Assembly: GCF_000619845.1 (NCBI RefSeq)
Contig: NZ_JHUX01000003.1
Location: 910,064 to 942,063, forward strand
DNA length: 32,000 bases
Source of the DNA: Alkanindiges illinoisensis DSM 15370
GTDB taxonomy: Bacteria; Pseudomonadota; Gammaproteobacteria; Pseudomonadales; Moraxellaceae
Direction of reading: 5' to 3'
Below the pieces are notes generated by a model. It made no database searches. It was given only the letters and a program-made list of their open reading frames with translations, and was not told the DNA's origin. Below, in pieces: positions 1-32,000 of this stretch. The number at the start of each line of letters is the position of its first letter. The stretch's first letter is position 1. A program made the position numbers and the translations under genes.

Positions 1-803
1 CGCCACGCTTCTTTTATGCCTATGCTCCCTATAAACAGCAAAGTAATTATCCCAATTTTGATACCACAACGGCCTCATTAAACTTTGACCAGTTGTTTAG
101 TCCCTATCGTTTTTATGGTCATGATCGTCTGGATGACAACAATTTTGCCTCGCTGGGTGCGACCTATCGCGCCTATGACAATATTGGACTGGAACGCTTT
201 CGGGTTGGTCTCGGTCAAAGCTATTATTTTAGTGATCGCAAGGTACGACTGGATGAAAATGATCCCATTGCCACTGAACACAATTCAGGACCTGCGCTTG
301 CACTCGGCAGTCAGTTGAGCAGGAATTTTTCTATTAACGGTAATGCGTTATGGCTGGCTAATGGAGAGAATTCGCAGAATGATGTACAACTCAACTACAC
401 AGGCAATGATGGTAGTATCTATAACACAGGGTATTATTACCGCCGTCAGGTAAAATCGCAAAACCAGCAATCCTATCAGCAGGTTACGGCAGGTTTTGTT
501 CAGCCTTTGCGGGATCAATGGCGTGCTATGGGTTATATGCAATATGATATAAACAATAATCTGGCACGCGAATGGTTGCTGGGTTTTAACTATGATGCCT
601 GTTGCTGGCGTGCATCGTTCTATGGTCGCTATTATTATAATGATCTGGATGATCCTACCTTGGCAGAGGTTAAACCCAAGCGTGCCATCATGATGGAAAT
701 TACGCTCAAGGGTCTGGCCGGCTTTTCAGGTAATCTCGGCAATTTACTGCAACAAAAGATTTTAGGTTATCAACAGGTGGAAACATTGTGGAACGAACGC
801 TAA
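1..803 (+). CDS. lptD: LPS-assembly outer-membrane protein LptD, C-terminal part (5' end lies outside the window)
   Basis: Frame 3 is open from the window edge to TAA at 801-803. The translation (..FDQLFSPYRFYGHDRLDDNNFASLGATYR..FYGRYYYNDLDD..) is the aromatic/Gly-rich beta-barrel C-terminus typical of LptD/OstA. It is followed directly by surA, the conserved lptD-surA order. Confidence 0.8.
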   Translation, partial: PRFFYAYAPYKQQSNYPNFDTTTASLNFDQLFSPYRFYGHDRLDDNNFASLGATYRAYDNIGLERFRVGLGQSYYFSDRKVRLDENDPIATEHNSGPALALGSQLSRNFSINGNALWLANGENSQNDVQLNYTGNDGSIYNTGYYYRRQVKSQNQQSYQQVTAGFVQPLRDQWRAMGYMQYDINNNLAREWLLGFNYDACCWRASFYGRYYYNDLDDPTLAEVKPKRAIMMEITLKGLAGFSGNLGNLLQQKILGYQQVETLWNER

Positions 804-817
804 TTACTCCTTACTTC

Positions 818-2122
818 ATGCGTCAGGCAATCAAATCGACGCTATTGGCCGCTTTATTAGCGTCATCGTTCATGGTTAATGCCGCTCAGGAGCCACTGGA
901 TAAGGTGGTGGCAGTGGTTGATAACAGCATCATTCTGGAAAGTGAACTGGATCGTGCCATCGTTGCGGCAAAACAGCAGCTTACCCAGCGCAACCAGTCC
1001 ATTCCCCCTGACAACCTTTTACGCTCCGAAGTACTGCGTCAGGTTATCCTAAAGCGTGCCCAGCTTGAACGGGTCAAGCGTCTGGGTGTAACTATCGATG
1101 AAGCAAGCTTAAATGCCGCCGTTGCAGAAATTGCCAAGCAGGAAGGCGCCAGCAGTCTTGCTGATTTCCAGGCCAAGCTCGATGCACGAACCCCAGGTAA
1201 TTATGCAGCCCTGCGTCGCCAGATTAGTGATGACCTGAGTGTTAATCGCTTGCGTCAGCAACAGGTGAGTTCGCGCATCAAGGTAAGTGATCAGGACATT
1301 GATAATTTTCTGAACTCTCCTCAGGGTAAAAGTAGCTTAAATAGTGAAGTGCATGTAGCACACTTGCGGGTTGCCCTACCTGAGAATGCCAGTGCTACCC
1401 AAGTTCAGAATGCTGAGAACGTGGCCAATAAGCTGCGGACTGACCTGCAAGCCAGCAATGATGTAGATGCTGTGGTAAAACGCAACCAAAGCGCTAGCTA
1501 TCCTGTAGAAGGTGCAGATATGGGCTGGCGTAATACTGAAGAAATGCCTGATGAACTGGTTGCCAAAGTCAATGCACTTGACCTGAACCAGGTTACGCTA
1601 CCAATTCGTGCTGCAGATGGCTTTCATGTGCTTAAACTGCTGGAACGCCGTGGCAATGAAGCCCGCACCATTGTGCAGCAATTTAAAGTACGCCATATTT
1701 TGCTGCGTCCAAGTGAAGTATTAAGCCCCAGTGATGCCGAACAACAAATTAATCAGTTGTATAAACGCGCTGGCACTGAAAATTTTGCGGACTTGGCCAG
1801 TACGTTTTCCAGTGATCCGGGTTCAGCATCTAATGGCGGTGACCTTGGCTGGGTTAGTCCCGGCATGATGGTGCCACAATTTGAAGAAGTAATGCGCAAG
1901 ACACCGGTGGGTCAAATCAGTAAGCCGTTCCAGACCCAGTATGGCTGGCATATCCTGAAAGTAGAAGACACACGTCAGCAAGATGTCACTGAACAAACCC
2001 GTCGCAGCAAGGCACGTCAGGTTCTGGCAGAACGCCAGTTTGATCAGGAACTGGATAATTGGATGCGGGAAGTTCGCGCTGAAAGCTTTGTTGAAATCAA
2101 GGATGGCACACCAGTTAATTAG
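818..2122 (+). CDS. surA: Periplasmic chaperone / peptidyl-prolyl isomerase SurA
   Basis: ATG at 818 gives MRQAIKSTLLAALLASSFMVNA|AQE, a signal peptide. Two parvulin-like segments are present (..HLRVALPEN.. and ..VRHILLRP..GGDLGWVSPGMMVPQFEEV..GWHILKVEDTRQ). The track ORF starts at GTG 788 inside lptD, so the 818 start is preferred. Confidence 0.9.
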   Translation: MRQAIKSTLLAALLASSFMVNAAQEPLDKVVAVVDNSIILESELDRAIVAAKQQLTQRNQSIPPDNLLRSEVLRQVILKRAQLERVKRLGVTIDEASLNAAVAEIAKQEGASSLADFQAKLDARTPGNYAALRRQISDDLSVNRLRQQQVSSRIKVSDQDIDNFLNSPQGKSSLNSEVHVAHLRVALPENASATQVQNAENVANKLRTDLQASNDVDAVVKRNQSASYPVEGADMGWRNTEEMPDELVAKVNALDLNQVTLPIRAADGFHVLKLLERRGNEARTIVQQFKVRHILLRPSEVLSPSDAEQQINQLYKRAGTENFADLASTFSSDPGSASNGGDLGWVSPGMMVPQFEEVMRKTPVGQISKPFQTQYGWHILKVEDTRQQDVTEQTRRSKARQVLAERQFDQELDNWMREVRAESFVEIKDGTPVN

Positions 2123-2249
2123 TCGTAGTTCTGGATGAATATAAATTAGCAGGTTGATGATAAAGTTGAATACTGAATTAACCTGCTGGAAATCTATTAA
2201 TCTGAACCATTTGTGCCTTAGTCAATTATATTGATAAAAAGCCAGACAA

Positions 2250-2280
2250 GAAAAAAGCCCTATCAAGGGCTTTTTTCTTT
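2250..2280. terminator. Bidirectional rho-independent terminator shared by convergent surA and hfq
   Basis: AAAAAAGCCCT-ATCA-AGGGCTTTTTT: a 7-bp GC-rich stem (2255-2261/2266-2272) flanked by an A-run and a T-run, lying between the two convergent stop codons. Confidence 0.8.
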
Positions 2281-2299
2281 TGACATAGCGAGGTATTAA

Positions 2300-2836
2300 T
2301 TAGCGGTTGTTACCGTTGCCGTCATCTTCGCCATTGTCATCAAATTTCTGGTCGCCTTCAAAGCCACCCTGACCACCGAAACCGCCACCCTGACCACCAA
2401 AGCCACCCTGACCACCAAAGCCAGCACCTTGACCGCCAAAGCCACCCTGACCACCAAAGCCGCCACCTTGACCGCCAAAGCCACCCTGACCACCAAAGCC
2501 GCCACCTTGGCCACCAAAGCCAGCACCTTGACCCTGACCACCAAAGCCGCCACCCTGACCACCAAAGCCACCCTGACCACCAAAACCAGCGCCTTGTGCA
2601 CCTGGAGCACCCACTGGCGCGCCTGCAGGACGTGGATTACGGGCAGGTACTACTGTAGAAATCGCATGCTTATAAACCATTTGGCTTACTGTGTTTTTTA
2701 ATAAAACAACGTATTGATCAAAAGATTCGATCTGGCCTTGTAATTTGATTCCATTTACCAAAAAAATAGAAACGGGGATGCGTTCTTTACGAAGAGAGTT
2801 TAAAAACGGATCCTGCAATGTTTGACCTTTAGACAT
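2300..2836 (-). CDS. hfq: RNA chaperone Hfq with extended glycine-rich C-terminal tail (178 aa)
   Basis: The N-terminus [64 protein letters not shown] is the canonical Sm1/Sm2 Hfq core. It is followed by 11 copies of (G/A)G(G)FGGQ and an acidic end. The gene sits downstream of miaA as in other gammaproteobacteria. Confidence 0.97.
2360..2596 (-). repeat. Imperfect in-frame tandem DNA repeats (18/21-nt units) encoding the Hfq GGFGGQ tail
   Basis: Repeated ccaccctgaccaccaaagcc / gccaccttgaccgccaaagcc units are visible on the + strand. They generate the shadow ORFs 2296..2610(-) and 2429..2701(+). Confidence 0.9.
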
Positions 2837-2925
2837 CGTTATTACTCCAAAAAAATAACCAGCGCAAAAAAAACTGCCTTTCGTATCAATTAAAAATTAT
2901 AAAAAGACAGGCGGCAAATTTTGCG

Positions 2926-3906
2926 TCATCTATACTTCATACGCAAGTCTAGTATGCCTTCATTCACTGTGTTGTATATATTAAAAACGTGCAACTCACG
3001 TAACGAACGTAGCCATGTATATTGACGTTTGGCTAATTGTCGTGTTGCAAATAATGCTTTTTCCTTCATTTGCTGAAGTTCCGCTTCAGTTTGCCCTCCC
3101 TGCTCCAAAAATTCCCAAGCCTGACGATACCCTACAGCACGCATGGATGGCAAATTTTCATGTAATTGATATTTTTCACGTAATTGCCTTACTTCATCCA
3201 GAAAACCGATTTTCCACATAATTTCTAGTCTTTGGGCAATTTTTTGGTGCAATAATGCACGATCTGGCATTATTGCATGTAAATCAAAAGCATACTGTGG
3301 ATTAAGCTGGTTTTCCTGTTCATCATGCAGATCACTGATAGCACGTCCGGTAATGCGATAAACCTCAAGTGCACGTAAGACACGCTGCCGGTCAGAAGGC
3401 TTGAAGCGTATAGCAGCACGCGGATCAACACGCTGTAATTCATTATGGATAAATTGCCATCCATGCTGTTCAGCCTGCTGCTCTATTTCAGCACGGATGT
3501 CTAGGTTAGCTGCTGGCAAATTATCCGCCATGCCCATGATAAGGCTACGAAAATACAACATGGTGCCACCAACCAGTAACGGAATTTTACCGTTGGCATG
3601 GATCTGATTAATGATCTGGCTAACATCCTCAACAAATTCAGCAGCTGAATAAACCTGTGTTGGATCAATAATATCGATCAAATGGTGAGGATATTGTGCC
3701 AGCTCGGCGGCTGTAGGTTTGGCTGTACCAATATTCATGTCGCGGTAAACCAGTGCCGAATCAACAGATATCAGTTCAAACTTTCCGGTTTCATATAGTT
3801 CACAGGCCAATGCGGTTTTACCACTCGCAGTTGGGCCCATCAGGCACACAACAGGCAACGCTTGCAGGGATTTTTTCTGAGGCATAGAAGTGACTGCCAA
3901 GTTCAT
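2926..3906 (-). CDS. miaA: tRNA dimethylallyltransferase MiaA
   Basis: P-loop [16 protein letters not shown] and the conserved [18 protein letters not shown] and [12 protein letters not shown] motifs. The preferred ATG at 3906 ([12 protein letters not shown]..) lies 1 nt after the mutL stop. The track ORF extends to 3936, overlapping mutL. Confidence 0.92.
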
Positions 3907-3907
3907 G

Positions 3908-5914
3908 TTATTCCCCACGGGCAAACAGCTTATCAAGCTGGGTTAATGGAAAAGCACGCCAGGTTGGTCGTCCATGATTACACTGGCTGGCAAATTCAGT
4001 TTGTTCCATTTGACGCAACAGGGCATTCATCTCGACAAGGCTAAGCTGGCGATGTGCACGGATAGCGCCGTGACACGCCATACCTGCCAGAATTTTATCG
4101 CGGGCGGTGGTTAAGTCAGCTTGCTGATTAGCCTGCAAATCTGCCAATAGCTGACTAAGTAGTTTTGAAAAATTGGCACGCGCCAGCAGTGCAGGCACAG
4201 CACGTACTATCGCGCTGGTTTCACCATAACGGTCAACTTCCAGCCCCAGCTGATGCAAGGTAGATTGTAGCTCCTCAATCCGGCTGGCTTGCAGGTGACT
4301 TAGCTCAACAACTTGTGGCACCAACAAATGCTGGGTTTGCCAGTTCTGGGCGTTATCCCAGGCTTTTTTAAGCTGCTCCAGTAAAATCCGTTCATGGGCA
4401 GCATGCATGTCGACAATAATCAGGCCATCAGTATTTTGCGCTAAAATATAAATGCCATGCAGTTGAGCAATTGCAAGACCAAGTGGATATTCATCAACAC
4501 CGACTTTGCTGGCTATTGCAAATGATTGATCCAGCTCCTGCCGTGCTGGCAATAGATAACTGGCCAGTGCAGCCTGCACGGTAGATGCATCAGGCGCTGA
4601 ACTGGAAAAACCTGAATAAGCTGACTGTCCGGACTTTTGATTAAAAGTAGCTCCTGTAGCCATCAAATTATCTACTACAGAAGGCTGATGCTGATTCACC
4701 AAATTCTGCTGTAGCGCTGAGTGATCTAATAACAAATCATGCAATGGCAAAGGATTTTGCTGCATCGGCTGATAGAGCTGCTGCTCTATTGATTGAGGCA
4801 TTTGCGCCATTGCCTTACGCTGTAAGGGATGCATGGCATCAGCCAGTTCCGCAGGTGCGGTTTTAAACTGGGCGAGTGTTTGTCGGGCATGATGACGTAC
4901 AAATTCATGGACTTCACGCTGGGCCAGAAATCTCACTTCATGCTTGGTAGGATGCACATTCACATCTACCTGATCCGGCTCAATTTCCAGAAATAGCAAA
5001 TAAGCCGGATGCTGATGACCATGCAGGATTCCTTCATAGGCCATACGCAAGGCATGGCTCACTGTTTTATCCTTGACCATACGACCATTGATAAACAGAT
5101 ATTGCAGGTCTGCCTGCCCCCGTGCTTCGCTGGGATGCCCAAGCCAGCCAGACAGTTGCATATACATACTGGAGCAATCCAGCCAATGAGATGTTTCGGT
5201 AAACCGGGCACCCAAAATCCGTCGTACCCGCTGGGCACGTAGTTCACCACTGTCTGCAATAGGCAAATCCAGCCTGATCTGGCTATTATGGACCAGTGAA
5301 AATGCCACATCAAAATGACTTAAGGCTACCCGTCGCACCACTTCTTCAATATGGCCAAATTCGGTACTGACTGATTTTAAAAACTTGCGCCGCGCGGGCA
5401 CATTAAAAAACAGATCGCGCACCTGAATCCGTGTGCCACGCTGGTGCGCTACAGCGGTAATGGCCTGACTATTTTCTGTTTGATTGTAGGCACTACCATT
5501 AATGGTGACTTCATGGCCAATACCTTCATCCGACTGGCTACTGCTTAAAGTCAGGCGTGATACAGCAGCAATCGATGCTAGCGCCTCCCCCCGAAAACCC
5601 AGCGTGGCAATTGCCGATAAATCCTCAGCACTGCTAATCTTGCTGGTAGCATGACGCAACACCGCCAATGGTAAATCATCACTATGAATGCCATTGCCAT
5701 TGTCTATTATTTCAATCAGGGTACTGCCGCCCTGCTCAATATAAATTTCAATGCGCGATGCGCCAGCATCCAGTGCATTTTCAATTAGCTCCTTCACTAC
5801 CGAAGCTGGGCGTTCAATCACCTCACCAGCAGCAATCTGGTTGGCCAGTGCCGGGCTTAACGGCTGGATACGGCGAATTTTCGCCACGATGCCATAATCA
5901 GGCAAACTGCTCAT
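3908..5914 (-). CDS. mutL: DNA mismatch repair endonuclease MutL
   Basis: N-terminal GHKL ATPase motifs ([30 protein letters not shown]; IIDNGNGI; [12 protein letters not shown]) and a C-terminal dimerisation domain ending ..[24 protein letters not shown]. Confidence 0.97.
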
Positions 5915-6395
5915 GCAAACTGTCCTCTAATGCTGTCCATGTCTGGCTTTTTGCAGCAGTGCTTAGCACGATATGCCGGGTGAGCTGGTTGTCATCCAGG
6001 GTTAGTTCAATCTGGTAATCCGCTGTCGGAACCACTGGCTGGCCTTTTTGCGGCCACTCAATGAGCAATAAGGGTTTAAGGCTCGCCTGATCGGTTGTTA
6101 AATAATCACGAATGCCCATTAATTCAAGTTCATAGGCATCCTGCAAGCGATACAGGTCAAAATGATAAACAGGCTGGCCTGCAATGGTATAAGGCTCAAC
6201 TAGCGTATAAGTAGGACTTTTTACATTACCCGGATGTCCCAAAGCCTGTAGCCATAAGCGTGTTAGCGTTGTCTTGCCAGCGCCCAGATCACCCACCAGA
6301 TAAACCACACCATGCGAAATATGCTGTGCCAGAACACCAGCCAGTTTTTGGGTGGCAGCCTCATCAGGCAATACAAGTGAAATGGTTTGCAGCAT
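5898..6395 (-). CDS. tsaE: tRNA t6A37 biosynthesis ATPase TsaE (YjeE)
   Basis: [60 protein letters not shown] matches the TsaE signature. ATG 6395 is preceded by GGGAAAG, while the track start at 6413 is a TTG. The 3' end overlaps the mutL start by 17 nt. Confidence 0.9.
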
Positions 6396-6512
6396 GGCAG
6401 TTGTCTTTCCCAACCCGAATTAAACCTGACTATAATAACACTGAAGCTGAAACTTTTAGGCCATAATCTGTTTTTGGCTATAATCCATTTTTAAAGTGTT
6501 TAGGTCGTACTA

Positions 6513-6836
6513 ATGAATGCATGGTTGTGGCTGGTGATTGCCGGATTGTTTGAAATTCAATGGGCGGTCACCCTTAGATACACTGATGGATTTACACGGC
6601 TATGGCCTTCGGTATTTTGTATTGCGGGCATGATTATCTCGGTATATGGCCTATCAATAGCACAAAAAACCCTGCCGCTGGGCACCAGCTATGCAGTATG
6701 GGTTGGTATTGGCATTTTGGGCGCGGCGATTTGTGGCATGTTTTTATTTAATGAACCAAAAACCCTAATCCGGATAGGTTGTATTTTGCTAATTTTGGCC
6801 GGCATTATTGGTTTAAAAGTGACCTCACCTTCCTAA
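6513..6836 (+). CDS. sugE: SMR-family small multidrug-resistance protein, SugE/Gdx-like (guanidinium/quaternary-cation exporter)
   Basis: 107 aa with four predicted TM helices. The conserved membrane Glu is in AGLFEIQWAV, and PLGTSYAVWVGIGILGAA and IIGLK match the SugE subfamily pattern. Confidence 0.85.
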   Translation: MNAWLWLVIAGLFEIQWAVTLRYTDGFTRLWPSVFCIAGMIISVYGLSIAQKTLPLGTSYAVWVGIGILGAAICGMFLFNEPKTLIRIGCILLILAGIIGLKVTSPS

Positions 6837-6923
6837 AAATTAAATAGTGCGCTGTTGTATCTTTATCATTTAACATTGAACTGTCACTGAAAATCCTGAT
6901 GAACTGGACTGCTAATTATTTAC

Positions 6924-7862
6924 ATGCATATTTCTTTTAAACCTCCCATGATTGATGGCGTTAGCCCCAGTTGTGTATTTTTGCCTTCATTAAAAAATTT
7001 GCAAAAGACGAATGGCGGTCAAAGTTATGCCACTATTTTGGAATTTTTGATCCAGCAGTTTCCACAAATTTCTAAACAGATATGGCTGGATCGAATTGAG
7101 GCCCAAAAAATCTATCACGAAGCTGGCACTTTGGTTGGGCTTGATAGCCCTTATGCGCCAAACAGTAAAATCTACTATTATCGCGAATTACCCTATGAAG
7201 AACCGATTCCATTTGAGGAGCAGATTCTTTTTCAGAATGAACATTTGCTTGTGGTGGATAAGCCGCATTTTTTGCCAGTAACCCCGACAGGCCGGTTTGT
7301 AAAACAAAGCTTGCTGGTTCGGTTAAAGCAGCGCCTCAACTGTGAGGACATTACACCAATTCATCGTCTGGATCGGGAAACAGCGGGGGTGATGCTGTTT
7401 TCATTACAGCCACAAACCCGGCCTCTCTACCAGACCTTGTTTCAAGATCGCAAAGTCAGCAAACAATATCAGGCCATTGCAGCCTATCGCGATGATCTGG
7501 AGTTTCCACGAAATTATCAAAGCCACATGGTAAAAGGCCAGCCTTTTTTTACCATGCAGGAAACTGAAGGCCCAGCCAACAGTTTTACCCGAATCGAACT
7601 ACTGGAAACAAGACAAGACTTATCGCAACATCTGGCACGCTATCAGCTCTATCCCTTAAGTGGCAAGCAACACCAGTTACGTGTACATATGGCCGCACTG
7701 GGAATTCCTATTTTAAATGACCCCTTTTATCCCAAGGTACAGTTAAAAGCAGATAATGATTACAGTGCGCCGCTGCAACTATTGGCACAGCGCATTGCTT
7801 TTGTTGATCCCTTGACCCGGCAAGCTGTAGAATATAATTCATTGCAAACGCTGATTCTTTAG
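6924..7862 (+). CDS. RluA-family RNA pseudouridine synthase
   Basis: Catalytic motif HRLDRETAGVMLF, plus KQYQAIA.. and GKQHQLRVHMAALGIPILNDPFYP, which are characteristic of the RluA/TruC family. The specific substrate cannot be assigned. The start could alternatively be the internal Met (MIDGVSPS..). Confidence 0.85.
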   Translation: MHISFKPPMIDGVSPSCVFLPSLKNLQKTNGGQSYATILEFLIQQFPQISKQIWLDRIEAQKIYHEAGTLVGLDSPYAPNSKIYYYRELPYEEPIPFEEQILFQNEHLLVVDKPHFLPVTPTGRFVKQSLLVRLKQRLNCEDITPIHRLDRETAGVMLFSLQPQTRPLYQTLFQDRKVSKQYQAIAAYRDDLEFPRNYQSHMVKGQPFFTMQETEGPANSFTRIELLETRQDLSQHLARYQLYPLSGKQHQLRVHMAALGIPILNDPFYPKVQLKADNDYSAPLQLLAQRIAFVDPLTRQAVEYNSLQTLIL

Positions 7863-7982
7863 CCTTATTCGTAATGACGTTGCAATGATAATTATGCTTT
7901 AATGCGTGCCTAATAAACTCGTTTTTGTTCATTACTACTTATAAGCAATGATTAATAAGTAATTATTGGAAAGAGGTTACTC

Positions 7983-8309
7983 ATGCGTCGCACGGAAGTT
8001 TATCAGGTTCGACTGGATGTCCATGAAAAAAAACAGGCCTTTGCCGTGTTTAAACAACTGGGTATTAGTCCTGCACAGGCTATTCGCTTATTTTTCCGTC
8101 AGGTGGTTGTGACTAGATCCATTCCATTTGCCATTGAGCAAGGTAACCATGAGCCGTCAGAAGCACCCAAAAAAGCCAGTCGAAAAACCGTTGCAACAAG
8201 TGAGCTAAGTCATTTATCAGATCAGGATGTTTTTGACCAGCTCAATGAACTATTACAGGATAACGGTAGCTTGAAAAATACGGACAAAAGCTCAGATAGC
8301 GATCAATAA
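7983..8309 (+). CDS. RelB/DinJ-family ribbon-helix-helix antitoxin-like protein with long acidic/Ser-rich C-terminal tail (no cognate toxin adjacent)
   Basis: The N-terminal ~55 aa (VYQVRLDVHEKKQAFAVFKQLGISPAQAIRLFFRQVVVTRSIPFAI) aligns by eye with DinJ (RIDEDLKNQA..GLT.S..VR..L..V..E..LPF). A strong SD AAAGAGG lies 7 nt upstream. The C-terminal ~50 aa is low-complexity. Confidence 0.6.
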   Translation: MRRTEVYQVRLDVHEKKQAFAVFKQLGISPAQAIRLFFRQVVVTRSIPFAIEQGNHEPSEAPKKASRKTVATSELSHLSDQDVFDQLNELLQDNGSLKNTDKSSDSDQ

Positions 8310-8388
8310 AAGATCATAATCTAGGAATTTAGTTTTAAATATTTATAATAGATTTTTTTGTATTAGGTCTAACCGTTTGGACTTAAGA

Positions 8389-8426
8389 GCAGCAATTGCA
8401 TCAGCTTTAATACTGATAATTGCTGC
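8389..8426. other. Long imperfect hairpin between convergent dinJ-like and RRM genes (possible bidirectional terminator or RNA stabiliser)
   Basis: GCAGCAATT-GC-ATCAG-CTTTAATA-CTGAT-AATTGCTGC: 9-bp and 5-bp stems with an 8-nt loop. No clear U-run follows on either strand, so the terminator call is tentative. Confidence 0.4.
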
Positions 8427-8470
8427 CCTACTTTATCAAATAAAATATGTCTTGGAATAATTTTAAGCAA

Positions 8471-8719
8471 TTATTGATCTGTTGATTCAGCCGCTTTCAC
8501 CCGAATGCCATAACCATGAACGCGCAAGGTATTCAGTGCTTTAATGGCTTTAACCGCATCACGCCCATTTTCCATTTCCACAAAACCAAATCCCTTGGAT
8601 TTTCCAGTAGCCGCATCCAGCACTAACGTACAGCTTTTAATCTTGCCAAATGGTTTGAATAACGCTTCCAGCTCTGCTTCAGTGACACTACGCGCCAGAT
8701 TGCGGATTAATACTTTCAT
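8471..8719 (-). CDS. Small RNA-binding protein with a single RRM (RNP-1/RNP-2) domain
   Basis: MKVLIRNLARSVTEAELEALFKPFGKIKSCTLVLDAATGKSKGFGFVEMENGRDAVKAIKALNT: RNP-2 is VLIRNL and RNP-1 is KGFGFVEM. The start is placed at the ATG giving MKV; the track ORF extends 22 codons further upstream. Confidence 0.85.
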   Translation of the reverse strand: MKVLIRNLARSVTEAELEALFKPFGKIKSCTLVLDAATGKSKGFGFVEMENGRDAVKAIKALNTLRVHGYGIRVKAAESTDQ

Positions 8720-9106
8720 TTTACTGATCAACTTTTTAAAAAATAACAGACAGGCAAATGCAGGTTTATGCCAACACGTTGCCAAGATACTATTAGACCA
8801 TAAAACCCGTTAGTCCCCTAAACTATTTTTATTCAGACAGGAGGCTGTTTTCTATTTTTATTAATGGCCTTTTTAGCAAAATAAAAAGCTATATGTCGTA
8901 TCCCAACCTAATCACTTACTCTGCAAAGCTAATAGTTTGCCAGAACTGGCAAGCGCATAGCGGTTAGGTTAGCTTCTAGAATTGCAAAGCCAACACAGAT
9001 TGGCAGTCATATCCGTCCCTATTCAATACTCAACCATTACCTTAGTTTTCATATCTGATTTATTTGAATAGTCAAAGTAGTTTATAAAGAAATCTCAAAT
9101 ATAAAA

Positions 9107-9814
9107 TCACACAAGCTGCCTTGCCAGCTTAGCCTGCTCATCACTCAAATAAATCCATTGACCTTCGGCTAAATCATCCGGCAATTTAAACTGGCCAATT
9201 TGCTCACGGTGCAAGGCATCGACATGATTGCCCACTGCTGCAATCATCCGCTTCACCTGATGATACAAGCCTTGATGAATAGTCAATACAAGCTGATTTT
9301 CACTTAACTGAATGCAGTCATCCGCTGCATATATGCCCTGCTCGTTGCGTAGCTCCACACCTTGCTTTAACTGTGCAATCTGCTCACTAGAAATTTCACG
9401 ATTGGTTGTAACAATATAACGCTTCGCTACATGCTTTTTAGGATGAGTGAGTGCCTGCAAAAATGTACCGTCATCGGTTAATAGCAGCAGTCCGGTGGTA
9501 TCCTGATCCAGCCGTCCAACACACTGTATGCCACGCTCTATCAGTTGCGCTGGTAGCAAGCTAAAGACACTAGAATGATGCTGCGGCTGATGTGAACATT
9601 CAAAACCAATCGGCTTGTGGAGCGCTATATAAACTTTTTCACGGTACTGCCAGCTTTTCCCTGCAACTATAAATTCAAGGTTATTGACTTCTATATCGGC
9701 TCTGGAATTGCTACAGACTTCACCGTGAATGATAACCTTACCGCTTTCAATCAGTTGACGGCATTGCTTGCGGCTACCAAAGCCTTGCGATTGCAGTATT
9801 TTTTCGAGATGCAT
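9107..9814 (-). CDS. rsuA: 16S rRNA pseudouridine516 synthase RsuA (RsuA/RluB/E/F family)
   Basis: N-terminal S4 domain (LEKILQSQGFGSRKQCRQLIESGKV), catalytic GRLDQDTTGLLLLTDDG, and GLYHQVKRMIAAVGNHVDALHREQIG. These align closely by eye with E. coli RsuA. Confidence 0.88.
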   Translation of the reverse strand: MHLEKILQSQGFGSRKQCRQLIESGKVIIHGEVCSNSRADIEVNNLEFIVAGKSWQYREKVYIALHKPIGFECSHQPQHHSSVFSLLPAQLIERGIQCVGRLDQDTTGLLLLTDDGTFLQALTHPKKHVAKRYIVTTNREISSEQIAQLKQGVELRNEQGIYAADDCIQLSENQLVLTIHQGLYHQVKRMIAAVGNHVDALHREQIGQFKLPDDLAEGQWIYLSDEQAKLARQLV

Positions 9815-9856
9815 ATCAAGTTTTAAATAAAAGTTCCAAAAAATCTTAGCATATTC

Positions 9857-9887
9857 TGACCAACTTGACCAACTTGACCAACTTGAC
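9857..9887 (+). repeat. 3.4 tandem copies of the 9-mer TGACCAACT
   Basis: ctGACCAACTTGACCAACTTGACCAACTTGACtag. Each unit recreates a TTGAC -35-like hexamer core. It lies in the divergent rsuA / antitoxin intergenic region. Confidence 0.95.
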
Positions 9888-9893
9888 TAGAAT
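9865..9893 (+). promoter_or_regulatory. Putative sigma70 promoter of the Phd/YefM-PIN operon, embedded in the 9-mer repeat
   Basis: -35 TTGACC (9865-9870), a 17-nt spacer, and -10 TAGAAT (9888-9893). Downstream come SD GGGAGA (9915-9920) and GTG 9928. Confidence 0.55.
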
Positions 9894-9927
9894 CAGCTCA
9901 TATATTGAGCTTTTGGGAGAGTCTATT

Positions 9928-10176
9928 GTGATTATTAATATTGCTGAAGCCAAAGCGCATCTTTCCGATTTAATCCAGCGTGCCTGCCAGGGTGAGGAGA
10001 TTATTATTGCCAAAAATAATCAGCCCTTGGTTGAACTGGTAGTGCATCAGCCTAAAAGCCAGATTAAATTTGGTTTATTGGAAAATGATACGGCAACACA
10101 GGATCTGCTCAAGATTATGGATGTTGATTTGGCAGACGATTTTTATAATAGCGACATTTTTCCTGAAACCAAATGA
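9928..10176 (+). CDS. Type II antitoxin, Phd/YefM family
   Basis: VIINIAEAKAHLSDLIQRACQGEEIIIAKNNQPLVELV is the typical Phd/YefM N-terminus. A GTG start sits behind a GGGAGA SD, and the stop overlaps the toxin start (ATGA at 10173-10176). The track ORF start at 9865 runs through the promoter repeat and is rejected. Confidence 0.8.
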   Translation: MIINIAEAKAHLSDLIQRACQGEEIIIAKNNQPLVELVVHQPKSQIKFGLLENDTATQDLLKIMDVDLADDFYNSDIFPETK

Positions 10177-10544
10177 ATATTCTCATTGATACGCATATTT
10201 TCCTATGGTTGCTGAAATCGCCAAAATTACTAACTACACAACAAGTAGAAACATTTAAAAACCCACAGAATCAGTTTTATTTGAGCAGTATTAGTATTGC
10301 TGAAATCATGATCAAAGTTTCTATTGGAAAACTGGTTGTAGACTTTGATCCGATTCAGGCAGCTACAGATAGTGGGCTTAAACTCTTGCCGTATCAAGGT
10401 ATTGACGCAGTTTCGCTTGTAAATTTACCGTTTCATCATAAAGACCCGTTTGATCGTATGCTGATTGCGCAAGCCAAAACCCAGAATATGCAAATGATGA
10501 GTAGTGATACAGTTTTTGGATTATATGGAAAGGTGATTGATTAA
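10173..10544 (+). CDS. Type II toxin, PIN-domain ribonuclease (VapC family)
   Basis: The acidic PIN residues occur in the expected order: ILIDTHIFLW (Asp), SSISIAEI (Glu), DPFDRMLIAQA (Asp), MSSD. The protein is 123 aa and translationally coupled to the upstream antitoxin. Confidence 0.85.
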   Translation: MNILIDTHIFLWLLKSPKLLTTQQVETFKNPQNQFYLSSISIAEIMIKVSIGKLVVDFDPIQAATDSGLKLLPYQGIDAVSLVNLPFHHKDPFDRMLIAQAKTQNMQMMSSDTVFGLYGKVID

Positions 10545-10560
10545 TCATCGAATAGACGGC

Positions 10561-10914
10561 TTAGTTCATCCTGATTGGTATTGTAATGGGGTCTTTTTTC
10601 CAGATTACTTGATTTATATTAAAATCAAAAAACTCAGCGATTTTTTGCTTTATATTTGACTCAAATAAGGTTTTATCCATATAAATAATGTGGTTATTTT
10701 GCTTGATTGAAAATAGTATCCTACCACGTGGAATTTGTTCATATTCCAAATTTTTAAGCTCAGGAAACTGTTTCTTTAATTCAAGATTTTCCCAAATACT
10801 CACATGATCAAAATTGCTATCGATTAAACCATTATAGCCTTTAAAACCTTGAGAGATGTCCTCAGGAATGCCAAGGACAGTGTTTTTATAAACCCAGAAG
10901 ATGCCTATGTTCAT
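10561..10914 (-). CDS. Hypothetical protein (117 aa), second gene of the low-GC cassette; no recognisable family
   Basis: The ATG at 10914 lies 1 nt after the stop (10916-10918) of the upstream gene, indicating translational coupling. There is no signal peptide, TM segment or catalytic motif I can recognise. Composition is very AT-rich. Confidence 0.6.
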   Translation of the reverse strand: MNIGIFWVYKNTVLGIPEDISQGFKGYNGLIDSNFDHVSIWENLELKKQFPELKNLEYEQIPRGRILFSIKQNNHIIYMDKTLFESNIKQKIAEFFDFNINQVIWKKDPITIPIRMN

Positions 10915-10915
10915 A

Positions 10916-11629
10916 TTAATGATTTTTAATTATTTCGTTCAATGCATCCAACGCTCTTTTTTTATAATTATTATTAAAACCACCAAAATAACTTGGATGA
11001 TAAAGCCTTAAACCTTTAACTCCTAAACAATCTATAACGGCCATTTCACGAATTGAATCAAAGTCATTTGCTTTCCTAAACTCAATACTAAGAAAATGAA
11101 ATTTGATATCATGATCACGGTTCGGACCAGTCATAAATATACATAAATCTGGCTTTATAATTTCGACCTCCTTAGCAACCACAGAAAAATACTTTCTTTC
11201 TAAATTTCTCGTTATAGGATCAACACCAGTTTCCTGATCAGGTTGGCCAATTTTTGAAATATTGTTCCATATATAAATAATGTCTAAGTTTTTTGTTTTT
11301 TCCATTTTTAAAATATTTTTCTGAAAAACACGAAATTTCTTCCAAAATGAACTCTTAGAATAACCATCATAAAAATTTTTCTGCCAAAAAAAACGATCAT
11401 ACCGATCCATTCCTTCAAAAATGGAATCCGTAAATCCTGAACTATCGTACCATCCTTTAGTTTCTTGACCAAAAATCATTACTTTATAATCAGCTCTTGC
11501 ATATGCATCTTCATCAATATTAATTAATAAAGGATTCGTATAAAATTTCTTATCAATTTTATTCAACTCCACAAGTATCTGTTCCCAATATTTATCGTAT
11601 AAATTAAATAGTTGCTTATTTATACTCAT
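10916..11629 (-). CDS. Hypothetical protein (237 aa) with uracil-DNA-glycosylase-superfamily-like motif order
   Basis: ATG 11629 is preceded by SD AAGGTGA; the track start at 11653 is a TTG. The ordered motifs are YKVMIFGQETKGW (position of UDG motif A, GQDPY/GEAPG), IIYIWNNISK (beta2 Asn), IKPDLCIFMTGPNRD (beta3) and LRLYHPSYFGG (position of motif B, HPSPLS). The fold assignment comes from visual pattern match only. Confidence 0.6.
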   Translation of the reverse strand: MSINKQLFNLYDKYWEQILVELNKIDKKFYTNPLLINIDEDAYARADYKVMIFGQETKGWYDSSGFTDSIFEGMDRYDRFFWQKNFYDGYSKSSFWKKFRVFQKNILKMEKTKNLDIIYIWNNISKIGQPDQETGVDPITRNLERKYFSVVAKEVEIIKPDLCIFMTGPNRDHDIKFHFLSIEFRKANDFDSIREMAVIDCLGVKGLRLYHPSYFGGFNNNYKKRALDALNEIIKNH

Positions 11630-11728
11630 ATTATTTCTCACCTTATCAAACAAATTTTAGAAATTGTAGGCATTTTCCCGAACAAACATTCTTTTAATTC
11701 TAATTCACGCGGCACAAAATGTCGTATT

Positions 11729-11766
11729 AAAAAACCCCACTCACTTGAGCAGGGCTTCTTTTTTAA
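11729..11766 (-). terminator. Probable acnB terminator (hairpin flanked by A- and T-runs)
   Basis: AAAAAACCCCACTCACTTGAGCAGGGCTTCTTTTTT: CCC/GGG and CTC/GAG stems with an internal loop. On the minus strand it is followed by GTTTTTT. Two further hairpins sit closer to the acnB stop (GAGAGGCAGTGCCTCTC at 11818-11834 and GGGCATAGCCC at about 11791-11801). Confidence 0.45.
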
Positions 11767-11844
11767 ATCAAACTTCTAGAACATTCAACTCGGGCATAGC
11801 CCTCGCCTTGCATTCGGGAGAGGCAGTGCCTCTCTATCCCTCAT

Positions 11845-14484
11845 TCAAGTCAACTGAGCAGCACTGATCTTTTTAGTATCAACCTTGCCCGCTTCAGCAG
11901 TGTATTCACCCATGCGATCGAAGTTCATGTAGCGATAGATTTCGCCAGCCATGCTGTCGATGTTCTGGGCATAACCCATGTATTCAGCAACAGTTGGCAA
12001 ACGACCCAATACCGCAGCAACAGAGGCCAACTCAGCAGAAGCCAGATAAACATTGGCACCCTGACCCAGACGGTTCGGGAAGTTACGGGTAGATGTAGAC
12101 ACACAAGTGGTATTTGGTGCTACACGTGCCTGGTTACCCATACACAGTGAACAGCCCGGCATTTCGGTACGCGCACCGGCACGACCATAAATGTTGTAAT
12201 AGCCTTCTTCCATCAACTGATGTTCGTCCATACGGGTTGGCGGAGCCAGCCACAGACGGGTTGATAAAGAACCACCCTCTACTTTTTCCAACAGCTTACC
12301 AGCAGCACGGAAGTGACCGATGTTAGTCATACAAGAACCGATGAACACTTCATCAATTTTTGCACCGGCAACATCAGACAACAGCTTGGCATCATCTGGA
12401 TCGTTCGGGCAGCACAATACTGGCTCAGTGATCGTGCTCAGGTCAATTTCATAAACCTTGGCATATTCAGCGTCAGCATCCGCTTTGATCAGGCTTGGGT
12501 TATCCAGCCATTTCTGCATATTTTCAACACGGCGTGCCATGGTACGCGCATCGCCATAACCTTCTGCAATCATCCACTTTAACATGGTCATGTTGGAGGT
12601 CAGGTATTCAGCAACAGCCTTCTCAGACAGGGTGATCGAACAGCCCGCAGCAGAACGCTCGGCAGACGCATCAGACAATTCGAATGCTTGTTCAACTGTC
12701 AGGTCGCCTTCATATTCGCTCAGGTCAATCTCAAGGATACGACCGTTGAAAATATTCTTCTTGCCTTTTTTCTCTACGGTTAAATCACCCGCTTGAATGG
12801 CAACGTAAGGAATGGCATGTACCAAATCACGCAGGGTGATACCAGGTTGCATTTTGCCCTTGAACTTCACCAGTACAGATTCAGGCATATCCAGTGGCAT
12901 TACGCCAGTCGCAGCAGCAAACGCCACCAGACCCGAACCTGCCGGGAAAGAAATACCAATTGGGAAACGGGTGTGAGAGTCACCGCCAGTACCAACGGTA
13001 TCAGGCAACAGCATGCGGTTTAACCAGGAGTGAATGATACCATCGCCGGGACGCAAGCTTACACCACCACGGTTCATGATGAAGTCTGGCAGCGTGTGGT
13101 GAGTCACCACGTCAACTGGCTTTGGATACGCGGCGGTATGACAGAAAGACTGCATCACCAGATCAGCAGAGAAACCCAAGCAAGCCAGGTCTTTCAGTTC
13201 ATCACGGGTCATTGGACCAGTAGTATCCTGAGAGCCAACAGTGGTCATTTTTGGTTCACAGTAAGTACCCGGACGCACGCCCTGACCTTCTGGTAAGCCA
13301 CAAGCGCGGCCAACCATTTTTTGTGCCTGAGTGAAGCCTTTACCAGTATCACCAGGTTGTACTGGGGTACGGAACAAAGTGGATGGCGCCAGACCCAAAG
13401 CTTCACGCGCCTTGGTGGTCAGGCCACGGCCAATGATCAGGTTAATACGGCCACCAGCACGAACTTCGTCCAGCAGAACCGGAGTTTTCAACTGGGATTC
13501 AGCAATTTGTTCGCCGTTTTTGAACGCAGTAACAGTTGCAGTTTCTTTGTTGATTTTCAGGGTAACTTCGTCACCCATATTCATGTTGCTAACATCAATC
13601 TCAACAGGCAGCGCACCGGCATCTTCCATGGTATTGAAGAAAATCGGCGCAATTTTGCTACCCAGACATACACCGCCATCTTTCTTGTTCGGGATATGCG
13701 GAATGTCATCACCAAAGAACCACAGTACAGAGTTGGTAGCAGACTTACGGCTAGAACCAGTACCAACCACGTCACCCACGTAGGCAACCTGATTACCTTT
13801 AGCAATCAGTTCCTTGATCTGGCTCATCGGGCCCACTTCGCCCGGTTTTTCAGGATTGATCCCTTCACGCACGTTTTTCAGCATGGCATTAGCATGCAAT
13901 GGAATATCTGGACGTGACCATGCATCCTGTGCAGGAGACAAGTCATCAGTGTTGGTTTCGCCAGTTACCTTGAAAACAGTAATCTTGATTTCTTCGGGTA
14001 CATCATCACGGCTGGTAAACCATTCGGCGTCTGCCCATGATTTTAACACCGCTTGTGCATTGGCATTACCAGCGGTAGCTTTATCAGCAACATCATGGAA
14101 TGCATCAAATACCAGTAGGGTTCTCTTGAGTGCTTCAGCAGCATCTGCACCCAGTTCGCTGTCATCCAGCAAGTCAACCAGTGGTGCAACGTTGTAGCCG
14201 CCCAGCATGGTTCCCAACAGGTAAACTGCACGCTTTTTGGTTACCAACGGAGAAGTGGCCTGACCTTTTGCAACAGCAGCCAGAAAAGCGGCTTTAACAT
14301 AAGCAGCCTGGTCTACACCAGCAGGAACACGATTTTCTAGCAAATCAACTAAAAATTGCTCTTCATGTGCCGGCGGGCTTTTTAACAATTCAACCAGTTG
14401 AGCAGTTTGAGTTTCGTCCAGCGGTTTTGGCGGGACACCCAGTGCAGCACGCTCAGCAACGTGTTGGCGGTAGGCTTCTAGCAC
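11845..14484 (-). CDS. acnB: Bifunctional aconitate hydratase 2 / 2-methylisocitrate dehydratase AcnB
   Basis: Near-colinear by eye with E. coli AcnB from (M)LEAYRQHVAERAALGVPPKPL to the C-terminus, including VFKVTGETNTDDLSPA, GDVVGTGSSRKSATNSVLWF, DTVGTGGDSHTRFP and CSLCMGNQARV. A GTG start at 14484 is preceded by AAGAGGAA. The track ORF extends to 14580. Confidence 0.97.
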   Translation of the reverse strand: MLEAYRQHVAERAALGVPPKPLDETQTAQLVELLKSPPAHEEQFLVDLLENRVPAGVDQAAYVKAAFLAAVAKGQATSPLVTKKRAVYLLGTMLGGYNVAPLVDLLDDSELGADAAEALKRTLLVFDAFHDVADKATAGNANAQAVLKSWADAEWFTSRDDVPEEIKITVFKVTGETNTDDLSPAQDAWSRPDIPLHANAMLKNVREGINPEKPGEVGPMSQIKELIAKGNQVAYVGDVVGTGSSRKSATNSVLWFFGDDIPHIPNKKDGGVCLGSKIAPIFFNTMEDAGALPVEIDVSNMNMGDEVTLKINKETATVTAFKNGEQIAESQLKTPVLLDEVRAGGRINLIIGRGLTTKAREALGLAPSTLFRTPVQPGDTGKGFTQAQKMVGRACGLPEGQGVRPGTYCEPKMTTVGSQDTTGPMTRDELKDLACLGFSADLVMQSFCHTAAYPKPVDVVTHHTLPDFIMNRGGVSLRPGDGIIHSWLNRMLLPDTVGTGGDSHTRFPIGISFPAGSGLVAFAAATGVMPLDMPESVLVKFKGKMQPGITLRDLVHAIPYVAIQAGDLTVEKKGKKNIFNGRILEIDLSEYEGDLTVEQAFELSDASAERSAAGCSITLSEKAVAEYLTSNMTMLKWMIAEGYGDARTMARRVENMQKWLDNPSLIKADADAEYAKVYEIDLSTITEPVLCCPNDPDDAKLLSDVAGAKIDEVFIGSCMTNIGHFRAAGKLLEKVEGGSLSTRLWLAPPTRMDEHQLMEEGYYNIYGRAGARTEMPGCSLCMGNQARVAPNTTCVSTSTRNFPNRLGQGANVYLASAELASVAAVLGRLPTVAEYMGYAQNIDSMAGEIYRYMNFDRMGEYTAEAGKVDTKKISAAQLT

Positions 14485-15036
14485 GGTGTTATTCCTCTTG
14501 TGGATGTTCATTGCGCGCTGTTCTAAACATGCTTGCTTAGTACACGCAATTATGGATGCGTGGATTTTACTAAATTTCAAGCCAAAAGTTAATGTAACAA
14601 TGGCAATTGCTACAAATGCCCATTATTTTTTAAATAAATGATAGTTTTGGGAGCGTAAATAATTTTTGACCAACACCCTTAAGGCTGAGCTTGTGATCTC
14701 AATAAAGCGCGCAGATTTTTGCAGGTTTCAATTATTAACTATTTAATCGTAAGGTTTGTCGTGTAGTTTTAATTAACTATAAACTTCTAAAAGATTGATT
14801 ATGCCTTTGAACAAGTGTGACTTTCTTAATCATATTTAAGAACTATAAAAAAGTAACTTTTCGGCACATTTTATTCAAACTTTGAGCAACTCATTCGTAA
14901 TTCTACATTTTGATGCAATATTGCTGGTCGCAAGCATTGCCAGCGCTGGTTCATTTTTCTAGACTGCCTGTTGCTATTGCTATCAACTGTTGTTGCTACT
15001 AGATCTCACAACCAAGGAACACGCTCAGGTTTAAAT

Positions 15037-16512
15037 ATGAAAAAATTTTATATCCTTCCGCTGGCATGCGCGATTGCCGCATTAACCGCCTGTAGTCCTG
15101 CCCCTGTAAAACAAGAAATTATTATTCCTCAAACACCACAACCTGCACCACAGCCACTGGTATTACGCAAGGTGGAACCGGAAACCTCGGCACCCCATTA
15201 CCATTTAAACCCACGGAATTATGAGCAGCCACTAAACCCGATTATTGTGCAGCAAATCCGTGAAGCACTTACCCCAAAAATTATTAATCCTGCCACAGGT
15301 GAGGTGGTTACCCGTTTGCCCCTGATTGTACCAGTCGATGCCACAGCACAAACCACTGCTGTCGCAGCCACAGTTAATACCGATGGTAGTTTGAACGCGA
15401 CGGATGCAAATCAGGCTATGCAAGCTCAGGCAAGTGCTGCAAATACACCAGCTACACCGGTAACTTCCAATAGCACAGCAGCCAATAGCGTTCCTGCAAC
15501 ACTAGCCACTGACAGTAATGGTATTCCGGTAGCTGAACCGCAGGACACGCAAGCTGCCTTATTAAAGATTGATCCTGCTTTGAAACTGGATGATCAAGCC
15601 GTTGCCAGCCTTGCAGCCAGTCAGGCTCAAATGAACAACACTCAAGCGACTAGCCCTCAATCGGTGCCTGCTGCTTCTCCAGACAATACGCAAACTGGCA
15701 CAAATGGCGCAAGCGTTGATAGCAGTGCTACCGCAACTCAGCCTAGCGCGGCCACTATAAATGCCACAACAGACACACAAGCTGCTTCAGCCACCGCGAC
15801 ACCAGATAGCGCCACGACAACCCCAATTGGTACATCACCAGTGGCTGCCAGCAATGCCGCCATTGGCAATATAACCACAAGCAACACTGCTAAAATCCTG
15901 ATTCCTATCCATCAGCAGCAGATGATAAAAACACCCAGTATGCCTGCACCCAGCGATGAAACACTGGATGTTACCGAAATTGATAAGGATATTACCCTGC
16001 TTGAAGGTAAGGCACGTCATTACCCCACTTATTTTAAAGATAAGTACGAGCGCTGGAAGGCTGAGAAGAAAATCAAGCAAATTACCCAGCGACTGGATCA
16101 AATCGCGGTAGATCCGCGTGCTTCCTATGATTTGTTGCTGCGTGCCATGAAAGCGCATGTACTGGCGCGCAATATGGATGCAGGCCCGGATTCTGCCTTT
16201 AAGTCGGCTGTTTATTTCCAGCGTTTACTGAAGTTAAAGCCTGCTGATCCGGAAACCAGTTTCTGGTATGGATTCTCTTTGGGTGAAGGCGGCGGCTTTA
16301 GGGAGTCTATTTCCCATCTGGATACTGCGGTGAAAGCAGAATATCAGGAAGCTTATCTGGCTTTGGCACACAGTTATCTGCAAATGGATGACAAGAAAAA
16401 TGCCTTAACTGTATTAAATAACTACAAAATCAAATATCCGGATGAAGCAACCGAAACGGATCAACTCATTGCAGAGATTCAGGCTGGCAAGCGTTACTCC
16501 ATGTGGCAGTAA
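15037..16512 (+). CDS. Lipoprotein with long Ala/Thr/Ser/Gln/Pro-rich low-complexity linker and helical TPR-like C-terminal domain
   Basis: MKKFYILPLACAIAALTAC|S contains the lipobox L-T-A-C. Residues ~101-285 (nt ~15337-15892) are low complexity. The C-terminal ~170 aa (..EAYLALAHSYLQMDDKKNALTVLNNYKIKYP..) looks like TPR/Sel1-type helical repeats. Confidence 0.7.
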   Translation: MKKFYILPLACAIAALTACSPAPVKQEIIIPQTPQPAPQPLVLRKVEPETSAPHYHLNPRNYEQPLNPIIVQQIREALTPKIINPATGEVVTRLPLIVPVDATAQTTAVAATVNTDGSLNATDANQAMQAQASAANTPATPVTSNSTAANSVPATLATDSNGIPVAEPQDTQAALLKIDPALKLDDQAVASLAASQAQMNNTQATSPQSVPAASPDNTQTGTNGASVDSSATATQPSAATINATTDTQAASATATPDSATTTPIGTSPVAASNAAIGNITTSNTAKILIPIHQQQMIKTPSMPAPSDETLDVTEIDKDITLLEGKARHYPTYFKDKYERWKAEKKIKQITQRLDQIAVDPRASYDLLLRAMKAHVLARNMDAGPDSAFKSAVYFQRLLKLKPADPETSFWYGFSLGEGGGFRESISHLDTAVKAEYQEAYLALAHSYLQMDDKKNALTVLNNYKIKYPDEATETDQLIAEIQAGKRYSMWQ

Positions 16513-16529
16513 TCCACTTTTACGATGAC

Positions 16530-16560
16530 AAAAAATAGGGCTTAACTGCCCTATTTTTCT
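16530..16560. terminator. Bidirectional rho-independent terminator between the convergent lipoprotein and small secreted-protein genes
   Basis: AAAAAATAGGGC-TTAACT-GCCCTATTTTT: a 7-bp stem (16535-16541/16548-16554) with an A-run and a T-run. Confidence 0.8.
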
Positions 16561-16578
16561 ATGTGCATTGATGCAGTT

Positions 16579-16935
16579 TTAACGTGTAGCCGGTGAAATA
16601 TCAGAAATATGCACCTGACCTGTTTTGCGCATGTACAGACACAACTTTTCCTGCGTTGCTGTTGCTTTGGGTTGAGAACCGGCAACCGGTTTTAAATGCC
16701 CGCGCAAGGTAATGGCAGTGTAGCCAACCGTATCATCAAACAATATTGGCTTGCTGGAAACTACAGCATTCATTAAGCCACTGGCTGCAGTACACTTTTG
16801 CGCAACCTTACGGTCATGGTCTGCCCATGCTTTATCAGAAGATGCAAAAACAGGCATGGCAAGAGTTGCCATCAAACCTGCCACAACCATGTTGGCCAGT
16901 GACAAATATTTAAAACGCACATGATTAATGCGCAT
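16579..16935 (-). CDS. Small secreted/periplasmic hypothetical protein (118 aa)
   Basis: SD AGGAG lies upstream of ATG 16935. The signal peptide is ..MVVAGLMATLAMPVFA|SSDK, and the mature part has two Cys residues. No family was recognised. Confidence 0.6.
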   Translation of the reverse strand: MRINHVRFKYLSLANMVVAGLMATLAMPVFASSDKAWADHDRKVAQKCTAASGLMNAVVSSKPILFDDTVGYTAITLRGHLKPVAGSQPKATATQEKLCLYMRKTGQVHISDISPATR

Positions 16936-17095
16936 AGTTATGCTCCTGAATACAGTATGGGGACAATTATGCAGACTTTGTTACCCGGCAATATCGACAT
17001 ACTGTATAGGTTGCAGAACTAAAACGTAGTGGGCTGTAAACCTGCATACAACTTCATTTAAGGCATCCAGAACATATATAAGTAAGCCTAGGCAT

Positions 17096-18862
17096 TTAAC
17101 TCAGTGGCACGACCCGCATCACCTCTTCCAGCGTGGTTGTTCCTTCAGAAACCCGTTTAGCGCCTGCAAGCCGCAATGGTTGCAAGCCTTCCCGGTAGGC
17201 CTGTTGCTTGATCTGGTTCAGGTTGGCGCCATCACCCACCATCCGTTTCATTTCATTGGTGAGCACCAGAATTTCATACAAGCCCATACGACCTTTGTAG
17301 CCTGTACCACGGCAATGTTCACAGCCAACTGCCTGATACACCTGCGCTGGCGGGTTACTGGTCCAGGGACTAACCAGTTGATTCCAGCTTTCCGGGTCAA
17401 TAGTGGTAGGCGCCTTGCAGTATTCACACAAGGTTCTTACCAGTCTTTGAGCCATAACGCCCAATATGGTGGCCGCAGTTAGAAATGGCTGCACACCCAG
17501 ATCATGCAAGCGGGTTAAACTGGAGGGTGCGTCATTGGTATGCAGAGTGGAAAGTACCAGGTGACCCGTTAACGCTGCCTGTATTCCCATATCTGCCGTG
17601 TCCTGATCGCGAATCTCACCAATCATGATGATATCCGGATCTTGACGCATCAATGCACGCACGCCTTCGGCAAAACCCAGCTCAATCCCTGACTGTACCT
17701 GCATCTGGTTAAAGCTTGGCTCAATCATTTCAATGGGGTCTTCAATGGTACAGACGTTGACTTCATCGGTAGCCAGTTGCTTGAGCGTTGAATACAGCGT
17801 GGTGGTTTTACCTGAACCCGTCGGCCCGGTGACTAGAATAATGCCATTGGGATGCGCTGCCATTTGTTTCCACTTGGCCAAGTCTTCCCCGGTTAAGCCC
17901 AGTTGCTCAAAGGAACGCACCAGCACTTCAGGGTCAAAAATACGCATGACTAGTTTCTCGCCAAAAGCTGTGGGCAACGTGGATAAACGCAGCTCAGTTT
18001 CAATACCTTTGGGGGTTCTGGTTTTTAAACGGCCATCCTGAGGCTTGCGGCGCTCGGCCACATTCATGCGGCCTAAAATTTTAATCCGTGAAATTACGGC
18101 TGTTAGAATCGGTGCCGGCATGTCATAAACCGTATGCAACACCCCATCAATGCGGAAACGCACCCGTCCTCCTTGCCTGCGGGGTTCCAGATGAATATCA
18201 CTAGCGCGCTGGTCGAAGGCATACTGCAACAGCCAGTCAACAATGCGCACAATGTGCTGGTCATTGGCGTCAGGGTTTTGTACATCACCCAGTTGTAATA
18301 AGGCTTCAACACCCTTAGCCGTTGCTTCTGTGCCACCGGTTCCTTTAGCACCAGCAATAGCACGCGTCACCTGATAAAATTCAATCAGATAACGGCTTAA
18401 CTGCTCGGGATTGAGCATCACTCGCACAATCTGGCGCGGACGCACGATATGTGACAGGTTTTCCAGCCAGTCATCATAAAAGGGCTGGTCGCTACCAATG
18501 GTAATGGTTTCGCTATCCACTGCGATGGCCAGAATGCGGTGTCGCTCGGCGTATTCAAACGACATGATTGCCGTCACGGCAGGCACATTTACTTTTAATG
18601 GATCAATACGAACAAATGGAACTTCGGCCTTATCGGCTAACCATTGTGATAGTAGCGGTAGTGTGAGCTTTTGTTGAGTGGTTACATCGGTTAAATCGAA
18701 ACTGGCAATGAATTGCAGCGGATGCCATTGCAACTGATCCTTGCGGCGCGGAGTAGTTGCAATGAGGTTAACATCGCGCTGGGAAATTTTGCCATCTTTA
18801 AGCAGTGCATCCAGACACCATCTGACATCGACCTGAAACGAAAAATGATGTTTTTTATTCAA
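17096..18862 (-). CDS. GspE/PulE/PilB-family type II secretion / type IV pilus assembly ATPase (orphan)
   Basis: T2SSE_N-like N-domain (VPFVRIDPLKVNVPAVTAIMSFEYAERHRILAIAVD), Walker A GPTGSGKTT, Walker B/Asp box DPDIIMIGEIRD, His box GHLVLSTLHTN and a tetracysteine motif CEYC..CEHCRGTGYKGR. The TTG start at 18862 is preceded by a strong SD AAGGAGA. Confidence 0.9.
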   Translation of the reverse strand: MNKKHHFSFQVDVRWCLDALLKDGKISQRDVNLIATTPRRKDQLQWHPLQFIASFDLTDVTTQQKLTLPLLSQWLADKAEVPFVRIDPLKVNVPAVTAIMSFEYAERHRILAIAVDSETITIGSDQPFYDDWLENLSHIVRPRQIVRVMLNPEQLSRYLIEFYQVTRAIAGAKGTGGTEATAKGVEALLQLGDVQNPDANDQHIVRIVDWLLQYAFDQRASDIHLEPRRQGGRVRFRIDGVLHTVYDMPAPILTAVISRIKILGRMNVAERRKPQDGRLKTRTPKGIETELRLSTLPTAFGEKLVMRIFDPEVLVRSFEQLGLTGEDLAKWKQMAAHPNGIILVTGPTGSGKTTTLYSTLKQLATDEVNVCTIEDPIEMIEPSFNQMQVQSGIELGFAEGVRALMRQDPDIIMIGEIRDQDTADMGIQAALTGHLVLSTLHTNDAPSSLTRLHDLGVQPFLTAATILGVMAQRLVRTLCEYCKAPTTIDPESWNQLVSPWTSNPPAQVYQAVGCEHCRGTGYKGRMGLYEILVLTNEMKRMVGDGANLNQIKQQAYREGLQPLRLAGAKRVSEGTTTLEEVMRVVPLS

Positions 18863-18942
18863 AATGCTCTCCTTGGCGGCAACTGCTTCAACATTGATTT
18901 TAAGCTTAAATTTTGTGGTTTAGTCTATCGTGTAATTGGGGT

Positions 18943-19674
18943 TTAACGATGAATTTTGGTAAGTGACTCAACGATAACTTGCTGACCTGCTATTCTGAAT
19001 GTGATATTTACAGAATCATAAGCCATGCCATAAATCCGATTTTCATCATCCTGATAAGCTGGCCGTGGATCAAGTGCCAACAGTTCATTGATTAAACCTT
19101 GCTGTTCAGTATCAAACAGTTGTTGTTCAATTAAAGCATCAGCTTGTTCACTGGCTTGTATCGCCCACTCAACGTTTAAAAGTACCGGTGCGGCTTGCGC
19201 AAAACCGCTTTTTGCCTCAGGGATCGCGTCGGAATATGCAATGTAAGGCTTAATGTCTACAATTGGCGTACCATTGAGTAAATCTGCGCCACGGATCAGC
19301 AGCTTGGCCTTGCCGTTTTGCTTAATTACTTTTACCAGCTCGACCACTGACAATCCCAACTCACTGGGGCGATACATGCTGCGACTGGCAAAAACCCCTA
19401 GCTTTTGATTGCCACCCAACCGTGGGGGTCGGATTTGTGTACGAAATTTTTTGAGGCTTTGTGAATCTGCTTTATTTTGATGAAAACTCCAGATGAGCCA
19501 TAAATGACTGAATTCGCCCAGCCCTTCAAACGCCAGTGCATCATCATAAGGTGCATTAAATTCAATAATTGCAGGCACTTGCACCAGATTCGGCTGACGG
19601 GGTATCCCAAATTTTTCATGAAAAGGTGAATGCACAATACCAATTACCGGTACTGTTAAATCCGACTTCATCAC
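18943..19674 (-). CDS. trmO: tRNA (t6A37) N6-methyltransferase TrmO (YaeB/TsaA)
   Basis: VIGIVHSPFHEKFGIPRQP, FSHLWLIWSFHQ, IRPPRLGGNQKLGVFASRS, GTPIVDIKPY and LALDPRPAYQ align by eye with E. coli YaeB/TrmO. Confidence 0.9.
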   Translation of the reverse strand: MMKSDLTVPVIGIVHSPFHEKFGIPRQPNLVQVPAIIEFNAPYDDALAFEGLGEFSHLWLIWSFHQNKADSQSLKKFRTQIRPPRLGGNQKLGVFASRSMYRPSELGLSVVELVKVIKQNGKAKLLIRGADLLNGTPIVDIKPYIAYSDAIPEAKSGFAQAAPVLLNVEWAIQASEQADALIEQQLFDTEQQGLINELLALDPRPAYQDDENRIYGMAYDSVNITFRIAGQQVIVESLTKIHR

Positions 19675-19769
19675 TTTTCCTTATAAATAACATTGGATTA
19701 ATTCAGTTTATAGGCAATTGCTTTGCGTTAGAATAGCCCCCTGTTTTTTATTATATCGATGAGAGCTTC

Positions 19770-20549
19770 ATGGCCGCTTTTAATGTTGAGAAAATTACTC
19801 ACGTTCACCACTGGAATGACACGTTATTTAGCTTTAAAACCACCCGTGATGTGGCATTGCGCTTTAAAAATGGTCAGTTCGTGATGATTGGTCTGGAAGT
19901 CAACGGCAAGCCCCTGATGCGTGCCTACTCGATTGCCAGTGCCAACTATGAAGAAGAACTGGAATTTTTCTCAATTAAGGTTCAAAACGGCCCACTGACC
20001 TCTATTTTGCAGAAAGTTCAGGTTGGTGATGAAATCCTGATTAGTAAAAAACCAACTGGCACACTGGTTCATGATGATTTATTACCCGGCAAAAACCTGT
20101 ATTTCCTGTCCAGTGGTACTGGTCTTGCGCCATTTCTGGCCTTAATTCGTGACCCGGAAACTTATGAAAAATATGAAAAAGTGATTCTGGTGCATGGCAC
20201 GCGTTATGTGAGCGAGCTGGCCTATCAGGATCTGATCTTAAACGAATTGCCCAACAATGAATTTTTTGAAGAGTTAGGCATTAAAGACAAGCTGATTTAC
20301 TACCCAACCGTAACCCGCGAAGAGTTTCATACACAGGGTCGTGTGACCACAGCAATTGAAACCGGGCAATTGTTTGAGAAAATTGGCCTGCCACGTTTTA
20401 ATCCGGAAACTGACCGCGCCATGTTGTGTGGTAGCCCTGCGTTCTTAAAGGATGTGTGCGCACTACTGGACGCACATGGCATGAAAGAATCACCACGGAT
20501 GGGCGTGATGGGTGATTACGTAATTGAACGCGCGTTTGTTGAAAAGTAA
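19770..20549 (+). CDS. fpr: Ferredoxin-NADP+ reductase (bacterial subclass I Fpr)
   Basis: HHWNDTLFSFKTTRD, RFKNGQFVMIGLEVNGKPLMRAYSIAS, LEFFSIKVQNGPLTS and LSSGTGLAPF are nearly identical in pattern to Azotobacter/Pseudomonas Fpr. Confidence 0.93.
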   Translation: MAAFNVEKITHVHHWNDTLFSFKTTRDVALRFKNGQFVMIGLEVNGKPLMRAYSIASANYEEELEFFSIKVQNGPLTSILQKVQVGDEILISKKPTGTLVHDDLLPGKNLYFLSSGTGLAPFLALIRDPETYEKYEKVILVHGTRYVSELAYQDLILNELPNNEFFEELGIKDKLIYYPTVTREEFHTQGRVTTAIETGQLFEKIGLPRFNPETDRAMLCGSPAFLKDVCALLDAHGMKESPRMGVMGDYVIERAFVEK

Positions 20550-20573
20550 GACACTAAACCGCTAAAGTAGAAA

Positions 20574-20608
20574 AGGCTGTGGAAACATGCATCATCACAG
20601 CCTTTTTT
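20574..20608 (+). terminator. fpr rho-independent terminator
   Basis: AGGCTGTG-(14 nt)-CACAGCCTTTTTT: an 8-bp stem followed by a T-run, 25 nt after the fpr stop. Confidence 0.75.
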
Positions 20609-20744
20609 ATGCAAAAAATTTAGAGATTTGCCATCTCTAGGTCATGTGGATGTGTGGCAAATATGCCTTTATTATATTCTAAAATATAGTTTTATCATGC
20701 TTATTAGGGACATAGCGCTTAAAAAAGATTAGTCGGAGAAAAAG

Positions 20745-21425
20745 ATGGATTGGATAAATATTTTTATTTATGACACCACATGGTCTTTCGCGGCAGAAAT
20801 AGCCATACGTACCATTGTCATGTTTAGCCTAATTATTCTATTTTTAAGATTAACGGGTAAGCGCGGTATTCGCCAACTGTCTATTTTTGAATTAACCATT
20901 ATTTTGTCACTAGGCTCCATCGCTGGTGACCCCATGTTTACTGAAGATTTACCTCTTATTCAAGCAGTACTTATTATGGGTATTGTGCTGCTACTCTATA
21001 GGATATGTACTTGGTTAACAACGAAATATAAGATTATTGAAAACTTATTAGAGGGCAAACCCACTTATATCGTAGAAAATGGTTTATTGGTAATTGAAGA
21101 TGTCAAAAAGGACAAAATGTCGCACGATGAGTTCTTTGCAGAAATGCGCCAAAATGGGGTGCGTCACTTAGGACAAGTGCAGGTAGGATTACTCGAAACA
21201 GATGGTGATTTTAGTGTATTGCTATTTCCAGATGATAAAACGCAATATGGGCTGCCCATTTTTCCAAAAGAGTATCAGCCAGCGAAAATGCTAAAAATTG
21301 ATCATCCCTATGCCTGCATGCATTGCGGTTATGTCAAGCATATCTCAGCGCTAGATGACGTATGTAGCCGTTGTCATCATTCAAGAGGATGGGCTAAAGC
21401 ACTGAATGATAAGATTGTAAATTAG
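20745..21425 (+). CDS. DUF421/YetF-family membrane protein with C-terminal CxxC..CxxC motif
   Basis: N-terminal TM helices and the family-typical FLRLTGKRGIRQLSIFELTIILSLGSIAGD. The C-terminus has CMHCGY-x13-CSRCHH. SD GGAGA is upstream. Confidence 0.75.
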   Translation: MDWINIFIYDTTWSFAAEIAIRTIVMFSLIILFLRLTGKRGIRQLSIFELTIILSLGSIAGDPMFTEDLPLIQAVLIMGIVLLLYRICTWLTTKYKIIENLLEGKPTYIVENGLLVIEDVKKDKMSHDEFFAEMRQNGVRHLGQVQVGLLETDGDFSVLLFPDDKTQYGLPIFPKEYQPAKMLKIDHPYACMHCGYVKHISALDDVCSRCHHSRGWAKALNDKIVN

Positions 21426-21636
21426 GTAATATGGGATAAATTAATCAAATATAATGGTTTATCACGTTACTAATACTCTTACAGATAAGACTGTTTATGC
21501 TGCGTAGCTTTTGCTCGGGCACCCTAGGACGTGCGCTACGAAAATCATAACTTTCAATTTTATATTCAAAAAAGTAAAAAACATCCCAATAAATTTATCT
21601 TTAGTTTCAAAGCCGCCCAGCTTTAGTAACCCTTTA

Positions 21637-21713
21637 CACGCAACACGCAACACGCAACACGCAACACGCAACACGCAACACGCAACACGCAACACGCAAC
21701 ACGCAACACGCAA
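21637..21713. repeat. Perfect tandem heptanucleotide repeat (CACGCAA)x11
   Basis: 77 nt of uninterrupted CACGCAA units, counted directly from the sequence. The array is intergenic: 212 nt after the DUF421 stop and 103 nt before the metR ATG. Confidence 0.97.
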
Positions 21714-21739
21714 ATCAGTATCAAATATTGCATTAAGAT

Positions 21740-21765
21740 AAAGATGAATGGAACTCATCTTTTTT
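21740..21765 (+). promoter_or_regulatory. Palindrome AAAGATGA-ATGGAAC-TCATCTTT(+TTT): candidate MetR/LysR operator (TGAA-N5-CTCA, T-N11-A), or alternatively a + strand terminator
   Basis: 8-bp inverted arms whose core TGAATGGAACTCA is one mismatch from the enterobacterial MetR box TGAA-N5-TTCA, centred ~65 nt upstream of the metR ATG. The hairpin plus T-run also fits an intrinsic terminator. Confidence 0.4.
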
Positions 21766-21815
21766 CATGATAAAATGAAATTTTTTAATCAAAAGAATAT
21801 TATTGGACGATATCC

Positions 21816-22733
21816 ATGATTGAACTTCGTCATCTCAAAACCCTACAAGCGCTGCGTGAACATGGTTCGCTGGTTGGCGCTGCCCAACACATTCATGTCA
21901 CGCCATCTGCCCTATCGCATCAATTACGCGAGCTGGAACAATGGCTGGATCTAAGCCTGCTCAGCCGCAAAAGCCGTCCCTTGCAGTTTTCCCCTGCGGG
22001 TTTGCGCCTGCTGGAACTGGCTGATCAGGTCTTGCCGCTGGTCAATAATACCCGCACTGAACTGTCACGCATGGCACATGGTCAAACCGGACGATTGCTG
22101 CTGGCTTCCGAATGCCATAGCTGCTTTGACTGGCTTATGCCCGTGCTTAACCAATATCGTCAAGACTTTCCTGATGTTGACCTTGATTTTGCTAATGGTT
22201 TTGAACCCGAACCACACCAACAACTCCAGCAAGGCGATATTGATATTTTAATTACCGCTGATGAATTGCAACTTAATGGATTGGCCTATCAGCCTGTTTT
22301 TGACTATGAATCCAGGCTGGTGCTTTCGCCTAATCATCCTTTATTACAACAGCAGGAAATTACTGCTGAGGATATTGCCGCACAAACCCTGATTGCCTAT
22401 CCGGTAGAACCCAGCCGTCTGGATATTATTGCCGGTTTTTTAAGCCTGCATGAATTACAGCCCAGCCATATCCGAACCACGGAACTGACACCCATGCTCA
22501 TTCAACTGGTGGCCAGTGGTCGTGGCATTGCCGCCTTGCCAGACTGGGTGGTCAAAGACTACGAACAAAAAGGCTGGGTGGTAAGCCGCCGCTTTCCATT
22601 TGCTGAAAAAGGCCAGCAACATAAGGGGTTACGCCGCACTTTGTATGCCGCCTATCGCCAGCAAGATATAAAACAGGCATTTATTGAAGGTTTTTTAAAT
22701 CAACTCAAGATTTTTTCCAAGCAACGTGGCTAA
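21816..22733 (+). CDS. metR: LysR-family transcriptional activator MetR
   Basis: MIELRHLKTLQALREHGSLVGAAQHIHVTPSALSHQLRELEQ..SRKSRPLQFSPAG..ECHSCFDWLMP..FDYESRLVLSPNHPL aligns along its length by eye with E. coli MetR (MIEVKHLKTLQALRNCGSL..ECHSCIQWLTP..FDYEVRLVLAPDHPL). Confidence 0.88.
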   Translation: MIELRHLKTLQALREHGSLVGAAQHIHVTPSALSHQLRELEQWLDLSLLSRKSRPLQFSPAGLRLLELADQVLPLVNNTRTELSRMAHGQTGRLLLASECHSCFDWLMPVLNQYRQDFPDVDLDFANGFEPEPHQQLQQGDIDILITADELQLNGLAYQPVFDYESRLVLSPNHPLLQQQEITAEDIAAQTLIAYPVEPSRLDIIAGFLSLHELQPSHIRTTELTPMLIQLVASGRGIAALPDWVVKDYEQKGWVVSRRFPFAEKGQQHKGLRRTLYAAYRQQDIKQAFIEGFLNQLKIFSKQRG

Positions 22734-22885
22734 AATAGACCAAACAGCACTTAAAGCACCTTTTATAAAGTCAATTTAAGGAATAAATTGTCTAACAATC
22801 AGCAATTTTGCTGATGTTTTATGCCATTGACCATGTTATTTTGGTCTGGTTATGTTCTGCATGCTGAAATAGAAATGGATAACAC

Positions 22886-23911
22886 ATGACCCTACCAATT
22901 GCCCGCCCAGATAACGGTATTCCAGGTGTATACGGCTTATTGTTACTAGAGGTAGTGTCACGCTTTGGAATTAGCGAACATACCCTTTTTTCACCATTTA
23001 ACCTGACCAGTGAGCAACTGGCAGAACCCAGCTTTAGAATTGCCCTGCCATTGGCCAATAACCTGTTCAAACACGCTATTGAGCTCACTGGTGAAAATAG
23101 TCTTGGGTATCATATTGGCACCCAGATGCGCATTTCTATTCATGGCTTTATTGGCTATGCCATCATGAGTGCATCCAATGTTACCGAAGCACTGATGCTG
23201 GCGTCACGTTTTATTCATATCCGTGTGCCCTTTATTCACTTGCATGTCTCTACCATGCAACCCAAGGCCCGACTACAGCTTACCTGTGATGAACTTAACC
23301 TTGAACCGCTGCGCCAGGAAGTACTGATTGCCCTGACTGTGGGTATTTTAACCATGGGCAAGGCTTTAACCGGTAAAGACATTTATGCAGAAATTGAATG
23401 TGATTTTCCAGAACCCAAGGATTTTGAAAAATATCAAAAGCTTATTACTGCCGATATCAAGTTTAATCAGCCGCATCTGGTGGCTTATTTTGACAAAAGC
23501 TACCTGAGCCTGCCACTCATCAATGCTGACCCGATTGCCAGCCAGATTGCCATTAACCAGTGCGAAGCCGAGCTTTCCGCATTGGGCGAACGCAAGCGTA
23601 TTGCCATGAAAGTACGCGACTTACTCACACAATGTAATGACCGCTACCCGACCATTGAAACCATTGCCGATATGCTGCACATGTCGGATCGCACGCTGAA
23701 GCGACAATTGGCTGCTGAAGGCACGTCCTATTCCAACGTGGTGGATGAAGTGCGCTATCGTCATGCAGTCTCGCTATTGTCACGTTCAGATTATAGTCTT
23801 GAACAAATTTCTGATGAGCTGGGTTATTCCGATGTCGGCAACTTTACCCGTGCCTTTAAGCGCTGGACCGGCCGCACACCGGGCAACTGGCGTAAAGACC
23901 CTTATCTGTAA
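22886..23911 (+). CDS. AraC/XylS-family transcriptional regulator (N-terminal effector-binding-like domain, C-terminal double HTH)
   Basis: The C-terminus IADMLHMSDRTLKRQLAAEGTSYSNVVDEVRYRHAVSLL..SLEQISDELGYSDVGNFTRAFKRWTGRTPGNWR is a canonical AraC HTH_18 domain. Confidence 0.88.
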   Translation: MTLPIARPDNGIPGVYGLLLLEVVSRFGISEHTLFSPFNLTSEQLAEPSFRIALPLANNLFKHAIELTGENSLGYHIGTQMRISIHGFIGYAIMSASNVTEALMLASRFIHIRVPFIHLHVSTMQPKARLQLTCDELNLEPLRQEVLIALTVGILTMGKALTGKDIYAEIECDFPEPKDFEKYQKLITADIKFNQPHLVAYFDKSYLSLPLINADPIASQIAINQCEAELSALGERKRIAMKVRDLLTQCNDRYPTIETIADMLHMSDRTLKRQLAAEGTSYSNVVDEVRYRHAVSLLSRSDYSLEQISDELGYSDVGNFTRAFKRWTGRTPGNWRKDPYL

Positions 23912-24069
23912 AATCTATTGGGTAAAACAAGGTAATAACACTGGACTTTGCTGATTTTTAAAACCATTCCAAACACTGGGGCTACAATTTGTAGAAAACA
24001 AACGCTACACTTGCGCCAGACTTTAAAGTCCTCTTTTGGGGACAAATACATTTGAGGGAGTTTTAAATC

Positions 24070-24447
24070 ATGAATCATCCTAGCGAGCTGAAATATGTTG
24101 GCACTCACGAATGGGCCAGACAGGAAGATGATCTGATTGTTACTGGTATTTCAGATCATGCTCAGGATTCGCTGGGTGATCTGGTTTATGTTGAAATTCC
24201 TGAAGTGGGCAGCACCGTAACAGCTGGCGAACCGACTGGTGTGGTGGAATCGGTAAAAACAGCCTCCGATATTCATGCCCCAGTTTCAGGTATTGTGGTT
24301 GAAATCAACCCGGCGCTGGAAGATGATCCGGAAATTATTAACACTGACCCGTATGGCAAAGGCTGGATTTATAAAATTCGCCCTGATAATCCAAGTGAAC
24401 TGGATGCGCTGTTATCCGCTGATGATTATGTGGCCAGCCTGGATTAA
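24070..24447 (+). CDS. gcvH: Glycine cleavage system / lipoyl-carrier protein H
   Basis: [63 protein letters not shown], with the lipoyl-lysine in the ESVK motif. Confidence 0.93.
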
Positions 24448-24506
24448 TTAAATCCGGCATTGGTTGGCTAAAGCATTAACCAAGATTTTTGGCGTCAGGC
24501 TTTATT

Positions 24507-24539
24507 AAAATCCCTTCCTGTAAGGGATTTTATATTTTT
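24507..24539 (+). terminator. gcvH rho-independent terminator
   Basis: AAAATCCCTT-CCTGT-AAGGGATTTT followed by ATATTTTT, 60 nt after the gcvH stop. Confidence 0.7.
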
Positions 24540-24787
24540 GGCAATAAAGTTTTTAAAAAGTAAGGCAAGATAATTTTTTTACCAATTCAGTTTCACTCAT
24601 CCAAAAAGGCTTAACAATCATACAAAGTGGTGCATAAAAATCAGCCGCCTGAAATGAGGATTAAAAATTTAAGCTAATTTGCGTGGTGCGCTTTTCATTT
24701 GCATAAAAATCCATTAAAACCTATAGGAATGATTGAAACAGCATGCGCCATTAATCATTTATTAACGATAAGTTCAGGAAAATAAGT

Positions 24788-25219
24788 ATGCAAACCGTTG
24801 CCCACATCTTAAACAATAAAACCAATCAGGATATTTACACCATTTCACCGGATGCCACGGTGCTTGAAGCCCTCACCCTGATGGCAGATAAAGGGATTGG
24901 CGCGCTGGTAGTGACGCAAAACTCTAAAGTGGTTGGCATTATCAGTGAGCGCGATTACGCCCGAAAGGTGGCTTTAATGGAGCGTTCCTCTTATAGCACG
25001 TCAGTTTCTGAAATCATGACCCACGCCGTATTGACTGTTACGCCGCAGCACAGCACCAAGCATTGTATGAAACTGATGACTGACAAGCATTTGCGCCACT
25101 TGCCGGTAGTTGACAATGATCAGTTGACTGGGTTGGTATCCATTGGCGATCTGGTTAAAAATGTCATGGCTGAACAACAAAGCATGATTGACCAGCTACA
25201 AAATTACATCAGTGGTTGA
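24788..25219 (+). CDS. CBS-pair domain protein (143 aa)
   Basis: Two CBS repeats: ..ALTLMADKGIGALVVTQNSKVVGIISERDYAR.. and ..CMKLMTDKHLRHLPVVDNDQLTGLVSIGDLVK.. SD AGGAA is upstream. Confidence 0.85.
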   Translation: MQTVAHILNNKTNQDIYTISPDATVLEALTLMADKGIGALVVTQNSKVVGIISERDYARKVALMERSSYSTSVSEIMTHAVLTVTPQHSTKHCMKLMTDKHLRHLPVVDNDQLTGLVSIGDLVKNVMAEQQSMIDQLQNYISG

Positions 25220-25422
25220 AATAGTTTTGGCCGATTTCCGGTGTTGCCGCTTTGAAAATTTGGCTCATCAATTAGTTTGAGTTTGCTGTTAAAAAATAGC
25301 GCTTAAAGCTGAGCGTCGTACTGTTATCAATCAATTGCTAATCATTTGGTATGTAATAGTGTCACCAACTGATTAAAGAGCCGTTATACTGTGGGGCTTA
25401 AGTATTTTGCCTGGATTTACCC

Positions 25423-26613
25423 ATGAGTTTACCGCGCTTACGCATCAAGAAACGTGAACAGCAACGCTTGCGTGATGGTCATTTGTGGGTGTATTCCAAT
25501 GAAGTAGAGACACAAGTTACACCGCTTAAAGCCATTTCTGGCAATCTGGTGCATCTGGAAGACTATCGCGGTCAGTTTATTGCGACTGCCAGCTTTAATG
25601 CACAGTCCCTAATTTGCGCGCGTATTGTTAGCCTTGATGAAGTGACAGTGCTGGATCAGGCTTTTTTTCGCCAGAAAATTCAGGCAGCACTAGCTTTGCG
25701 TGAAACCATTTTTCAGCAGCCTTATTATCGACTGGTCTTTGGTGAAGGTGATTTTCTACCCGGTGTGGTAATTGATCGTTTTAATGACATTCTCGTTGTA
25801 CAAATTAGCACGCAAGCCATTGAACAAGCCAAACCTGAACTGATTGCAGCTTTACAGGAAATCTTTGGCCAAGATTGCAGAATCCTGTTTAAAAATGATG
25901 GCAAAGGTCGCCATATCGAGCAACTGCCCGAATATACCGAGCATGTTGGCGCATCTTTTGATGACATTGAATTGATTGAAAATGGCGTACAGTTTAAGGC
26001 ACCTGTAGACGGCCAGAAAACGGGCTGGTTCTTTGACCACCGTGATGGCCGCCAGTGGCTTAATACCTGTGTTGCTGGTAAGTCTGTGCTGGATGTATTT
26101 AGCTATATTGGAGGCTGGGGCATTCAGGCAGCAAAACATGGTGCCTCAACAGTGACCTGTGTAGATGCCTCGCAAAAAGCCATCGACCAGATTGGCATTA
26201 ATGCCCAGCTTAATGAGCTGAATAATGTACAAACCATTTGTGCCGATGCTTTTGACTATCTCAAAACCGAGCTTAAGGCACAAGACAACACCACCTATGA
26301 CGTGATTGTGCTTGATCCACCTGCCTTGATTCAAAAGCGCCGTGACTTTGACCAGGGCCGTCAGGCTTATTTTGTGCTCAATGAACACGCACTCAAACGT
26401 ATTAATGACGGTGGTATTTTCATTTCTGCCTCCTGCTCTCTGCATATGACTAGCGATGAATTGCTTAAAATTGTTCAGCAAGTCGCTAGACGGCAAAACA
26501 AGCAGGTGCAACTGATTCATCAGGCGCGCCCTGCAGCGGATCACCCTCGCCTGCTTTCCATGCCGGAAGCAGATTATTTAAAATGCTTTATGTTTAAAGT
26601 CACATCAATTTAG
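25423..26613 (+). CDS. rlmI: 23S rRNA m5C1962 methyltransferase RlmI-type (PUA + class I SAM MTase)
   Basis: The N-terminal RLRDGHLWVYSNEV matches the RlmI HPWVFSGA region. YRLVFGEGDFLPGVVIDRF, QKTGWFFDHRD, VLDVFSYIGGWG, DVIVLDPPA, FISASCS and ADHP are colinear by eye with E. coli RlmI. Confidence 0.85.
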   Translation: MSLPRLRIKKREQQRLRDGHLWVYSNEVETQVTPLKAISGNLVHLEDYRGQFIATASFNAQSLICARIVSLDEVTVLDQAFFRQKIQAALALRETIFQQPYYRLVFGEGDFLPGVVIDRFNDILVVQISTQAIEQAKPELIAALQEIFGQDCRILFKNDGKGRHIEQLPEYTEHVGASFDDIELIENGVQFKAPVDGQKTGWFFDHRDGRQWLNTCVAGKSVLDVFSYIGGWGIQAAKHGASTVTCVDASQKAIDQIGINAQLNELNNVQTICADAFDYLKTELKAQDNTTYDVIVLDPPALIQKRRDFDQGRQAYFVLNEHALKRINDGGIFISASCSLHMTSDELLKIVQQVARRQNKQVQLIHQARPAADHPRLLSMPEADYLKCFMFKVTSI

Positions 26614-26781
26614 TATTGTTCTTTCATCAGGATTTATCTGCTCATTTGCTTTTGTCAATCTAGCCAGCGGCGTTCAATGTAGCTTGGCGTTCGGCTTAAA
26701 CAGCTTGGATAGCTCTAAATTTTGGATAACTTTAAATTATTGCGATTTGCCGCTTAATTTTTTTATATATTGGGGATAGCT

Positions 26782-27675
26782 ATGCGTTGGTTACAGGTTC
26801 GTGCCACGGTTACCAAGGATCAGGTTCAACTGGCAGAAACGCTGCTGGAATCGCTCGGTGCAGTGAGCGTTATTCTGGATGATGCACAGGATCAGGCCCT
26901 GCTTGAACCATTGCCGGGTGAAATGCCGCTATGGGATCAGGTTGTTGTGACTGGCCTGTTTTATGAAGATTCTGACGTTGAACAACTGGAAGATTTTTTG
27001 TCCACTCAGTTACCCGGTGCCAATGTTCACCACGACTATCTGGAAGAACAGGTCTGGGAGCGCGCCTGGATGGATCATTATGAACCAATTCAGTGTGGTG
27101 ACCGGCTATGGATTGTCCCAGAATGGTTAAGCCCGCCAGATGATAATGCCATTAACCTGATGCTTGATCCGGGATTGGCCTTTGGCACTGGGAATCACGC
27201 CAGTACTTTTTTGTGCCTGCAATGGCTGGATCAGCAGGATTTGAAAGACAAAGTTGTGATTGATTATGGCTGTGGCTCCGGCATTCTGGGCATTGCTGCC
27301 TTGTTGCTAGGTGCAAAGCAGGTTTATGCAGTTGATCTTGATCCACAAGCCGTTTTATCCACCCAGCAAAATGCCGAATTAAACAAGGTTGAAGATAAAA
27401 TCTGGGCAGGATTGCCTGAAGAATTTGAGCAACAGTTCCCGAATTTACAAGCCGATGTGATTGTTGCCAATATTCTGGCTGGCCCACTTATGCATCTGGC
27501 ACCAACCTTTGCAACATTAGCTAAACCACAGGCTCTTATTGCAATGGCTGGTATTATCGAAGAACAGGTTGAAGACTTAAGACAAAGCTATGCAAAATGG
27601 TTTAATTTGCATACACTTGGTCAGAGAGAAGAAAACTGGTGTCGTTTATCTGGGGAAAGATTGGCATCTGTATAA
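26782..27675 (+). CDS. prmA: Ribosomal protein L11 methyltransferase PrmA
   Basis: MRWLQVR.., [74 protein letters not shown] and VANILAGPL are colinear by eye with E. coli PrmA. The ATG at 26782 is preferred over the TTG at 26770. Confidence 0.93.
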
Positions 27676-27712
27676 ACTATAATTTTAATGACAGACATGG
27701 AGTTGGGTACAA

Positions 27713-29152
27713 ATGACAGTCAAGCAGACACGCTGTCCATTTTGTCATAGTGCATTTTACATTACAGCCTTGCAATTAAATGCTTATCGCGGCCAGGCTC
27801 GCTGTGGTCAGTGCCATCAGATTTTTGATGCAACGGCCAATATGGTACTACCCAATAATCCGGTAAAGCCTTTGCAGTATGGTGCTGAAACCGCCAGTGA
27901 TGTGACGCCGCCAACTCCTTTCATTCTTCCTACCACCAGTGAAACACCAAACCTCGCTGTGCCTGCTGAACAGCCCGAGCAGGTTACCCGTGCAATAAGT
28001 AGCTATGCTGTACCAACCCAGCCTGCACATGCCGGACGCATTGGCAATATTGAATCTTCCACGCAGCCAGCGCCGCAACATATTTTTCCTGAGCAGGCTG
28101 CTTCGGAATCTGATTTAGTATTTGCCGATATTGCCCAGCTACCCCCTGAAGCAGGTATGCCTGAGAAACTTCCTGTTAACCCGCAGGTAGCTCCCGTAGC
28201 GGAAGAACAGCTCCTGTTTTCAGATGATGCCGGCTTATTTGAGGATGATGAATTACCGATGCCTGACAATAAGCAAAACTCGCCTTTTCTAGGTGATAGT
28301 TTTAACCAGCAGTTTTTGGATGATACTTTTGAAGATATTGATGTGTTAAAGCAGCAGGAACTCAGTGATGTGGAAAAACTGCATGCTGGGGCTGATGACA
28401 GCTGGATCAATGATTTGCTGGAAGAAGACAAAAAACCAGTAGTGAATATTGAGTCCGAACTAAAGCCAATTGTGGTTACCCCTGCGCCACCAGCCTATAC
28501 ACCCTTGCCTGAAAATGTACTACAGCGGCTACCGGTTGATCATGATGAAGACTTACTTAGCTTTTTAAACCGGACTGGCGCAGTCACCATGCCAAGTACT
28601 ACCCCGAAAGCAGGGGTCAGTAATACAACTGCTCCCAGACCAGCCAGTCACCGGATCTTAAGACCCACTACCGTAAAATATAATCCATTTTATTTTATTG
28701 GCTGGGGCCTAATGTCCTTACTGATGGTAGCTCTGCTGATTGGCCAGTATATTTACTTTAACTTTGAACATATGGCCATGGACCCCAAGACCTCAGGTTA
28801 TATCTCCAGACTATGTAGCATCACTGGCTGCCAGATTCCCTACATGAATGCAGATGAACTGCATATCAAAAAGGTCAAGCTAATCCCTAATAACCGCTTG
28901 GGCGAAACTACCTTTCGTGCACAGCTTAGCAATAGTGCCAGTTTAAGCCAGCCATTTCCTGCGTTGCGTCTAAGCTTCAAGCGTGATAGCAAAACCGTTG
29001 CCAGCCAGATTATCCAGCCACGTCAATACTTGCCGGATAACCTAAAAACCCTGACTCGCCTGGCTACTAAAACACCCTATCCGGTTGAGTTCACCATCAA
29101 AACCCGTCGTGCAGACATCCAAAGCTTTAGCCTCGAGCCGCAATACCACTAA
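27713..29152 (+). CDS. Zinc-ribbon (MJ0042-type) / DUF3426-like membrane protein
   Basis: N-terminal CPFC..x..CGQC zinc ribbon (TRCPFCHSAFYITALQLNAYRGQARCGQCHQIFDA), a long acidic/Pro-rich disordered middle, one TM helix (FYFIGWGLMSLLMVALLIGQYIYF) and a C-terminal beta-rich domain. It sits 37 nt after prmA, the position this family occupies in the pseudomonad prmA-...-fis-purH region. Confidence 0.7.
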   Translation: MTVKQTRCPFCHSAFYITALQLNAYRGQARCGQCHQIFDATANMVLPNNPVKPLQYGAETASDVTPPTPFILPTTSETPNLAVPAEQPEQVTRAISSYAVPTQPAHAGRIGNIESSTQPAPQHIFPEQAASESDLVFADIAQLPPEAGMPEKLPVNPQVAPVAEEQLLFSDDAGLFEDDELPMPDNKQNSPFLGDSFNQQFLDDTFEDIDVLKQQELSDVEKLHAGADDSWINDLLEEDKKPVVNIESELKPIVVTPAPPAYTPLPENVLQRLPVDHDEDLLSFLNRTGAVTMPSTTPKAGVSNTTAPRPASHRILRPTTVKYNPFYFIGWGLMSLLMVALLIGQYIYFNFEHMAMDPKTSGYISRLCSITGCQIPYMNADELHIKKVKLIPNNRLGETTFRAQLSNSASLSQPFPALRLSFKRDSKTVASQIIQPRQYLPDNLKTLTRLATKTPYPVEFTIKTRRADIQSFSLEPQYH

Positions 29153-29597
29153 TTGCAAGGCTTGAGTGCTATAGCACTGCCATAATTTGGCAGTAAAAAT
29201 CAAGCGATTTATTTTGGATAAAAAACGCGCAAGGGCTGCCGTAAGCTTTGACATGGTGTTATTATAGCGCCGCACTGTGGCAGTGCTCTTTCGCAAATAG
29301 CGTATTGTATTTTGCAAATTTTTAAGCGTTTAGTCTGACGTATTTTCCTGCTTAACCTTAAGCGGGCAATACAATATTTTTTTGTTGTTTTTGGCTGATT
29401 AACATTTAACCAACTTAACTTTGGTTTTGTTGCTTGTTTTTTATTCGCCATCACCTTAAAAATATCATTTTTACGCTTAAAACTGTTGGCAAACCTGCTT
29501 GCTCGCTACCTGTGTTAAAGCATTTTCACGCTGATGAATTTTTAACCTGCACAGTTTTACTGTTGCACCGTGTGGTTTCGTTTTTGGATTTTTAACC

Positions 29598-29867
29598 ATG
29601 AATAGCAAGTCCCCTATTTTTACTGCTCAGTCTGATGTGGCATTACGTATCCATGTTGATCGTGCAGTACGTCATTATTTTGCACAATTGCAAGGCGAAC
29701 AGCCTTCTCAAGTGTACGACATGGTCTTGGCTGAAATGGAAAAACCGCTTCTTTCTGTCGTGTTGGAATACACCCGTGGTAATCAAACCCGTGCTGCTGA
29801 AATTCTGGGCCTAAACCGCGGTACTTTGCGCAAAAAGCTTAAAACTCATGGTTTGATGAGCGAATAA
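29598..29867 (+). CDS. fis: Nucleoid-associated DNA-binding protein Fis
   Basis: ..[47 protein letters not shown] matches the Fis C-terminal HTH almost residue for residue. The position upstream of purH is conserved. Confidence 0.95.
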
Positions 29868-29885
29868 GCCCTGATATGAACAAGT

Positions 29886-29916
29886 GCCTGTGACTCCTTC
29901 ACAGGCATTTTTCTTT
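29886..29916 (+). terminator. fis rho-independent terminator
   Basis: GCCTGTGA-CTCCT-TCACAGGC followed by ATTTTTCTTT, 19 nt after the fis stop. Confidence 0.8.
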
Positions 29917-30021
29917 AGGTTTTACTTTTAAATGGCTGTGCTTATCTAGCGATATTCAAGTTATCGCTTTTAAGTCACTGCTTTAAAGCTTTTTCTTCAA
30001 CCTTTTGAATTTTGACGAAAT

Positions 30022-31599
30022 ATGACTGTCTCACGCGCTTTAATTTCTGTATCCGATAAAACCGGTATTGTTGAATTTGCCAGAAAGCTTAATGAGCTTG
30101 GCATTGAGCTGCTGTCTACGGGTGGCACTTATAAACTATTAAAGGAAAATAATATTCCTGTGGTTGAAGTTTCTGAACACACAGGTTTCCCGGAAATGAT
30201 GGATGGCCGGGTTAAAACCCTGCACCCCAAAATTCATGGGGGTATTTTAGCGCGTCGAGGGCTGGATGAAGCCGTCATGCAGGAACATGGCATTGCGCCC
30301 ATTGATCTGGTTATTGTTAACCTGTATCCCTTTGCACAGACCGTAGCAAAACCGGGCTGCTCACTTGAAGATGCAATCGAGAACATTGATATTGGCGGCC
30401 CAACCATGGTGCGTGCAGCAGCCAAAAACCACGCATCTGTAGGTATTGTGGTTAATGCCAGTGATTACAGCACTGTAGTTAGCGAGCTACAAGCCAGTAA
30501 AACCCTGTCGCATGCTACCCGTTTTGACCTGGCGGTAAAAGCATTTGAACATACTGCCCAATATGATGGCATGATCGCCCAGTATCTTGGTGCACGCGTT
30601 AACAAGCAGGCCGATGAAGCTGCTGATCGCTATGCCCGTACCTTTAACCTGCAACTGGTTAAGGCGCAAGATCTGCGCTATGGTGAAAATCCGCATCAAA
30701 CCGCTGCTTTCTATGTGGAAAGTACTGCCAAAGAGGCTTCTGTTTCTACTGCCAAGCAATTGCAGGGCAAAGAGCTGTCGTATAACAATATTGCTGACAC
30801 TGATGCCGCGCTGGAATGTGTTAAATCATTTGCCAAGCCAGCCTGTGTGATCGTTAAGCATGCCAATCCGTGTGGCGTGGCAGTATCACTGGATGGTATT
30901 CAGACAGCATATGATCTGGCCTATGCCACTGATCCTGAATCTGCATTTGGCGGGATCATTGCCTTTAACCGCATGCTGGATAAAGCAACTGCCAAAGCCA
31001 TTATTGATCGCCAGTTTGTTGAAGTGATTATTGCTCCAGCCATTGAAGACGGTGTGCTGGAAATTACCGCAGCCAAGCAAAACGTACGTGTGCTGGTGTG
31101 TGGCGAATTACCTGCACTTGAACAGCGTGCCAGCCAGTTGGACTTTAAACGTGTGACTGGTGGCTTGCTGGTACAGGATCAGGATTTGGCTATTATTAGT
31201 GAAGCTGACTTAAAGGTTGTGACCAAGCGCGCACCGACCGAAGCTGAAATCCATGACCTGATTTTTGCCTGGAAAGTTGCCAAGTACGTGAAGTCCAATG
31301 CCATTGTGTATGCCAAAGGGCGTCAAACTATTGGTATTGGTGCAGGTCAGATGAGCCGTGTTAACTCTGCCCGTATTGCTGCCATTAAAGCCGAACATGC
31401 TGGTTTAAATGTTCAGGGCGCAGTTATGGCATCTGATGCATTTTTCCCGTTCCGTGATGGCATCGATAATGCAGCAGCCGTAGGAATTTCCTGCATTATC
31501 CAACCGGGTGGTTCAATGCGTGATTCTGAAACCATTGCAGCAGCTGATGAGCATGGCATTGCCATGGTATTTACCGGCGTGCGCCATTTCCGTCATTAA
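30022..31599 (+). CDS. purH: Bifunctional AICAR transformylase / IMP cyclohydrolase PurH
   Basis: [105 protein letters not shown] covers the full-length PurH signature. Confidence 0.97.
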
Positions 31600-31757
31600 T
31601 TTATAGTCAATCATATTTAAAATCCCTTAACTCCCCCCTCTCAAGGGGGACTTGCCATAAATTCTATGATTTTATTAGAATTTTGATGCTTCTCCCTTTT
31701 TAAAGAGAGTGTAGCGTTGATACAGCAGGAAGGGATTTAAAGTTAAGGATAAATAAA

Positions 31758-32000
31758 GTGAATATTCTGATTTTAGGCGGTGGTGGACGTGAACATGCTC
31801 TGGCATGGAAATGTGCGCAGGATGAGCGTGTTAGCAAGATTTTTATTGCGCCGGGCAATGCTGGAACCGCATTTGAAAATAAATGCAAAAACGTAGATTT
31901 AAATATTCTGGATAATGCGGCTATTGTTGAGTTTGCTAAAACCAGCAAGGTTGATCTGATTATTGTTGGCCCGGAAGCGCCACTAGTCAATGGCGTGGTA
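31758..32000 (+). CDS. purD: Phosphoribosylamine-glycine ligase PurD, N-terminal part (3' end outside the window)
   Basis: A GTG start at 31758 follows SD AAGGA. The translation (V)NILILGGGGREHALAWKCAQDERVSKIFIAPGNAGTA...DLIIVGPEAPLVNGVV is the canonical PurD N-terminus, open to the window end. The track's 31700..31990(-) ORF is its shadow. Confidence 0.9.
   Translation, partial: MNILILGGGGREHALAWKCAQDERVSKIFIAPGNAGTAFENKCKNVDLNILDNAAIVEFAKTSKVDLIIVGPEAPLVNGVV

What the first reader, a model, noticed from the sequence alone, without database searches (positions are those of the whole stretch)
10561..11653. Very low-GC, translationally coupled two-gene cassette (UDG-fold-like protein + unknown 117-aa partner): candidate uncharacterised defence / DNA-surveillance module
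Seen in sequence:
- Hand counts of several 60-nt lines give about 20-30% GC here, against about 48% in a sampled line of adjacent acnB. This argues for horizontal acquisition.
- The two minus-strand genes are coupled: stop TAA at 10916-10918, 1 nt, then ATG at 10914. The first gene has a good SD (AAGGTGA) before ATG 11629.
- The 237-aa protein carries, in the correct order and spacing, look-alikes of the four core elements of the uracil-DNA-glycosylase superfamily: KVMIFGQETKGW (motif A slot, with Glu-Thr where family 1 has Asp-Pro), IYIWNNISK (beta2 Asn), PDLCIFMTGPNRD (beta3) and LYHPSYFGG (motif B slot).
- The 117-aa partner matches nothing I recognise.

Established knowledge: UDG-superfamily glycosylases have recently been shown to act as anti-phage effectors that excise modified phage bases (Brig1-type), and defence genes cluster with TA modules in small islands.

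Inference: this pair may be a glycosylase-based defence or DNA-modification-sensing module, with the small protein acting as regulator, inhibitor or specificity partner.
Basis: partly seen in the sequence, partly recalled or inferred. Interest (0 to 1): 0.78.

Follow-up and report, generated by a model that had tools for sequence, protein, structure and literature searches.

The report
Glycosylase-like gene with promiscuous small partner
A horizontally acquired two-gene cassette encodes an uncharacterised enzyme with the fold of uracil-DNA glycosylases, followed by a small protein of no known fold that elsewhere partners with several other DNA-cutting enzymes, which makes it a plausible but untested anti-phage module.

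Summary
Two coupled minus-strand genes at 28-31% GC lie between acnB (49% GC) and a phd/vapC module. The 237-aa protein (A) has no family hit itself. Its homologues reach Pfam UDG above threshold, and its AlphaFold model (pLDDT 95.5) matches only uracil-DNA-glycosylase-superfamily structures. The look-alike catalytic residues (GQE, WNN, HP) are invariant. The family is rare, patchy and often next to WYL regulators and defence systems. It usually lacks the partner.

The partner (B) belongs to a large unannotated family (1063 representative clusters) with no fold match in the PDB. It is not glycosylase-specific. It is typically the last, coupled gene behind interchangeable DNA enzymes: four distinct UDG-like lineages, PD-(D/E)xK nucleases (one is PADLOC candidate PDC-S26, also downstream of acnB) and MBL hydrolases. 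It also sits on about 59 Acinetobacter plasmids.

In this window B carries a 1-nt deletion that removes its invariant His-Tyr motif.

Best reading: A is a Brig-like defence glycosylase that needs no partner, and B is a modular accessory. This is computational only. Activity, target base, B's role and any relation to Brig2 are untested.

The parts
10916..11629 (-). Gene A: 237-aa protein of a distinct, uncharacterised branch of the uracil-DNA-glycosylase (UDG) superfamily. Invariant residues are G54 Q55 E56, N123, K126, E154, P160, F165, G168, H211 and P212.
   Evidence: ORF and sequence. Homologues and invariant columns. Pfam UDG hits in relatives. AlphaFold model with pLDDT 95.5. Foldseek against PDB returns UDG superfamily only.
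11638..11644 (-). Shine-Dalgarno-like AAGGTGA, 8 nt upstream of ATG 11629.
   Evidence: Read directly from the sequence.
11697..11725 (-). Weak sigma-70-like promoter candidate (ACGACA-17-TAGAAT) upstream of gene A.
   Evidence: The number of such sites in the region is not above the shuffled expectation, so this is a lead only.
10561..10914 (-). Gene B as it reads in the window: 117 aa, translationally coupled to A (TAA, 1 nt, ATG). It belongs to a large unannotated family of about 125-aa proteins.
   Evidence: Model of the intact homologue P0122 has pLDDT 89. No PDB fold match.
10541..10593 (-). 3' end of gene B. A 1-nt deletion near 10588-10590 shifts the frame. The ancestral 124-aa frame ends at TAA 10543-10541 and encodes the invariant D-x-H-Y motif.
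   Evidence: DNA alignment with L005 and L001. Protein alignments A2 and A3.
10540..11791 (-). Extent of the mobile cassette. This block is 92% identical to the cassette in a related MAG, whereas the adjacent acnB is only 82% identical. Homology stops exactly at the restored stop codon of B.
   Evidence: blastn of the window against L001 and L005. Composition.
9865..10544 (+). Neighbouring phd/yefM-like antitoxin plus VapC (PIN) toxin, convergent with B. It is part of the same low-GC island but absent from the related MAG, which has a RhuM-family gene there instead.
   Evidence: ORFs. PIN domain in the L005 orthologue, E 9e-12. RhuM in L001.

Best explanation
Gene A encodes a monofunctional DNA glycosylase of a previously undescribed branch of the UDG superfamily. 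It is carried on a small horizontally transferred cassette in a variable hotspot downstream of acnB.

Inferred mechanism: A flips a pyrimidine-type base into a UDG-like pocket. That pocket is built from the GQE-T-x-G-W loop (E56 activates water in the slot of Asp/Glu in UNG and family 4), the beta2 WNN asparagines (base recognition) and H211-P212 (motif B, leaving-group stabilisation). Excision creates abasic sites. The most likely biological role is Brig-like anti-phage defence against DNA that carries a non-canonical or modified base. A works on its own in most genomes.

Gene B is a modular accessory protein of a separate, widespread family. That family is recruited as the last, translationally coupled gene behind interchangeable DNA-attacking enzymes. 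Most likely it binds DNA or a modified or damaged base, or strips a decoration, and so tunes what the upstream enzyme attacks. In this strain B is frameshifted, so the cassette probably runs on A alone.

Shown: the fold, the conserved residues, the accessory status and the partner-swapping. Inferred: catalysis, substrate, the defence role and any function of B.
For: UDG superfamily:
- 23 of 55 relatives hit PF03167, six above the gathering score.
- The model has pLDDT 95.5 and pTM 0.92.
- All 11 Foldseek PDB matches with E<=1e-3, and the 38 best-ranked matches, are family 4 UDG, UdgX, TDG, SMUG1 or MUG. These include 4ZBY, the same best structural neighbour reported for Brig1 (PMC11078745).
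- The catalytic-slot residues are invariant in 55 sequences at 27-56% identity.

Accessory and mobile:
- GC is 28-31% against 49% for acnB.
- The cassette is 92% identical while the flanking gene is 82% identical.
- Only 57 of 185,579 GTDB species gave a hit, spread over at least six phyla.
- Pseudogenised copies exist.
- Neither gene is found in 50,697 phage genomes or in IMG/VR.

Defence context of the A family:
- A WYL/WCX regulator lies within 5 kb in 12 of 55 loci, six of them directly adjacent.
- Neighbours match PADLOC type I restriction enzymes, Gabija, LeoA/BC, IetA, mad3 and PDC candidates.
- One homologue sits beside a SIR2-pAgo pair.

Precedent: Brig1, Brig2 and the Brig3-BapA operon.

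B is modular:
- It is coupled (4-nt overlap to 37-nt gap) to A-type UDG, PDDEXK_4 (PDC-S26, E 3e-65), PD-(D/E)xK-like proteins behind MBL genes, an AAA ATPase, a DNA methyltransferase and a metallophosphatase.
- UDG-like genes lie beside B in 10 of 49 dereplicated B clusters, although the A family is very rare.
- Four distinct UDG-like lineages are involved.
Against: - No activity, substrate or phage phenotype is known for any member of either family.
- The window protein itself scores nothing against Pfam, NCBIfam, PADLOC or PHROGs, and no PDB sequence matches its profile.
- Foldseek TM-scores are modest (0.35-0.5).
- Glu-Thr replaces the Asp-Pro or Ala-Pro of motif A, so catalysis is an assumption.
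- I did not measure the defence association of neighbours against a background rate.
- WYL regulators also control DNA-damage responses (DriD, PafBC), which fits a repair role equally well.
- Six of seven integron UDG-like proteins tested by Getz et al. gave no defence phenotype.
- B has no detectable fold relative, so its role is a guess.
- My sample of B loci was seeded from Moraxellaceae-type sequences and is therefore biased.
Confidence: 0.5

Rival explanations
1. A is an accessory DNA-repair glycosylase, a back-up UDG/MUG-type enzyme for uracil or a damaged pyrimidine. It would be induced with the DNA-damage response rather than acting against phages. B would be an unrelated or repair-associated small protein.
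For: All structural neighbours are repair enzymes. The most frequent conserved neighbour is a WYL/WCX regulator, a class that includes the DNA-damage regulators DriD and PafBC. One homologue sits next to umuDC.
Against: Distribution is extremely patchy (57 of 185,579 species). GC is very low and the gene sits at a swap hotspot next to TA and RhuM genes. Several loci carry defence systems as neighbours. Copies have decayed. Housekeeping glycosylases are rarely near mobile elements: 2% for UNG against 41% for Brig2 in Getz et al., table S8.
Confidence: 0.2
2. The pair is a toxin-antitoxin-like or abortive-infection module. A would be a genotoxic glycosylase and B its neutralising antitoxin or immunity protein, co-translated to keep the stoichiometry.
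For: The two genes are tightly coupled, with B downstream. The cassette lies next to other TA modules, and on plasmids B is followed by phd-doc. The upstream partners of B are all potentially genotoxic enzymes.
Against: - A lacks B in about 50 of 57 genome loci.
- Here B is frameshifted while A is intact, and the strain is viable.
- One conserved 125-aa protein is unlikely to bind and inhibit UDG, PD-(D/E)xK, MBL and AAA folds alike.
- B occurs alone on many plasmids.
- B has conserved Asp, His, Arg and aromatic residues more typical of a ligand pocket.
Confidence: 0.1
3. The cassette serves mobile elements rather than the host. It would be a counter-defence or self-repair kit that removes damaged or enzymatically marked bases (for example deaminated or ADP-ribosylated ones) inflicted by host immunity. 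B would be an anti-defence factor.
For: - B is on about 59 Acinetobacter plasmids, many of them small and mobilisable, in a block with a Macro-domain gene and another UDG-like gene.
- B domains are fused to a polyvalent-protein kinase, a PTP-like phosphatase motif and an FtsK-gamma domain.
- An ArdC-N gene lies nearby in one locus.
Against: In Alkanindiges the cassette is chromosomal, with no mobility genes in the window. A and B are absent from phage collections. The A family is almost absent from plasmids, with 1 record. Other partners of B match candidate host defence genes, and one module lies beside McrBC.
Confidence: 0.12
4. The cassette is a decaying passenger with no current function in this strain.
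For: B is frameshifted here. A is split into two ORFs in a related lineage.
Against: A retains every invariant residue and a good SD. The cassette is 91-92% conserved in two other genomes, both with intact B. The single-base change could be an assembly error.
Confidence: 0.08

Closest known systems
Brig1 (anti-phage alpha-glucosyl-hmC DNA glycosylase; Hossain et al. 2024, PMC11078745)
   Same: A single protein of about 240-260 aa with a UDG-superfamily fold. Family 4 UDG structures such as 4ZBY are the nearest structural matches for both. Both lie in defence-island-like, TA-rich contexts and are annotated as hypothetical.
   Different: Brig1 has only 42 homologues, mostly in Actinobacteria, and its functional residues are Y121 and E147. 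The A family has the GQE / WNN / HP signature and occurs mainly in Gammaproteobacteria and Bacteroidota.
Brig2 (integron-borne UDG-like defence glycosylase against 5-substituted thymidine phages; Getz et al. 2025, bioRxiv 10.1101/2025.10.29.685425)
   Same: A UDG-like fold found by structure rather than by sequence. It lies in A/T-rich regions near mobile elements and defence genes and is spread over Proteobacteria, Bacteroidota and Firmicutes.
   Different: Identity or homology is untested, because the sequence and accession tables are truncated in the held supplement. Brig2 homologues are dominated by Pseudomonadota and Bacillota with few Bacteroidota, whereas the A family is rich in Bacteroidota. 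No integron features were seen in the window.
Brig3-BapA operon (5hmC glycosylase plus accessory deglucosylase; Mejia-Pitta et al. 2026, bioRxiv 10.64898/2026.02.25.707755)
   Same: A two-gene operon with overlapping or coupled ORFs. A UDG-superfamily glycosylase comes first and a protein of unknown function second. The glycosylase works alone and the second gene only widens the range.
   Different: BapA is at least 252 aa and has two ASCH beta-barrels. B is about 125 aa and has no ASCH/PUA match in Foldseek. Brig3 uses N50-P51-S52/E55/D127/N225, which is not the GQE/WNN/HP pattern. B also pairs with nucleases and other enzymes.
Family 4 UDG (UDGa), UdgX, and the MUG/TDG and SMUG1 families of the UDG superfamily
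   Same: The same alpha/beta fold and order of elements: beta1 with motif A, beta2 with Asn, beta3, and motif B with His.
   Different: TM-scores are only 0.35-0.5 at 9-15% identity. There are no Fe-S cysteines. Motif A reads GQET(K/N)GW instead of GEAPG, GINPG or GQDPY. A helical insertion of about 60 residues follows motif A. No PDB sequence is detectable with family profiles.
PADLOC candidate PDC-S26 (PDDEXK_4 nuclease-family single-gene defence candidate)
   Same: In Acinetobacter parvus a PDC-S26 protein occupies the position of A. It lies downstream of acnB and overlaps the start of a B-family gene by 4 nt.
   Different: It has a different fold and chemistry (nuclease rather than glycosylase). 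PADLOC treats it as a single-gene candidate and has no model for B.

Membership tests
UDG superfamily (Pfam PF03167 / UDG fold) | Profile-HMM match to PF03167 | tested here: inconclusive
   The window protein gives no Pfam hit at E<=10. By contrast, 23 of 55 aligned homologues match at E<=0.01. Six of them exceed the 24.3-bit gathering score: P0116 34.5, P0115 31.1, P0107 and P0112 26.6, P0070 25.6 and P0062 25.5. Membership therefore follows by transitive homology.
UDG superfamily (Pfam PF03167 / UDG fold) | Four-stranded parallel beta-sheet alpha/beta fold shared with solved UDGs | tested here: met
   The model has pLDDT 95.5. All 11 Foldseek PDB matches with E<=1e-3 and the 38 best-ranked matches are UDG-superfamily enzymes: 1ui0/1ui1 at E 1e-5 and probability 1.00, then 4zby, UdgX, TDG, SMUG1 and MUG.
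UDG superfamily (Pfam PF03167 / UDG fold) | Motif A after beta1, an Asn on beta2 and a motif B His, all conserved | tested here: met
   G54-Q55-E56, N123 and H211-P212 are invariant, and T57, W60, W121 and N122 are at least 90% conserved in 55 sequences. Their positions match beta1 (48-54), beta2 (117-123) and the loop after strand 204-209. Equivalence to the catalytic residues of solved UDGs is inferred, not superposed.
UDG superfamily (Pfam PF03167 / UDG fold) | N-glycosidic bond cleavage on DNA | not testable with these tools
   This needs a glycosylase assay.
Family 1 UNG | Significant sequence similarity, including GQDPYH and HPSPLS | tested here: not met
No PDB UNG sequence is found with the profiles.
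Brig1 / Brig2 / Brig3 defence glycosylases | Sequence homology to the characterised protein | not testable with these tools
   The sequences are not held. No Brig structure appeared among the listed PDB matches. The supplement tables with Brig2 homologues are truncated and name none of the genera that carry A.
Brig1 / Brig2 / Brig3 defence glycosylases | Protection against phages with modified bases | not testable with these tools
   This needs plaque assays.
Brig3-BapA type two-gene system | The second gene is an ASCH (PUA-like) double beta-barrel hydrolase | tested here: not met
   The B model (pLDDT 89) has no PDB match better than E 0.09, and no ASCH/EVE/PUA entry appears in the top 50. 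Pfam gives no hit for B-family members. BapA is at least 252 aa against about 125 aa for B.
Known defence systems (PADLOC-DB 2.0) | Match to a model of a known or candidate system | tested here: not met
   Neither A nor B matches any model at E<=10. The database predates the Brig papers.
Type II toxin-antitoxin pair | Obligate co-occurrence of the two genes | tested here: not met
   B is found beside A in only 4 of 57 genome loci, all Moraxellaceae. B is coupled to many other genes or stands alone. B is frameshifted here while A is intact.

The most novel reading that the evidence does not exclude
The B family would be the constant component of a new class of modular two- or three-gene immune systems. 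In these, one small protein of a previously unseen fold acts as a reader or remover of modified or damaged DNA bases, or as a sensor. It is combined with interchangeable DNA-attacking effectors: several UDG-like glycosylase lineages, PD-(D/E)xK nucleases and MBL nucleases. Whole effector modules would be swapped in front of it at hotspots such as the one downstream of acnB. The A family would then be a new branch of defence glycosylases with a base specificity of its own.
Probability: 0.25. Interest if true: 0.8.

Novelty: new variant of a known kind. Interest (0 to 1): 0.6.

Why it matters
Defence glycosylases (Brig1-3, Dag) were only discovered in 2024-2026, each by functional screening or structure mining. 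Here a further UDG-fold family is defined with a clear signature (GQE-T-x-G-W, WNN-x-x-K, HP), about 120 sequence clusters and defence-island neighbours, so it can be tested directly.

The partner family may matter more. It has over a thousand representative clusters, is missing from Pfam, NCBIfam and PADLOC, and has no fold relative. It sits recurrently as the coupled tail gene behind different DNA-damaging enzymes, including a PADLOC defence candidate. If it is a specificity or sensing subunit, it would explain how unrelated effectors are aimed at foreign DNA. It would also give a marker for finding new effectors. It is common on Acinetobacter plasmids, which adds clinical relevance.

Tried and rejected
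- Direct family searches of both window proteins (Pfam, PADLOC, NCBIfam, PHROGs) gave nothing usable.
- PDB sequence searches gave only chance hits. I tried single sequences and three profiles (A1, A3, A6). The best lead was a weak mitochondrial-SSB match for B at E 0.27, which I treat as a lead only.
- The DUF7726 hits in five A relatives are below the gathering score and cover only the helical insert, so I disregarded them.
- hhalign against E. coli Ung was not significant.
- I could not establish whether A is a Brig2 relative. The held supplement is truncated and names none of the relevant genera.
- The search for related loci with the broad B alignments A3 and A4 failed for lack of a conserved stretch. 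The narrower A2 alignment worked, but it biases the sample towards Moraxellaceae-type B.
- The viral scans (IMG/VR) and GenBank phage searches for A and B were negative.
- I looked for a conserved small neighbour of A outside Moraxellaceae and found none. The flanking 120-156-aa ORFs are unrelated to each other and to B.
- I found no integron or attC-like element, no flanking repeats beyond chance, no tRNA and no Rfam match around the cassette.
- No terminator was called, and the promoter matches are not above the shuffled expectation.
- One look-up (P0133, Alkanindiges hydrocarboniclasticus) was not on record.
Full report
**1. What is in the window**

Two minus-strand ORFs occupy 11629-10561.
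- Gene A starts at ATG 11629 and is preceded by AAGGTGA at 11644-11638. The longer TTG-initiated ORF from 11653 is not supported, because homologues begin M-S-I-N.
- A ends at TAA 10918-10916. One base later, ATG 10914 opens gene B.
- GC is 28.3% for A and 30.8% for B. acnB is 49.4% and the window as a whole 44.4%. This is the lowest-GC stretch in the window.
- On the other side lies a phd/yefM-like antitoxin plus a PIN-domain VapC (PIN E 9e-12 in the orthologue), then rsuA.

Relatives are 124 aa. The window reads GACCC-CATTAC where two related genomes read GAyCCACACTAC. This converts ...KKDPHYNTNQDELSRLFDD* into ...KKDPITIPIRMN* and removes the invariant His-Tyr. The ancestral frame would stop at 10543-10541. 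The deposited genome annotation carries the same 117-aa product (P0121), so I cannot tell a real mutation from an assembly error.

**2. Gene A has a UDG-superfamily fold**

The protein itself hits nothing in Pfam, PADLOC, NCBIfam or PHROGs, and nothing in PDB by sequence. It does have 120 homologue clusters.
- Of 55 aligned members, 23 match Pfam UDG (PF03167) and six exceed the gathering score.
- An AlphaFold model built on this alignment is very confident (pLDDT 95.5, pTM 0.92).
- In Foldseek against the PDB, all 11 matches with E<=1e-3 and the 38 best-ranked matches are UDG-superfamily enzymes. These are Thermus and Sulfolobus family 4 UDG (E 1e-5, probability 1.0), UdgX, TDG, SMUG1 and MUG.
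- TM-scores are only 0.35-0.5 at 9-15% identity, so this is a remote, separate branch.

They sit after beta1, on beta2 and after the last strand, as in UDGs. Their catalytic equivalence is inferred. Similarity to family 1 Ung is not significant.

**3. Gene A is accessory and usually stands alone**

- A scan of one genome per species found the A family in 57 of 185,579 species. The hits span Gammaproteobacteria, Bacteroidota, Bacillota, Verrucomicrobiota, Campylobacterota and others.
- B is present beside A only in Moraxellaceae: Alkanindiges, a Red Sea MAG where a second UDG-like paralogue lies between the two genes, and Aquirhabdus, where the genes are divergent.
- The only recurrent neighbour of A is a WYL/WCX regulator. 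It lies within 5 kb in 12 of 55 loci and is adjacent in six.
- Other neighbours match PADLOC models for type I restriction enzymes, Gabija, LeoA/BC, IetA, mad3 and several PDC candidates.
- A Hymenobacter plasmid copy lies beside SIR2 and Piwi genes.
- Small ORFs flanking A in other Gammaproteobacteria are unrelated to each other and to B.
- A is absent from GenBank phages and from IMG/VR at the sensitivity of the searches.

**4. The acnB hotspot**

The window is collinear at about 91% identity with another A. illinoisensis strain. In a more distant MAG, acnB is 82% identical but the cassette (11791-10540) is 92% identical, and homology ends exactly at the stop codon of B. Beyond that point the MAG has a RhuM-family gene instead of the TA pair.
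- In Acinetobacter parvus the same position downstream of acnB holds a 426-aa PDDEXK_4 protein that overlaps a B gene by 4 nt. That protein matches the PADLOC candidate PDC-S26 at E 3e-65.
- In another lineage acnB is followed by a gene A split into two ORFs and then an intact B.

The cassette is therefore not core.

**5. Gene B**

A profile search of 1.84 billion representatives found 1063 clusters at E<=1e-3, mostly 110-135 aa. None has a Pfam match. The model of an intact homologue is confident (pLDDT 89). It has no PDB fold match (best E 0.09) and one BFVD match to an uncharacterised metagenomic siphovirus protein.

Conserved residues are G-I-F-W at the N-terminus, D32, H37, W41, Y58, P-R63-G-R65, Y78-x-D80, F95-F96, W105 and D108-x-H110-Y111. 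That pattern fits a ligand or active-site pocket better than a simple inhibitor.

Neighbourhoods show B as the last gene, with a 4-nt overlap to a 37-nt gap, behind very different enzymes (and 77 metagenome loci):
- A-type UDG-like proteins;
- PDDEXK_4 nucleases;
- MBL hydrolase followed by a PD-(D/E)xK-like protein (D...E[IL]K motif), once beside McrBC;
- a 670-aa AAA ATPase;
- an N6/N4 DNA methyltransferase and metallophosphoesterases.

B domains are also fused to a polyvalent-protein kinase, an FtsK-gamma domain and a PTP-like HCxxGxxR segment.

After dereplication into 49 B clusters, 8 have an A-family gene adjacent, 2 have another UDG-like gene and 7 have PDDEXK_4.

Counting the GYNPGG-type UDG that lies convergent with AAA-B modules (Pfam UDG 26.5 bits), four different UDG-like lineages lie next to B. 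This is far more than the rarity of these proteins would predict. The sample was seeded from Moraxellaceae-type B sequences, however, and I computed no background rate.

B is also on 72 PLSDB plasmids, 59 of them from Acinetobacter. It often has its own upstream gap there and is followed by phd-doc.

**6. Interpretation**

A is best read as a stand-alone DNA glycosylase of a new UDG branch that moves horizontally among defence-rich islands. That is Brig-like. Brig1, Brig2 and Brig3 are all UDG-superfamily enzymes found in such settings, and Brig1's nearest solved structure (4ZBY) is also among A's best matches.

The Brig3-BapA operon shows that a coupled second gene can widen a glycosylase's range without being required. 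B is not a BapA homologue: BapA is at least 252 aa with two ASCH barrels, and B has no such fold.

B also serves nucleases and other enzymes, is dispensable for most A genes, and is broken here while A is intact. I therefore reject the idea of a dedicated inhibitor or antitoxin. I favour a modular accessory that binds or processes DNA or a modified base, but this is the weakest step.

The rivals are listed with their weights:
- a damage-inducible repair glycosylase, since WYL regulators also govern DNA-damage responses;
- a toxin-antitoxin-like pair;
- a mobile-element counter-defence or repair kit;
- a decaying passenger.

**7. Novelty and limits**

Neither family is in Pfam (2025), NCBIfam (2026) or PADLOC (2023). 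Whether A belongs to the Brig2 family could not be tested here. The taxonomic profiles differ, but that is not decisive. Everything beyond fold, conservation and context is inference, and no member of either family has been assayed.

I score the finding as a new variant of a known kind (a glycosylase-based defence candidate with an accessory gene), with interest 0.6. The modular B family is the part most likely to yield something new.

Noticed in passing
window 10541-10593 (minus strand): Gene B carries a 1-nt deletion relative to two related genomes. It truncates the protein to 117 aa and deletes the invariant D-x-H-Y motif. The intact frame would end at 10543-10541, overlapping the convergent vapC stop at 10544.
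   Followed up: yes
L070:3289-4001, L071, L072, L074, L077: In another Moraxellaceae-type lineage, gene A downstream of acnB is split into two ORFs (108 aa plus 129-148 aa, both matching the A profile). The coupled B gene remains intact, which is the reverse of the decay pattern in the window.
   Followed up: partly
L061:3724-5345 (Acinetobacter parvus) compared with window 10540-11845: The site downstream of acnB is a swap hotspot in Moraxellaceae. It holds A+B+TA, A+B+RhuM, or a PDDEXK_4 nuclease-family protein (PADLOC PDC-S26, E 3e-65) overlapping B by 4 nt.
   Followed up: partly
L153:1884-4091 (A. baumannii plasmid pOCUAc18-5) and about 17 other Acinetobacter plasmids: A conserved plasmid block. 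B, phd and doc(Fic) run convergent with an operon that contains another UDG-like protein (232 aa; GYEWGW...HPSS; Pfam UDG E 0.006) followed by a Macro-domain protein. 17 of 20 Acinetobacter plasmids with this UDG-like gene also carry B within 1.2-2.5 kb. Brig1 and Brig3 are likewise reported next to ADP-ribosyl glycohydrolases.
   Followed up: partly
L064:2965-6171, L156, L157, L158: A recurrent module. A 670-705-aa AAA ATPase is followed after about 22 nt by B, convergent with a GYNPGG-type UDG-superfamily protein (234 aa). Neighbours include a methyltransferase-HNH fusion, ParE, ArdC-N and a WYL-WCX regulator.
   Followed up: partly
L069:1516-4369, L068:2472-4366, L160:1914-4366: Three-gene modules of an MBL-fold hydrolase, then a 240-390-aa protein with a PD-(D/E)xK-like D...E[IL]K motif and no Pfam hit, then B. 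One lies beside McrBC, one behind a WYL regulator and one between transposases.
   Followed up: no
L122:421-1407, P0189, P0254: B domains fused to other domains: a PTP-like HCVGGRGRTG phosphatase motif, a Kinase-PolyVal domain (E 1e-28) and an FtsK-gamma winged helix.
   Followed up: partly
window 9857-9887: A perfect 9-nt tandem repeat, TGACCAACT x 3.4 (three TTGAC boxes), in the intergenic region just upstream of the phd/yefM-like antitoxin gene. It may be an operator or promoter array.
   Followed up: no
L012:5317-5907 and L093:3383-3940 (also L110-L112): A 185-196-aa protein with a shared 'RWNGS...G.P...WFIIP' motif lies directly beside divergent A-like genes in unrelated contigs. It may be a second recurrent partner of the UDG-like family.
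   Followed up: no
L161:6001-9917 (Hymenobacter monticola plasmid): An A-family homologue lies between umuDC and a SIR2 plus Piwi-domain (short pAgo) pair, with a DNA methyltransferase beyond.
   Followed up: no
window 7983-8309 and 8471-8785: A RelB/DinJ-like small ORF with no obvious adjacent toxin, and an RRM-type RNA-binding protein gene, lie in the moderately low-GC stretch (35-40%) left of rsuA. I identified both by eye and did not test them.
   Followed up: no
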